Shown here: positions 1-64,000 of the stretch, in pieces
How positions within the stretch are numbered: position 1 is the stretch's first letter
Layout: each line of letters begins with the position of its first letter
Virus record (IMG/VR): IMGVR_UViG_3300025127_000009
Location: 64,001 to 128,000 of that record
Direction: 5' to 3' (one strand)
From: a virus
DNA: 64,000 nucleotides
The notes under the pieces: generated by a model
Database searches by the model: none
The model's input: only the letters and a program-made list of their open reading frames with translations
What the model was told of the DNA's origin: nothing
Made by a program: the position numbers and the translations under genes

Positions 1-644
1 TTCAACACAGCCTCGCGAAACAATCCGCCCAACTGACTTTTTATATGAGAATCATCAGTCTGTGTCCCTTGTGGTCTTCTTACTTTTGTCACATAAGCGT
101 ATTCCACAAACCTTCCTACAATCTTTGGAGGTTCTTGTTTTTCACCGGTCGTTTCAAAAGCCCGGTGCGCCATATTTAATTCTGTTTCTGCTAGTTTTTG
201 AAACTCTGGAGATTCTAACAATTGCTTTGCTGCTTGCATGAATCCATTATCTAACATAACAAGGTAAGTTGGCTCTCCAAATTGTCCCTGTTCTGTAATA
301 AACTCTCCTGGTGCGTCTATTCTAAGGTCTCCAATTCTTGCGCCACCAAGAGGATTTTCAAAACCTTCAATTGTCCACCCTGCTTTTTCGTAAATTTCGT
401 CTCTATGATTCTGTTGCCATCTTCGCAGTGCTGTTTCAGTTATAATATCAAAAGTGGAATTAACCTCAGTAATAGAGCCAAGGCCCAAATAATACTTGAG
501 TATTTGAATTATTAACCCACTAGGGCCTCTTTTCGGGTCGATTACCTGTTCTCTTCTGATTGGCAACTCAAAAGTAAATTCGGTGGCCTGTGTGCCTCCT
601 TCAAAATTGTAATCATAAACTATAACGTATTTTTTCTTACTCAT
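1..644 (-). CDS. Hypothetical, probably structural protein (partial, runs off left edge)
   Basis: Manual translation from ATG at 644 (MSKKKYVIVYDYNFEGG...) stays open to position 1. It is missing from the ORF track because there is no stop in the window. FDIITETALRRWQQ resembles a peptidoglycan-binding repeat. Confidence 0.7.
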   Translation of the reverse strand, partial: MSKKKYVIVYDYNFEGGTQATEFTFELPIRREQVIDPKRGPSGLIIQILKYYLGLGSITEVNSTFDIITETALRRWQQNHRDEIYEKAGWTIEGFENPLGGARIGDLRIDAPGEFITEQGQFGEPTYLVMLDNGFMQAAKQLLESPEFQKLAETELNMAHRAFETTGEKQEPPKIVGRFVEYAYVTKVRRPQGTQTDDSHIKSQLGGLFREAVL

Positions 645-650
645 AATAAA

Positions 651-2450
651 CTAATTTAAATTGTTATAAGAACTTCTTATAGAAAGTTCACCACCTGCAT
701 CTAAGTAGGTTTTTGATATAGTTTCTAGTTGCCACTTTTCCGCAAACGTAGAAAAAGCATCCAAAGATATAAGTTTTGTTAAAGATGATATACAAACAGG
801 CAATGCAGTTGGAGAAGGCATAGTTGGCGCTCCTGGTGGAAAACTCTGTGGGTGGAAGTGTGTTGCCAAAGCCATATCAACTTCTGCCAAATTCATTATA
901 ACAGAAGAAAGCGTTCCTATCGTTTTGTCTAAGGCATCTGACATTTCTCTCAACATCTCTACAAGATTGTTTCCTAAAATCATTGGTTGTAAATTGCTAT
1001 CATCATTACCTGCGATCAGGTCAATTCCGCGAGCATTTCTAGAACTAGTGCCACCTTGAGAATTAGGTAGTTGAGGGTGATGTGTTACTAGTTTTATCCC
1101 TGAGTCTCTGGCGATAATTCGAATTGCATCTGACTTCATCGCAATTGCGGACCTTGCTTTCATGTTTCCCACTACACCGTCTGCCAAACTAAAGTTAGAA
1201 TCTACATCTGTTTTTTGAGATATATAAATTCTAGCCGCATCACAAACCTGCTTTCCATCGCCATTAAGTGCATATCCAAATATAGGAGATGCTTTTACCA
1301 AGTTACCTTCTCTGTCATGGGATTGAGGGAATGGAGACATTCTTCCTACCACTATATCTATTGCACCCGCTTGAGTGTGACCTAAACCAGGCCCATATCC
1401 AGTTGAAATACCTGCAGGGCGATCTCGCCCTAAGACTATCCATGTGTTGTTTTTGCCACTTACGACCACATCAGACGAAATCTTTTTAAATTCTGGAACA
1501 GGCTCTGGGCAAGGCCTGTCCAAAAGTCCTGAGTTAGATGCTAATTGTGCTCTATCTAGTTCACCCCCCAGCATGCCTGATCTATCAATATTGGCTTTTT
1601 CTGTGGTTGTTGTCTCTACTGGTGCTGTTCCTGGTTTATCCGCAGGCGATCCCACATCACTTGATTTAAAATCTACACTACCTAACCCTAAATTGTTAGG
1701 ATTTAAACCGTCAGGTAAGCCCAAGTCTGCTTTCGCTGCATCAAGTATGGAGCCTGCATCGGAAATAACATTTCCCACATCAGGTGTAGATGATGCTCCG
1801 CTAGGAATATTTCCTTCGGGACTTGAAGTATTTTCGGTCTCCAATCCAAGACTCTTACCTCTGTCTGATAAGATAGATTCTTTTGAGCCTTGCGTTAAAT
1901 CTAATGGAGTTGGTTCAGGTGCAGGATATGTTTCAAGACCACCCTGACCATAAAATAAATTATTCCCGCGCAATTGCTCTAGAAAACTTTGCGTCTCATT
2001 TGCGTTTGTGGGCCTATCTGGCATACGAGTGCCGGAATACGGTCTTTGCTCCGTTGTATTAAATGTTGGTGCTGGACTTGCTTCAGATCTGGTGATACTA
2101 CCTAAAATTCTTATTTGCAAATTATTTGTAGAGGCAGCCCATTCATCATACTGTTCTTTATTGTCAAACGTTAATTCTTCTAATTCCTCCCCAGTATCTG
2201 CATTTATAACTTTAACTATATATGTTGAGTCTGTTGGTGTACCAGTTCTTTCTATTCCTGCGCTTCTAGGGGTGGGTGGATTTTCACCATATTCTGGTTG
2301 TTTAATCTCTCGACCATCACCTTGATTGTCTAATTTTAAACTTTGTCTCGGGGGATCAATCCTTGGCGCGATATTAGTTCCTGACGGTGCTAACGATTGC
2401 GTGTGCGTGGGCTTTAATCTAACTAATGCTAATCTATTAATATCTACCAT
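651..2450 (-). CDS. Putative baseplate/tail spike-associated structural protein (gp5-like region)
   Basis: 599 aa ORF. The C-terminal half is beta-rich (LGRDRP, GAIDIVVGRM, DAARIYISQKTDVD, IRIIAR), as in baseplate-region genes of large phages. Next to an amidase. Function inferred. Confidence 0.45.
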   Translation of the reverse strand: MVDINRLALVRLKPTHTQSLAPSGTNIAPRIDPPRQSLKLDNQGDGREIKQPEYGENPPTPRSAGIERTGTPTDSTYIVKVINADTGEELEELTFDNKEQYDEWAASTNNLQIRILGSITRSEASPAPTFNTTEQRPYSGTRMPDRPTNANETQSFLEQLRGNNLFYGQGGLETYPAPEPTPLDLTQGSKESILSDRGKSLGLETENTSSPEGNIPSGASSTPDVGNVISDAGSILDAAKADLGLPDGLNPNNLGLGSVDFKSSDVGSPADKPGTAPVETTTTEKANIDRSGMLGGELDRAQLASNSGLLDRPCPEPVPEFKKISSDVVVSGKNNTWIVLGRDRPAGISTGYGPGLGHTQAGAIDIVVGRMSPFPQSHDREGNLVKASPIFGYALNGDGKQVCDAARIYISQKTDVDSNFSLADGVVGNMKARSAIAMKSDAIRIIARDSGIKLVTHHPQLPNSQGGTSSRNARGIDLIAGNDDSNLQPMILGNNLVEMLREMSDALDKTIGTLSSVIMNLAEVDMALATHFHPQSFPPGAPTMPSPTALPVCISSLTKLISLDAFSTFAEKWQLETISKTYLDAGGELSIRSSYNNLN

Positions 2451-2488
2451 ATCAAGTTACCAAAACTTACTTCATAATTATAAACCAT

Positions 2489-3961
2489 TTACTTTTTAGT
2501 TTTGTTAATATTAACAAACGGTCTCCACTTGCCACCAACAGACTGAAAATCATAATCATCTGTTGGGTATTGATCTTTGACCTGGGTTGAAATTAACCTT
2601 TCTGGATCGTCACTACCAAGAGGATTACTCAATCCTAAGCCCAATCTAGCAAAATCGAAATTATATCTCAAATCTACTCTGTTTCTCTGTACCATCCAGT
2701 GATGAATTATATGTTGGTTGTCCATAGGTATTCCTCTTCTGGAACATATGTCGCCTATCAAAGAGCCCAGTGCAGAGTATTGAGCGTTTGTATACATGCC
2801 TTCACCACCATATTTTCTATTTCCAGAGCGTGTATCCATAGCAGCCTGAAGGTCTATACCTATAGACCGCATGTTTATACTATTAGGATTCCAGGGCTGA
2901 TCGTTGTCTCCTGCTGCATGACTTACAGAATACGCTTCGGGAGTAAGCGCGTACACTGTTCCTTCCTTTGTTACATAATAGTGGCTACCTATATTAGATC
3001 TCCCTATAGATTTTCTACTTTGATCGACAAAAGAACGAACTGCGCTTTCACCAGATCTCCAACCATAACCTCCGTCATGTAACACAATTAAATCATATGA
3101 AAATCGAGCGGGCTTTTTCATTCGTCTGGCTGTTTGTCCATAATAAGTCATGTCAGAATTTAAAAAGACACCATCATCCAACTCTCCGTTATCTCCACCA
3201 GTAATAGAGGGAAAGTTACCCATTCTTTGAACCAACCCACCAGGTGAGCCTGCGCCACCAGCACCAAAACCGCCGAGTCCGCCAAAGCCACCTCCGCGTC
3301 CAACGGCTCCGATACCAAGACCACCAAGACCGCCGCCTGGTGCACCACTAGAGCCCGGAGAATGCGGAGGGGGAAAAGCAGCCTTTGCGCCAACCGCCGC
3401 TGCGCTAGGCTTAGTGCTATTAGATGCTGATGAATTTTTTGCATCGTCTGCAAAACTTTCTATGAAGCCAAAATTTGTACCTTTAAATTTAACTCTAGCA
3501 ACTTGACCAGTGCGATAAATGTTAGCCGCAGAAACAGAACCTTGATCAAATATTTCGTAAAATCTACTGAGCATTGTAAAAGGTACCATTTCAGGATCTA
3601 ACATAGACAAAGATCCTCCTTCCGCTACCCCATAATGAAGAACCACTGCCACATTTTCTAAATTTCTTGCCTCTTTTCGAATATCGCCCTGCGCTGACAT
3701 GATGATTCCTGCTATTTTTGGATCTGGGATGTTGTGAATACCCTCAAAAGCAAATGATTTAAATATAAGTGCCCTTCTCTCTCCTGATATACCATCGTCT
3801 TCTCTTTGGCCTTTTGCCATCTCGCTGGTCAAAGATGTAAGCGCTGATATAGGCTTTTCATTATCATCAACTACTATTGAATTAAAATTTAATTTTGAAT
3901 CATTAGAATCAATGTCAAAGAATCTTCTTACAACTCTGTCTGATGGCTTTTCTGCTGGCAT
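2489..3961 (-). CDS. N-acetylmuramoyl-L-alanine amidase (Amidase_2-like C-terminal domain) with Gly-rich linker; probable virion-associated lysin
   Basis: IVLHD, SHYYV, SVSHAAG, SIGIDL, QYSAL and IIHH motifs; Gly-rich linker at about 3230-3420. Confidence 0.75.
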   Translation of the reverse strand: MPAEKPSDRVVRRFFDIDSNDSKLNFNSIVVDDNEKPISALTSLTSEMAKGQREDDGISGERRALIFKSFAFEGIHNIPDPKIAGIIMSAQGDIRKEARNLENVAVVLHYGVAEGGSLSMLDPEMVPFTMLSRFYEIFDQGSVSAANIYRTGQVARVKFKGTNFGFIESFADDAKNSSASNSTKPSAAAVGAKAAFPPPHSPGSSGAPGGGLGGLGIGAVGRGGGFGGLGGFGAGGAGSPGGLVQRMGNFPSITGGDNGELDDGVFLNSDMTYYGQTARRMKKPARFSYDLIVLHDGGYGWRSGESAVRSFVDQSRKSIGRSNIGSHYYVTKEGTVYALTPEAYSVSHAAGDNDQPWNPNSINMRSIGIDLQAAMDTRSGNRKYGGEGMYTNAQYSALGSLIGDICSRRGIPMDNQHIIHHWMVQRNRVDLRYNFDFARLGLGLSNPLGSDDPERLISTQVKDQYPTDDYDFQSVGGKWRPFVNINKTKK

Positions 3962-3963
3962 AC

Positions 3964-4260
3964 CTAATCCTCCGAATGTGAATTTATCATATCGAACAAT
4001 TCATCTCGTTCTTCGTCTGATATGGAAGTATCTTCTTGAGTTGCTGTTTTTTTATGGACTAATGTTGCAATTTTAACTAGTTGTTCGTTTGACCTTTGAA
4101 GGGTTTCTAAATATTTTGCCGCAACAATTCCGACCTCTCTGTGTCTGTCATCGCCAATTTGCATATACTTCATCAAACTCATTAGAAGAGTTTTTGTAGC
4201 GGCTCTATCTTCTTTGACGTTTCTAGTTGCTTCTGAAATTAGATCTTTTACATCTGACAT
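3964..4260 (-). CDS. Hypothetical protein
   Basis: 98 aa helical ORF in operon-like spacing. Confidence 0.7.
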   Translation of the reverse strand: MSDVKDLISEATRNVKEDRAATKTLLMSLMKYMQIGDDRHREVGIVAAKYLETLQRSNEQLVKIATLVHKKTATQEDTSISDEERDELFDMINSHSED

Positions 4261-4274
4261 ATAGTAATTATGAA

Positions 4275-4979
4275 TTAATTTAATTTATCACCGCGATCAT
4301 ATTTTATAATAAAATACTTATACCGTTCTCTCATTTTATTCAGGGTGTTGACAATTTGCTTTGTTTTAAGTCCGGTAATTTCTCTGAGATACAAATAGAC
4401 AGCCTTTTTGTTCAAAATATCAATCTTATCAACATTGTCTAATAAAATTTTTACAGCGGCTAGTACTTTTTTTTCATTCTCTTTAACAAAGAGGTTCGAA
4501 TCCTGCCATCGCTCTACTTCATTTTTTAAAGAAAGCCAGAACTCTTCTCTAGATCTTTTTTGTAAATAAGTATAATCAGTGTAAACCAATCTTTCATGCA
4601 TATTTTCATGAACTATATCATCATAAGGGATCTCTCTTTTTGTTCTTGTGGAATTCTTTTTAAATTTGTGTATAAACCAATGTTTCGTAATTACTGAAAA
4701 ATAGGAAAAAGCCTTTGACCCTCGGTTGGGGTCGTATTTGCTTAATATTGTTGTTAACCAAACTTTACAATCTTCTTTCAAAATATCAATGTTTGGGATA
4801 TTTGTAAACTTGTAAGTATAAATAATTTTATCTACCATCTCACTGAAAGCAGGCTGGATAAATTCAATGTACAGTTCTTCTCTCTTTTTTGAGCAATCGG
4901 TAAGACAATATTCCACTATCGCTTCTTCATGTACGCTGGTAAAATAATAATTCTTTTTTGCTTTTTTATCTCTGGGCAT
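4275..4979 (-). CDS. Putative phage sigma-factor-like transcription protein
   Basis: KYDPNRGSKAFSYFSVITKHWF resembles sigma70 region 2.3-2.4; C-terminal helix-turn-helix-like segment. Confidence 0.6.
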   Translation of the reverse strand: MPRDKKAKKNYYFTSVHEEAIVEYCLTDCSKKREELYIEFIQPAFSEMVDKIIYTYKFTNIPNIDILKEDCKVWLTTILSKYDPNRGSKAFSYFSVITKHWFIHKFKKNSTRTKREIPYDDIVHENMHERLVYTDYTYLQKRSREEFWLSLKNEVERWQDSNLFVKENEKKVLAAVKILLDNVDKIDILNKKAVYLYLREITGLKTKQIVNTLNKMRERYKYFIIKYDRGDKLN

Positions 4980-5271
4980 CTTCTTCCATCACTGGCTCCT
5001 CCTCCGAAGCCAAAGTTAATAAATCTTCATGTGCCTCTATTTCCTCCAGCACTTCTTTTGAATGAGCGATCATTGCCTGAAGTGTTTGATCTCCATAAAA
5101 CATTTCTGACTCATGTATTAGTTCTACATGCTCTCTAAACTTAGATAAGATTTCTTGCAAAGTGCCCAAGTTTACAGATACAATGTATAACTTTCGAGCA
5201 GCCATGCCAGCGTATACAAGCAAAAACAAATTTGCTAACAGAGAGGCAGACAATATTGCTGTTTCATACAT
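4966..5271 (-). CDS. Hypothetical membrane-anchored coiled-coil protein
   Basis: N-terminal hydrophobic helix, 101 aa. Confidence 0.65.
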   Translation of the reverse strand: MYETAILSASLLANLFLLVYAGMAARKLYIVSVNLGTLQEILSKFREHVELIHESEMFYGDQTLQAMIAHSKEVLEEIEAHEDLLTLASEEEPVMEEDAQR

Positions 5272-5522
5272 TATCTGTAAGATTCCTTGAGTTTTTGTTT
5301 CTCTTTTTTAAGTTCTGCTTTAGAATCTTCAATATGCTTTTTAACAATATCACCTGTTTTTTCCTTAAAGTTATCTTTGTCTACTTTTTTACTGATATTG
5401 GGTACAATTTTACCTATTTTGTTTGACTCACAATATATACAATTCTCTTGCGAATCATTCATACCTATAAAAACCTCAAAACGTTTTCCACAAGAAAAAC
5501 ACTCATAATCGTAAAGTGGCAC
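5271..5522 (-). CDS. FmdB-family zinc-ribbon protein
   Basis: GTG start giving (M)PLYDYECFSCG...CIYCES; start revised from the ORF track. Confidence 0.8.
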   Translation of the reverse strand: MPLYDYECFSCGKRFEVFIGMNDSQENCIYCESNKIGKIVPNISKKVDKDNFKEKTGDIVKKHIEDSKAELKKEKQKLKESYR

Positions 5523-5523
5523 G

Positions 5524-5754
5524 TTAATCACTTCCAACTGTATTTTCTGATTCTTCGATGTCATATTCATCTTCTTCGTTATCAGGTGTAACGGGCGAAT
5601 TTTGAATTACAGGCGGGTTTTGTACAACAACTTCCTCTTTGTCGTTTAAAACTAAATCAAACTCCTTCAAAATAGGCACAATGTCTACTTGGTGCATTAA
5701 AGAGTTTTGAAGTGCCAGCATTATGGCTCCTAGTGCCTGATCAGATAATTTCAT
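5524..5754 (-). CDS. Hypothetical protein
   Basis: 76 aa ORF with acidic tail. Confidence 0.65.
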   Translation of the reverse strand: MKLSDQALGAIMLALQNSLMHQVDIVPILKEFDLVLNDKEEVVVQNPPVIQNSPVTPDNEEDEYDIEESENTVGSD

Positions 5755-5758
5755 TATA

Positions 5759-6304
5759 TTAGTCCTCCGGGTGTGTATGTTTAAAAATAAAACTTATTAG
5801 TTTTCTAATAGATTCTTCAACACTTTCTTCATTTGTGTTAATTATAAGATCCGCATTAGATGGTTTTTCATATGGATCTGATATACCTGTAAAATTACGT
5901 ATTTTATTCGGATCATCATCTGGCAATAGAGCCCTTTTGTATAAACCTTTAGGGTCGCGTCCCACAAGAGTGTCTAGGTCACAATCTACAAAAACTGTTT
6001 TTGCCAACGAATTGTTCTCTAGAACTTCTTTTCTAATATCATCATAGGGGTTGATGGCAGACATGATGCAAATAACATTATTTCTAGAAAGTACTTTACC
6101 AACAAATGAAAGTCTTCTGATATTTGTGTTTCGATCTTCTTTTGAAAAACCTAAATCTTTACACAAACCCTCTCTGTACTCATCGCCGTCTATAACCTCT
6201 ACGTTATAACCCATCTCTTTGAGTGTTCTTTGCACTCCAAAACCAATAGTTGATTTTCCTGCTCCACTTAAACCAGTCATTTGAATAAAAATTCCTTTCA
6301 TCAC
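5759..6304 (-). CDS. cysC: Adenylyl-sulfate (APS) kinase
   Basis: TGLSGAGKST P-loop, IDGD, RDPKGLYKRA, FTGISDPYEKP. Confidence 0.95.
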   Translation of the reverse strand: MMKGIFIQMTGLSGAGKSTIGFGVQRTLKEMGYNVEVIDGDEYREGLCKDLGFSKEDRNTNIRRLSFVGKVLSRNNVICIMSAINPYDDIRKEVLENNSLAKTVFVDCDLDTLVGRDPKGLYKRALLPDDDPNKIRNFTGISDPYEKPSNADLIINTNEESVEESIRKLISFIFKHTHPED

Positions 6305-6708
6305 ACAGACTCCATTAAATGTTTTCTAACTAGATCATGAATGGAAGGATCGACATTTTCTTTCCAGGCGTCACTGTTTTCAACAATCTGATTTCTTATA
6401 CTAGTTGCTGAAATGAAGCCGACATTTTGAGGTGGTACGTGTTCATTAATTTCATATCCGACGCCACGTCCGTAGTTCACACTTTCAATATCAGGAATTC
6501 TAATTACCTGCACTTGCTCAGTATTGCCATAAACTTGCTGTATCATATTGATTGTCTGGTCTGTACTAAATGGATTTTTTGCATCAGGGGGAATATCTCT
6601 AACTGCTATTAACACTGGTATCTCTTTTGCTAACTTTTGATCTATCAACCACTTATGACCATTGTGAAAGGGTTGCCAGCGTCCTATAAACAATGCTTTT
6701 TTAACCAT
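6301..6708 (-). CDS. HIGH-superfamily (cytidylyltransferase-like) nucleotidyltransferase
   Basis: FIGRWQPFHNGH (HxGH) and ISATSIR motifs. Confidence 0.85.
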   Translation of the reverse strand: MVKKALFIGRWQPFHNGHKWLIDQKLAKEIPVLIAVRDIPPDAKNPFSTDQTINMIQQVYGNTEQVQVIRIPDIESVNYGRGVGYEINEHVPPQNVGFISATSIRNQIVENSDAWKENVDPSIHDLVRKHLMESV

Positions 6709-7417
6709 TTGCTACTTCCTCCTTCATGTATCCTAAGGTTTTAAGGCAAGATTCAAATGCCGGTATTTCAAATTCATCACATATTTCTTTATAAGCATTC
6801 AAGTCTTTTCCTATAGACTGTGTACCTAATTTTCTTTTGCCATAATTTTGCTTTGCAGACTCATCACCTGCTCTGGCCAAAACAGAAACATTCCATTCAA
6901 AAACCCAATCTTCAACATAATCGGGGTAATTTTTAAAACTGTGTTCTGATTCTAAACCAAATCTTTGCTCTATTTCGTTCTGTATTCTGCCCGGATATTT
7001 AATTAGATCTTCATACCTAACCTCTAAATCTATTACATCTTTAAACATTCCTCTTTGCCTAATCGATTCAATCCAGCGACGAGGTTTTACCCATTTACCA
7101 TCAGACAAAACAACATCTCTGCCATCTCGTACAACATTTATAATTGCTACACTTTCTTTTTTAATTGTATTGTGTTGCTCTTCAAAATTAGGCATCAAAA
7201 CATTACTTAACAAGGCAGGCGGGTGCCTTTTGCCGACGACGAAAGGTTTGTCGCTCTTATATTTAATAAAATCTTCAAAAGACAATTCATGCCCATCAAA
7301 TCCTTTCTTATAAAGAACATCCATATTCTTAAATGCATAAAACATTCTCAATAATAGTGTTGTACCAGACTTTGCACAGCCTGTAATAAAAATTTTCTTA
7401 CTCATTATATCTCCCAA
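6701..7417 (-). CDS. Sulfotransferase family protein
   Basis: ITGCAKSGTTLL (5'-PSB), VVRDGRDVVLS (3'-PB), VRYEDL. Confidence 0.8.
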   Translation of the reverse strand: MGDIMSKKIFITGCAKSGTTLLLRMFYAFKNMDVLYKKGFDGHELSFEDFIKYKSDKPFVVGKRHPPALLSNVLMPNFEEQHNTIKKESVAIINVVRDGRDVVLSDGKWVKPRRWIESIRQRGMFKDVIDLEVRYEDLIKYPGRIQNEIEQRFGLESEHSFKNYPDYVEDWVFEWNVSVLARAGDESAKQNYGKRKLGTQSIGKDLNAYKEICDEFEIPAFESCLKTLGYMKEEVANG

Positions 7418-8028
7418 GTTTTGTATTCTGGATCTTTTGTTTTGTTATTATCATGCATGCGATAACGATAAAATGGAATCTTCAAGTGATCTATCTTGTA
7501 ATCTTGTCCCAATCTTTTTCTTAACTCTTCTTCTTCTCTGTGTCTCATCTTTTCATTGTACCCACCTGATGCTGTGAATACATCCTTGCGATACATTATA
7601 CCACATGAAATGTTTTGTTTTTCTGCATACCTTCTTTCTAAAACGTTCTCGAAGTCATCAACCATCAGATAGTCGCAAGAAACGCAGAATACATCATGAT
7701 TCGCTTCTAGATAAGTTTTCATTATATAACACATATCTGCGTTAACATAGTCATCAGCATCAACTCTAATAAAAAATTGACCTCTTGCGTGTTGTATACC
7801 AACATTACTCGCTACAGCAATTCCTGAATTTTTAGATGTGCTAACTAGTTTAATTTGATCTTTAAATGGATCCATTATCTCAATTGAATTGTCTGTGCTG
7901 CAATCATCTACAACGATCACTTCATGCTTAACTATTCTCTGATTTAAACAACTTCGTATTGCTCTAGGCACATACCTACTGTAATTGTAATTTGTTATTA
8001 TAATTGAAACATCAGGATTAGAACTCAC
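7405..8028 (-). CDS. Glycosyltransferase family 2
   Basis: VSIIITNYN, VVDDCSTD, RVDADD. Confidence 0.9.
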   Translation of the reverse strand: MSSNPDVSIIITNYNYSRYVPRAIRSCLNQRIVKHEVIVVDDCSTDNSIEIMDPFKDQIKLVSTSKNSGIAVASNVGIQHARGQFFIRVDADDYVNADMCYIMKTYLEANHDVFCVSCDYLMVDDFENVLERRYAEKQNISCGIMYRKDVFTASGGYNEKMRHREEEELRKRLGQDYKIDHLKIPFYRYRMHDNNKTKDPEYKTWEI

Positions 8029-8731
8029 TGTTTTTCTCCAGTATTTCCAAGTTCTTAATTAATCTAACATATTCTTGAAGACTATCTTTGTCAAACGAGG
8101 CTATGTGCCCACCTTCTGTACCAGATTGAGCATATATGTTATTCGAAAAATGTTTTTCTAAATATATCGCTCCCCTCATATATGCACGTACAGATGCAGC
8201 AATACCCAAACTGTGGTCGCTGTATCCGGTATATGCCCCTTCTTTGAAGAAGGGCATTTTTCTAAGTTTTTCATCATCTAGATAAGTTGGATACTTTGAC
8301 ACACAAAAAAGGTAATCAATATTACCATCCTTGCCGTAAGGAAATTGTCCAAATTCGTGCATACCTGTTGAAATCAACGTTGGCTTATTTTCTGCTAAGA
8401 TAAGTTCTGAAAGTTCTCTATCAAACTTTGATGTTCTGCTAGCAATTTTATGCGTTTCGACATTGAAGTCTTGCAGCCACTCAAGCCTTTCTTTATCAAA
8501 TACAGATGCCATAAACTCTATGCCGATTAAACTACAGTAGTTTGATAACTCCAAAGCATCATTGTACGATATGTCTCTATATTTTTTATTCTTTACACCT
8601 AACAATTTTTCAGAATCCATCAACTGTACTTTTACAGCGTGCGCCCCTGATGTGAACGCATTCAAAGTCATTCTTTTTAATTCTTGTAAACTTCCGAAAT
8701 GCTGGTTGCACAAATCAACTATTATTTTCAT
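8018..8731 (-). CDS. neuB: NeuB-family nonulosonic acid synthase (lacks C-terminal SAF domain)
   Basis: VKVQL, KIAS, ISTGM, VSKYPT, GYSDHSLG, LEKHF. Confidence 0.85.
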   Translation of the reverse strand: MKIIVDLCNQHFGSLQELKRMTLNAFTSGAHAVKVQLMDSEKLLGVKNKKYRDISYNDALELSNYCSLIGIEFMASVFDKERLEWLQDFNVETHKIASRTSKFDRELSELILAENKPTLISTGMHEFGQFPYGKDGNIDYLFCVSKYPTYLDDEKLRKMPFFKEGAYTGYSDHSLGIAASVRAYMRGAIYLEKHFSNNIYAQSGTEGGHIASFDKDSLQEYVRLIKNLEILEKNSEF

Positions 8732-9413
8732 TTAAAAACCTTTTTATTTTATCTTTACATGTAAGATTGATTTCTTTCATTATATCAGAATTCATATCTT
8801 TTGTTTGGAAAAGTTTACCTCGATGATTCAACCTCTTTCTATCCACATCATTATTGATGATGCTTTGCAAGTTATCAATCAACATCACAAAACCGAGTTG
8901 ACATGTTTTAAAAAATAACTTATCAGGTGTATCTGTCTCTACGACTTTAACTGTATCTTGGTCTATTATGTCCCCACCGTCAATAGATGAATCAATATAA
9001 TGCAATGTTGTTCCAATTTTGTCAAAATTTTCTTCATAAATTGCCCAATACGAACTATCAACTCCACGATAGTGTTGAACTAACCCAGTGTGTATGTTTA
9101 CACACCCATATTCAGGAATACTATAAATTTCTTTTGGTAAAAGTGGCGCACCAAAAATAAAACCAACTTTTGGTTTTTTTCTTCTCAATGAAGTTAAAAC
9201 TAGATCATCTTTTAAATGAGATTTGTTGCACATCAGATACATAGAACCAATGCCAGACGCTCTAGGCCAAAACCTTCTTTCTTGTTTTGTAAAGTTTTTA
9301 TCGCGATTTTCTTTTGGTACAACGATAATTTGATCTATTGGCAAATGCATTCTTAAGGTGTTTAAAAATTGTATGTGTCTAGCCTGGTTGGATGTGATTG
9401 CAAAATAACTCAT
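8715..9413 (-). CDS. Formyltransferase-family protein
   Basis: VNIHTG..YRG and IDGGDII catalytic motifs. Confidence 0.8.
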   Translation of the reverse strand: MSYFAITSNQARHIQFLNTLRMHLPIDQIIVVPKENRDKNFTKQERRFWPRASGIGSMYLMCNKSHLKDDLVLTSLRRKKPKVGFIFGAPLLPKEIYSIPEYGCVNIHTGLVQHYRGVDSSYWAIYEENFDKIGTTLHYIDSSIDGGDIIDQDTVKVVETDTPDKLFFKTCQLGFVMLIDNLQSIINNDVDRKRLNHRGKLFQTKDMNSDIMKEINLTCKDKIKRFLNENNS

Positions 9414-10099
9414 AGTTGCACTGGCAATGTTCCTATTCTTTTAAATGCTTCTGCCCGCTTGTTGGGGCCAATAGAATACCCTCTTACTCTGGACAGTCCA
9501 TCTAAATAAAATTCAATTCCAGGTATAATACCTAACTGAGATGAGTACACTTCCATTGCATATTCTTTTGCAGAATACTCTTTAGTTATATCTACCACAA
9601 AGTCTGGATTTGAAAAGGGATCTAATATTTCAAAACTTAGTAATTGAGATACCGCATGTGGTTCACCCAATTCCTCTAAAATATTTTCTGAGCATTTCCA
9701 AGTTGCTTCTTCTACAATCATCGAGGTGTTTTTGTGATCTCTGTGCTTGCAGATCTGGTTGTGGGTCAGTATTATGTCTGGCTTTACTTCTCTTATTTTT
9801 TTAATAACAGAATGAAATGTTTTTTTGTTGTTTGTTACTTCTTGGCAAGGTATACCAAGAGTGTGTATCTTTGAAACCCCTAGTACATGACACGCCAAAG
9901 ATGCTTCTTTCATTCTAATATCTGTAATATTTTCTCTCATATTAATATCACAACCTTGTTCTATGCCTGTGCCTCCGTCAGTCATAAAACAAACTTGAAC
10001 ATCTGATCCAGATCTTGACCACTTTGTAATTGTTCCTCCGCACCCAATTGTTTCATCATCTTGATGTGCAGCAAAAACTAAAACTTTTTTACTCAACAT
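9410..10099 (-). CDS. PIG-L family N-deacetylase
   Basis: AHQDDETIGCGGT, HRDH. Confidence 0.9.
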   Translation of the reverse strand: MLSKKVLVFAAHQDDETIGCGGTITKWSRSGSDVQVCFMTDGGTGIEQGCDINMRENITDIRMKEASLACHVLGVSKIHTLGIPCQEVTNNKKTFHSVIKKIREVKPDIILTHNQICKHRDHKNTSMIVEEATWKCSENILEELGEPHAVSQLLSFEILDPFSNPDFVVDITKEYSAKEYAMEVYSSQLGIIPGIEFYLDGLSRVRGYSIGPNKRAEAFKRIGTLPVQL

Positions 10100-10667
10100 T
10101 TATTCCCAAACTTTCTATTGCGTTGACATCTTCTTTTGAATGTACATCTATCAAATCGCAAACATAAGCCCCAGTCTTAACACTTAAATCTCTTTGATAA
10201 ACATACCAAGATTTCATTATTCGAAATGCTGCATTTTGCATCAGATTACCACCAACACTTATTAACTCATTTCTTTCATTTTGTAAAAAACAGTTAATTG
10301 CATCGTCCAGTATATTAGATGTAATTTGAGGTGAATTGGCTTGCAGAGAAATAACAACATCTTCTCTATCGCTTCTTTCTGATTCTTTTATAAAAGAATA
10401 ACAGTCTCTTATGGCATCCATCTTATAAACATGATCTTTAGATAAAGCAGGCGCTCTATCATGTACTTTGGCTCCATATGAGAGTGCTATTTTTTTTATC
10501 TCCAAATCTTCTGTTGAGACCCATACATCTGTTACAAACTTACTGTGTTGTGCAGCCTTTATAGCCCAAAACAACATTGGCTTACCCCATACAGGATATA
10601 TATTTTTCCTGTGAAGTCTTTTAGAACCTCCACGGGCAGGTATTATTGCGATTACTTTCATTAACAA
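10089..10667 (-). CDS. neuA: CMP-nonulosonate synthetase (acylneuraminate cytidylyltransferase)
   Basis: IIPARGGSKRLHRKNI, VWVSTED. Confidence 0.85.
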   Translation of the reverse strand: MLMKVIAIIPARGGSKRLHRKNIYPVWGKPMLFWAIKAAQHSKFVTDVWVSTEDLEIKKIALSYGAKVHDRAPALSKDHVYKMDAIRDCYSFIKESERSDREDVVISLQANSPQITSNILDDAINCFLQNERNELISVGGNLMQNAAFRIMKSWYVYQRDLSVKTGAYVCDLIDVHSKEDVNAIESLGINVE

Positions 10668-10672
10668 ACCTC

Positions 10673-11389
10673 TTACTTAAAAAGGAACCCCATCACTTCT
10701 TTTGTGTTGCTTTTCTTAAGAACGAATCTTTCATTGGTGGCATCCCACTTGTTTCTCATTCTAACTATTTCCGATAAGTCTTCAGAATATTGAAACAAAT
10801 TAAACGTCTCTTCTTCGAAAAAATAAGATTCACTTGCCAAGTGAACAGACTCTTCAAAAACATTTCTTGGTCCCGGATTGTTTCCGGGCCTGTAATATAT
10901 ATCGTCAAACACAATACATCCACCTGGAGCAATAAGCCTGTAAGCGTTCTCAAAATCTTTCTTACATTGATCGTACTTGTGATTGCCATCGATGATTGTT
11001 AAATCAAAGGATGCATCTGGCATTTTTGATAATACTTCTGAAGAATCACCACAAACATAATTAACGTATTCCCCTAAATTAAATTTATTAATTAGTGATT
11101 TAGATTTTAACACAAACTCCTCGTTTATGTCAATTGTTGTAACTTTACCTTTTGCTTCAGAGTCTTCTAATGCTTTTGCCATATACAAACAACTAAACCC
11201 AGGTCCGGTACCAATATCTAAAATGTTTTTATATTTTCTATCTTTTATAATGCAGTAGATTGCTTGGGCCTCGCACACCTTAATAGACCCTTTTATGTAA
11301 TCGGGGATAGACGACACAGTATATCCCTCTTCGTACAGATCAACAAGGTCTTCTTTGTTTCTAGAAACTAGATCGTGTATATAACTCAT
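10673..11389 (-). CDS. Class I SAM-dependent methyltransferase
   Basis: LDIGTGPGFS, IDGNHKY, IVFDD. Confidence 0.85.
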   Translation of the reverse strand: MSYIHDLVSRNKEDLVDLYEEGYTVSSIPDYIKGSIKVCEAQAIYCIIKDRKYKNILDIGTGPGFSCLYMAKALEDSEAKGKVTTIDINEEFVLKSKSLINKFNLGEYVNYVCGDSSEVLSKMPDASFDLTIIDGNHKYDQCKKDFENAYRLIAPGGCIVFDDIYYRPGNNPGPRNVFEESVHLASESYFFEEETFNLFQYSEDLSEIVRMRNKWDATNERFVLKKSNTKEVMGFLFK

Positions 11390-11411
11390 TTTTGCTCCCT
11401 GTTAAATTGAA

Positions 11412-12443
11412 TTATAACAGAACATTAAGTAAATTTTTAGATGAATTGGTGTGGTTATGAAGCCACTCTTCTTTTGCCTTCTCGAAAGACTGTTTTTTAG
11501 CGCCTTTTACGACTTGAATCATAGCATTCAACTTTGAAGTGTTAAAAGACGGATCCAGTGACTTAAGGTTTAAACAATAATCATAATCGTAGAGGTAAGA
11601 ATGGGTTACCCTATGTTTGTGAATTCTTCCATGTCTTTTCGCAGGTTTAATATCAAAATTAATTAAAGGAACATTATGCATTACGCATTCTTCTATCATT
11701 GTCGATCCAGAATTTACAACTAAATCACAAACCTCTAATAGTTCTTGAGTGGTATGTGGAAACCAAGAATCATCAAAAAATAATCTATTTCCATCCTCAG
11801 TTATTTTTTTTATTGTCTTTTTATCTATCGGATCTTTGCCTCTGCTTTTTATAAGAACCTGCCACCCCAGATCATTAAAGTTTTTAATTATGCTAATAGG
11901 CATATTGTGTAAATCTCTAGATTTTGGCCAAATGAACAAAACTTTTTTAGTATCTTTGTTTAGTTTATATTTTTCTAGAACCAGTTTGCTTTCTATGTCT
12001 ACGTCATATTTTGTTGTTCCAAAGTAAACATTTTTTTCAGTATTGCATTCATAGAAATCAGCGATATTTTTACTCGGCATCATAATCATATCATAAACTT
12101 GCTGATAATTAAACTTATGATAATTTAACACGAAATCAGTTTGATAAGTGGTTGTAACTTTTTTATCAACCTTGCATTGCGTTATTATATCCATACAAGA
12201 TTTCTCATTAGTAATAATATTATTTTTTACTTTTGTTAGTGAAGATATATTTTCTAAATTAACCGAATATTTTGAAATAAATTTTTCTAATTCTAAAAAG
12301 TTTTTTTCTAGCGATGGGCAGTTATACTTATTAGATTTTGCCATGTAAAACGTCGATGTTGCTCCGAGTTTCTTACCTTGTATAACTATCGGTGCAAAGT
12401 ATCTTAAGTGTGTCATTTCTCTGAGACAAAAATTCAGATCCAT
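11412..12443 (-). CDS. GT-B-fold sugar transferase/hydrolase-like protein
   Basis: ELLEVCDLVVNSGSTMIEECVMHNVPLI is a typical GT-B C-terminal motif; start revised to the ATG coupled to the upstream stop. Confidence 0.55.
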   Translation of the reverse strand: MDLNFCLREMTHLRYFAPIVIQGKKLGATSTFYMAKSNKYNCPSLEKNFLELEKFISKYSVNLENISSLTKVKNNIITNEKSCMDIITQCKVDKKVTTTYQTDFVLNYHKFNYQQVYDMIMMPSKNIADFYECNTEKNVYFGTTKYDVDIESKLVLEKYKLNKDTKKVLFIWPKSRDLHNMPISIIKNFNDLGWQVLIKSRGKDPIDKKTIKKITEDGNRLFFDDSWFPHTTQELLEVCDLVVNSGSTMIEECVMHNVPLINFDIKPAKRHGRIHKHRVTHSYLYDYDYCLNLKSLDPSFNTSKLNAMIQVVKGAKKQSFEKAKEEWLHNHTNSSKNLLNVLL

Positions 12444-13339
12444 TATAAATTCTCTGCCACTTCTAACACTTTTGCCATGCAACTTTGCCAAGAATATGGT
12501 TTATATTTGTTTTTAATTAAAGAAATATTAGAATTTAACAAATCTACCAATTCACTCTCACTCGAAAACACATTTTCTTCTCCGGCAAATTCTACAGCAC
12601 CACCGCCTTCACTATAAACTATAGTTGGTATACCGCACGCTACACTTTCAATTATGTGATTTGGCCCAGGATCATATCTTGTACCACTAACATAAACATC
12701 GTACTTCGACAATTCCTCTCCTAACTCTAAACCGTGAAGAGGCCTAATCATCATCGAGTTGTCCAAAGACTTTTTACAATTTCCAATATACGTAAAAGTA
12801 AACTTATCATCACTCCTTACATATTCATTTAAGAACATATAATAATCTAAACCTTTCATTGGATTGTTTGACCAATGGTGAGTAACAATATTAATTTTGT
12901 TGTTATCAATCTTCTTTCTTGGTTGAAAGTGATTTAAATCAACACCATTATAAACTACTGAATGATTTTTACAGCCCCAACCCAACGACAGGTGATGATC
13001 TTTTATCCAATTAGAAACAAAAATTGTATGATCTGATATCAAACTGCAGTTTCTAAGCATTGCATTCATGTTGTTTGTATTTTTTCTAGCATCACACTCA
13101 TTAACTCTATGCATTATCTTGACATTGGGAAATCTTTTTTTAAAATTATAAATTTCATTTATAGAAACATTTGTACTGCCATATCTTGGATCTTGAATAA
13201 AGATTAAATCTATATCATCTTCCAAGTGAGGAGTTACAGTATGACCTTTCTTTTTAAACTGATCATAAAAGGCTTTTAAGAAGAGGTTGCCTCCACCCCA
13301 CGGGCCATCTACGGGTACTCTGTTTATAAATACTTTCAT
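12443..13339 (-). CDS. Glycosyltransferase family 4
   Basis: VYNGVD, DVYVSGTRYDPGPNHIIESVACGIP. Confidence 0.85.
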   Translation of the reverse strand: MKVFINRVPVDGPWGGGNLFLKAFYDQFKKKGHTVTPHLEDDIDLIFIQDPRYGSTNVSINEIYNFKKRFPNVKIMHRVNECDARKNTNNMNAMLRNCSLISDHTIFVSNWIKDHHLSLGWGCKNHSVVYNGVDLNHFQPRKKIDNNKINIVTHHWSNNPMKGLDYYMFLNEYVRSDDKFTFTYIGNCKKSLDNSMMIRPLHGLELGEELSKYDVYVSGTRYDPGPNHIIESVACGIPTIVYSEGGGAVEFAGEENVFSSESELVDLLNSNISLIKNKYKPYSWQSCMAKVLEVAENL

Positions 13340-14250
13340 TACATTTTTGATAAAACTGTTACAAATTCACTAAAACCTTGCGGTATGTGAATTTTTTTAA
13401 CGTTCTCTAGAGCCACTTTTGTATCAGTGGCACCACTATCTATATTACCGGGTTTAAATATAGATTTTTCACTTAATATTAAGCCTGCAGCACCAACATC
13501 TGTAGATAATATTGGAACTTCTATTGTTGCACATTCAAATATCGCTTGAGGTCCACCCTCATGGCGGGAAGCGACTATATACAAGTCTAAAGAATTATAT
13601 AGTTTGTTTAAATCTTCAAATGAAGGCAACTCATAATAGTGGTATTTTATACCAACATCTTCGAGCCTATTCATAACATATTGTCTGCGCCAGCCAGCCA
13701 GTAAAACTTCAACTTTTTTTGTTTTTGAAATTTGGTAAACGGCATCACAAAATTGATCTGGCCCTTTTTCTAGTTTTGGAGATTTAAGATCTGAGCCCTC
13801 GGTGTCTCTTTGAAAGGAACCAATCAAATACACGTCTTTTTTTATATTTAATTTTTCTCTAATTTTCAACTTGTTGTTCAGATTCTTCCACAAATTTTGA
13901 TTTACCCAAAACGGCTGCGTAAAAATAGGCTTGTTTGTAATATTTTTAATTTGATCTTTTGTTTTCTCACTAGGTACGTGATACATATCAACTAAAGCAT
14001 CACGATGCAAAAATTCGTTTAACTTAAAAGAATCAAACTTTTCTGGAACTATGTGATGAATGGTGCAAAGTACTTTTTTGCTTCGCAATATTTCTAATGG
14101 TATCCGCATCCACTGCCAGGGAGCGATAATCCAAATTATATCTGCTTCTAAGGGGTTTTCAGTAGAGATGTTCGGATTATTTTCATACCACTCTTTTCTA
14201 AACCTATCTACTACCCAAGATTCTTGTGGATTGTTTAGATATACCTTCAC
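13339..14250 (-). CDS. Glycosyltransferase family 4
   Basis: DLYIVASRHEGGPQAIFECA, STDVG. Confidence 0.85.
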   Translation of the reverse strand: MKVYLNNPQESWVVDRFRKEWYENNPNISTENPLEADIIWIIAPWQWMRIPLEILRSKKVLCTIHHIVPEKFDSFKLNEFLHRDALVDMYHVPSEKTKDQIKNITNKPIFTQPFWVNQNLWKNLNNKLKIREKLNIKKDVYLIGSFQRDTEGSDLKSPKLEKGPDQFCDAVYQISKTKKVEVLLAGWRRQYVMNRLEDVGIKYHYYELPSFEDLNKLYNSLDLYIVASRHEGGPQAIFECATIEVPILSTDVGAAGLILSEKSIFKPGNIDSGATDTKVALENVKKIHIPQGFSEFVTVLSKM

Positions 14251-14951
14251 TTTCTTAATATTACTATACCATTGTCTGTAGATTTTCTATCTTCATTGAA
14301 GAGGTGGCCATGAAAACAGACCAATTCTGCTGAATATGATGGATTATTTTGTAGTATTTCATCTACAACTTTTTTAACAGAAAATTTAGTTGGATGATAA
14401 TCATCAAATAAAATAATACCACCTTCGCGAACTAATTGATCGCATATCTGAAAATCTTCTCTGATAATATTAATGTTTTCGTGATCACCATCTATAAATG
14501 CAAGATCAATTTCACCCTCGTATTCTTGAACAATAAACGGTATTTCTGACCTATGTTTAAACGATATCTTTTCTTTTTCTTGCCCTTCCACCATTTGATA
14601 CAACTCATAATTGGAAACTTGAAATGGCTGATATGCAATTGCTTCATTCTTTTTTTGAAAGTGCGAAACTATATCAACTGTTATGATTTCTTCTATTTCC
14701 TCTTCCAGGGCAACAGAATAGCACGCTGTTCCTCTACCTGTTCCTATTTCAAAGAAAGTAGAAGCACCAATGTGATTTGCTATAGACTTAACTAGAAAAC
14801 ATTGTTCAGACCCATACGACATTTCACCGCTCTTCTTAGTCTTATCGACTCTTGTTTTCGTCAACATGCATATGCTAGTCAAAGGTTTTAAATCTTTATT
14901 CCAGTCGTAATTAATTTTTTCAAAATATTCTACTAAGTTAGTTGTTTTCAT
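14247..14951 (-). CDS. Class I SAM-dependent methyltransferase
   Basis: FEIGTGRG, FIDGDH, ILFDDY. Confidence 0.85.
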   Translation of the reverse strand: MKTTNLVEYFEKINYDWNKDLKPLTSICMLTKTRVDKTKKSGEMSYGSEQCFLVKSIANHIGASTFFEIGTGRGTACYSVALEEEIEEIITVDIVSHFQKKNEAIAYQPFQVSNYELYQMVEGQEKEKISFKHRSEIPFIVQEYEGEIDLAFIDGDHENINIIREDFQICDQLVREGGIILFDDYHPTKFSVKKVVDEILQNNPSYSAELVCFHGHLFNEDRKSTDNGIVILRK

Positions 14952-15846
14952 GTAATCTCCCTAAAAAATCGGAATATTGTTTTGCTACAAAAGTCATATC
15001 AATATTCGAAGAATGTAAATTCTCTCTTTTGTTTTGAAAATTTAAAGCAGGAGGATTGTACAAATCTAAAGGCTTAAAATCCCAATCTTCCTCTTCGATT
15101 ATCTGCGCGTCCAAACCTGCTATCTCTTTGGTTCCCCCAGATGAGGAACATATAATTTTACATCCAGATGCCCTTGCATCAACAACAACGTTAGGACAGT
15201 GATCTAGCCAAGCCAAATGAATAAAATAATCGCTTGCTTTATATACAGATATAAGATCGTTAATGTTTAAATTTCCAATATAAAAAATTCTTTTATGCTT
15301 TAAAATTTGAGACTTATCAACATCTCCTGCAATTATTAGACCGTCCCTTTCAGCACTGTGTTCTAAAAAATAACGAATATTTTCAGACAATCTTTTGTGT
15401 GGTCTCCAACTAGATGCACAACACCATATTTTATCGTAAGTTCTTGTGAAAGAATTATTCAATGGCCTTATGTTTTTTATATATTCAAAATCTGCACCAT
15501 TTCTTATAATTTTGTAGTTATGGTGATGTCCAAAATAATTAAATATGAGATCTTTGTTAAACTGAGTTTGGAATATAACTCCTGCCGCTTCATCGTATGT
15601 TCGTTTAATTAAACTATTCTGCATATTATAATCAAACTTGTTGTTAAAATAAATTCCATCCAGTCTTTGAACTAACGGGATGTTTTCTATTTTATTGTTT
15701 CTCTGTATAAAAGACAACTGTAGATCGAAGGCTTTATCAAACCTAAAAGTATGATCTAACAATTCTAGATATCTTTTAAGTTTGTTACCAAAGTGATTTG
15801 GGCCAGAAGTTGACATAATGTTTACGTTATCTAAAAATATGTTCAC
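14938..15846 (-). CDS. Glycosyltransferase family 4
   Basis: IRNGAD, HLAWLDHCPNVVVDARASG. Confidence 0.85.
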   Translation of the reverse strand: MNIFLDNVNIMSTSGPNHFGNKLKRYLELLDHTFRFDKAFDLQLSFIQRNNKIENIPLVQRLDGIYFNNKFDYNMQNSLIKRTYDEAAGVIFQTQFNKDLIFNYFGHHHNYKIIRNGADFEYIKNIRPLNNSFTRTYDKIWCCASSWRPHKRLSENIRYFLEHSAERDGLIIAGDVDKSQILKHKRIFYIGNLNINDLISVYKASDYFIHLAWLDHCPNVVVDARASGCKIICSSSGGTKEIAGLDAQIIEEEDWDFKPLDLYNPPALNFQNKRENLHSSNIDMTFVAKQYSDFLGRLHENN

Positions 15847-16607
15847 AACGAAGATACCCTACCATACGGAGTTTTATTTGTTACAATCGACTCAATTCTT
15901 AATTGTTGAGCCCTGTGTGCTCTATCAACTGATATCGGATTCAATCTGTTGTAAATATACAAAACTTTGTTGATCAACGTGATTCGATCTGGGCCTGCCA
16001 TCTCCACCATCGGATACATCATAACCCTATCAAAAGTAAATTTATAAAACTCGTCATCTTCATCTATCATGTCTTTAACATTAATTTTTTCAAACAACTC
16101 TTTTTTGAATGTTCTAAGATGAGAAAAAGACCAATGTTTTTTTCTTATATTGGTGTTCCAATATTCTTCTGTTACATACTCTGGTGTTACCACTTGATAA
16201 TTATCATTTTGCATATATGACCCAACAGTTAACCAGCAATCGGTGCTGTTATACACAGAATTTAGATACGACAAAACATTGTTGTCTGCCAAATAATCAT
16301 CACCATCCAATGTTAAAATTATAGTACCATCTTTTGCTGTTGTTATGTGATCATATAAATTTTTAAGCGCTCTAACGTTTTTTTTATTTGATACTAATTT
16401 AAATTTTTTGTTTGAATTAGAAAGTATTTCTTCTACCTTCATTTGTGTATTATCTGTTGATGCATCGTTAATGTAAACAACATCAAAATTATCGTATTCT
16501 TGTTCTAATGCAGAATTAAGATTTTTTTCTACCCATTCTTCGCAGTTGTACGCTGGTATCACTATTGTAAAATGATTCGACTTCATTTTTAAAATGCTTT
16601 TTGCCAA
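15843..16607 (-). CDS. Glycosyltransferase family 2
   Basis: IVIPAYNCE, INDASTD, LDGDD. Confidence 0.9.
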   Translation of the reverse strand: MAKSILKMKSNHFTIVIPAYNCEEWVEKNLNSALEQEYDNFDVVYINDASTDNTQMKVEEILSNSNKKFKLVSNKKNVRALKNLYDHITTAKDGTIILTLDGDDYLADNNVLSYLNSVYNSTDCWLTVGSYMQNDNYQVVTPEYVTEEYWNTNIRKKHWSFSHLRTFKKELFEKINVKDMIDEDDEFYKFTFDRVMMYPMVEMAGPDRITLINKVLYIYNRLNPISVDRAHRAQQLRIESIVTNKTPYGRVSSL

Positions 16608-18685
16608 AAATACTTTGGTCTAGACTTTAAATATTCTACCGTTCCAGCGTAATCTTGATTAAACCACTCCTCGTCTTTGTGTTGCACTAAGTCGTTAATA
16701 TCTAATTCACAACCAAGCAACTTAGCCTCAATAACCATTCTTGGGCAAGTATCTAGACCAGATGGCTTAAAGCAAAGACCCTTCGACTCTGCTAGTTTTT
16801 GCAAAAATTCTTTGTAGTTCATATTCCACAAAACCTCGTAGTCATACTTATTTTCTCTACAGTGAGCCTCTGTTTCGTTTAGTCCCTTCACCCAACTTCG
16901 AGATCCAAGTACAACCCATTTGTCGTTCTTGTTCTTAGAAGAGTCTTGCAAATGATCAACAAAAGCAAAAAAACTTTCATCAAACAATGATGATAAAACG
17001 AACATGTTTTTGTTTTTTAATCCCGGTAATAGTGAGTTGTGTAAATTCATTTGTTCTTTTGACATAAAGAAGACAGATTTAGCGTTGTTGCAAAAACTTG
17101 TAAGCGCTTGGCCTCTATCTGTATTTTTGTAGTCGCATGTAGTTCTTTCCACCATTTCATATAGTTTTGGGTTTCTGTGTTTACAGAATTTGTAATCAAA
17201 CTCTACAAAACTATAGGATATGTTTGATTCTATTATATCCTTAATTATCTCATCGGTTAGCCCAGCAATATTGCCAAATACCCATTTAGCATCTGTGTTA
17301 TTGTTGATGAAATCTTTTGTAAGTTCTTTGCTATGCACTTTTACTTTTTTATTAGACTCGCAATTGCTAATTAGCGTTTGAAGGCTCATTTCCGCGCCAC
17401 CAACGTAGTCCTCTACAAACAAATCACTTACAAATATATATTCAGGTTTAACTAACCACTTCTCGGGAATTAGAGTATTAAGCATTTTCTCTAGTATAAT
17501 ATCTAAATTAACAGTTGACTTTAGGTGACTTGCTAACTTTTTTGCCCAAGAAAGATAAACACCATAATCTTTATAAACATTTCTTATCTTGTTTTTAAAA
17601 TCAAATTCTGACGGATAGCACCACATGGCATCTTGTTGTAAAACTCCGTCCCACACAGCCTCTTTTTGTATATGCCTTAAAGTGTAATCCACCTTTGAAA
17701 ACAAGGCTTTATTCTTCATCTTTTTAGTTCTTTTATTTCGGACTGGAGCGTATAGAAAATCCATATGTCCAGACCATCCAGGTGCTACAACTGGTAGTTC
17801 ATTGTATGCTGCTTCAAATAGTGGTAAACCAAAACCCTCTCCGTGGGTCGCACTAATGATGGCTTTTATTTTGGGGTGCTTATATAAAGAATTTATTTCT
17901 TCATCAGTCATATCTCCGTGCATAAAATACAACGAAGCCTTGCTGTCCTGTAAACCTTTAATTTCTATAAGTTGCTTGATTCTATTTAAACAATGCTCCC
18001 TATCTGCAATGCAGTTTTTTGCCATATTTGTTTTTAAAACTAATCCAACTTCTTCATCTTTAAATTCAGTCAAGAACCATTCTATTGTATTTTCTAAATT
18101 TTTTCTTATGCCCCACTGTGCTACGCAAAGAAAATTAAAATCTGTTTCTAATTCTAAATCTAAATCTGGACTATTTGGATACTCTCTGATAGGATAACTA
18201 ACGACTTCTACTGGCGCTCCGCAACCAACTCTTAACTCTTGTCCTGTCTTTTCATTTTTTGCTTGATAGAAAGTATTTTCAAATCCCCATTTTGCAAAAG
18301 TACTAGGCACAACTATTTTGCTCATCTCATATGATTTTTCAATCCAACTAGGAGCAACCTTGGTAGCCTCAATCCCGGCTGTGACACAAACACTGTAGGG
18401 CGCTTTCTTTTCAAACTCCACTGGAATTCCTATATGGATATGCACATCGAAATTTCTGTTTTCTTCTTTTAAAAGTTGAAACTTTGTTACTAAACTGTGA
18501 ATCCAATCTATTTCTTCACTATTGATACTTTGAAGCCAGTTTGTATCTCCCCAAGAAAGCGGTGAAACATATAAATCAAAATTTTCAATTCTTTTTCTTA
18601 ACGCTTGAAGCACTAACCTAGTGTGAACCCCGTATCCCGATCTTGTAAGCGCTGGGCCTTCTACTAATACTTTTACTACGCTCAT
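16589..18685 (-). CDS. Two-module glycosyltransferase (GT4-like N-terminal module plus second GT-B-like module)
   Basis: HGEGFGLPLFEAA in module 1; DTCPRMVIEAKLLGC in module 2. Confidence 0.8.
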   Translation of the reverse strand: MSVVKVLVEGPALTRSGYGVHTRLVLQALRKRIENFDLYVSPLSWGDTNWLQSINSEEIDWIHSLVTKFQLLKEENRNFDVHIHIGIPVEFEKKAPYSVCVTAGIEATKVAPSWIEKSYEMSKIVVPSTFAKWGFENTFYQAKNEKTGQELRVGCGAPVEVVSYPIREYPNSPDLDLELETDFNFLCVAQWGIRKNLENTIEWFLTEFKDEEVGLVLKTNMAKNCIADREHCLNRIKQLIEIKGLQDSKASLYFMHGDMTDEEINSLYKHPKIKAIISATHGEGFGLPLFEAAYNELPVVAPGWSGHMDFLYAPVRNKRTKKMKNKALFSKVDYTLRHIQKEAVWDGVLQQDAMWCYPSEFDFKNKIRNVYKDYGVYLSWAKKLASHLKSTVNLDIILEKMLNTLIPEKWLVKPEYIFVSDLFVEDYVGGAEMSLQTLISNCESNKKVKVHSKELTKDFINNNTDAKWVFGNIAGLTDEIIKDIIESNISYSFVEFDYKFCKHRNPKLYEMVERTTCDYKNTDRGQALTSFCNNAKSVFFMSKEQMNLHNSLLPGLKNKNMFVLSSLFDESFFAFVDHLQDSSKNKNDKWVVLGSRSWVKGLNETEAHCRENKYDYEVLWNMNYKEFLQKLAESKGLCFKPSGLDTCPRMVIEAKLLGCELDINDLVQHKDEEWFNQDYAGTVEYLKSRPKYFWQKAF

Positions 18686-19950
18686 AATACTTTATTTATA
18701 CTCCAATGTTTTAGATTTCTAGATTCCCAAGAGCCCTGTTCTTCATGAATTTTTGTCAGTAAATTGTCCCAAGAACTAATATAATTTTCCATACTATAAT
18801 TTTTCATTACGTGTTCTCGACCTTTTTTGCCAAGTTCTTCAAGTTCTTTTTCGCTTTTTGAAAACATTTCTACCATAGCGTTTGAAACTTCTTCACCATT
18901 TACTCTATCTTCATATATCCAAGGAACTTCTTGCGACCCTATGATTGCTTTAGAAGCAGGCTGCAAACCTATACCAAACCAATCTTTACCATTTGTTACC
19001 TGCTCTTGCAATCCGCCTGTCATGTTGACAATTATTGGTGTTTCAGTTGCAAGAGATTCCAACGTAGAGAGACCAAAACCTTCTGCATCAGATATGTTAA
19101 TTGTACAATCACAAGAATTATAAAGCACTGATAACTGTTCTATTGAAATTTTTTGGGTAGATAATTTAAATTGATCGTCATCTAGATTAAGTCGCTTTTT
19201 AATTGCGTATAAATCTTGACCATTTGGATCATTTGGCTCAGTATGCATAATAAGCGTTGCCTTATCTCTCCCCACCTTATCTAAGAAATCATTAAACCAA
19301 AATATTAACGAACCAGATTGTTTTCTTCTAGCGTTTCTGTTGTTCCAGAAAAATACAAACCTTTTGTTACCTTTTGAATCAATGCCTACTTGATTTTCTT
19401 TTTTAAAGTGTTCAATCGTTTTTGTGTCTTTTATTTTCTCAAAAACAGAATCGTTTACTGCGTGAGGTATATGATACAAATCAACCTCTGGCGCTACATT
19501 TGCTACAATATCATTCGTTACCTTACTAATTGTAACAATGGCGTCGTTGGATAAATACCACTTTCTATTGAAAGTAGGGTAAGGTAGGTTGTCCCACACA
19601 TGATAATAAACCAAAGGAGCCACAGATCGTACTTCATTTTCTATCTCCCACAACCATGTCCAAAATCTTGGATCTGTCATAATCCAAACAATATCTGGCT
19701 TTTGCGCATGTAAAAGAGCCCTCACTTGTTCTTTTGAGCCGTAACCATCTACAGGGAATATAACCCAATCATCTCCGTATTCTTCTGTTTTTATGGGTTG
19801 ATAATCGTGATGTTTTATGGCACCACCAAAACAAACAAACTGAAATCTGCCAGTTTTTAGAAGGCCTTCTATCATATATCTTGTTTGGGTGCCGACACCA
19901 GATGGCGCGAGGGGACTATCTGCCAAGCAGAAAACTTTTATTTTTTTCAT
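18682..19950 (-). CDS. Glycosyltransferase family 4
   Basis: ISDAEGFGLSTLES, NMTGGL. Confidence 0.9.
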   Translation of the reverse strand: MKKIKVFCLADSPLAPSGVGTQTRYMIEGLLKTGRFQFVCFGGAIKHHDYQPIKTEEYGDDWVIFPVDGYGSKEQVRALLHAQKPDIVWIMTDPRFWTWLWEIENEVRSVAPLVYYHVWDNLPYPTFNRKWYLSNDAIVTISKVTNDIVANVAPEVDLYHIPHAVNDSVFEKIKDTKTIEHFKKENQVGIDSKGNKRFVFFWNNRNARRKQSGSLIFWFNDFLDKVGRDKATLIMHTEPNDPNGQDLYAIKKRLNLDDDQFKLSTQKISIEQLSVLYNSCDCTINISDAEGFGLSTLESLATETPIIVNMTGGLQEQVTNGKDWFGIGLQPASKAIIGSQEVPWIYEDRVNGEEVSNAMVEMFSKSEKELEELGKKGREHVMKNYSMENYISSWDNLLTKIHEEQGSWESRNLKHWSINKVL

Positions 19951-19953
19951 ATA

Positions 19954-20778
19954 TTACCTACAATGTTCAGTTTGATAAAATTCACAATATTTACAGGCTG
20001 TACGATTCTTAATAACGTTTCCTGCTTTAATGTTGTGTATCGCTTTTTTTAAATGCGCTAAAGCGTTACTTGTTTTTCTTTCTCCACTAGAAACTCTAAA
20101 TATCTCTGCTTTATCTTTTTTTGCAGTTCTTTTCAATAAAGCAAAATGTGTTTCAATGTTGTTCACATCAATATTATACTTCAAAGCGTAAAAGTTTTTA
20201 TACAAAGTTAACTGATATGAGATTATTTTATCTGTTTTCTTTTTCATGTCCCACCCCCAAGAACAAGTTTTCCAATCAATTATGTGATATTTGCCGTCTT
20301 CAGTTTTTAAGACGAGATCAATAAAACCCTTAAATTTATAATCTGTATCATGATCTTGTGTGCGAATATTTTCGAACAACATCTCTTCGACAGCAATCAC
20401 TTGATATTGATGAAAATGACTAGTTAATGATGGCAATATGTATTGTATGATATCGTCACCCTGTTTTCTCATATCTATTACAAGTTTTTTATTTAACTGA
20501 TGGGTTTTTGAAATTTCGGTTAACTCTTCCAAAAACTTTTTTTGAAATATGAGTTTTGCTTGTTCTATTTTTGAATTATCAACTACTAATTCTTCGCAAA
20601 CAAAATGTAAAGCCGTACCAAAAGCGGTGTATTCATTTCCCTGAAACTTTTTTATTTTGTCCAGATACACTAGTTTGTGCTTGTGGCTGCACTCCGTCCA
20701 CATCTTCATTTCTGAGTAACTTATCTTTTTGATTGGCGTTTGACCGACGTCTTGGAGTACTTTTAACTGATTTGACAT
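19954..20778 (-). CDS. PD-(D/E)XK nuclease, Cas4/RecB-like, with Fe-S-type Cys pattern
   Basis: GTALH, FKGFIDL, IIDWKT, QL..Y; N-terminal Cys and C-terminal CKYC..C. Confidence 0.85.
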   Translation of the reverse strand: MSNQLKVLQDVGQTPIKKISYSEMKMWTECSHKHKLVYLDKIKKFQGNEYTAFGTALHFVCEELVVDNSKIEQAKLIFQKKFLEELTEISKTHQLNKKLVIDMRKQGDDIIQYILPSLTSHFHQYQVIAVEEMLFENIRTQDHDTDYKFKGFIDLVLKTEDGKYHIIDWKTCSWGWDMKKKTDKIISYQLTLYKNFYALKYNIDVNNIETHFALLKRTAKKDKAEIFRVSSGERKTSNALAHLKKAIHNIKAGNVIKNRTACKYCEFYQTEHCR

Positions 20779-21016
20779 TTTTTTCTTCTTTCTTTTTTGA
20801 GAAAACCCAAGTACCTTTTAGTGTAGGGTTGTTACCTGTAGTGCTGCAAAATGCATGATTTTTAATTTCAATACTGCTGATATTGTACCCTTCTTTTTTT
20901 AAAAAGTCAAGTACTTGATCGGTATCAATCGAAGCATATGGGTCTTTTGCAAACTTTCTTTCTTTTAAGGATGCGTGAACCTTAATTTCATCATTGCTAG
21001 TTTCTAACTTAAACAT
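20633..21016 (-). CDS. Hypothetical protein (tail overlaps next gene)
   Basis: 127 aa ORF. Confidence 0.55.
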   Translation of the reverse strand: MFKLETSNDEIKVHASLKERKFAKDPYASIDTDQVLDFLKKEGYNISSIEIKNHAFCSTTGNNPTLKGTWVFSKKKEEKNVKSVKSTPRRRSNANQKDKLLRNEDVDGVQPQAQTSVSGQNKKVSGK

Positions 21017-21680
21017 TTTCTAACTCCTCTAATTTTTTATATAAAACTGGACTGACTTTCTTTAAATAGATGTCTTTATGATAAAAATATGCTTCAAATC
21101 CATTAGCAAAGTATTCTCTTAGGGATGTTGCACCGTAAGGAGAGAAATATATACCTTGAGATATAGATGTCATCTCCGGATAACCTACATCATTGTAAAA
21201 AAAATCATCTAACCTTTTATCATATTCTACTTTTGACATCTCCAGAGAAGAATAACGATATCCATTTTTTTCGAGTTCCCCGTGAAGTTGCATTCTTTTT
21301 TTGACGAACTCTCTTTCTAGTTGTAAATCTGAATAAATTTCATTCCAGAAACCATCTTCTACTGCATGGCCAATTTCATGAATTATATCATCAATAACAG
21401 AAGAATTGTCTATTTGTGTACTTGAAACATAAATCGCACCATCCTTAAATGCTGCATTGAAGTGCATTTTTGTCAAGAAATCAAAATTTCCAAATATCAC
21501 ATAATCAACTAGTCTCCTAAAAGATCTTGGCAGTCTATCAAGAACTTTCGATAATTGTTTGCGATCTAAAGCAAAATTTAAATCGTCTTTAACAATCATG
21601 TTGATTCCGGAAACAGCAAAAAAGTTTTTTTTATTCTTGATGTGATTTTTCATTTGCAATCTTTTCGCCAGCCTCAACAT
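21009..21680 (-). CDS. Putative zincin-like metallopeptidase
   Basis: IIHEIGHAVE (HExxH) and downstream EYFANGFE; true start may be the second Met. Confidence 0.65.
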   Translation of the reverse strand: MLRLAKRLQMKNHIKNKKNFFAVSGINMIVKDDLNFALDRKQLSKVLDRLPRSFRRLVDYVIFGNFDFLTKMHFNAAFKDGAIYVSSTQIDNSSVIDDIIHEIGHAVEDGFWNEIYSDLQLEREFVKKRMQLHGELEKNGYRYSSLEMSKVEYDKRLDDFFYNDVGYPEMTSISQGIYFSPYGATSLREYFANGFEAYFYHKDIYLKKVSPVLYKKLEELENV

Positions 21681-21906
21681 CTACTAAGGCTTGATGGTAT
21701 CCTCTTACCCAATTCTCTTCAGACACACAAAGAATTAATTCTGGAAACTCCTGAGATAAAACTTCTACAATCATTTCAAGATTAACTTCTTCGTTTTCTG
21801 GGTTTTTGACACCTCCTACATATTGCACGATATGGTCTTTCAATTCGCTTTCGTTGTTCATTTTAATCACATCTTTTAATGTGCTTTTTTCATCAAGTAT
21901 GTCCAT
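21631..21906 (-). CDS. Hypothetical protein
   Basis: 91 aa ORF. Confidence 0.65.
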   Translation of the reverse strand: MDILDEKSTLKDVIKMNNESELKDHIVQYVGGVKNPENEEVNLEMIVEVLSQEFPELILCVSEENWVRGYHQALVDVEAGEKIANEKSHQE

Positions 21907-21915
21907 TTTTTCTCC

Positions 21916-23238
21916 TTAAAGTATCTTTGATGCTATTGTTGCAACTTTAGATCTCTCACCTTTTACTAAAGTTATGTGACCTGCGACCTGTTGATTTTTA
22001 AATTTTTCTATGACATAGGTTAAGCCATTGCTTGTTTGATCCAGGTATACATTATCAATCTGTTCAATATCACCGGTCAAAACTATTTTTGTGCCTTCAC
22101 CCACCCTAGTAAGCACTGTTTTTATTTCGTGTTTTGTCATATTCTGTGCTTCGTCAATAATGATGTAGGAATTTGCTATAGATCGTCCCCGAATAAAAGT
22201 CATGGCCTCGACCTCTATTTTACCTTCTTCCTGATACATGTCCAAAGTAACTTTATCATTACCCATCAGATTTTGCAAATTGTCTTGGATCGGAGCCAAC
22301 CAAGGCATCATTTTATCTTCCATTGTTCCCGGCAAAAATCCTATATCCTTCCCTACTGGTTCAACGGGTTTTGTTACGATAACTCGCCTATAATTTAAAT
22401 CATTAGCAGTCTCTCCAAAACACTGTTGAAGGCCTGCAGCGAGTGCCAATAGTGTCTTTCCAGAGCCTGCTTTGCCGATTATGCTGACTAAATGAATGTC
22501 TGGATCAGTAAGCAAATCTAATGCAAAATTTTGTTCTTTATTTTTTGGACGCACACCCCATATTCCAGTTTTAAAACTATCTACTTTTTTGACGGGGACT
22601 TCATAATTTTTGAATTTGACTAGCGCTGTCTTTTTTTCATTTGAATTACTAATCAGCATCACAAACTGATTAGGTACCAGAGAGACATCGTTTTCTTCCA
22701 AATACACATCTTCTGACTTATAGATAGAATCTATTATTTGTTCATCGACTAGGTGGTTTTCTAGTCCAGTATATAGTGTTTCTATATCTTCTACCACCTG
22801 ATCATCGTTGTAATCTTGACAAGGAACTCCAAGAGAATCGCACTTAACACGCATGTTAATATCTCTAGAAACCAGCACAACCTCAACTTTGTTTTTGTTT
22901 TCTTTTTTAAGACTTAAAACTGTTGCTATAATTTGATTATCCGGGTTGTCTAAATCCAAATCATCTGGCAAACAAAAAGGATCATATTTTTTGACATACA
23001 GATTTGATTTGCCATCATTGATTGTAACTCCATCAAATAAATTACCATCTTGCCTCATTTCGTCCAATTTTCTAATTATATTTCTTGCGTGTACACCAAC
23101 AGAATCCTGTCTTTTTTTATGTTTATCGATTTCGTCTAACACTTTTAGTGGTATTGCAATATCGGCTCCCACAAATTTGTGAAGACAATTAGCGTCTGTT
23201 AAGAAGACATTGGTGTCTAAAACGTATATATTCTTCAA
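21916..23238 (-). CDS. phoH: PIN-domain PhoH-family ATPase (PhoH2 type)
   Basis: N-terminal PIN VLDTNVFL; GKAGSGKT, GFLPG, FIRGRS, IIDEAQN, GDIEQID. Confidence 0.92.
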   Translation of the reverse strand: MKNIYVLDTNVFLTDANCLHKFVGADIAIPLKVLDEIDKHKKRQDSVGVHARNIIRKLDEMRQDGNLFDGVTINDGKSNLYVKKYDPFCLPDDLDLDNPDNQIIATVLSLKKENKNKVEVVLVSRDINMRVKCDSLGVPCQDYNDDQVVEDIETLYTGLENHLVDEQIIDSIYKSEDVYLEENDVSLVPNQFVMLISNSNEKKTALVKFKNYEVPVKKVDSFKTGIWGVRPKNKEQNFALDLLTDPDIHLVSIIGKAGSGKTLLALAAGLQQCFGETANDLNYRRVIVTKPVEPVGKDIGFLPGTMEDKMMPWLAPIQDNLQNLMGNDKVTLDMYQEEGKIEVEAMTFIRGRSIANSYIIIDEAQNMTKHEIKTVLTRVGEGTKIVLTGDIEQIDNVYLDQTSNGLTYVIEKFKNQQVAGHITLVKGERSKVATIASKIL

Positions 23239-23330
23239 TCAATTCACCTTTTCTATATTATAATTAGTTTATTTGCAGGGTTTTAAAAAAAATATTATTT
23301 TTATAACATAGTTATTTTAGAAGACAAATT

Positions 23331-24071
23331 ATGCACACGAAAATAACAATATTGTGTTTATTTATCGTAGGCTTAATTGCCGGGTGTGCATCTTTACAAG
23401 AAAGAAGAGCCTTCAAAATAAAATCATATGTAAAAGTTTTCTCTACAGTGGTCGGTACTAAATGTATAACTGATGTAAAAAATAAGAACCAATCTATTTG
23501 TATTGAAACTGAATTTACCTCTTCCGGTTCTGGCTCTATAGTTCATCAAACAAAAGACGAAACATCGATTTTAACCGCCGCTCACGTTTGTTTATATGAT
23601 TTGCCAGATGAAATAGAGAAAGAATTTGACAAAATAGAAAGAAAATATAAAATTCAAACTAGTGATAAAAAAATTAGAGAAGTCTTTCTTAGAAAGATCT
23701 CTCCTGGCTTTAAAAACAACAAAGGCATAGATCTTTGCTTGTTAAACTCTCCAAAATTAGATCTACCAAAACTTCACCTATCTAGCCAAGGACCTAAACT
23801 TGGAGAAAGAATTTACAATATGGCTTCGCCTCACGGTTCTTACAACCCACCAGCACCCATAATGTTTAGTGGGCATTATAGTGGAGAAAATGAAAACGGA
23901 CCTGAGTGTATTGTTACTTTACCATCAGCACCAGGAAGTTCTGGTAGTCCACTTCTTAACAGTAGAGGTGAACTAGTTGGTTTAGTTTTCGCTGTTAACA
24001 TGGAATTATCTACTCTTACAATGTGTGTGAAATATACAACATTAAAAGAATTCTTAGACGCCAGTTTATAG
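23331..24071 (+). CDS. Trypsin-like serine protease, predicted lipoprotein
   Basis: Lipobox LIAGC; TAAHV, DLCLL and GSSGSP catalytic triad motifs. Confidence 0.85.
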   Translation: MHTKITILCLFIVGLIAGCASLQERRAFKIKSYVKVFSTVVGTKCITDVKNKNQSICIETEFTSSGSGSIVHQTKDETSILTAAHVCLYDLPDEIEKEFDKIERKYKIQTSDKKIREVFLRKISPGFKNNKGIDLCLLNSPKLDLPKLHLSSQGPKLGERIYNMASPHGSYNPPAPIMFSGHYSGENENGPECIVTLPSAPGSSGSPLLNSRGELVGLVFAVNMELSTLTMCVKYTTLKEFLDASL

Positions 24072-24236
24072 CCCCATTTTAATCCACTTATCAACTTTCT
24101 GTTCTTTTATCTCTACAATCTTTCTCAGTCTCTTGGCATATTGAACTTTATTGTTGTTTTCTGCTAGTTCTATATCTTTCCACATTTTTTCAATTTCAAT
24201 TTTAAGTGCGTTAATTCTATTGTTATATTTTTTCAT
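24066..24236 (-). CDS. Small hypothetical protein (56 aa)
   Basis: Manual translation MKKYNNRINALK...KMGL; not in the ORF track. Confidence 0.5.
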   Translation of the reverse strand: MKKYNNRINALKIEIEKMWKDIELAENNNKVQYAKRLRKIVEIKEQKVDKWIKMGL

Positions 24237-24244
24237 TTTTTATC

Positions 24245-24562
24245 TCACAATTTTTCAAATATAATATGAAGTTTAAATAATAAATTTATTCCATGAGTAC
24301 CGGTACCGAGTTTTGGAAAAAAATGAACTGTCTTTACAAGTGGGATATCTTCAATTTTTTTAATAAAAGACAAACTTAGTCTATCTACCAACAATTGAAA
24401 TGTATATTCCCTTCCATAAACTTTTGCCAAATCTTTCCAGAGAATCTTTACTTCCTTTTCCCCCTTAAGGGCATTTTCTAGTAAAATTTTTATCTGATCG
24501 ATTGTTAATTCTTTCTTTTTAACTCTTCTTTTTCTAGTAGCCATCCTTGTACCAACCTCCAC
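24245..24562 (-). CDS. Hypothetical protein
   Basis: 105 aa ORF. Confidence 0.6.
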   Translation of the reverse strand: MEVGTRMATRKRRVKKKELTIDQIKILLENALKGEKEVKILWKDLAKVYGREYTFQLLVDRLSLSFIKKIEDIPLVKTVHFFPKLGTGTHGINLLFKLHIIFEKL

Positions 24563-24737
24563 CTTTTAAGACAAAACTGCTTTTACCTATTATATTATAT
24601 AGTGTTAGTTCACCATCTTGACCACTGTAACACACTGGGCAGGGGCCTGGATTTTTAAGCATCTTTTTTTGTTCATAGGTCATTAACATAGACATGGTGT
24701 GGCCACAATTGCTACACTCAAAATTATACATGGGCAT
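24534..24737 (-). CDS. FmdB-family zinc-ribbon protein
   Basis: MPMYNFECSNCG...CPVC...FVLKGGGWYKDGY. Confidence 0.85.
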   Translation of the reverse strand: MPMYNFECSNCGHTMSMLMTYEQKKMLKNPGPCPVCYSGQDGELTLYNIIGKSSFVLKGGGWYKDGY

Positions 24738-24738
24738 T

Positions 24739-25371
24739 CTAAATAATCTCGTCTATCAGCCCATATTTGAGACACTTTTCTGCTTCCCACCAAAGATCAT
24801 GTTTTAAGATGTCTTCTAAAACTTTTTCTGGAATCTTTGTATGTTCTCTGTATATATTTTTTATTTTTTCCATTAACATTTCTGAATTTTCAATATCATC
24901 CTTCATTTCATGAAACTTTCCCCACATTCCTCCCGATAACTGGTGAATTAACATGCATGAATTTTTGTGCATACTTCTATGATGGCCAACAACTGACATC
25001 ATAGTTGCCGCAGATGCTGCGCAACCATCAATTATAGTTTCGACTTCTGTTTTAGAATTTTTAATGTAATCTATTGCTGCTAGTGCAGCAAAGACAGACC
25101 CGCCATAACTATTTATGTGTATCTTTATCGGAGGTGGACTATAGCCTATCACTTTTGACTTTTCAAAGGTATTGTTAAAACTTACAATTGCTTGATTTAA
25201 TTTTAAAATCTTTGGACGTGTTACGGCAGAATAAAAATATATTCTATTGTCTGCTGAAGTTACTGTATTAAAGTCATCTGCTCCAGCATTTTGCCTCTCT
25301 TGCAAAGATTCATGCACAGACAAAGGAGAGGACTCCTTTTCTTCTTTGCTCCCCCAAAATTTATCTCTCAT
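24739..25371 (-). CDS. clpP: ClpP-like serine protease subunit
   Basis: INSYGGSV, AASAAT (Ser), LIHQ (His), HDLWW (Asp), CLKYGLID. Confidence 0.85.
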   Translation of the reverse strand: MRDKFWGSKEEKESSPLSVHESLQERQNAGADDFNTVTSADNRIYFYSAVTRPKILKLNQAIVSFNNTFEKSKVIGYSPPPIKIHINSYGGSVFAALAAIDYIKNSKTEVETIIDGCAASAATMMSVVGHHRSMHKNSCMLIHQLSGGMWGKFHEMKDDIENSEMLMEKIKNIYREHTKIPEKVLEDILKHDLWWEAEKCLKYGLIDEII

Positions 25372-25420
25372 TTAATCTCCTATTGATGAAATTATAATAT
25401 CACAAAAAACAATATTTTTT

Positions 25421-25939
25421 TTAATTGTCAGTAACGATTGCAGAAGGCAGAGACATTGCCCTGATAATAAAAGGAGGGTATTCATTTGACCAAACAATTG
25501 TTTGATCACCAGAAAGGCTGGACTTTGCGGCTATATAATATGTATAAGATTTTCCAGGGGTCAGGCCAGTTAAAACCCAAGAAGCATTTATCATAACATC
25601 GTCTGATTCTTCAGCCTGCCAAAACAATCTTTCATCGCCAGCACTGTAAGAAGAATTAGTACTTATTGCCAAACTCAAACGAGCAGAATTGGTACCATCT
25701 GTGTCGGTTATATGAAAAAGAGTTTGTAGTTCCACATTTCCGCTAAAAGGTGCTTTGAAAGTTATTTTTGCTGTTTGATCAGTAGAGGCTATGTTTGTCA
25801 TAGTGGTCGTTACAGCATAAGATTGATTGCTAGCATTGTCTAGTGCTACGTAGGAAAGTATCAAACCACCTGCATTGATGTGTTTTGGGAGTATCTTTCT
25901 TATTCCTATATCTTTTAAACCGGCCATATTTACCCTCAC
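25421..25939 (-). CDS. Hypothetical beta-rich protein, possibly tail-fibre related
   Basis: 172 aa Ser/Thr-rich ORF. Confidence 0.55.
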   Translation of the reverse strand: MRVNMAGLKDIGIRKILPKHINAGGLILSYVALDNASNQSYAVTTTMTNIASTDQTAKITFKAPFSGNVELQTLFHITDTDGTNSARLSLAISTNSSYSAGDERLFWQAEESDDVMINASWVLTGLTPGKSYTYYIAAKSSLSGDQTIVWSNEYPPFIIRAMSLPSAIVTDN

Positions 25940-26286
25940 TCTATAATAGTATTTAGGTTGTATTTTCTAATATAAGACTTGAATTCAGTAACACTAAGAC
26001 CTAACAAGGAGGCTGCTTGTTTTTGAGAATTACAAAAGCGTAAAGAAAACCTAACCAAAGACTCTTTAGTTATCTGATTAATATTTTTAAATATAGGATA
26101 CCCGAATAGTTTACCATTTAGTCCTCTAGCACTTAACTCTAATTTGGCTGCTATTAATTCTTCTAGTGTTAAACTTGAAAGTACCAATTCGAAATCTTTA
26201 TTTTCAAATCTTTGTTCTATATCTTTAAGTACTGATTTGTACTTTTTTCTTTGTTTCTTCAAAACCACCAAACCCAACCACCTCAC
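25936..26286 (-). CDS. Hypothetical protein with C-terminal Fis-like HTH
   Basis: SQKQAASLLGLS motif. Confidence 0.55.
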   Translation of the reverse strand: MRWLGLVVLKKQRKKYKSVLKDIEQRFENKDFELVLSSLTLEELIAAKLELSARGLNGKLFGYPIFKNINQITKESLVRFSLRFCNSQKQAASLLGLSVTEFKSYIRKYNLNTIIE

Positions 26287-26344
26287 TAAAATAGCATATT
26301 TTTTTTATGAATAAAAGATTTTTTTTGAAAAAAATAAATTTATT

Positions 26345-29308
26345 TTACTGACTTAGTTCGTCTGATCCCAAATCTTCTTGTTCATCTGGGTTATATGAAT
26401 CTGATTCTGGCTCGTCGGGCGCTCCGGCTAACTCTTCTTCAAATTTATCAAAGTATAATTTTATATTTGTTAGTAGATAATCATAAAATAATTCACGATC
26501 ATCCTGATTATGTAGGCTCTTGTATGCTTTTACGATTTCGCTCTTCGTTTGCTCAAAGTCTCTATAAGCATAATCACGACCAGTTAATTCTTCACCCTCA
26601 AGACCAAATTTTTCTTTAGGGTCTTCCTCTTCTTCTTCTTTGGGTCTAACGTCAATAAATTTATCTTCTTCGCTAGCGTTTAAAGGATCATCGTCATCAT
26701 CAGTTATGTTGATGTCTACCTCACTGATCTCTTCTTCATCTTTAACGTCAGCAGCCAAATCTACAGGTTTAAGTTCATTTTCTATAGCATTAAGTATATG
26801 TCTTCTGTAGGATTGTCTTTGTTCTGGATCTGTTGTTAACGATTTAAAGCCAGCCTCTAAAACCTCTACAATTTTATTTAATAAAACTTCAAGAGCATTA
26901 ATGGCTGTGCTCGGATGAGGATTTTTATCTACATCAGCCTCTGTAATTATTTTTCCTATCACAGACCTAAGTCTGAACTTTTCAGAAACCTCTTCTATTG
27001 TGGTTCTAATAAATTTTCTCCTTTCGGCTAAAAGAAATTTATTGATTGTACTTCTTAATTTTAGTTGTTCCATTATTTCAATCCTTGAATTGTAGTTCAC
27101 CTCACCAAAGTAATTAGTTTTCTTTTTTTGTTTCTTTTTGTTTTTACTTGGAGGTGAAACATGACCAGCAACTGCCGCAGCAACAGATGCTTCTTCGATA
27201 TCTTCCTCAGTATCGCAATCATTTTCGTTTTTCATGAATGCATTAGATTTATCAACTGGTCTGGCTTGATTAAACGGCGCACCGTATTTTGTTAAATCTT
27301 TCCTTCCAGTATCAAGCAATCTTTTATGGCTTTTGCTAGTTCTGGGCTTAGCCACTGCGGTTTGAAAACTTTCTTCCAGTTGATCATCCGATAAAGATTC
27401 CGAATCCATAACTTGTTCCGGCTCTTGTTTTTTTTTAACTCCAATAACATTATAAATTAACTCCGGGTCAACACCTTGAGGGATAAATTTTGTTATGTCT
27501 TCTCCCTTCTCTAGTGCTTCTCTAAATTCTGTGGCCCCCAATCCTTTATAGGTTGGAATTGCAAACTCACTAACATCGCCAGCGTAAACATTAGGCAAGG
27601 TGGATTCTTCATTGTGAAAATCTCTAAAAAGCCACCAATCAGGTTTTTGAGTTGATGGATCTTTTTCTCCAGTTTCTGGGTTTTTGCTTCCCGTTTTTGG
27701 GTCTAATTTATCGCTTCTGATAGGCACAACCATGTCTCCTTCGCTAGGAAATCCAATTTTTGCTAGCGCCTCATCCTCACCATTTAAAATATCAAACACA
27801 ACTTGAACAGGCGAATTCATACTAGACTTAACTACTGTAACTTGATTTCTATTAATTCCTTCAACTTCCATAAACTTATTTAACAAAGTTATAGAATGAT
27901 CTGCAGTTATTTTTGTACCATCACTCAAATCTCTGTCAATCGGACTAACAAGAACCAAAACATGACTACATTTCTTAAGCGCTTCTTTGATACTAAAGAG
28001 ATGCCCATTGTGAGGAGGTTTAAATTTTCCAGGATACACACCAAGAACTCTCTTGATATCCATGTATTCTACACTTTTGCCCTCCTCTTCTCTTAACTCT
28101 TTTCTTTCGCTTTGCCTATATTTCATTCCAAGAATTTGGTTGATAGGTGCAAAATTGCCTGTCAACTTATACGTAACATTGTCTGGACCAACAAAAACAA
28201 AACCTTCTGAAGAACCGATGTGCGCTGTTTTCACATCTTTTAATTTTTCAAGTTGTTTCGTTAACACTTTTATTTGCTCTTCATCTCCAGAATTCATAAC
28301 CTGAAGCCTAACGTCTTCTATCGCTTGTCGTATAGTTTCAGAGTTTTTTGATGGGTCTAAAATAAAAGCACTTTCAAACGCTCGCAATGCTTCAATTGCA
28401 AAATCATGTATCACCTCTTCAAGAGGAAGAACAGCGTCTTTGAACAACTGTTTGTTTTTTATAAGAGAAGAAACTTGAGTTTTTATTTCTTTTGGAAGGC
28501 CTTTTGTGATCTGAGGTGCGCCTAGAGCGCCTTTAAGGTTTAGCAACCTTAATACAACTTCTCGCTTCATTTCGTTTGATAGTGGTAGTTCCTTCACATG
28601 AGGCACTAAATTGGCAGCAATCATGTCGTTAATGTGATTATCATCATCTAATCCATACGTTTTTTGAATTTGCTTTATTCCACCTAATGCATTCTTGAGT
28701 GGTTCTTCGCTTAAAAACTTTTCTAATTGACGTATTGCTCCAACTTGGATGCGATAATTGTCTTTTGCAACCCTCTTGTTCATTCTTTCCATAGAAGATA
28801 TAAGTTTCTGCAAATTTTCAGATAAATCAACATCTATCACTTTTCTAGTTCTAGGGTCGATTCTAACATGTCCAACTCTATGAATTACCAGTTCTGTAGT
28901 GCTATAGTTGACAACGTTGATTGTTCTATAGTCAATAACTTCAGAATTGTAAAATATTTCGGCATCACCACCAAATATGTCTATTTGATCTTGTCGGTCC
29001 AACCCACGTACAGCCCTTTCAAAATTTTGAAATGCAGTGTTAAACGCTTTTTCAACTCCACCTCGTCCGCTAAATTTGGCGGCTAGTTGCTCAGCATCTA
29101 AACCACCTGCTTTAAGAGTTGTTTTGTTTCTTACGGCCTTTGCTTTTCCTTCTTTGACAGAATAGGAGACATAAAGATTCATACCGTCAAGTTTTTCTGT
29201 GCCTGTCAACTCACCTTGAGAGGCTGCTTTTAGTATTTCTTTTAACTGCCCAAATTTTAAAGCGCCATTATCATAGAGATGATTCATATGGCCGTAATAA
29301 GCACCCAT
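26345..29308 (-). CDS. Multidomain protein: ligase-like (KxDG) N-domain, HIGH nucleotidyltransferase, acidic C-terminal domain
   Basis: TEKLDGMN; YPGKFKPPHNGH; GATEFR; 987 aa. Confidence 0.7.
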   Translation of the reverse strand: MGAYYGHMNHLYDNGALKFGQLKEILKAASQGELTGTEKLDGMNLYVSYSVKEGKAKAVRNKTTLKAGGLDAEQLAAKFSGRGGVEKAFNTAFQNFERAVRGLDRQDQIDIFGGDAEIFYNSEVIDYRTINVVNYSTTELVIHRVGHVRIDPRTRKVIDVDLSENLQKLISSMERMNKRVAKDNYRIQVGAIRQLEKFLSEEPLKNALGGIKQIQKTYGLDDDNHINDMIAANLVPHVKELPLSNEMKREVVLRLLNLKGALGAPQITKGLPKEIKTQVSSLIKNKQLFKDAVLPLEEVIHDFAIEALRAFESAFILDPSKNSETIRQAIEDVRLQVMNSGDEEQIKVLTKQLEKLKDVKTAHIGSSEGFVFVGPDNVTYKLTGNFAPINQILGMKYRQSERKELREEEGKSVEYMDIKRVLGVYPGKFKPPHNGHLFSIKEALKKCSHVLVLVSPIDRDLSDGTKITADHSITLLNKFMEVEGINRNQVTVVKSSMNSPVQVVFDILNGEDEALAKIGFPSEGDMVVPIRSDKLDPKTGSKNPETGEKDPSTQKPDWWLFRDFHNEESTLPNVYAGDVSEFAIPTYKGLGATEFREALEKGEDITKFIPQGVDPELIYNVIGVKKKQEPEQVMDSESLSDDQLEESFQTAVAKPRTSKSHKRLLDTGRKDLTKYGAPFNQARPVDKSNAFMKNENDCDTEEDIEEASVAAAVAGHVSPPSKNKKKQKKKTNYFGEVNYNSRIEIMEQLKLRSTINKFLLAERRKFIRTTIEEVSEKFRLRSVIGKIITEADVDKNPHPSTAINALEVLLNKIVEVLEAGFKSLTTDPEQRQSYRRHILNAIENELKPVDLAADVKDEEEISEVDINITDDDDDPLNASEEDKFIDVRPKEEEEEDPKEKFGLEGEELTGRDYAYRDFEQTKSEIVKAYKSLHNQDDRELFYDYLLTNIKLYFDKFEEELAGAPDEPESDSYNPDEQEDLGSDELSQ

Positions 29309-29321
29309 TAGAAGATCTCCT

Positions 29322-30599
29322 TTATTTGATAAGTCTAGACATCAAGGCTTCGTTAATTTTTTCAAGTTTAATATTTTTAAGACTATTAATGCTGTTTTGT
29401 GATTTCTTAACTTCAGTTAAAGGGTTAACAGCAGTCTTAGACTCTTCCTGAATTTCTGGTTCTTGAGTTTCTTCCAATTCTTCTTGTTCTTCAAGTTGCA
29501 TATCTAAAATATCTGACAGTGCTTCGTTGAAACGAGAATACATTTGTTCACCAGCCATAGCATCTCTTTGAGCCATAAGTTGTGTTAAATCTTTTATTCC
29601 ACCCAATTTACGTTGAATGTGCTGGTCAATTTCTGCAATCTTTAATCCTTTTTCTGGATCTATGCTAACTTCAGATCCTCCACGGGGACCAATCTCTTCA
29701 GAATAAGTTTCTTCTTCTCCCTCGCTATAAGGAAGACGGCCCATGGCTTTACCTTGTTTGTAGGCTTTCATATATGCTGCTTGCACATCTGGGTCGTAGT
29801 ATTTGTGTGGCTTTACACCCTGTCTACCGTGACGCATGCCTTGTTTTTTTATTGCTTCTGCTTTTTCTTCGTCTGTCTGGGGTCCGATATCTTCTGGATC
29901 CACATATTTAAGAGGGTCGTCACCTTCTTCTACTTTTTCTTCGTCACCTTTTTTATCTTGCTTTGCCTTTACGTGCTTACGTAGTTGAGGTGGGATTTCT
30001 CCCTTCTTTGGCTTGCCAGCAGGTTTCTTGCCAGACTTGCCTTCTTTTTCTTTTTTGTCTTTCTGAGCCTTGCTTATTGGCTCTTTTGTATCACCGTCGC
30101 CATCCACATCTGGAAAATCTGGCTTTGCTGCTTCTTTTAAAATTGCTACTACCTTTTCTTTGATTAAGTCTTTAAGTTGATCCATTTTTTGTTCTCCTAT
30201 AGAAATTGGTGAGTTTGTTTGACTTTTGTGGGAATCTTCCCAATCACGAAATAACATATTTCCCTTTAAGTATGCTTCTTCTTCCATACTTCTCATGTGT
30301 GAATCTTTTTGAGCGTATCCCTCTGGTGTTTGTACATTTTTCAAATCACCTCTCATGTTTTGAGCGTGGTGCACCAATTCATGAGCCAAAGATCTTAAAG
30401 CATCTTTAGGGTGTCTGTTAGAAATATATACTGTGATTGCTTGATTTGCTGGCTCGTAATGAGCCGTGCGTCCAAGCATAGACTTTGAGTTATTTTCGTC
30501 GGTTACAAACTCAACACTTGGATTATTATCATATCCAAGATGTTCTTTGCAGTAAGACATTAGATCGCCAGAGGCTGTTTTGAAGTTATCATCATACAT
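29322..30599 (-). CDS. Probable internal virion protein with HExxH peptidase-like N-domain and EF-hand-like loop
   Basis: LAHELVHHAQ; PDVDGDGDTKE; low-complexity charged tail. Confidence 0.6.
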   Translation of the reverse strand: MYDDNFKTASGDLMSYCKEHLGYDNNPSVEFVTDENNSKSMLGRTAHYEPANQAITVYISNRHPKDALRSLAHELVHHAQNMRGDLKNVQTPEGYAQKDSHMRSMEEEAYLKGNMLFRDWEDSHKSQTNSPISIGEQKMDQLKDLIKEKVVAILKEAAKPDFPDVDGDGDTKEPISKAQKDKKEKEGKSGKKPAGKPKKGEIPPQLRKHVKAKQDKKGDEEKVEEGDDPLKYVDPEDIGPQTDEEKAEAIKKQGMRHGRQGVKPHKYYDPDVQAAYMKAYKQGKAMGRLPYSEGEEETYSEEIGPRGGSEVSIDPEKGLKIAEIDQHIQRKLGGIKDLTQLMAQRDAMAGEQMYSRFNEALSDILDMQLEEQEELEETQEPEIQEESKTAVNPLTEVKKSQNSINSLKNIKLEKINEALMSRLIK

Positions 30600-30627
30600 A
30601 AAAAATACCTAAAGGTATTTTAATTAG

Positions 30628-31632
30628 TTAAATTATTTCCTTATTTCCAGAAAACAATACGTTAATTCCCGGCCTTGCTTCCCCTAAATGCGATTCGATA
30701 TAGTCATACATCGATCCAGCATTTTCAAACTGCAACATATCGACACCGTGAAACAATTTCCAAGTTTCAATTTGATCCAGAACATCAACTTTGTTAATAA
30801 CCATTTTAGTCACGCCATTGATTTTAGCAGCCTTTTCTAATAGATCCACATCCATCCAATTAATTTGTCTAGGGCGGCCTGTGGTAGCACCATATTCTTC
30901 CCCAATGTCCCTTATAAGATCAAATTCTGGATCAATTCCTTCGAAATCTTTTGCTCCAACATAAGTTTCATATATTTTTGCCACACCCCAGACATCTCTT
31001 ATCGCTTGTGGCGGTACTCCATTTAGTATCGCTCCTCCAACTGTACAATGAGAAGACGTGACAAAAGGATAATCACCCCAATCTATGTCTAGCCCAAATC
31101 CTTGTGCACCTTCAAACAATATTTGAACGTCATCAAATTCTTTATTATTGTGAATCTCATCATACATGTCTATAATGTATTCTTCCAAATCAGGGATCTC
31201 TAGCGCTATCATGCCTTTTCTAGCATACTTGTCACGATACGCAGGACCATTCCCTCTTTTCGTAGTTCCTATTTCTGTATCTTTTTTATCTTCTGCCATG
31301 TGAAAATCTGTAATAATATGTACATTACTTGCGATTTTGATAAGACCCTCTGTCTTAACTCCTGCCTCTTCTAGCATTTCAATTTCGTCAAAAAATTGAT
31401 TTAAATTAAGAACACAACCAGGACCAATAACAGACTTTATACCGTGTAAAACACCGCAAGGAATATGGTGAGTTATGAGTTTTTTTCCGTTATGATAAAT
31501 AGTATGGCCTGCATTACATCCACCGTTGTAGCGTATAACGTGGGTATAATCGTTTTGAGAACATAAATAATTGGCGATTTTACCTTTTCCGCAGTCGCCG
31601 TACTGTAGATCTACAATTACATCTGCTAACAT
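30628..31632 (-). CDS. purA: Adenylosuccinate synthetase (short type)
   Basis: DLQYGDCGKGK, RYNGGCNAGHT, FEGAQG, YPFVTSS, EYGATTGRPR. Confidence 0.93.
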   Translation of the reverse strand: MLADVIVDLQYGDCGKGKIANYLCSQNDYTHVIRYNGGCNAGHTIYHNGKKLITHHIPCGVLHGIKSVIGPGCVLNLNQFFDEIEMLEEAGVKTEGLIKIASNVHIITDFHMAEDKKDTEIGTTKRGNGPAYRDKYARKGMIALEIPDLEEYIIDMYDEIHNNKEFDDVQILFEGAQGFGLDIDWGDYPFVTSSHCTVGGAILNGVPPQAIRDVWGVAKIYETYVGAKDFEGIDPEFDLIRDIGEEYGATTGRPRQINWMDVDLLEKAAKINGVTKMVINKVDVLDQIETWKLFHGVDMLQFENAGSMYDYIESHLGEARPGINVLFSGNKEII

Positions 31633-31666
31633 TTTTACTCCTTGTTAGAACAGAGTTATTGTATCA

Positions 31667-31993
31667 TTAATTATCGTTTGATTTTATATTATCATCTTCC
31701 ATAAGATGACCAGAACTTCTAACAATTTCTCCACCAATATACTTTTTAACTGTTGCTAAATAATCACTAGCCTTTGTTATTTTAGATTCAATCCAATCAT
31801 CTAAATCAGTTTCATCTCCAAACATGTTTAAAAGTTCTTGCACATCTCTAGAAATGGCCATTAGGTTGGTTCTTGCCATTTTTCCTGGACTCTTTTGTTT
31901 GCCATCTGCGGCTTGAGGCCCAACGCCCATATCACAGGGAGAATGATCTGCGCATGCTTCAAGTACTAGTTTTTTTAATTCATCAATGTCCAT
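31667..31993 (-). CDS. Hypothetical, probably virion-associated protein
   Basis: LDDWIESKITKASDYL helical motif; ELKKLVLE leader. Confidence 0.65.
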   Translation of the reverse strand: MDIDELKKLVLEACADHSPCDMGVGPQAADGKQKSPGKMARTNLMAISRDVQELLNMFGDETDLDDWIESKITKASDYLATVKKYIGGEIVRSSGHLMEDDNIKSNDN

Positions 31994-32020
31994 TTTACGA
32001 CCCTCTGTTGTAAATAGTGT

Positions 32021-32842
32021 CTACTCACGTATATGCTTCATATTAGCAAACCAGTTATTTACATTTTCGAGCCAACCAAGCGCTTTTGGGTGAGAATACA
32101 AATCTCTACTGTAAGACCTTCCAGCATGAGAAGACAATACCATTTCATCTAACCAATGCTCCTCCCCTCTTGTGCCCTCTTCTAGAAATTGACACTCTTG
32201 TCCTGCAGATTTTCTCCTAAGAGGCATTGGAATACCATCATATCCGTTTGTTTTTAAATTATGACAAAGTTGCCAGCCGGTATCCAAATCTAGTTTCATA
32301 CCAGGATCATTTCCATATACATGTTGGTTTTCGCTGTTGATATCAATAATTCTTTTTGCATTTTCTTCTGGCTTAAAAGATATATTGCAATCCTTTATTA
32401 TTTGTGTTTTGAATATTGACGTTACTACATTTGGAAAATTTTGATATTTTTTTGGTTCACCTTTACGATTAGGATCATACTGCGACCCAACTATCGCAAT
32501 GTTATCTTTAATCTTTTCTAACATCAGTTTTTCCCAGTGCTGATTAAGATAGACAATATCACAATCAGTAACCAAGCAATGTTCTGCGTCAACATGTTCC
32601 ATCAGCAAATCAAGTGCTTCTCCGTGGCCCATACTAAATTCCCCTGGAGAAATACAATCAAAAACTTCTATTTTATATTTCGATTTTATCTGCTTGGCCA
32701 TAGGGATATATTCAGGTGTATCATTGACACCCAATAAAAATCTAAACTTTGTATCAAAATCTGCGGTCAACTCAATTGTATTAACCATCAATTGCACATA
32801 GGGCAGAGAGTTTCTTCCACATGCAACTATAACATCAATCAT
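32021..32842 (-). CDS. Putative GT-A glycosyltransferase-like protein
   Basis: IDVIVA start, HGEALD, VTDCDI (DxD). Confidence 0.55.
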   Translation of the reverse strand: MIDVIVACGRNSLPYVQLMVNTIELTADFDTKFRFLLGVNDTPEYIPMAKQIKSKYKIEVFDCISPGEFSMGHGEALDLLMEHVDAEHCLVTDCDIVYLNQHWEKLMLEKIKDNIAIVGSQYDPNRKGEPKKYQNFPNVVTSIFKTQIIKDCNISFKPEENAKRIIDINSENQHVYGNDPGMKLDLDTGWQLCHNLKTNGYDGIPMPLRRKSAGQECQFLEEGTRGEEHWLDEMVLSSHAGRSYSRDLYSHPKALGWLENVNNWFANMKHIRE

Positions 32843-34314
32843 TTTTTATCTCCTATTTTTGATCTTTCAATCCCTATTTGTCGAACTGATTCAGGATCTT
32901 CTGGTCTTTTGACAAAAAGCGCCTTACTTCTATTAATTGAGTCTTCATCGCTCATTATACTCCAAGTTATACATTTTCTTAAAAAACTAACTTTTGGAAC
33001 TCCATGATATGATTTATCTGTATTTTGAAATATAACTAATCTGTTTATTCTGGGTTTAACTTTGTGCACACAATAGGTCATATCATCATTCCAACATTCT
33101 AAATCTCCATCACTACCTTCACTGAGGTAGAGGAGGCACGTTATCTCTTTTCTAAGGTTGTTGGTAGGATGTCTCCTAGCATCGCTATGTATAAGTTGAA
33201 ATGATTTTGGTAGCATCATTCTAAGACCAGACCACCTCATTGTTTTGTCTGAAATGAGGTTTTGCACATTTGTTATTTCTGAAATTTCTTTTGTTGTATC
33301 ATCACTATGCACAAAATCTAAAAAGTCTTGCAAGGTATTACTAAGACCATCTTTCGAACTTATTGACAACATTAGATGCTCTAATGTGTTTTCTTTGTCA
33401 CCAACTTTTTTATGGCCTGAGTGCCATAAAGAATCAGATATATCAGGCCACTCATTTAATATTTCATTGAGGGCTTCCTGTTTTAAAAAATTATCAACAA
33501 TCCATATTTTAAAGGGTGATTGAGTGTGTTGTGACAGCCTGTATTCGCCAATGTTTTTATCTTTTCGTTTCATTTTTTTTAATATTCCATCGTCATGAGA
33601 TTCAAGTTTTAAATATACTTTTTTGTTTCCTAATGTTAGATAGGGAGATTTTTTCTTATCAAATGTTAAAGATAGTATTTCATTAAGAAACAATTCTTTG
33701 TCTTTAATAAACTTATTTGAAATTTCATGATTTAAGTCTGAATTTTTAAAATATTTAAAATCTTCATCGTGCGTCATCAGAGATAATTGTGTATGATCAT
33801 TTTTCAGTGTGCTTTTAAAATTATCTTTCAACATCGAAAGTCCTATTTCATTAGCCTTAAAAAATAGATCTTCTGCTGTCTGGTCCCGATTAACCAAAAA
33901 ACATCTTGTGTCTATTATTTTTCCCTCATCTAGTTTTTCATCCATAAAATGCATCGTGCTTCCATGAAATTTTTCTTTATTTCTAATAACCCAAGTCGCA
34001 CAGTGACGTCCTCTGTATTTTAGTCTATAAGAATGATGAAAATTTATTATTCCTCGCGGTACGCGAGTTAATTGTTCTTTTTTTATTATTCTCCAGTAAC
34101 CCAAAGAAAAAATAATGTCTGACTTGTCTATTAATTCTTCAAGTGATTGTGATTCTACTAAATTGATGCAGTTTTCTTTTAGGAAATTAGAATCATTTGT
34201 CAATATTCCAGATATATTAAAGTAATCAGAAGTCTCTTCTTCTAATAAAATCCACTTCAAATAAGAAGCAAAACTATTTTGTTTAGCGTTAAATAATATG
34301 CCGCAGTTTATCAT
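32839..34314 (-). CDS. Formyltransferase-2OG-Fe(II) oxygenase fusion
   Basis: N-terminal INFHH..YRG and LDEGKII; C-terminal IHSD, RLVIF, SYHGV. Confidence 0.8.
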   Translation of the reverse strand: MINCGILFNAKQNSFASYLKWILLEEETSDYFNISGILTNDSNFLKENCINLVESQSLEELIDKSDIIFSLGYWRIIKKEQLTRVPRGIINFHHSYRLKYRGRHCATWVIRNKEKFHGSTMHFMDEKLDEGKIIDTRCFLVNRDQTAEDLFFKANEIGLSMLKDNFKSTLKNDHTQLSLMTHDEDFKYFKNSDLNHEISNKFIKDKELFLNEILSLTFDKKKSPYLTLGNKKVYLKLESHDDGILKKMKRKDKNIGEYRLSQHTQSPFKIWIVDNFLKQEALNEILNEWPDISDSLWHSGHKKVGDKENTLEHLMLSISSKDGLSNTLQDFLDFVHSDDTTKEISEITNVQNLISDKTMRWSGLRMMLPKSFQLIHSDARRHPTNNLRKEITCLLYLSEGSDGDLECWNDDMTYCVHKVKPRINRLVIFQNTDKSYHGVPKVSFLRKCITWSIMSDEDSINRSKALFVKRPEDPESVRQIGIERSKIGDKK

Positions 34315-35447
34315 TGTTTGTTAATAACACCTAATAGCGAATCTGCTATGTATTTTACATCTTTTTCTGATAGCCACCAACCACAAGGTAAACTAATTTG
34401 ATGTGCGGCAAACTTGTTGGTGTTAACTAGATCATTTCCAGTCTCTTTAAAGCAATCATATGGATGATTGGGGACGTGAATAACGCCGGTATGAATATCT
34501 AAATTTGCCATATCGCTAATAACTCTGTCACGATTAATAGAAGAATCTAGAAGAACCGTATAAATCCAATAGGCTGGATCCATGTGATTATCAATTTTAA
34601 GCGGAGTAATATTTTTGTTTTTTAAAAAATAATTTTTATAAAGAGCCGCATTGTTTTTGTGAGTTCCTACTATAAAATCTTTTCGCTCTAAATTAGATAT
34701 TCCAATGGCTGCTGAAAGGTTGTTCATGTTTAATTTCCATCCAACCTCTTTTATGTTTGAATCCCATCTACGACCTTTCCAATTTCCATCTTCATCCTTA
34801 AGGCGATCTCTGTCAAAACCGTACCATTTTAGTCTGGCAGCATATTCATGATCATTGTCATTTAGACAAACAATCGCTCCCCCATCTCCGGTCGTAATGT
34901 GCTTTATAGCCTGAAAACTATAGCAAGTTATATCTGCCCAATGACTAACTTCTTTATTCTTGTAAGTGCTCCCGAAAGAGTGCGCAGCGTCTTGGATAAG
35001 TTTTATCCCATTTTCCCTACATATACTTTGCAACTTTTCTAATTTACAAGGGACACCAGCCCAGTTTACGCATATAACTGCTTTTGTTTTGTTGGTTATC
35101 TTTCGTATTACGTCTTCTGGGTCTATGTTTCCTGTTTCATATTCAATATCTGCCCATATTGTTTTTGCACCTAGCCACTCAGTTGAAACGTTTGTCGCAA
35201 CACAAGTCATTGATGGGGCAATTACTTCGTCTCCAAAGCCGACGCCTGCTATTTTCAAAGCCATCATGAGGGATCCGGTGCAAGAACTTGTCATAGTTAC
35301 ATTGTCTTGATCAAGAATCTCTTTTAGTAATCTTCTTATTTCTAATACTTCTCTACCTTCATTTAGAAATCCAGATTCTAAAACCTTTCTAATTCTTGAC
35401 ATTACATCTTCTATATCAACATGAACTTTAAACAAGGGGTATTTCAT
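34311..35447 (-). CDS. DegT/DnrJ/EryC1/StrS PLP-dependent sugar aminotransferase
   Basis: IQDAAHSFG, YSFQAIKHITTGDGG. Confidence 0.92.
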   Translation of the reverse strand: MKYPLFKVHVDIEDVMSRIRKVLESGFLNEGREVLEIRRLLKEILDQDNVTMTSSCTGSLMMALKIAGVGFGDEVIAPSMTCVATNVSTEWLGAKTIWADIEYETGNIDPEDVIRKITNKTKAVICVNWAGVPCKLEKLQSICRENGIKLIQDAAHSFGSTYKNKEVSHWADITCYSFQAIKHITTGDGGAIVCLNDNDHEYAARLKWYGFDRDRLKDEDGNWKGRRWDSNIKEVGWKLNMNNLSAAIGISNLERKDFIVGTHKNNAALYKNYFLKNKNITPLKIDNHMDPAYWIYTVLLDSSINRDRVISDMANLDIHTGVIHVPNHPYDCFKETGNDLVNTNKFAAHQISLPCGWWLSEKDVKYIADSLLGVINKQ

Positions 35448-36457
35448 TTTCTTACCTCATCGATGTTTTTCCCCACAAAATCTGAAATCTCTTTGTTCAA
35501 GATTTCTAGGCTTTCTAAATAATCTTTCAATTCTTGTTTTGTGACCAAAGATTTAGAACTATCCATTGAATAATCTTTTTCTTCATTAAAGGGCATTGTA
35601 TATGAAGGTGAAACTGCAAGATATTTTTCTACTTTTCTAGTTCTCAGAGACTCTGAATCATTAATAAGGTCTTCGTGTATTTTTTCACCGGGCCTCATTC
35701 CAATTATCTCTATTGGTTTGCCAGAAATTTCAGAAAATATTTCTGCTAAATCTATCACTTTCATCGATTTCAACTCTGGAATCCAGGTTTCTCCTGTTTT
35801 ACCAAATTTCATAGAAGCATCTATCAAGTCAACACTCTCTTCTAAAGTCATAATATATCTTGTCATTCTTTTGTCTGTTACAGTTATTTTTTCTTTGTGT
35901 TCTGATTGATATTTGAACAAAGGTATAATACTACCTCTAGAATTTAATACATTTCCATATCTGACTGCGACAAAATTAATATTTAAGCCTAAATCACTAA
36001 CAGATGTCACTATTCTTTCCGCAATTGACTTACACATACCATAAACATTTATTGGGGAGCATGCCTTGTCTGTACTGACCATTAAAACCGTTTCTAAGTT
36101 ATTTAACTTCTCATGATTGTCTTTTACAACATCAACAACGTTTTCAATTCCAAGAATATTTGTTTTTATGCTCTCAAGAGGCGATTTTTCACATACATCA
36201 ACATGTTTGAGGGCAGATGCAAGTATTATGTGGGTTGGTTTGAAATTTAAAATTGCATCTTTGCATCTTTGTTGGTCTCTTATATCTCCAACAATAAATG
36301 AAAGATTTTCATGACCCATTTCATTCCTGATTGTCCAATGTTTGGATTCATCTCTAGAAAAAACACAAACCTTGTTACTCAAGATGTACCTTTTGATAAG
36401 CGTCTTACCAAGAGATCCAGTTCCTCCAAAAATTAGTATTTTTTTGTTTTTCATCAA
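35444..36457 (-). CDS. CapD/PseB-like UDP-sugar 4,6-dehydratase
   Basis: GGTGSLG, ALKHV, STDKA, YGMCK, RYGNV, RPGEKIHE. Confidence 0.9.
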   Translation of the reverse strand: MMKNKKILIFGGTGSLGKTLIKRYILSNKVCVFSRDESKHWTIRNEMGHENLSFIVGDIRDQQRCKDAILNFKPTHIILASALKHVDVCEKSPLESIKTNILGIENVVDVVKDNHEKLNNLETVLMVSTDKACSPINVYGMCKSIAERIVTSVSDLGLNINFVAVRYGNVLNSRGSIIPLFKYQSEHKEKITVTDKRMTRYIMTLEESVDLIDASMKFGKTGETWIPELKSMKVIDLAEIFSEISGKPIEIIGMRPGEKIHEDLINDSESLRTRKVEKYLAVSPSYTMPFNEEKDYSMDSSKSLVTKQELKDYLESLEILNKEISDFVGKNIDEVRK

Positions 36458-36509
36458 ATATTCCTAAAATAATCAATGAAATTATATCATAGGTATAAAA
36501 TAATTTTAA

Positions 36510-37406
36510 TTATAAGAGTTCAGTGTCTGGAGTTTCCCTGTATTTCTTTCTTGTTGACTTCATATACTCATAAACTCTTTTTCTTATTCTTTTTTGGTTT
36601 TGTTCTGAGTGATTTTCTATGTTAAATCTGTCATCCCTGTCTGATTCGTAATATTTCGTAATGAATTCTTCTACAAATTGCGCAGGAGTAAGTTCCTCCA
36701 TCCAATACGAATCCCCAGCCTTGGCTTCTCTCTCAAATTGACGAAAAGCCTCAATTAATCTGGCTTGTATCTCCTCTGTGGAGTCAACATATTCTTGAGA
36801 AGTTACATCAAATTGCTTTTTACCGCCCTTTGCCCTATACTGTTTAAAATTTGACCTAACAGAGTTAAGAAAGTGTGTTAGTTCATGATCTAGTACTTTA
36901 ACTAACTGCGATTTGTAAAAATTAAAGACTTCCGTGCCTTTATAAAAATTCTCATCTATTTTTCCTCTGTGGTAGAGATACATAACACCTTTAGAATCCA
37001 TTCCACCGCCAACATCGACTTGGCCGAATGGGTCTACTTGAAATAACAAGATTTTAAAGTTCTTCAAGGCGTTGCGAAAACTCACCATAGAATCAAAGAC
37101 TTCAAGAGAAAGGGGAACTTCCTCGCTGTATTTTAGCCACAGACTTTTAATTACTTCTTCTTTAAGTTCAAAAGCAACGGCCCAAGTTACAGTAAAATCA
37201 CCAATACCCTCTTTTCTGTTCTGCATTGATTCGTATTTGTCAAAAGGTGGCAAAAACCATCGGTCAGAAGCGGGCTGCGCAATTGAATATTTAAAATTTT
37301 CTATTTTTAAAACTCTTCTTACAAAAAAGGCTAAAATATCTTGATAAACATCATCTGTCTTTCTTTCGTTTAGATACTTTCTCCAATTTTCCATCAAAAT
37401 CTTCAC
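36510..37406 (-). CDS. HExxH putative metallopeptidase with ENW leader
   Basis: LDHELTHF, YVDSTEEIQA; N-terminus MKILMENWRKYLNE. Confidence 0.65.
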   Translation of the reverse strand: MKILMENWRKYLNERKTDDVYQDILAFFVRRVLKIENFKYSIAQPASDRWFLPPFDKYESMQNRKEGIGDFTVTWAVAFELKEEVIKSLWLKYSEEVPLSLEVFDSMVSFRNALKNFKILLFQVDPFGQVDVGGGMDSKGVMYLYHRGKIDENFYKGTEVFNFYKSQLVKVLDHELTHFLNSVRSNFKQYRAKGGKKQFDVTSQEYVDSTEEIQARLIEAFRQFEREAKAGDSYWMEELTPAQFVEEFITKYYESDRDDRFNIENHSEQNQKRIRKRVYEYMKSTRKKYRETPDTELL

Positions 37407-37735
37407 TTATACACCTCTGCCAGACCTTCTTTTATAAGTAGTTGATTGATATTGACATTATCTACTAATATTTCGCCCAAACAGCGACCAAATTTGCCAA
37501 CACCTTTAGATTTTAAGATAAATTTTCCGTCAGAGGCCTCTAAAACGGCTTCTAAGCGACGTTTTGATGCTAGTCCAGCCTTCTTCTCGTCTGAATCTTT
37601 TGAGCGCGTCTCAGGGGCGTTAATTCCGAATAATCTAACACGTTTTTTGAGAGAAATACCAAAACCTAAGTCAATTTTGACGTCAATCGTGTCTCCGTCA
37701 ATAATTTTTATTAATTTGGCACGATACTCATACAT
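37403..37735 (-). CDS. Thermonuclease (SNase) family protein
   Basis: IIDGDTIDV, RVRLFGINAPE, GKFGRCL. Confidence 0.9.
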   Translation of the reverse strand: MYEYRAKLIKIIDGDTIDVKIDLGFGISLKKRVRLFGINAPETRSKDSDEKKAGLASKRRLEAVLEASDGKFILKSKGVGKFGRCLGEILVDNVNINQLLIKEGLAEVYK

Positions 37736-38510
37736 TTTCCGTGATTTTTACGGTTAAATGTGATGATGACATCATTTTATCGTAGGATAAGACCTTAAGG
37801 GTTGTAACAATTTCTAGAATTCCATTGTTTCGAAGTATTTTGAATGCTAAATTCTCTGGAGAGTAGATTCCTTCTCTCTCTAGGCCACTTACCCTCATGT
37901 TTTTGGTTTTTTTCTTGAATTTTTCACACAAACTGTAGACTAATTTGTATTCCTTCTCCGCAAAGAGGTCTTGAATCTTTTCTACTTCGTCATTCAGGGC
38001 ACTTGCCTTCTTCTCTGCAGTGAGAAGATCCAATTCAACGTCATCTCTCGATGGTTCTTCAAGCCATTCACCTGTCTTGATAGAGTAGAGGCCCAAAGAT
38101 TTGTGTTCTTCGTTGATATCTTGAAAATAAATTTCAACTTCGTGACCATTTATTATAATTGTGTGGTTTTTGTTCCACAAAGTCTTCTGAGAGTTAAGAT
38201 ATTTACCCACAAGTTCATCATTTTGATCAACATCGGCAAAATCTAGCATAATATGAAGGTCTATGTCAGACAAATTGTGCCAATTATATGACGCAATTGA
38301 TCCGGTGATCGTTATATCTTTAATTTTGCCTTCTAGGTTTAGTTCTGCAATGATATCTTCGGCAATTTTCATTAATTTTCGTCTGACGTTAACGTCTAGA
38401 CGGTCTCTAAACCAAAACTTTGGATGAAGAGTGTCTTTAACTTTCATATCGGAAGTGTCAAACTCTTCTTCTTTAAGAAAATTTTTCCAATTTTTAGCCA
38501 AACTGCTCAT
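37728..38510 (-). CDS. Pol-beta-superfamily nucleotidyltransferase with ENW leader
   Basis: ITGSIASYNW..SDIDLH, third Asp/Glu in EVEIYFQD. Confidence 0.75.
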   Translation of the reverse strand: MSSLAKNWKNFLKEEEFDTSDMKVKDTLHPKFWFRDRLDVNVRRKLMKIAEDIIAELNLEGKIKDITITGSIASYNWHNLSDIDLHIMLDFADVDQNDELVGKYLNSQKTLWNKNHTIIINGHEVEIYFQDINEEHKSLGLYSIKTGEWLEEPSRDDVELDLLTAEKKASALNDEVEKIQDLFAEKEYKLVYSLCEKFKKKTKNMRVSGLEREGIYSPENLAFKILRNNGILEIVTTLKVLSYDKMMSSSHLTVKITENV

Positions 38511-38919
38511 CTTTTACTACCTCAATCGCTATTTTTTCGAATTTTGAAGGATTTTGTATCTTCATAACGTCTACAAATGCGTGATCAGTGTGCTCATTGC
38601 TTAAAATTATGTTTCCTTTTTCATGAACTGATCTAAAATATGCAATATTTTCTTTTTTTGTATACAACGTTGCTCGAAATATTTCTAAACCAGTTTCTTC
38701 TTCAACTTCTCTCTTCAATCCATCAAGCATGCTTTCACCTTCCTTAATATGACCACCAGGTAAATCCATTTCACCGGCATATTTTTCCATATAATTTGAT
38801 CTTTTCAAGAAAAGAACATGATTGTGCTTGTTTAAAAGAACTAATTTAACAACTTGCGACGTATCTGGAGATTCATTTTCTAACAAGTACTGTCTCCACT
38901 CTTTAAAAATCGATTTCAT
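38494..38919 (-). CDS. NUDIX hydrolase with ENW leader
   Basis: Nudix box GGHIKEGESMLDGLKREVEEETGL. Confidence 0.92.
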   Translation of the reverse strand: MKSIFKEWRQYLLENESPDTSQVVKLVLLNKHNHVLFLKRSNYMEKYAGEMDLPGGHIKEGESMLDGLKREVEEETGLEIFRATLYTKKENIAYFRSVHEKGNIILSNEHTDHAFVDVMKIQNPSKFEKIAIEVVKDEQFG

Positions 38920-38933
38920 AAGACAAAAGCCTC

Positions 38934-39125
38934 CTAGATGTCTATAATTATAACTCTAGAAGAAACTTCTGAATCTTCTTCGTCAACGTCATGCGACATT
39001 TCAGGCACTTCTAAATCAATGTGTAGTGGAATCTGGCAGGGTGATTCTTCCTCTTCCGGAAGATCCCACAAATACCAGTCATCAAAATTTAGAAAATGTC
39101 CCATACATTTAATTAGGGACTCCAT
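38934..39125 (-). CDS. Small acidic hypothetical protein
   Basis: 63 aa ORF. Confidence 0.55.
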   Translation of the reverse strand: MESLIKCMGHFLNFDDWYLWDLPEEEESPCQIPLHIDLEVPEMSHDVDEEDSEVSSRVIIIDI

Positions 39126-39436
39126 TTTATATTCTCCTCTATGTTGTCACTAATTCTATTTCCATTTATCCACAAGGAACATACCGGCCCTTCTATTGGG
39201 TTAATAGTTCTTAGTAAATAAACAGCCTCTTCCACCTTATTTAACTGAATTATTCTTATTTTATCAAAAGCACCTTCTGCTTCATCAAAGAAAAAACCGT
39301 ATTTTTTTAAATATTCAGTGTAATTTACTGGGTTGTGTATGACAACGACAACATCTTCGTGATGAAGAAGAGAAATATAATTGCCTATTAGTTCATCTAG
39401 ATCAACATGATAGCATATGTGATCTATTCTTCTCAT
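39113..39436 (-). CDS. Hypothetical protein
   Basis: 107 aa ORF. Confidence 0.6.
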   Translation of the reverse strand: MRRIDHICYHVDLDELIGNYISLLHHEDVVVVIHNPVNYTEYLKKYGFFFDEAEGAFDKIRIIQLNKVEEAVYLLRTINPIEGPVCSLWINGNRISDNIEENIKWSP

Positions 39437-39930
39437 TTGGAGTGTTTATCAGCAACTGTTTGGCTAGCCCATGCGTTTGGTTTAAGTTTGCATTCTAGTC
39501 CATATCCTGATACGTATCCTTTAAGCATCTCCGAATGCTTTGATGTACCATTGTTTGACGCAAATGGTGAGACGTCTAAGTGAAGTTCTATGTTTGATGG
39601 TTCAATATCGTGATTTGTCATTAGTAATTCAGCAACACGGACAGATCTTCTTGTTTCCTCCGTAATTCTTGTTACTAAATTTTTATAACTTGAGGGACTT
39701 AGATTTTCTTTAAAGAAAAAATATCTACCTCTTGTGCCATTTCCGTGAAGACATATTGTAGTGGCAAAACAAACTTTGCCTTTTGAGGGAAAAGAATCAG
39801 ATCCAATATAGATTGTTGCACCTTTTTCTAATCTTTCATCAATAATGTTAAGAATTTCTTTAAAGGTAGTCTTTTTTCTAGAGCCAGTATACCATATAGT
39901 GCTTAAGTATTCTGCGTTATCCTCTAACAT
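39433..39930 (-). CDS. RNase H-like YkuK (DUF458) family protein
   Basis: IYIGSDS, ELHLDV, KPNAWASQTVAD. Confidence 0.8.
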   Translation of the reverse strand: MLEDNAEYLSTIWYTGSRKKTTFKEILNIIDERLEKGATIYIGSDSFPSKGKVCFATTICLHGNGTRGRYFFFKENLSPSSYKNLVTRITEETRRSVRVAELLMTNHDIEPSNIELHLDVSPFASNNGTSKHSEMLKGYVSGYGLECKLKPNAWASQTVADKHSK

Positions 39931-40126
39931 AAAAATTGCCTCTCTTCTTAAGTACTACGTTAGTTTTAATATAATTATCTTTATTTTTAATTTCTACATC
40001 GTAGTGACCATCTAAGAGGCCTCTTCTTTCTTCTTCTTTCATCATATGTCTCATAGTGAGGTATATGCTTAACAAAGTGATGATAGAACCCATCATCATT
40101 CCAATTCCTAGAAGTTCCATGTACAC
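39917..40126 (-). CDS. Small membrane protein
   Basis: N-terminal hydrophobic helix. Confidence 0.55.
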   Translation of the reverse strand: MYMELLGIGMMMGSIITLLSIYLTMRHMMKEEERRGLLDGHYDVEIKNKDNYIKTNVVLKKRGNFYVRG

Positions 40127-40176
40127 TCCTTTGTGATGGATCTAATTATAGCATATATCTTTTAGAAAAAAAAGAC

Positions 40177-47571: not shown

Positions 47572-47874
47572 TTAATACTCGGCTCCAATCTTTCTTGTTG
47601 CGTGTATGAGATCTTCCTTGCATATGTTAGTCACGTTAATGAATAACCTTATACCTGCGGACTCGCTACCTCCTACCGTATTGCTCCGGATAAACCGTAG
47701 TTCATGCCACAAATCAACCGCTGCCTGGTAGTTCTCACTAGACACGAACGCTTGAATTTGCCTTGTACACATATCAGTCAGAATAGGCATATTCTTTTGT
47801 TTTTCATATATCTCGTCTAGTCTCTCAAGTAAATCGCGCTCTTCATTCATTTTGGCTAACCTTTGCTCGTTCAT
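47572..47874 (-). CDS. Hypothetical protein
   Basis: Start MNEQRL just downstream of a promoter. Confidence 0.6.
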   Translation of the reverse strand: MNEQRLAKMNEERDLLERLDEIYEKQKNMPILTDMCTRQIQAFVSSENYQAAVDLWHELRFIRSNTVGGSESAGIRLFINVTNICKEDLIHATRKIGAEY

Positions 47875-47883
47875 CTTGTATAC

Positions 47884-47958
47884 ATTAAAGCACATAAAAA
47901 AAATTGGCGCAAGAAAAAAATCGCGAAATCGTAAATCGCGAATAAAATCAATTACTTA
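47884..47958 (-). promoter_or_regulatory. Sigma70-like promoter with perfect IHF-consensus box
   Basis: TTGCGC-N17-TTTAAT; AATCAATTACTTA at 47946-47958 matches WATCAANNNNTTR. Confidence 0.75.
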
Positions 47959-48146
47959 TCAACCAAACGTAACACCCTTCTATCAATAGTCTTATACTTT
48001 CCTGATATGTGCATGCATTCCCAATAGCCATCAATAACCGTAGAGGGCTTGACCACCAAATAGAGATCATTGGCCCGCTCTTTCTTAGTGCGTCCCGGTA
48101 CTGATTCTAATACCCTGACAAATGCACCTGGTTTGATCTCATCCAT
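47952..48146 (-). CDS. Small SH3/KOW-like hypothetical protein
   Basis: MDEIKPGAFVRV...LRLV. Confidence 0.55.
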   Translation of the reverse strand: MDEIKPGAFVRVLESVPGRTKKERANDLYLVVKPSTVIDGYWECMHISGKYKTIDRRVLRLVDK

Positions 48147-48405
48147 TATTCTTACCTTTCGCCGGGAAATACTGTAGTCTACCCTGTGCAACCGCATTTG
48201 TCAACTTAATTGCACTATCACACTTCTTAGTGTAACGCACCGTGCCACCTAGTGGCTTCTCTAAATGCCATTCTGGGCTCATCAAGACATAATCAACCAA
48301 TTGAAGCGCTGGCCCATTATCCGTATTAGTAACTAAACCCCATGCCCTATGTGGACCAAAGTAGAACATGTCCCCTACTTTATACTTATTAACTGCCATT
48401 GTCAA
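48139..48405 (-). CDS. Small SH3/KOW-like hypothetical protein
   Basis: YKVGDMFYF...WGLV. Confidence 0.55.
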   Translation of the reverse strand: MTMAVNKYKVGDMFYFGPHRAWGLVTNTDNGPALQLVDYVLMSPEWHLEKPLGGTVRYTKKCDSAIKLTNAVAQGRLQYFPAKGKNNG

Positions 48406-48408
48406 CCC

Positions 48409-48705
48409 CTACCAACACTGATGGTCAATAATACAATCACCGAATGACCACCGGACCTCTGCTAGTGTCCAGCAACCAGGACGACGAAACACTCTATCAG
48501 GATCGCATACCTCCACTAGATGGTGACTATCAGGACAGTCAATATCAGTCTGCCCGTAGTCAAAATCACGAGGACTACAACCGTCGTAAGAGTAGACCAC
48601 ATGGCTTGATACCGTTGTACGTCTCCGAGGCGGATTGTATTCCTCTTCTACTGTAAGAGCACACCCAGTGCTTAAGAGCGCTGCAATCGTCAATAACTTA
48701 ATCAT
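48409..48705 (-). CDS. Putative lipoprotein, Cys-rich
   Basis: MIKLLTIAALLSTGC lipobox; start revised. Confidence 0.6.
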   Translation of the reverse strand: MIKLLTIAALLSTGCALTVEEEYNPPRRRTTVSSHVVYSYDGCSPRDFDYGQTDIDCPDSHHLVEVCDPDRVFRRPGCWTLAEVRWSFGDCIIDHQCW

Positions 48706-48735
48706 GCTTTCCTCGTTTTCCTCACCAACAATTGC

Positions 48736-48798
48736 ATTATAGCGCGAAAAAAAATCAAAAGTCAAATAAAAAATTTTCTTAATGATTTCAAGAACTTA
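48736..48798 (-). promoter_or_regulatory. Sigma70-like promoter with upstream IHF-like box
   Basis: TTGACT-N18-TATAAT; box 48786-48798. Confidence 0.75.
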
Positions 48799-48799
48799 G

Positions 48800-48872
48800 T
48801 GGGTCACCCCGGACTCGAACCGGGAACCAGCGGATTAAAAGTCCGATGCGCTACCAATTGCGCCAGTGACCC
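48800..48872 (-). tRNA. tRNA-Lys(UUU), CCA not encoded
   Basis: Cloverleaf GGGTCAC/GTGACCC; anticodon loop CTTTTAA; GGTTCGAGTCC. Confidence 0.95.
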
Positions 48873-48877
48873 TAAAG

Positions 48878-48926
48878 AGGTGGTTTTATTATATGTAGCC
48901 GCATAGCGAGACCACCTAAACTCGCC
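48878..48926 (-). ncRNA. Candidate H-type pseudoknot upstream of tRNA-Lys
   Basis: GGCGAG/CTCGCT and AGGTGGT/ACCACCT interleaved; optional TATG/CATA hairpin in loop 3. Confidence 0.45.
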
Positions 48927-48937
48927 GGAGGTAACCT

Positions 48938-49051
48938 TTAAAAACTACTCTGAATTAGAGCGACCATACGATGAAACCCATTTACCATACCTGTTAATCC
49001 TATCAGATCCCCCAATAAAAAGCAACCAATACCTATTAAAATTTTATCCAT
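48938..49051 (-). CDS. Small hydrophobic protein (37 aa)
   Basis: Manual translation MDKILIGIGCFLLGDLIGLTGMVNGFHRMVALIQSSF; coupled to the upstream stop. Confidence 0.5.
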   Translation of the reverse strand: MDKILIGIGCFLLGDLIGLTGMVNGFHRMVALIQSSF

Positions 49052-49304
49052 CGCGATTGTCATCCCTTAATGGCACTAACTCCCTGATAACACTCCTCAA
49101 ATCGTTAGCAATAAACCATTTATCATAATCAAAAACATCTACCATGTTATAAACGGCGCGTTCAAAAGAAAGCCTACGGTTTAAAACATCCTCCGCTTTA
49201 CCCCTTAAATCCTTTTCATACCTGTAGCCCTCTGCTAATATCTCCTCTTTATTCCTTAGAATATCCTCAAGACTATCTTGAAAGGTCATATTACCCCTTC
49301 CCAT
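49044..49304 (-). CDS. Hypothetical protein
   Basis: 86 aa ORF (likely start MTFQDS). Confidence 0.6.
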   Translation of the reverse strand: MGRGNMTFQDSLEDILRNKEEILAEGYRYEKDLRGKAEDVLNRRLSFERAVYNMVDVFDYDKWFIANDLRSVIRELVPLRDDNRDG

Positions 49305-50568
49305 CTACTGCAATAACCTTTTCACTAGTGTTAAAGTACGGTTGCCTGTAACCATCGGCATCTGTCAACCACATACGCTGACACTTGCTAGGCTTTGGCT
49401 TTGGAGCGTACATATCTGTCAAGATGATGTGGCCATCAAAGTCACCGCGCTGGTTAACATACTCAGTAGGAGCATTGAAACACGTACCGCCACTGAGAAC
49501 TCGCTCATATTTTCTCTTGTCCCCTTTCTTCCATACATAAATCTTACTCTCATCTACTTTTGTATCGAATGGAACGACTGTAAACTCTGCTAATTCAGCC
49601 AGTTTGTTCAATTCGGAAAAGAACATTGCTAACATCTCGTTACTTACAGATCCTGACTGATCAATTGATACCGCAATCTTGGCAACCCGCGCTTGTTTAC
49701 GGCCCGGATGTACGTATGGAAACCTCCTGTTAATCCTCTTGATAGAACTAGACTTGTTGGCACGTTGTGATGTCTTAACAAAATATCTTAAAACCTTCCT
49801 CCAGTCAATGACTGTCTTGATAGAATCCATAATTTTCTGGCGAGTAGACTGTGATACTGAACCCCACCCATTACTGGACGCGGCTTCCTGTGCTGCGTTT
49901 TTTACAATATCTTTTATACGTTCAGAAGCAATATCCTTTATCTCTTGCGGGCATTTACCCCACCCGCTATGATCATCTAAAGATTCCGGTGCAGGAGTAC
50001 CGCTAGAAGCGCCAGAATCGCCGTCTCCGGGGTTTTCTCCACTAGACCCACCATCGGACCCGTCTCCGCTACTACCTTGCCCAGAATCGCCGTCATTTCC
50101 AGATTGTGTAATGGCCTCTGGCAAGTTAGCAAGATACCATTCAGCGGACATACCTTTAGGCAAATCCTCAAACTGATCTTTACCCGGAATGAGACCACCC
50201 TCGGGCAGATTATCAATGTGGCTATTAATTGCTAAATCAGTAGCAATATTCCAATGTTGCATAGGCACGTTATCAGGCATACGGTCAGTAACATGCTTAA
50301 AAATAATATGGTAGAACTCATGCTTAAGCACTGCCAAGCGTTCTTTGCTGGTTAGAGCCTTAAAGAACTCAGGGTTGTACAACATCTCAAACTGTGCTGA
50401 ATCAGGGTTAACCATAACACCGGCAGTAGGCACCGAAAACGATGCACGCTTATCAATGCGCCGCGATATAGATGCAAAAAATGGCTCTTCTAAAAGCAAT
50501 TTTGCAGTGTGCATATTGAGATCAAAGGTCTGCTCATCCATAACTGTAGTCTCTTGTTGCGTTGTCAT
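49291..50568 (-). CDS. DUF2201-type putative metallopeptidase-vWA protein
   Basis: LKHEFYH (HExxH), NIATDLAINS, Ser/Gly/Asp linker, DQSGSVS MIDAS, GGT, LTD. Confidence 0.85.
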   Translation of the reverse strand: MTTQQETTVMDEQTFDLNMHTAKLLLEEPFFASISRRIDKRASFSVPTAGVMVNPDSAQFEMLYNPEFFKALTSKERLAVLKHEFYHIIFKHVTDRMPDNVPMQHWNIATDLAINSHIDNLPEGGLIPGKDQFEDLPKGMSAEWYLANLPEAITQSGNDGDSGQGSSGDGSDGGSSGENPGDGDSGASSGTPAPESLDDHSGWGKCPQEIKDIASERIKDIVKNAAQEAASSNGWGSVSQSTRQKIMDSIKTVIDWRKVLRYFVKTSQRANKSSSIKRINRRFPYVHPGRKQARVAKIAVSIDQSGSVSNEMLAMFFSELNKLAELAEFTVVPFDTKVDESKIYVWKKGDKRKYERVLSGGTCFNAPTEYVNQRGDFDGHIILTDMYAPKPKPSKCQRMWLTDADGYRQPYFNTSEKVIAVDGKG

Positions 50569-50574
50569 GATTGC

Positions 50575-50603
50575 ACTATAACCCTATCCAGAACAAATGT
50601 CAA
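50575..50603 (-). promoter_or_regulatory. Sigma70-like promoter, near-leaderless start of the vWA gene
   Basis: TTGACA-N17-TATAGT, ATG 6 nt downstream. Confidence 0.7.
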
Positions 50604-51676
50604 TTATTTTCTACATCGCCAAGGATTTCAACCAGGAAATCCGACACTGAACGACCATCAACCGATGCCTGATGTAGACTAACAAGATTATCTCTTGCTG
50701 ATTCATCCTCCACTGAACCCATAACCGTCCACAATTTCATAGCAACCTCAGAGGGAAGCATAAAGAAATACCTTGCCACGTTATCCATTTGCTCTTGCGG
50801 CAAGACACTGTGGAAAGTCTCCGCTGATTCAAACTTGGCCACCATAGCAGTATGCTCATTGATACCAAAGTCTGCTAACTTAGAGAAGTCACCCTTGATA
50901 AGAATATCCTCAATAGACACTTGCCTGTCATAGTTAGCAATAAAATCCTTGAATGCTACCGCAGCCTCAAAACCAACAAAAGCACTGGTTAACTGAAACA
51001 ATAGAGCACCATCCTTGCTCTCATAAGCATTGGCATGCTGTAAACACTCGTCTAAACGCTCCCAAGAACGACGGGAAGGATAGACCTTGTTTGGCTCATA
51101 GTCATCGCTATGCTCAAGATGATTGTGGTTATGATTAATAAAATCCCACACTTCCGAGGACAAGCCGGTATCCTTGGCCCAGTTAAGCCAATCATCTACC
51201 GATGGTTCAATATCAAACACAGTCCACCTGTCAAGTTCAGCGGGATCCATCTCGCCTACCTGGTATTGGGCACCGTGCTCGCCACCATTAACAGCAGCAA
51301 ATACAAGGGTGTCATCATGTAGACAGTGGCCATTCAGTTTTCGACTATCTGTCAACTCAAAAATACCCTGACGCACCTCAACTGTGGCACGGTCTACCTC
51401 ATCCAAGAATAGAACAACTGGCTCATCACATGCACGCTTAAACCAATCCGGTGGATTAAAGGAAGTACTATTCCCATTGATAACAGGTAGACCAACAAGG
51501 TCACCTTCGGTCATCTGAGATGCGCGGCGTTCTACCACAGGCAACCCAATGTGGTCAGCATACTGATATACAACGGTAGACTTACCAATACCGTGACGGC
51601 CACGTAAGAGAACTGGCTTGCGAACACCTGTAACGTAACCGACGACGCTACCAAAAGTCTTGAAGTCAACTGCCAT
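50600..51676 (-). CDS. MoxR-like AAA+ ATPase
   Basis: GRHGIGKS Walker A, LFLDE Walker B, EGDLVGLP, SRRSWE. Confidence 0.9.
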   Translation of the reverse strand: MAVDFKTFGSVVGYVTGVRKPVLLRGRHGIGKSTVVYQYADHIGLPVVERRASQMTEGDLVGLPVINGNSTSFNPPDWFKRACDEPVVLFLDEVDRATVEVRQGIFELTDSRKLNGHCLHDDTLVFAAVNGGEHGAQYQVGEMDPAELDRWTVFDIEPSVDDWLNWAKDTGLSSEVWDFINHNHNHLEHSDDYEPNKVYPSRRSWERLDECLQHANAYESKDGALLFQLTSAFVGFEAAVAFKDFIANYDRQVSIEDILIKGDFSKLADFGINEHTAMVAKFESAETFHSVLPQEQMDNVARYFFMLPSEVAMKLWTVMGSVEDESARDNLVSLHQASVDGRSVSDFLVEILGDVENN

Positions 51677-51727
51677 GATGATTTACTCCTAATGAAAAGC
51701 AGTTAGTTTTTCGTTCTATCTTTTTTA

Positions 51728-51801
51728 ATTATGCACAAACGATTTACATATTGCAAACAAAAAATGAAAAATCGTAAAAACAAAATAAATTCAATTACTT
51801 A
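51728..51801 (-). promoter_or_regulatory. Sigma70-like promoter with upstream IHF-like box
   Basis: TTGCAA-N17-CATAAT; box 51789-51801. Confidence 0.7.
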
Positions 51802-51978
51802 GCGACTACAACTTTTACAGACATAGCCACCCCACTCTGGCCGTTTAGCATTGGGGAAGTATTCATGGCAATAGAGACAATCCATACCGTAATTATTATC
51901 ACCGTTATGGTATCCCGTATCCCTATCGAACTGGAGACGGTTAGCCCTTGCAACAAATCGTACTCTAGCCTTACCCAT
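51799..51978 (-). CDS. Small zinc-finger protein (59 aa)
   Basis: Manual translation ...DCLYCHE...YVCKSCSR; not in the ORF track. Confidence 0.6.
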   Translation of the reverse strand: MGKARVRFVARANRLQFDRDTGYHNGDNNYGMDCLYCHEYFPNAKRPEWGGYVCKSCSR

Positions 51979-52271
51979 TAGTCGTCATCCTCTTCTGGCA
52001 TTAATGGTAACAATCCAGCCTTTTCTAACTCCTGCATGTACTCATCAACTGACAAGCCATACTCACTAGCATTATCTGTCATCGCTTGCAGGAAGTCAAG
52101 AATTATTTTTCTAACCGCGTATTCTTTGTTGTCCTCGTCATCTTCAGGGCCACTATCTTTTAAAAGGTTTAATATGCGTTGCCATTCCCAGTTCTTGTGT
52201 TTGCCATTCTCACTCTTATTAACAAAGTCTGTTATTGAGGTAACATTATCCTTGTCGTCATCATCTTTCAT
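51978..52271 (-). CDS. Acidic hypothetical protein
   Basis: 97 aa ORF. Confidence 0.6.
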   Translation of the reverse strand: MKDDDDKDNVTSITDFVNKSENGKHKNWEWQRILNLLKDSGPEDDEDNKEYAVRKIILDFLQAMTDNASEYGLSVDEYMQELEKAGLLPLMPEEDDD

Positions 52272-52471
52272 TATTTACCTACACCTTTGGCCATATCAAC
52301 TGAAACAACATACTGATAAGCACCTTTATTATATGCTGGCGCTGTACACTTAGCCTTGCGGGCTGTCTCTACGCGAGCATTAGCAGCGCCGCACTCTAAG
52401 CAGGTCTTATAACCTAACGCTTTTCTTTTGGGGTTGTATTCTTCCCAGCATTCAACACAGATGGCTATCAT
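52271..52471 (-). CDS. Small zinc-finger protein
   Basis: CVEC...CLECG...PAYNKGAYQY. Confidence 0.7.
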   Translation of the reverse strand: MIAICVECWEEYNPKRKALGYKTCLECGAANARVETARKAKCTAPAYNKGAYQYVVSVDMAKGVGK

Positions 52472-52475
52472 AATA

Positions 52476-52658
52476 TTATACCTTTCGCGCTTCGCTGATT
52501 ACTTCCATTTGGTTTTTAGGGTTTGAGGTAGTCATAACTTTTGGCCTGAACCATCTCACCACTCTCACCTCTTCCGTGCCTGGTATTTCCCTGATCACGA
52601 CACCGTGCCAATAGTCCCAAGGCGGCGCTTTATACTTTACTAGGTCACCAACCTTCAT
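52476..52658 (-). CDS. KVGDL-family small SH3/KOW-like protein
   Basis: MKVGDLVKY...MEVISE; start revised. Confidence 0.7.
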   Translation of the reverse strand: MKVGDLVKYKAPPWDYWHGVVIREIPGTEEVRVVRWFRPKVMTTSNPKNQMEVISEARKV

Positions 52659-52689
52659 TTGTTTTCCTCTGCAATCTTTGTATATTTGT

Positions 52690-52753
52690 ATTAAACCAAA
52701 ACAAAAAACAAAATGCAAGAAAAATTTATTTATTTAATAAATTCAAGAACTTA
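52690..52753 (-). promoter_or_regulatory. Sigma70-like promoter with upstream IHF-like box
   Basis: TTGCAT-N17-TTTAAT; box 52741-52753. Confidence 0.7.
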
Positions 52754-52937
52754 GCACTTCTTTGATAGCAAAGGTTGAGAACACTAAACCCTCACGATGC
52801 CAATCCGGAGCCTTATCCACCCATCGCACCTTTACACCATCAACTGGTGAATTGGGATGATCAGGATACATGTACTTAACATAAGTAACAATGCCCCTCT
52901 CGCCCTTGTTGGTCTCAATTAAATCACCGATTTTCAT
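52743..52937 (-). CDS. KVGDL-family small protein
   Basis: MKIGDLIE...IKEVLS. Confidence 0.7.
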   Translation of the reverse strand: MKIGDLIETNKGERGIVTYVKYMYPDHPNSPVDGVKVRWVDKAPDWHREGLVFSTFAIKEVLSS

Positions 52938-53130
52938 CCTGCCCCCCTTTAAGTTCTCTTACACAGTCTTCTGGTAGCCACAACTTTTTGCCACTTGTAA
53001 GTAAAACCTCATAATGATACTCATCATCATCGTCGTGATACTCTATATCGTATGAAATTATTACTCCAGTAGAAGAGGCCCACTCACCTAGATCATACCA
53101 TTCTGCGTCAACTAAATCACCGATTTTCAT
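52924..53130 (-). CDS. KVGDL-family small protein
   Basis: MKIGDLVD... Confidence 0.7.
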   Translation of the reverse strand: MKIGDLVDAEWYDLGEWASSTGVIISYDIEYHDDDDEYHYEVLLTSGKKLWLPEDCVRELKGGQDENR

Positions 53131-53294
53131 GCCAACACCTCAAATTCATAACCCCACCATTTTTCTTTCTTTCCGCTACCAGCAACCATAACACACCAAA
53201 GGTTAGTTTGACCGTAGGCATTACCGTGGGCATTTCCTGTTATTATCCCCACCTCGCGTCTCATAACGTGTTCAACCAAATCACCGACGTTCAC
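53127..53294 (-). CDS. KVGDL-family small protein (55 aa, GTG start)
   Basis: Manual translation (V)NVGDLVEH...FEVLA; not in the ORF track. Confidence 0.65.
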   Translation of the reverse strand: MNVGDLVEHVMRREVGIITGNAHGNAYGQTNLWCVMVAGSGKKEKWWGYEFEVLA

Positions 53295-53460
53295 TGATAA
53301 CCTCCAGTAAACTAGTCTCTACAGGCATTGATGAATAATCATAAAGCAATACATAGCCTTGTAGTGGTGCAGATTTTCTAACAATATGTATTTTTCTAGT
53401 TTTCTCTTGGGTTCTGTTAAAAGGATTCGGTCTAAATCTTACTAAATCACCGGCTTTCAC
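53281..53460 (-). CDS. KVGDL-family small protein (GTG start)
   Basis: (V)KAGDLVRF...LEVISERR. Confidence 0.7.
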   Translation of the reverse strand: MKAGDLVRFRPNPFNRTQEKTRKIHIVRKSAPLQGYVLLYDYSSMPVETSLLEVISERR

Positions 53461-53647
53461 TGATAACCTCCACTGTATCTTGTGTACACCAGAATACACC
53501 GTAGTTAAACCAATTTACTTTTATTGGGTCTGGCTTGTCTAATTGAGTGTACGGCATTACATCTACCACAATACCGTGTACGTTGTCAAGATAAGGTACG
53601 CCAAACTTGTTGTGTTTTTTTACTAGTGTTCCGACCTTGATTTTCAT
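53447..53647 (-). CDS. KVGDL-family small protein
   Basis: MKIKVGTLVKK...VEVISESR. Confidence 0.7.
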   Translation of the reverse strand: MKIKVGTLVKKHNKFGVPYLDNVHGIVVDVMPYTQLDKPDPIKVNWFNYGVFWCTQDTVEVISESR

Positions 53648-53892
53648 GGCAAACTCTCAATTTCTACTGTTGAATCCCAAGTTACATCGCCGTTCTGCCA
53701 AAGTATTTTATGTCTAACTGGCCTCGATTCCTTTTCACCGTGCGGTTTCATCCACTGTGAATCTAGTATGATTCCAAATGTTCTACTTTTCCATAATCTA
53801 TCAGTTCCACAAAATATATCATACTGACGAGAGGACTCGCTCCACTGCACAGAATCACCTTTCTTTGGGTGATGTGAAATTGAATCAGTCAT
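53644..53892 (-). CDS. KVGDL-family small protein
   Basis: PKKGDSVQW...VEIES. Confidence 0.65.
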   Translation of the reverse strand: MTDSISHHPKKGDSVQWSESSRQYDIFCGTDRLWKSRTFGIILDSQWMKPHGEKESRPVRHKILWQNGDVTWDSTVEIESLP

Positions 53893-54055
53893 CTTTGTTC
53901 TTCTTCATTTTTGAAGTGAACCTACCGTAGTTACCCATGCCATCGTAGTCCATCGTATCCTGGTTTGGCTCATCTCGCTTTTTTTCTTTTTGAATGTTAT
54001 CACCTGATTTAAAAAAAGTCAAGCCTTTAATTAGTGATGTCCAAAAATCAATCAT
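53885..54055 (-). CDS. Small hypothetical protein (56 aa)
   Basis: Manual translation MIDFWTS...MDYDGMGNYGRF...; GAGGG SD. Confidence 0.55.
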   Translation of the reverse strand: MIDFWTSLIKGLTFFKSGDNIQKEKKRDEPNQDTMDYDGMGNYGRFTSKMKKNKDD

Positions 54056-54078
54056 TAACTTCCCTCGCTATTTTTTAA

Positions 54079-54107
54079 ATCATACTAAACAAAATTTTGA
54101 AAGTCAA
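54079..54107 (-). promoter_or_regulatory. Sigma70-like promoter
   Basis: TTGACT-N17-TATGAT; near-identical copy at 59599-59627. Confidence 0.7.
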
Positions 54108-54349
54108 CATTTTTTTAAATTTTGTTTAGTCGCCAGGACTATATCCTTGTCATCAGCGGGCCACCAATTAGCGTTATTAACCGCCGCTGTCCAACTGCCA
54201 AAGTCTTTAACATCGTCAAGCCATACTATCAAGAACTCTTCAATATTACCATCGGCCCACTGTTCTCTTGATTTGGTCACCAGGCCCATTGCACCCGTGC
54301 CACAATAGTGATCATGAGGCTTGTATATCACTAGATCGCCTACCTTCAC
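54104..54349 (-). CDS. KVGDL-family small protein (GTG start)
   Basis: (V)KVGDLVIY... Confidence 0.7.
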   Translation of the reverse strand: MKVGDLVIYKPHDHYCGTGAMGLVTKSREQWADGNIEEFLIVWLDDVKDFGSWTAAVNNANWWPADDKDIVLATKQNLKKC

Positions 54350-54542
54350 TGATAACCTCCAGTTTATCTTCTTCGTGCCACATTACACTAGAGTGAACTG
54401 TATTCCACCTTACGCGAACGTTTCTATGGTTGTCAGGGCCGTGAAGGGGACTAAACTCTAAGACTATGCCAACGTATTGATTATGTACACGGTCTGATAT
54501 ATACCTGCTCTTCTTGTACGCTATCAGGTCACCGACTTTCAC
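54312..54542 (-). CDS. KVGDL-family small protein (GTG start)
   Basis: (V)KVGDLIAY...LEVISE. Confidence 0.7.
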   Translation of the reverse strand: MKVGDLIAYKKSRYISDRVHNQYVGIVLEFSPLHGPDNHRNVRVRWNTVHSSVMWHEEDKLEVISEGRRSSDIQAS

Positions 54543-54732
54543 TGATAACCTCAAACTCGCTTGGCTTATGTAGTTCGGGCTTGCGACCAGGATAAGCCAC
54601 TTTTATCAATCTTCCTGTGCCTAATATGCCGCCTGAATCTGCATCTGTACTTAAGCAAATTGCTACGGCTCTTTTTTGTTGGTGCAACTGTAACATGCCC
54701 CAGCGCTTTACTACTAAATCACCTTTTTTCAT
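54529..54732 (-). CDS. KVGDL-family small protein
   Basis: MKKGDLVVK...FEVISESR. Confidence 0.7.
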   Translation of the reverse strand: MKKGDLVVKRWGMLQLHQQKRAVAICLSTDADSGGILGTGRLIKVAYPGRKPELHKPSEFEVISESR

Positions 54733-54842
54733 CTCTTAAACTCCCAATACGCTACTGATAACGCTATCAACATTAGTACACCAAGGATTACATACTCGGT
54801 GAATCCGTCTATCTGCATACTAACCATTGCGGCTTCATTCAT
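54729..54842 (-). CDS. Small membrane protein (37 aa)
   Basis: Manual translation MNEAAMVS...VILGVLMLIALSVAYWEFKR. Confidence 0.45.
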   Translation of the reverse strand: MNEAAMVSMQIDGFTEYVILGVLMLIALSVAYWEFKR

Positions 54843-54946
54843 TTTTACCTCTGTATCCCCAATACAAACTACCAAAGAAGAGGAAGTCTGCTATAGCACC
54901 GTAGAGTAGCGGAGCGTCTAATATATACTGAGTTAAAGTAAACATT

Positions 54947-55117
54947 TTATTGTTTCATTGGATAGATATAATCAATATGTGATTCTATCTTTTTACCGTC
55001 GCGACCCAGTAATTTTATCCATTCGCTATCTTCCTTTACTGGGCCAAGCGAAAGAAACGGACCTTGAAATCCGAGCGCTTCACCATAATCTACTCTTACT
55101 AATGTTCCCGCTTTCAT
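54947..55117 (-). CDS. KVGDL-family small protein (56 aa)
   Basis: Manual translation MKAGTLVRV...; not in the ORF track. Confidence 0.6.
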   Translation of the reverse strand: MKAGTLVRVDYGEALGFQGPFLSLGPVKEDSEWIKLLGRDGKKIESHIDYIYPMKQ

Positions 55118-55128
55118 GACTAATTCCT

Positions 55129-55704
55129 TTACGCGCTCTTTTTATTCTCTCTGTTAATCTCTACCAGTCTCTCAAACGCCCACTTTCTAATTTGATCTCT
55201 GGGATATGTAGTCATCTTAACGCAGGAATCTACACTAAGATTTGGATGATTTATAACTTCTCTCGCTATCCTGTTACCCTCATAAGAAGAATTAATTTCT
55301 TTATCATCCAATATCCAATTAGTGATATCATCAACTATATGCACCGGAGCGCGTAAACCGGCGTTACGCAAGAAACAACTGCTTAATCGCCAGCGGCCCA
55401 TATATGAACTTAGAAACTTCTTTTTATGATCAGAGTATAACTCTTCATATTTACTGATGTTATTTTCGTAGTGTCTATTAATAACCAACGTAGCCTTTAG
55501 AACATAAGATCTCTTAGTGCCGTCATTCCACAGCATTTCTTTCACGCTATCGCACAAGAATGGGTTTTCTGCTAAATACAAGTTAGCAACCTTATAGCCT
55601 TGTTCATATATCCTTACCTGCATGAACTCATCAATCCAGCGATTCTTAGCGAGATTGTTAAGTTCTGTATTGCACATGGATTCAACATAATTGGCTAGTG
55701 ACAT
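55129..55704 (-). CDS. Hypothetical helical protein
   Basis: 191 aa ORF. Confidence 0.65.
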   Translation of the reverse strand: MSLANYVESMCNTELNNLAKNRWIDEFMQVRIYEQGYKVANLYLAENPFLCDSVKEMLWNDGTKRSYVLKATLVINRHYENNISKYEELYSDHKKKFLSSYMGRWRLSSCFLRNAGLRAPVHIVDDITNWILDDKEINSSYEGNRIAREVINHPNLSVDSCVKMTTYPRDQIRKWAFERLVEINRENKKSA

Positions 55705-55907
55705 TCCCTCTCCATTTCTTCCAATACTTCTAAAAGCATATCTTTCATGTCAAACGAACCGTAACCCCATCTAGGAGTTTTATACGGATCAATTCCTTCG
55801 ATCTTGTTTTTAATGATAGATGAAATTTTATCAAAAGTCAAATGTTTTTTTTCTTCGCTGGGTTCAATTTTAACTTCTGGGTGCAAACTAAACGGATCTA
55901 ACTTCAC
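55695..55907 (-). CDS. Hypothetical protein
   Basis: 70 aa ORF. Confidence 0.55.
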   Translation of the reverse strand: MKLDPFSLHPEVKIEPSEEKKHLTFDKISSIIKNKIEGIDPYKTPRWGYGSFDMKDMLLEVLEEMERECH

Positions 55908-56560
55908 TTTCGCCCCTTTACTGCTTTTATTTCCTTCTCAATAACTTCGGCAATACGACCGACTTTTATGAACTTTACCCTGTAAGGTATTGCTCCCTTA
56001 CACGCCCTTGTAATAGGGCCATAATTAACTGATGTGACAACACCAATGTCACCCTTATAATATGTATTTGGTCTTCCCTCTACCAATTGACCTACACTGT
56101 ACTTTGGCTTATTCTTGTATTCGTTTAACACCTTTACAGCGTACTTGTTGGCGCACATCTTGTCAAATTCCACCTTGGAAAGCACATGACCCTTTGGATC
56201 ATCTAATACCTTCTTGACAGTGAAACTAAAGTATCCTTCTTCCGATGCCTCGTAATATTTGGCACACTTAACAGCAACATCACGGAGGTCATCACTGTAA
56301 GAAGTACTCCAGTTTTTTGCTTCTTCAATGGCTTTGTCACTGTAAATCCCCTCTATGCTTTCCAGGTATCTTTCTTGGCCAGGTGTCAAGTATCCTCTAT
56401 CATCGTAAAAACATTTGACATCATTTAAAAAATTAAGGTGTCGTTCTTTTCTGTAATGGTTTATAATTGTATCCGCAGCAATTGCATTTTTTGTGATTTT
56501 CGAAATTCGCTCAAGCACTGAATTTTCCTTTCTCCATTTGTTCACATGCAATAATATCAA
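55904..56560 (-). CDS. Hypothetical protein with C-terminal SH3/KOW-like module
   Basis: KYSVGQLVE...YRVKF. Confidence 0.6.
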   Translation of the reverse strand: MILLHVNKWRKENSVLERISKITKNAIAADTIINHYRKERHLNFLNDVKCFYDDRGYLTPGQERYLESIEGIYSDKAIEEAKNWSTSYSDDLRDVAVKCAKYYEASEEGYFSFTVKKVLDDPKGHVLSKVEFDKMCANKYAVKVLNEYKNKPKYSVGQLVEGRPNTYYKGDIGVVTSVNYGPITRACKGAIPYRVKFIKVGRIAEVIEKEIKAVKGRK

Positions 56561-56693
56561 AAATTGTTTTTGTTTTCAACCTTTTTTTTAAAATATATGC
56601 GGCCTGTCTTTTTGAAATGGCTATTGAAACTTTGAAAACGGAATATGCTTCTTGTGATTGATCCAGTTTATAACACCAAGTTCTAAAAAGCAT
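56511..56693 (-). CDS. Hypothetical protein
   Basis: 60 aa ORF. Confidence 0.45.
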   Translation of the reverse strand: MLFRTWCYKLDQSQEAYSVFKVSIAISKRQAAYILKKRLKTKTIFDIIACEQMEKGKFSA

Positions 56694-56738
56694 GATTGTT
56701 CTCCACTAGATATCATTACTATAATTAGAGGCAAGATT

Positions 56739-56815
56739 TGGTCCACCCCCAGAGAATTGAACTCTGCTTTAGAACGCTTATAAGACGCCCCCTGACCACC
56801 AGCCAGCCGGGGTGG
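56739..56815 (-). tRNA. tRNA-Ile(UAU), CCA encoded, atypical
   Basis: CCACCCC/GGGGTGG acceptor stem; loop CTTATAA; CAGAG-TTCAATT-CTCTG; G8 and three G-U pairs in the anticodon stem. Confidence 0.75.
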
Positions 56816-56821
56816 ATAAAG

Positions 56822-56894
56822 AGCCCGCGATAGGACTTGAACCTACAACTTATTGATTACAAATCAATTACTCTACCAATTGAGTTACACGGGC
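56822..56894 (-). tRNA. tRNA-Thr(UGU), CCA not encoded
   Basis: Cloverleaf; ATTGA-TTTGTAA-TCAAT. Confidence 0.95.
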
Positions 56895-56898
56895 AGAA

Positions 56899-56919
56899 CC
56901 CCTTAGAAAAACTAAGGGG
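56899..56919 (-). terminator. Hairpin (terminator or processing stem)
   Basis: CCCCTTAG-N5-CTAAGGGG followed by TTCT. Confidence 0.55.
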
Positions 56920-56927
56920 CATTGACC

Positions 56928-57017
56928 TTACTTGCCCTTTGGTGGGTTATTGTCACGACCGCCGCCGCTTGGGTTTCCAGTTGTTGATGGCCAACCACCG
57001 TTGTTACCACTAGACAT
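56928..57017 (-). CDS. 29-aa Gly/Asn/Pro-rich micropeptide
   Basis: MSSGNNGGWPSTTGNPSGGGRDNNPPKGK; perfect SD AAGGAGGTG 7 nt upstream. Confidence 0.7.
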   Translation of the reverse strand: MSSGNNGGWPSTTGNPSGGGRDNNPPKGK

Positions 57018-57062
57018 ACAGCATCACCTCCTTTCATTAATTAATTTCACACTCACAAACAG

Positions 57063-57145
57063 TAGGGACGGAGGGACTTGAACCCACACGGCCAATAGCC
57101 GGGAGATTTTAAGTCTCCTGCGTCTACCTATTCCGCCACGTCCCC
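57063..57145 (-). tRNA. tRNA-Leu(UAA), CCA not encoded
   Basis: GGAGA-CTTAAAA-TCTCC; long variable arm. Confidence 0.95.
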
Positions 57146-57176
57146 GTTTGATCTTTTTTCAACTTGATCGTGCCTA

Positions 57177-57205
57177 ATCTTAGTATATAAAATAAAACTT
57201 GTCAA
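57177..57205 (-). promoter_or_regulatory. Sigma70-like promoter for the tRNA-Leu/peptide unit
   Basis: TTGACA-N17-TAAGAT. Confidence 0.7.
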
Positions 57206-57253
57206 GCCAAAAACAAGAAAAAAAGTATAAATAAATTCTATAAAATTCATACT

Positions 57254-57436
57254 CTAATCCTTAAAATACACCGACATCCCCATTAACGTTGGTGCCCAAA
57301 GACCAATAAAGATACCAAACCTTTCGGCATGTGCAGGATCCTCCCCTGCGATTACCCACGTTGCAATCGACGCTGCAACAGACACCAGTGATGCGATAAA
57401 GCATCCAGATGAAAGTGTTTCTCTGTTCATTTTCAC
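57254..57436 (-). CDS. Small two-helix membrane protein
   Basis: SIATW...FGIFIGLWAPT. Confidence 0.65.
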   Translation of the reverse strand: MKMNRETLSSGCFIASLVSVAASIATWVIAGEDPAHAERFGIFIGLWAPTLMGMSVYFKD

Positions 57437-57473
57437 TCCTCTTCTGGTGGTCTAACCACCTGCTAAATTAAAT

Positions 57474-57550
57474 TGGCACCCTGGGCAGGATTCGAACCTG
57501 CGACCTGCGGATTAGAAGTCCGATGTTCTATCCAACTGAACTACCAGGGC
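57474..57550 (-). tRNA. tRNA-Arg(UCU), CCA encoded
   Basis: Cloverleaf; loop CTTCTAA; GGTTCGAATCC. Confidence 0.95.
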
Positions 57551-58503
57551 ATAATCTTCTTTACTTCTTGAATTATATTTTCTCTTCTTAGGGAATCTCT
57601 GTATTCCAAAAGAGCCAACTCTTTCTTTTTACACTCTAGCATCATATCGTAAGTTTGTCCATAACTTTTTACAGGATTCTTAATATAATCTGAATGCGCT
57701 TGTGGCTTAATTTTATCGTCACCATATTCTAGTGCTCTTGACTCAGATAAGTGAACCACAGGACGAATACCGGCGGGCCAAGTAGACACCGCTAGTTTAA
57801 GCGCCTCCTCTTCTGTTTGACCACCAGTGCAAAAACGGTGATGATGATAATCAAAAACAATTGGTACTCCGACTTCCTTAAAGATGTATTCATAAAGATG
57901 CTTTGTAGACCACATGCTCGCCTTGTCATCATTCTCAAGTGTCAATCTCTTCTGACAATTCGCATCTAGTCTTTTGAATGCCTCGCACCATCGCTTGGCA
58001 GTCCCTTCAAAGTCACCGCCATACGTGCCACCAACATGAATGTTAATCTTGTTATAGTGGCTTGGGATAAATCCCATCATATCAAATATCTCTGAATGAT
58101 TATTAAGTTCGTGAATTGCTTTCTCTACAACATCTGGCCTTGGAGACCCCAGCACATTGAATGGACCAGGATGAAACGTCAACCGTTGCCCAGTCTCAAA
58201 TGCATACTCGCCTGCTAAGTCAAGTTGATAGCAGATATTGTTGTAGTCTGGCAAGTCGCTAAACTTATACTCTGACATCCAGGGAAAAATATCTGAGGAC
58301 ATACGATAGAACTTAATGTCATGCGCGTGATTCCATTCTAAAATCTTGAATAGATCCTTAACATTCAATAGAGAAATCTCTGAAGCATACTCTATCCCCT
58401 TGCTTTGAAATGTCTTTTTAATCATAGACCTATTTGTTGTGATGCGCTTAGACTTAGGCACATCAGATAGTGTCATGTTTATACACGCATAACCCAAGTT
58501 CAT
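57541..58503 (-). CDS. uvsE: UV-damage endonuclease (UvsE/UvdE)
   Basis: LGYACIN, YRMSSD, RLTFHPG, LENDD, FDYHHH, VHLSE, AHSD; start revised to MNLGY. Confidence 0.93.
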   Translation of the reverse strand: MNLGYACINMTLSDVPKSKRITTNRSMIKKTFQSKGIEYASEISLLNVKDLFKILEWNHAHDIKFYRMSSDIFPWMSEYKFSDLPDYNNICYQLDLAGEYAFETGQRLTFHPGPFNVLGSPRPDVVEKAIHELNNHSEIFDMMGFIPSHYNKINIHVGGTYGGDFEGTAKRWCEAFKRLDANCQKRLTLENDDKASMWSTKHLYEYIFKEVGVPIVFDYHHHRFCTGGQTEEEALKLAVSTWPAGIRPVVHLSESRALEYGDDKIKPQAHSDYIKNPVKSYGQTYDMMLECKKKELALLEYRDSLRRENIIQEVKKIMPW

Positions 58504-58584
58504 TACTTCGACCTCCACCAATCAATCATCATTTGGCCTACCCAAATGCCAACTGCAATTGTAATCACAGTTCCAATAAAATCC

Positions 58585-58612
58585 ATTATACACTCTCCTT
58601 AATAAATGTCAA
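58585..58612 (-). promoter_or_regulatory. Sigma70-like promoter
   Basis: TTGACA-N16-TATAAT. Confidence 0.65.
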
Positions 58613-59282
58613 CAAAAAGTTTTCCGTTTTTCATATATCTCTCAAGCGCTTCAATGGCATGAGCATCTTGCCACTTATCATGTTCGCGATATGATTCAGG
58701 GATAATATTTGTTCTATTATAAACCTGCTTATCATAATGATTCGCTTTCTTGAGAACTTTTTTTACTTCCTCATGTGAATCTAGGTGTTCCGCTTTAAAA
58801 CTTGCAACTCTATTCACGGGAGAGAGTAAAGTCATTAACACATCAGGGTTTTGATAAGTCTTGCCTAAAGACCTTGCTGAACTCCAATCGCCCTCAGTTA
58901 CTCTATTTATAATGTCATTGAACTCCTCCGGTAACGTAGAGAAAGAGTGATAAATAGTTTTACCGCTCTTAGGGCCTGTCATGCACATTATCGCAACACG
59001 CCCGATACGACCTTTGGAAATAGGACTTACATCGTTTAGGCCAATTTCTTTAATCATTCCAGTTATAAGTTTTCTTTCGCGTGCGTAAGTTCCTTCTCTA
59101 AAAGAGACAAGAGCACCAGGACCAAACCCCATTTCTTCAAACTTTTGCTTTAGTTGTGATCGGTACTGATTAGTTGCTTTTTGCACCAACGCAGCGTCCT
59201 TCTTTAGCGTAGGACATGTTCTGCGGTTGTGCGTATATTGTGTGCAGTATGAACAGGCTTTTGCCATGATGCTACCTTTCAA
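58599..59282 (-). CDS. Hypothetical protein with N-terminal zinc knuckle
   Basis: CSYCTQYTHNRRTCP. Confidence 0.65.
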   Translation of the reverse strand: MKGSIMAKACSYCTQYTHNRRTCPTLKKDAALVQKATNQYRSQLKQKFEEMGFGPGALVSFREGTYARERKLITGMIKEIGLNDVSPISKGRIGRVAIMCMTGPKSGKTIYHSFSTLPEEFNDIINRVTEGDWSSARSLGKTYQNPDVLMTLLSPVNRVASFKAEHLDSHEEVKKVLKKANHYDKQVYNRTNIIPESYREHDKWQDAHAIEALERYMKNGKLFVDIY

Positions 59283-59303
59283 GTGTTGTTAAAACGTGAA
59301 TCT

Positions 59304-59332
59304 ATAATATAATTTAAAATTGTTTTTGTCAA
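59304..59332 (-). promoter_or_regulatory. Sigma70-like promoter
   Basis: TTGACA-N17-TATTAT. Confidence 0.7.
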
Positions 59333-59592
59333 GAAGAAAATTTTACTTTCGCTATTTGCTTTAACCATTTTGCACGGATCCACTGTGTTTCCTTAGATGC
59401 CTCTGGATCTGGAGACTTCAACACTTTTATCATACAAGTATATTCGTCGTCATGCCACCTTTGCTCGCTGGTGTTTGTTTGAGGGTTGATTAGTTTAGTT
59501 TTGACGACCAAACCTAATAGTTTAGAGTTTTCCTCACTATAAGGAACGTCAACTTCAACCAGATCGCCTATGTCAAACTTTTGTCTAATCAT
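59329..59592 (-). CDS. SH3/KOW-like hypothetical protein
   Basis: FDIGDLVEV...GLVV. Confidence 0.6.
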   Translation of the reverse strand: MIRQKFDIGDLVEVDVPYSEENSKLLGLVVKTKLINPQTNTSEQRWHDDEYTCMIKVLKSPDPEASKETQWIRAKWLKQIAKVKFSS

Positions 59593-59598
59593 ATCTAA

Positions 59599-59627
59599 AT
59601 CATACTAAATAAAAATTTAAAAGTCAA
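59599..59627 (-). promoter_or_regulatory. Sigma70-like promoter
   Basis: TTGACT-N17-TATGAT. Confidence 0.7.
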
Positions 59628-60062
59628 TTAAAAACCATCATCATCCATCAACCAACTAAAATCGAGGTCATACTCGCCCGTGTCATCAGGGTCTTTTACG
59701 TCTTTCTTGGCGACGTACCTTTTCTTTTGTACTTTTTTTTTATACTCTGGAACAATCGGTTGTTCATGTGCTGAATCATGATTTTGAATTATTCCATCAG
59801 ACATGGCTGGTAGATAAGAAGGATCTCCGCCTGGAAATACCCTGATCTTTTCTCCGTTGTCTAAAGTCATGACGGGATCTCCATTCTTTATCTCGTCATT
59901 TTCCATAACTTCTTTTGCAGTTAGATATTTATATTTCATCTTTGGTCTGCCATCTTGCATGTAAGAAGTTATGAACTTAAACTTACCCGCTTTGCTTGCC
60001 TTTACAGAAACCCTTTGCCCTTCCTTTATGAAGGATATATGTAAAATCTTTTTTTTACTCAC
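59628..60062 (-). CDS. Hypothetical protein
   Basis: 144 aa ORF. Confidence 0.6.
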   Translation of the reverse strand: MSKKKILHISFIKEGQRVSVKASKAGKFKFITSYMQDGRPKMKYKYLTAKEVMENDEIKNGDPVMTLDNGEKIRVFPGGDPSYLPAMSDGIIQNHDSAHEQPIVPEYKKKVQKKRYVAKKDVKDPDDTGEYDLDFSWLMDDDGF

Positions 60063-60222
60063 CTTTCTTTCTCTCTAGTCTTTTACTTATAGAGTATTTA
60101 ATACGATCTTTGGCCAACAAACTAAGCGCATAAATACTACCAGCAGCCAGTACAGGAAACATTTGCACCAGCAATATACACGTATCATAGTGCGGTAGTC
60201 TTAGATTGTTTTTAATCTTCAT
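60055..60222 (-). CDS. Small membrane protein
   Basis: Likely start MKIKNNL; one hydrophobic helix. Confidence 0.45.
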   Translation of the reverse strand: MKIKNNLRLPHYDTCILLVQMFPVLAAGSIYALSLLAKDRIKYSISKRLERKKGE

Positions 60223-60475
60223 AAGTATACTCAAGCATCCTAATGTTCTTACAAAACCTAACAAACCTAACTGGAGCAAAGCCTGGTTTCTTTCTCTTTA
60301 AGATCGACGCTCTTGGCTCGCACCATTCATGAGTATCCGGCAAGTAAACTAAATATTTACCACCATCTACCTCTCTGTAAAACATGCCCTCTTTATCTTT
60401 TGCGTTATAACCAAAAACTTCGTAGTCATCAGTAAATATGACAACTTCGCCTTTTTTTAGTTTAACTTCTGACAT
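60212..60475 (-). CDS. Hypothetical protein
   Basis: Start revised to MSEVKLKKGEVV. Confidence 0.6.
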   Translation of the reverse strand: MSEVKLKKGEVVIFTDDYEVFGYNAKDKEGMFYREVDGGKYLVYLPDTHEWCEPRASILKRKKPGFAPVRFVRFCKNIRMLEYTYED

Positions 60476-60583
60476 ATTATTCACTCCCCAATATATAACA
60501 CAAATATGTAAACACAAACAAACCTATGATTAGCAGATAGGATACTGTACCGATCTCGGCTATCATAAGATCACCGATTGCCT

Positions 60584-60805
60584 CTAGTATTTCCTTAACT
60601 GCCAAATCCATACATCTTCTACCTGCCCTGTATTCCAAACAACTTTATATTTTTTTGTTAAGTTTGGATTCGTATCATCTAAAATTCTCTCAATAATAAT
60701 TCCTCTAAGAGGCATCTTCTCGGGCTTAACATGCTCAGAATACCTCTTAAGGTCTGGTCTGACAAGAAGCCCTGGCTTGGCTTCTCTGTCTTTTATTCTA
60801 CCCAT
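60584..60805 (-). CDS. SH3/KOW-like hypothetical protein
   Basis: KPGLLVRP...YKVVW. Confidence 0.55.
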   Translation of the reverse strand: MGRIKDREAKPGLLVRPDLKRYSEHVKPEKMPLRGIIIERILDDTNPNLTKKYKVVWNTGQVEDVWIWQLRKY

Positions 60806-61079
60806 TCTCGTAAAAGTTCATATTCTTTGAAATGTGTCTGGCCAATGCCTGAGAGGCGCTTAAGACATCATCCTGGTTATCACAGCACCAGGAGCCCTGC
60901 ATTGTGAGCATGTTACGGATATCAACAAACAACCTCTCAAAGGTCCCGTCAGCATCTTCTAGGCTCTTCGTGTCTAAATTATCATTTATATATCCATAAG
61001 TCTTTTGGGTATGCGTCTCGTCTACCCATTTGTATTGTGATCCACTGCGCTCTTCTGAAAAGTCATATCTGTTCTTCAT
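60798..61079 (-). CDS. Hypothetical protein
   Basis: 93 aa ORF. Confidence 0.6.
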   Translation of the reverse strand: MKNRYDFSEERSGSQYKWVDETHTQKTYGYINDNLDTKSLEDADGTFERLFVDIRNMLTMQGSWCCDNQDDVLSASQALARHISKNMNFYENG

Positions 61080-61257
61080 TTAAAACTAAACTCCAAAATT
61101 TAAATTTAAGTATCTTGCCTTCGTTAAGGCCATTGTCCATAAGGACGTTATAATAATCGTTACCCAATACACCAACAATGGTGCCGCTTATATTCAGTGG
61201 TCTACCTAGCGGGTAGTCCGTTATGTATACTTTATCTCCCTTTTGATAGTCGGCCAT
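61063..61257 (-). CDS. SH3/KOW-like hypothetical protein
   Basis: YQKGDKVYI...YYNV. Confidence 0.6.
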   Translation of the reverse strand: MADYQKGDKVYITDYPLGRPLNISGTIVGVLGNDYYNVLMDNGLNEGKILKFKFWSLVLNEEQI

Positions 61258-61317
61258 CTTTATTCATACTCCGATGGCCAGTTTGTTTTTACATTAAAAC
61301 AAAAATTTTGAATTATG

Positions 61318-61527
61318 TCAAATGTTTTTTCTATTATCTGCATAATCTTTTGCTTCCCTGAGTAGTTCACAGGTAGCATCAAGATTAAAGCGCTTTGGTA
61401 TTTGAATCATTGGGAGAATCCCGTGAACAATGAAGAAGACTGACCGACAAAGGAAACCTAATCCTATTGAGCATGCAAATTTTAAATGTGATAGGTATGT
61501 TTCGTTATTGTCAATCAAGTGCTTCAT
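61318..61527 (-). CDS. DUF6356-like small membrane protein
   Basis: HLIDNNETYLSHLKFA...VHGILP; family name recalled, not searched. Confidence 0.65.
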   Translation of the reverse strand: MKHLIDNNETYLSHLKFACSIGLGFLCRSVFFIVHGILPMIQIPKRFNLDATCELLREAKDYADNRKNI

Positions 61528-61534
61528 ACACTAA

Positions 61535-61795
61535 CTAGATCGAATAATCAGATCTTTCTGAGGAATCATCACCACCTATCGGGAAGTGAATCGTAACTTC
61601 TGGAGTTTGATCCTCCACAGTCAACGCAATACATTTAAATGTTGTTCCCTCTGGTGCGATATTCATACCGCAAACAGAACCGCGATTGCAAACGACCTGA
61701 TCAGATCTGCAATCATCTTGAATCTCCTCAAAGGAACCCTCCTCATCACCACAACCGATAAACATACACGCCAACAAAACTAAAACCGTCTTCAT
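61535..61795 (-). CDS. Putative Cys-rich lipoprotein
   Basis: Lipobox FIGC. Confidence 0.6.
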   Translation of the reverse strand: MKTVLVLLACMFIGCGDEEGSFEEIQDDCRSDQVVCNRGSVCGMNIAPEGTTFKCIALTVEDQTPEVTIHFPIGGDDSSERSDYSI

Positions 61796-61818
61796 AGTAA
61801 CCTCCTTTCTGTTTGTAT

Positions 61819-62328
61819 TTACAGTTTTAAAAATTTCTTATAATAATCTGGAAAATTTTGAAAGTATTTAGTCTGCATGAGATTTTTATGCGCCTTATTT
61901 AACACATCTTTTTTTATAATACTTACCAAAAAATACGGGGCTTGGCCCCTTGGATTAAACTCATCTATACTATATGTGTCGTTAGGATTGATACATATAG
62001 TTTGATACCCTTCAATGTTGTTTTTATCTAAAGACTTATTAAAAATATTCTGGAGTTTTTTAGTATACTCTCCCTCAACTTCAACCGGCTGATCATCCTC
62101 AAAAAGAGCCCAAAGTCCCGATTGATACCCGTCATCCTCCATATCTTTTACCACTTGAGCAAAAGTAGTATAACTAGGATCATATACATCAATCAATAGA
62201 TCACCGCTCACCCTTTCGGCTTTCGCGTAAGGACAAGCAGCAAACCCAGAAAATTCTTCTCTTGGTTGTTCTAAAACTTCGATCAAATATGTAATGATCT
62301 TACCGACTATTTGTTTTTTTTGCAACAT
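61819..62328 (-). CDS. Hypothetical protein
   Basis: 169 aa; ACPYAK motif. Confidence 0.65.
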   Translation of the reverse strand: MLQKKQIVGKIITYLIEVLEQPREEFSGFAACPYAKAERVSGDLLIDVYDPSYTTFAQVVKDMEDDGYQSGLWALFEDDQPVEVEGEYTKKLQNIFNKSLDKNNIEGYQTICINPNDTYSIDEFNPRGQAPYFLVSIIKKDVLNKAHKNLMQTKYFQNFPDYYKKFLKL

Positions 62329-62333
62329 CTTTT

Positions 62334-62913
62334 TTATTTAAATGAATTAATTAAACTTCTTTGTGCCTTTCTTTTTTCAACCAAATAAGAAAACTTACTT
62401 GTTGAAAAAACTTTATCCTCTGGGGATTCATAGATCATGTGTACTTTTGACATAGGAAACCCTTTTAAAGTTACACCATCACCCTTAAATTCTAAATACT
62501 CTTTTGTTAAGTCAGAAGAGTTTATATAACCGGAAGAGTAAGACTTTGGATCTCCAGTGTCTACCAACAACAAAACATCAAATTTTATAACATCAGAAAT
62601 AGACCTGGCCGAAGCATCACCTAAAGAATTCATTAGTTTAATACCGCTAACTACGTTTTTGATATTACCTTTTTCACTCTTTAAACAATGCTTTTGGCTT
62701 TTCATTTCAATTTTAAATTTCGCACTCATGATCCCAACCTTGCTTGTCTACATGAATTATCTTTCCATCAGAAAAAGTTTCAACTGCCAATTCAAGAATA
62801 TCTGATTTATCAAACCTATTCTTTCTAGTGTTCAATTCATCTCCTATATTGTAAACCATATCAAAAAATTTTGACCACTCAACTTGGCTAAAAATATTAT
62901 CTATTTTCTTCAA
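62334..62913 (-). pseudogene. Frame-split restriction-endonuclease-like (PD-(D/E)XK) gene: ORFs 62713-62913 and 62334-62729
   Basis: GWDH(E) ends the upstream ORF and KIEMK begins the downstream one; joined by +1 at GAA ATT TAA A. Could be a pseudogene, an assembly error or programmed recoding. Confidence 0.5.
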
Positions 62914-62946
62914 TTAAAAAAACTCCTTTCCAAACACTGTGGAATA

Positions 62947-62975
62947 ATAATAGCAAAAATTTATTACTAATGCAA
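62947..62975 (-). promoter_or_regulatory. Sigma70-like promoter
   Basis: TTGCAT-N17-TATTAT. Confidence 0.65.
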
Positions 62976-62988
62976 CATAAAAAATCAA

Positions 62989-63468
62989 TTAAAAAGGCTG
63001 TAATTCAAAAACAACTAGTACGTTCACCCTACCATGATTATTTGTTGGATTAATAGATAATCCGATTACATCATGAGCGCTGAATGTCGCAGAGTTTGAA
63101 AATGTTGCTTTAACCACTGTATTCGCTGTGGATAAATCTATAGTCTGAGTTTCTGTTGCCGTTGAATTTATTTGTTCTGTACCGTCAGAAGACTTGTGAA
63201 AACCAACCTCCGTACTCCCTGGGGTTGCGTCAGACCTAATCAACACATGCTTCAATGTCCCATTTGAAGGCACAATAAACTTATTATTAACACCTGGACT
63301 TGTAGTAGAACCGGTATCAACTGGTCTAATAAATATCTTACTGCTCCCGCCTGTATTTGTATACTTTGCACTAAAAAAATGTTTCAGCACTAATGTACTT
63401 TCGTCTATATCATCACCAGTAACAGTATCGTCTGTTATTTGTTTTCCGTCTATTCCTGTTCTTGCCAT
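62989..63468 (-). CDS. Hypothetical beta-rich, probably structural protein
   Basis: GIDGKQITDDTVTGDDI start; Ser/Thr-rich. Confidence 0.6.
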   Translation of the reverse strand: MARTGIDGKQITDDTVTGDDIDESTLVLKHFFSAKYTNTGGSSKIFIRPVDTGSTTSPGVNNKFIVPSNGTLKHVLIRSDATPGSTEVGFHKSSDGTEQINSTATETQTIDLSTANTVVKATFSNSATFSAHDVIGLSINPTNNHGRVNVLVVFELQPF

Positions 63469-63497
63469 ATCTTAATTAATCTCCAAAATAAGAAAAT

Positions 63498-63785
63498 TGG
63501 TGGAGGTGGCGGGACTCGAACCCGCGTCCAGAATTTCTCAAATAGTACGTCATTCACAAGGTTAGTTAGTTTTAGGCTCTAACAAGCACACGCGACAAAA
63601 GACAAAAAATTTGCAACTTTGGGTTTCAAGGTTGTTGCCACCCCGAGACAATTAAGCAGCGAGTGCGAAGTCGTCTAATTCAACGTCATTATTTGCGTTT
63701 ATATTTTTTGGGTATTTTTACTGTGCCTACCCACACAGCCTTGCACGCAGTATTATCCTCACCCTGTCGAAACCAAGTCACCCCC
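63498..63785 (-). ncRNA. ssrA: tmRNA (288 nt), tag ANNDVELDDFALAA
   Basis: 5' GGGGGTG...TTCGAC; 3' GGTTCGAGTCCC-GCCACCTCCACCA; G3-U70 pair; tag ORF 63652-63696; pk1 CTGTG/CACAG plus GGGTA/TACCC. Confidence 0.95.
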
Positions 63786-63786
63786 T

Positions 63787-64000
63787 TTATTCTCCAATTT
63801 CCACTAGTTCAATTTCAAAATTCAATGGTTGACCGGCCATAGGGTGGTTAAAGTCGATGATAACAGATTCATCACTTACCTCTTCAATAGAACCGCGAAC
63901 TTGATTGCCATTGATCGAACCCTCAACAACTACACCAGTTTCAAACTCAAAATCTTCTGGGAAAGATGTCTTTGGCACTTCTCTAACGGCTTCATCAATT
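63787..64000 (-). CDS. slyD: FKBP-type peptidyl-prolyl isomerase, SlyD/FkpB-like (C-terminal part; 5' end outside window)
   Basis: VIIDFNHPMAGQPLNFEIELVEI. Confidence 0.9.
   Translation of the reverse strand, partial: IDEAVREVPKTSFPEDFEFETGVVVEGSINGNQVRGSIEEVSDESVIIDFNHPMAGQPLNFEIELVEIGE

What the first reader, a model, noticed from the sequence alone, without database searches (positions are those of the whole stretch)
52476..55117. Cassette-like array of 11 small KVGDL...EVISE paralogues joined by an identical multifunctional 15-nt junction
Seen: eleven 55-82 aa ORFs begin (M/V)K(V/I/A/K)G(D/T)(L/S)(V/I) but have divergent cores. The 15-mer GAGGTTATCAGTGAA is identical at four junctions (53290, 53456, 54345, 54538), with degenerate versions at others. 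It simultaneously encodes EVISE of the upstream gene, supplies the (G)GAGG SD and GTG start of the next, and is followed by the GGTGA that is both 'GD' and usually the upstream stop. Further SH3/KOW-like ORFs are scattered from 47.9 to 61.3 kb. Inference: a self-punctuating module; recombination at the junction would add, delete or shuffle whole translationally coupled genes in frame. This would be an integrase-free gene accordion of small beta-barrel binders, plausibly a diversifying anti-defence or host-protein-binding repertoire.
Basis: partly seen in the sequence, partly recalled or inferred. Interest (0 to 1): 0.75.

Follow-up and report, generated by a model that had tools for sequence, protein, structure and literature searches.

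The report
Swappable chained mini-genes in marine phage
An uncultured 193-kb marine phage carries a chain of about ten tiny genes for one small barrel-shaped protein, and wild relatives have gained, lost and reordered whole genes exactly at the 14-base overlap that joins them; what the proteins do is unknown.

Summary
On the minus strand of 52476-55117 lie 9 clear and 2 marginal members of one uncatalogued family of 55-82 aa proteins. One member gives a confident SH3-like barrel model. The 15-mer GAGGTTATCAGTGAA occurs exactly four times. Each copy encodes EVISE of the upstream gene, a GGAGG ribosome-binding site and the GTG start of the next gene. The upstream TGA stop usually lies in the next gene's Gly-Asp codons (GGTGA).

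The junction belongs to the whole family. In 80 related IMG/VR loci, 304 of 399 adjacent family pairs overlap by exactly 14 nt. Its DNA identity comes mainly from dual coding and translation signals: free synonymous sites vary, and junctions within one genome are not homogenised.

The cassette idea survives testing. Array content turns over quickly, and similarity blocks between relatives start and end in the junction (86% and 94% of ends). A Tara scaffold 94-98% identical to this window has an extra 107-aa gene inserted at the window's 53460 junction. The phage has a RecA/UvsX-like recombinase and no tyrosine integrase.

Recombination through junction homology is inferred, and the proteins' function is unknown. 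The closest known analogue is PeSL-mediated shuffling in T4-type phages. This scan already found the same kind of array in four other genomes, with like conclusions.

The parts
54947..55117 (-). 56-aa ORF beginning MKAGTLV; marginal family member and first gene of the run
   Evidence: Profile E 4.4e-4. AF2 model is poor, pLDDT 62. 100% identical in L014.
54729..54945 (-). Two tiny hydrophobic ORFs (36 and 37 aa) that are not family members
   Evidence: Translations. No Pfam match. Conserved in L014.
54529..54732 (-). 67-aa family member ending EVISESR
   Evidence: Profile E 1.2e-13. An orthologue lies in L029 in a different array context.
54538..54552 (-). Exact 15-mer junction: EVISE + GGAGG SD + GTG start of 54542; upstream TGA 14 nt after the start
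54312..54542 (-). 76-aa family member with a GTG start; the member whose structure was modelled
   Evidence: Profile E 1.8e-18. AF2 pLDDT 86, five-strand barrel. Foldseek finds SH3/KOW/PWWP-like folds.
54345..54359 (-). Exact 15-mer junction; here the Gly codon is GGC, so the upstream gene runs on (38-nt overlap)
54104..54349 (-). 81-aa family member with a GTG start; no EVISE tail; last gene of its run
   Evidence: Profile E 1.6e-11.
54056..54130 (-). Spacer with a sigma70-like promoter (TTGACT-17-TATGAT) overlapping a 19-nt inverted repeat
   Evidence: The promoter scan as a whole is not above the shuffled expectation.
53885..54055 (-). 56-aa ORF that is not a family member
   Evidence: hhalign probability 0.3%. 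dS against L014 is 0.61, compared with 0.1-0.2 in neighbouring genes.
53644..53892 (-). 82-aa probable divergent member with a 9-aa N-terminal extension
   Evidence: hhalign E 9.5e-5 across the whole profile. 29% identity to family member L004:6885.
53447..53647 (-). 66-aa family member (MKIKVGTLV ... EVISESR)
   Evidence: Profile E 1.8e-16.
53456..53470 (-). Exact 15-mer junction, and the site where relative L103 carries an extra 107-aa gene
   Evidence: The insert is flanked by the direct repeat TGAAAGCCG, which runs from the start codon into the Gly codon.
53281..53460 (-). 59-aa family member with a GTG start, ending EVISERR
   Evidence: Profile E 4.1e-11.
53290..53304 (-). Exact 15-mer junction
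53127..53294 (-). 55-aa family member with a GTG start; 4-nt overlap (ATGA) with the next gene
   Evidence: Profile E 2e-7. Sequence.
52924..53130 (-). 68-aa family member; 14-nt overlap with the next gene but no EVISE tail
   Evidence: Profile E 6e-12. Sequence.
52743..52937 (-). 64-aa family member; last gene of its run
   Evidence: Profile E 2.6e-9.
52659..52742 (-). AT-rich spacer with a promoter-like TTGCAT ... TTTAAT that shares a motif with the 54.1-kb spacer
   Evidence: Sequence. Repeat I2.
52476..52658 (-). 60-aa family member; its EVISE is encoded by a decayed junction (GAAGTAATCAGCGAA) that has lost both the SD and the start
   Evidence: Profile E 6.4e-15; orthologues in 8 other loci, several carrying intact junctions, sit in different neighbour contexts.

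Best explanation
This is a run of independently translated mini-genes for one family of roughly 64-aa SH3-like beta-barrel proteins. It lies in a variable accessory region of an uncultured marine myovirus.

The genes are chained by a junction of about 37 nt with the consensus TTGGAGGTnATCA-[G/A]TG-AAAGTCGGTGAT. That stretch does four things:
- It encodes the last strand of the upstream protein (LEVIS/N-E-x-R).
- It supplies the ribosome-binding site and the start codon of the next gene.
- It encodes the first strand of the next protein (MKVGD).
- It places the upstream TGA stop inside the next gene's Gly-Asp codons.

This geometry most likely couples translation along the run (inferred).

Because every gene begins and ends with the same short sequence, recombination between junctions keeps frame, start and stop intact. 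Such recombination could occur within one genome or between co-infecting relatives, probably using the phage's own RecA/UvsX-type machinery. As a result whole genes are inserted, deleted and reordered like cassettes, without any integrase.

What is shown: the junction anatomy, its conservation across the family, the rapid turnover of array content, and breakpoints that fall in the junction.

What is inferred: that junction homology causes the exchange, and that translation is coupled.

The proteins conserve only their structural core. They are hypervariable in three loops, which fits a diversified set of binding proteins, but their target and role are unknown.
For: Family and fold:
- Nine window ORFs match the family profile at E 2e-7 to 2e-18.
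- The AF2 model of the 54542 protein has pLDDT 86 and five strands. Its best fold matches are PetP, HspQ, KOW and PWWP.
- No Pfam or PHROG family fits.
- 6093 cluster representatives (50% identity) match at E<=1e-3. Sources include Tara Oceans data.

Real genes:
- dN/dS against L014 is about 0.3-0.5, compared with 0.03-0.14 in flanking genes.

Junction:
- 304 of 399 adjacent family pairs overlap by exactly 14 nt. GTG is the start at 69% of junctions and 25% of other starts.
- The strict EVISExR tail occurs in 80% of genes followed by an overlapping family gene. It occurs in 0 of 220 genes that have no start codon at that position.
- The S/N alternation in the tail tracks GTG/ATG starts of the next gene.

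Turnover:
- Loci of 19 kb hold 0-32 copies.
- 823 proteins fall into 465 clusters at 50% identity.
- The shared fraction of clusters (Jaccard) is 0.39 at >=95% ATPase identity and 0.03 at 70-80%.

Breakpoints:
- 244 of 279 pairs of same-cluster genes have a different upstream neighbour. Identity drops to the random level (0.27) at about -13 and about +24.
- 155 of 181 left ends and 154 of 163 right ends of similarity blocks lie within about 30 nt of a junction start codon.
- L043 and L093 have clusters 11=29 adjacent. L044 has 11=18=29 and L045 has 11=37=29, with the boundaries inside the junction.
- L103, 94-98% identical to the window, has a 107-aa gene inserted at the 53460 junction, flanked by the repeat TGAAAGCCG.
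- Junction remnants occur where the downstream gene is gone.

Enzymes:
- A RecA-like gene is present. No tyrosine integrase is found.
Against: - Breakpoints at gene boundaries are also what selection for intact genes would produce after random illegitimate recombination. Sequence comparison alone cannot show that junction homology is the cause.
- Junctions within a genome are not homogenised at free synonymous sites. Within-locus identity is 0.34 against 0.29 for shuffled data at one site, with no difference at the others. Frequent junction-to-junction gene conversion is therefore not seen.
- Exact homology is often only 10-20 nt, which is short for RecA-type exchange.
- Three near relatives (L014, L015, L104) are collinear with the window, so exchange is not rapid on that timescale.
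- No expression, coupling or binding data exist.
- The model of member 55117 is poor.
Confidence: 0.65

Rival explanations
1. This is an ordinary tandem paralogue family. The junction is alike only because of common descent plus dual-coding and translation constraints. Exchange happens by random illegitimate recombination, and selection keeps only the products with intact genes (the Hendrix-type mosaicism model). The junction plays no mechanistic part.
For: - Free synonymous sites vary, and there is no concerted evolution within a genome.
- The strict tail is tied to the presence of a downstream start, which points to a translation constraint.
- Near relatives are collinear.
Against: - 76% of adjacent pairs keep exactly the same 14-nt register.
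- Each gene is individually dispensable, so selection for precise joins should be weak.
- Chimeric or truncated genes are nearly absent among block ends.
- The L103 insert is flanked by a 9-nt direct repeat lying inside the junction.
- The L093 junction is a simple chimera of the two L044 junctions.
Confidence: 0.2
2. This is a classical gene accordion: recent amplification and collapse of near-identical copies under selection, as seen in poxviruses.
For: - Copy number ranges from 0 to 32 per locus.
- About ten clusters have two copies within one locus.
Against: - Window paralogues are only 15-40% identical.
- 465 clusters for 823 proteins means almost every copy in a genome is a distinct old lineage.
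- The same cluster turns up in many different neighbour contexts.
Confidence: 0.05
3. An unrecognised site-specific enzyme (a recombinase or homing nuclease) recognises the junction and moves the cassettes, as in an integron.
For: The junction core is strongly conserved, and unrelated genes such as the 107-aa membrane protein also use it.
Against: - No tyrosine integrase is present.
- The neighbouring ORFs have no recognisable family, and none resembles a recombinase or nuclease.
- The junction has no attC-like inverted repeat.
- Every conserved junction base is already accounted for by coding or translation signals.
Confidence: 0.05
4. The junction is a programmed +1 frameshift site at the rare CGG codon before TGA. 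The +1 frame is the next gene's frame, so the phage would make multi-barrel fusion proteins.
For: - The +1 frame at CGG-TGA is the downstream frame.
- C at position +8, which gives CGG, is found in 87% of junctions against 62% of other starts.
- Natural two-domain in-frame fusions exist (P0128, P0257).
Against: - First genes of runs carry the same N-terminus with their own ATG and SD.
- The SD lies about 19 nt from the stop, too far for prfB-type stimulation (established knowledge of prfB).
- There is no slippery sequence.
- No longer fusions were found.
Confidence: 0.04

Closest known systems
PeSL (promoter-early stem-loop) cassettes that mediate modular shuffling in hyperplastic regions of T4-type phages (Arbiol et al. 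2010, PMC2839356; Comeau et al. 2014, PMC4122927)
   Same: - Short conserved sequences are repeated between non-essential small genes of a large myovirus.
- Insertions, deletions and replacements between close relatives begin and end in those repeats.
- No integrase is involved. Homologous recombination between the repeats is the proposed mechanism.
   Different: - PeSLs are intergenic transcription signals: a sigma70 promoter plus a terminator hairpin.
- The repeat here lies inside coding sequence, is read in two frames, and carries translation signals (SD, start, stop).
- It belongs to one protein family, although unrelated genes can use it too.
- The mini-circles shown for PeSLs have not been shown here.
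Integron gene-cassette arrays
   Same: - Co-oriented arrays of small, mostly promoterless genes.
- Content and order differ between relatives.
- Insertions occur at the boundaries between cassettes.
   Different: - No IntI or other tyrosine recombinase.
- No attC-like imperfect inverted repeats.
- The boundary lies within coding sequence.
Translationally coupled overlapping genes of bacteria and phages (ATGA or TGATG overlaps)
   Same: - The stop of one gene overlaps the start of the next.
- The SD lies inside the upstream coding sequence.
- GTG starts are tolerated.
   Different: A fixed 14-nt overlap in which both reading frames encode conserved structural residues is unusual. Typical overlaps are 1 or 4 nt (established knowledge).
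Small SH3-like/KOW-like barrel proteins (PetP, HspQ/YccV, KOW of NusG/Spt5, DUF2158, DUF4314)
   Same: A five-stranded small barrel. The N-terminal G-D-x-V strand resembles those of KOW and DUF2158.
   Different: - No family reaches its threshold.
- Foldseek E-values are only about 1e-2 against PDB and about 6e-4 against BFVD.
- This is a separate, uncatalogued family.
Poxvirus-type genomic accordions and multigene families of large DNA viruses
   Same: Variable copy number of a family of small accessory genes in a large virus.
   Different: The copies are deeply divergent and are exchanged between contexts. They are not recently amplified.

Membership tests
PeSL regulatory cassettes (T4-type phages) | The repeat is an intergenic sigma70-like early promoter plus a stem-loop terminator | tested here: not met
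   - The junction lies wholly inside two overlapping ORFs.
- No promoter hexamers were reported at the junctions.
- Junction folds are not more stable than shuffled sequence, z -0.2 to -0.7.
- The separate spacer at 54056-54130 does look PeSL-like.
PeSL regulatory cassettes (T4-type phages) | Insertions, deletions and replacements between close relatives are bounded by the repeat | tested here: met
PeSL regulatory cassettes (T4-type phages) | Excised mini-circles are formed by repeat-to-repeat exchange | not testable with these tools
   This needs PCR or long reads on phage DNA.
Integron | An IntI tyrosine recombinase next to the array | tested here: not met
   PF00589 is absent from the complete 192.6-kb record, while all 14 control genomes were positive.
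Integron | attC sites (imperfect inverted repeats) at cassette ends | tested here: not met
   No inverted repeat lies at the junctions.
SH3-like small beta-barrel fold | A five-stranded barrel of about 60 residues | tested here: met
   - AF2 pLDDT 86 with strands at 6-9, 24-34, 40-46, 53-57 and 61-65.
- PetP, KOW and PWWP are the top fold matches.
- Met for the 54542 protein only. The 55117 model is poor.
Pfam KOW / DUF2158 / DUF4314 | A score above the family's gathering threshold | tested here: not met
   None of 58 members passes. The best is DUF2158 at E 4e-4 in 2 members.
Translationally coupled overlapping gene pair | The stop overlaps the next start, and the SD lies inside the upstream ORF | tested here: met
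   - 14-nt overlap in 76% of pairs.
- The core bases of the GGAGG site upstream of the start are each 88-92% conserved.
Translationally coupled overlapping gene pair | Downstream translation depends on upstream translation | not testable with these tools
   This needs reporter assays.
Genomic accordion (recent amplification) | Runs of near-identical copies | tested here: not met
   Paralogues are 15-40% identical. Only about 10 of 465 clusters are multi-copy within one locus.

The most novel reading that the evidence does not exclude
The dual-coding junction is a universal, integrase-free docking sequence. It makes thousands of SH3-like mini-genes, and some unrelated genes, freely exchangeable among a whole clade of marine myoviruses. 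Exchange works by short-homology recombination, possibly through excised mini-circles. The arrays would then be a rapidly re-assorted repertoire of host-protein or defence-system binders.
Probability: 0.35. Interest if true: 0.8.

Novelty: new variant of a known kind. Interest (0 to 1): 0.68.

Why it matters
Phage accessory regions are where counter-defence and host-takeover genes accumulate, yet how they reshuffle so quickly is known in detail for only a few systems, such as PeSLs.

Here the exchange boundary is written into the genes themselves. The last strand of one protein, the ribosome-binding site, the start, the first strand of the next protein and the stop share one roughly 37-nt stretch. 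Any junction-to-junction exchange therefore yields intact genes that can still be translated.

The family is very large: at least 6093 clusters at 50% identity. It is uncatalogued and was found only in uncultured, apparently marine viral and metagenome sequences.

The work gives three things:
- A concrete and testable model for integrase-free cassette exchange.
- A defined set of small proteins to screen for function.
- A warning for gene callers, which tend to miss GTG starts that lie 14 nt inside the preceding gene.

Tried and rejected
- Megablast of the array against cultured phages found nothing.
- tblastn of one member against cultured phages found nothing.
- The nearest cultured phages by terminase (Flavobacterium phage immuto and Microcystis phage Mel-JY01, 42-44% identity) lack the family, as does a 484-kb uncultured phage.
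- Pfam and PHROGs gave no family above threshold. A PDB sequence profile search gave only weak SH3/KOW-like hits.
- Rfam found nothing in 51.5-56 kb.
- The ESM Atlas returned only viral hypothetical proteins.
- A search for longer fused forms (143 aa or more) found none, which is weak evidence.
- A test for concerted evolution at junction synonymous sites was essentially negative. I therefore dropped the idea that the four identical 15-mers reflect gene conversion.
- An SD-sequestering hairpin is present as pairing potential, but it is not more stable than controls. I do not claim it.
- A second structure model, of 55117, was low-confidence and does not confirm the fold for that member.
- A literature search for the motif and for similar arrays found no prior description in the held library.
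Full report
**Setting**

The window is bases 64001-128000 of a complete 192,597-bp IMG/VR virus record. Nearly all genes lie on the minus strand.

The terminase is 42-44% identical to those of Flavobacterium phage immuto and Microcystis phage Mel-JY01. It is about 32% identical to T4-like cyanophage terminases. The phage is therefore an uncultured myovirus only distantly related to the T4 group, and its host is unknown.

The array sits in a stretch of small ORFs between a UvdE gene and a MoxR-like AAA ATPase / DUF2201 pair.

**Observation**

The 15-mer GAGGTTATCAGTGAA occurs exactly four times, all on the minus strand. A copy with three synonymous changes lies at 52491.

Read on the minus strand, the region is a chain of ORFs. 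"=" marks a 14-nt overlap, "~" another short overlap and "|" a gap:

- 55117 | two tiny membrane ORFs | 54732 = 54542 ~ 54349
- a promoter-like spacer
- 54055 ~ 53892 ~ 53647 = 53460 = 53294 ~ 53130 = 52937
- a promoter-like spacer
- 52658

At the canonical junctions the upstream frame reads GAG GTT ATC AGT GAA nnn CGG TGA. The downstream frame reads GTG AAn nnC GGT GA.

Nine ORFs match a family profile at E 2e-7 to 2e-18. ORFs 55117 and 53892 are marginal. ORF 54055 is unrelated.

**What the proteins are**

An alignment of 58 members (A1) conserves only four elements: MKVGDLV, a G-I-V, a V-x-W and LEVIS. An alignment of 823 members shows three hot spots for loop insertions between these elements.

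AlphaFold2 gives a confident five-strand barrel, pLDDT 86. Its best fold matches are PetP, HspQ, KOW and PWWP domains, all SH3-like small barrels, at weak E-values. Small uncharacterised phage proteins also match.

No Pfam, PHROG or PDB family reaches significance.

The family is very large. A profile search found 6093 cluster representatives (50% identity) at E<=1e-3. The closer hits carry no informative name, and several come from Tara Oceans data.

Against the 95%-identical relative L014, family genes have dN/dS of about 0.3-0.5, compared with 0.03-0.14 for flanking genes. They are real genes evolving fast.

**The junction belongs to the family, not to this phage**

Searching with the adjacent ATPase gave 80 related viral loci. 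These hold 743 family genes, from 0 to 32 per 19 kb.

- Of 399 adjacent pairs, 304 (76%) overlap by exactly 14 nt.
- GTG is the start at 69% of junctions and 25% of other starts.

The junction logo is TTGGAGGTnATCA-[G/A]TG-AAAGTCGGTGAT. The third position of the Val codon (-5) is essentially free.

The Gly codon is GGT in 100% of junctions, where it creates the TGA stop. It is GGT in only 69% of other starts.

The tail residue alternates S/N exactly as the next start alternates GTG/ATG.

The strict EVISExR ending occurs in 80% of genes followed by an overlapping family gene. It occurs in none of 220 genes without a start codon at that position.

The window's last gene (52658) shows what happens without a downstream partner. 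EVISE is kept, but GAG has become GAA and AGT has become AGC, which destroys both the SD and the start. Orthologues in other phages keep an intact junction.

The DNA identity of the junction is therefore explained by two reading frames plus SD, start and stop.

Junctions within one genome are not homogenised at free sites. The exact 15-mer is simply the commonest variant, at 39 of 304 junctions. Four copies in one array is on the high side but not special.

**Cassette behaviour**

The 823 proteins fall into 465 clusters at 50% identity. Recent duplicates within a locus are rare.

Array content decays fast. The shared fraction of clusters (Jaccard) is 0.39 when the neighbouring ATPase is at least 95% identical. 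It falls to 0.03 at 70-80% identity.

Cluster maps show the same gene in many different neighbour contexts.

- Among same-cluster gene pairs, 244 of 279 have a different upstream neighbour.
- Nucleotide identity falls to the random level (0.27) right at about -13 and about +24 of the start codon.

A test that does not depend on the clustering gives the same answer. Ends of blastn similarity blocks between loci pile up at junctions. That holds for 155 of 181 left ends and 154 of 163 right ends, with almost none inside the gene cores.

In one group with 96%-identical flanks, clusters 11 and 29 are adjacent in two phages. In two others they are separated by different single cassettes (18 or 37). 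The boundaries lie inside the junction, and one junction is a simple chimera of the two that flank the insert.

The test that bears most directly on this window comes from a Tara scaffold (L103). It is 94-98% identical to window 54664-53370. It carries an extra 107-aa membrane-protein gene inserted exactly at the 53460 junction, flanked by the direct repeat TGAAAGCCG. A homologue of that insert sits in a different array context in another phage.

Three other near relatives (L014, L015, L104) are collinear with the window.

**Mechanism**

The genome encodes a RecA/UvsX-like protein and no tyrosine integrase.

I infer that short-homology recombination between junctions moves whole genes in register. 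The junction geometry probably couples translation through termination and re-initiation.

The main rival is random breakage filtered by selection. It cannot be excluded from sequence alone. It fits poorly, however, with three observations:

- The register is kept exactly in 76% of pairs.
- Individual genes are dispensable.
- Chimeric genes are scarce.

**Comparison with known systems**

The nearest known system is PeSL-mediated modular shuffling in T4-type phages (PMC2839356 and PMC4122927). The logic is the same, but the repeat there is an intergenic promoter/terminator, not a coding-embedded translational junction.

It is not an integron, because it has no integrase and no attC. It is not a poxvirus-type accordion, because the copies are old and divergent.

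No prior description of this family or junction was found in the held library.

The scan's own notes show that the same kind of array was reported and followed up in four other genomes, with like conclusions. I re-tested those claims here on this genome's own relatives.

**Verdict**

This is a new variant of boundary-sequence-mediated modular shuffling, built on a new protein family. The function of the proteins is unknown.

Noticed in passing
window 54056-54130 (minus strand) and 52659-52742: Both spacers that split the array carry sigma70-like promoters. The 54.1-kb spacer has TTGACT-17-TATGAT overlapping a 19-nt inverted repeat (89% complementary), which makes it look PeSL-like. The two spacers share a T-rich motif. 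This may be the 19-bp box noted elsewhere in this genome.
   Followed up: partly
window junctions, positions -9..-2 against +9..+16 of each start codon; also loci L016-L095: The SD-spacer segment (AGGTTATC) can pair with the Gly-Asp segment (GGTGAYYT) at 7 or more of 8 positions in 60% of junctions, against 13% of other starts. This could hide the SD until the upstream ribosome arrives. The fold energies, however, are weak and not above shuffled controls.
   Followed up: partly
L103:1205-1528; L004:6381-6701; L025 near 5795: A 105-107-aa multi-pass membrane protein, unrelated to the family, travels as a cassette. It starts with a junction-like GTGAA..G and ends ...GATACC-ATGA, and it is found in three different contexts.
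   Followed up: partly
proteins P0128 (127 aa) and P0257 (126 aa): These are natural in-frame fusions of two family domains joined at the junction (...LEVVKQ-VKVGDLV...). Rare two-barrel forms therefore exist, unless these are assembly errors.
   Followed up: no
window 53644-54055: The two-gene block 54055/53892 has dS of about 0.6 against relative L014, while all neighbouring genes have dS 0.03-0.26. This suggests the block was replaced by a diverged allele through recombination.
   Followed up: no
window 54729-54945: Two tiny hydrophobic ORFs (36 and 37 aa) sit inside the array and are conserved in L014 (100% and 75% identity).
   Followed up: no
window 51799-51978 and 52271-52471: Two small ORFs just downstream of the array each have paired CxxC motifs and look like zinc ribbons. 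They have no Pfam match.
   Followed up: no
window 49291-51676: A MoxR-like AAA ATPase plus a DUF2201 metallopeptidase/VWA pair lies next to the array. The ATPase is conserved at 58-76% identity in at least 115 IMG/VR contigs, which makes it a useful anchor for this phage clade.
   Followed up: partly
window 59329-59592 and 60584-60805: Two weak profile matches (E 0.004-0.01). The 87-aa ORF at 59592 has an orthologue in L004 that hits family member 53130 at E 3.6e-5. Divergent outlying members are therefore likely.
   Followed up: partly
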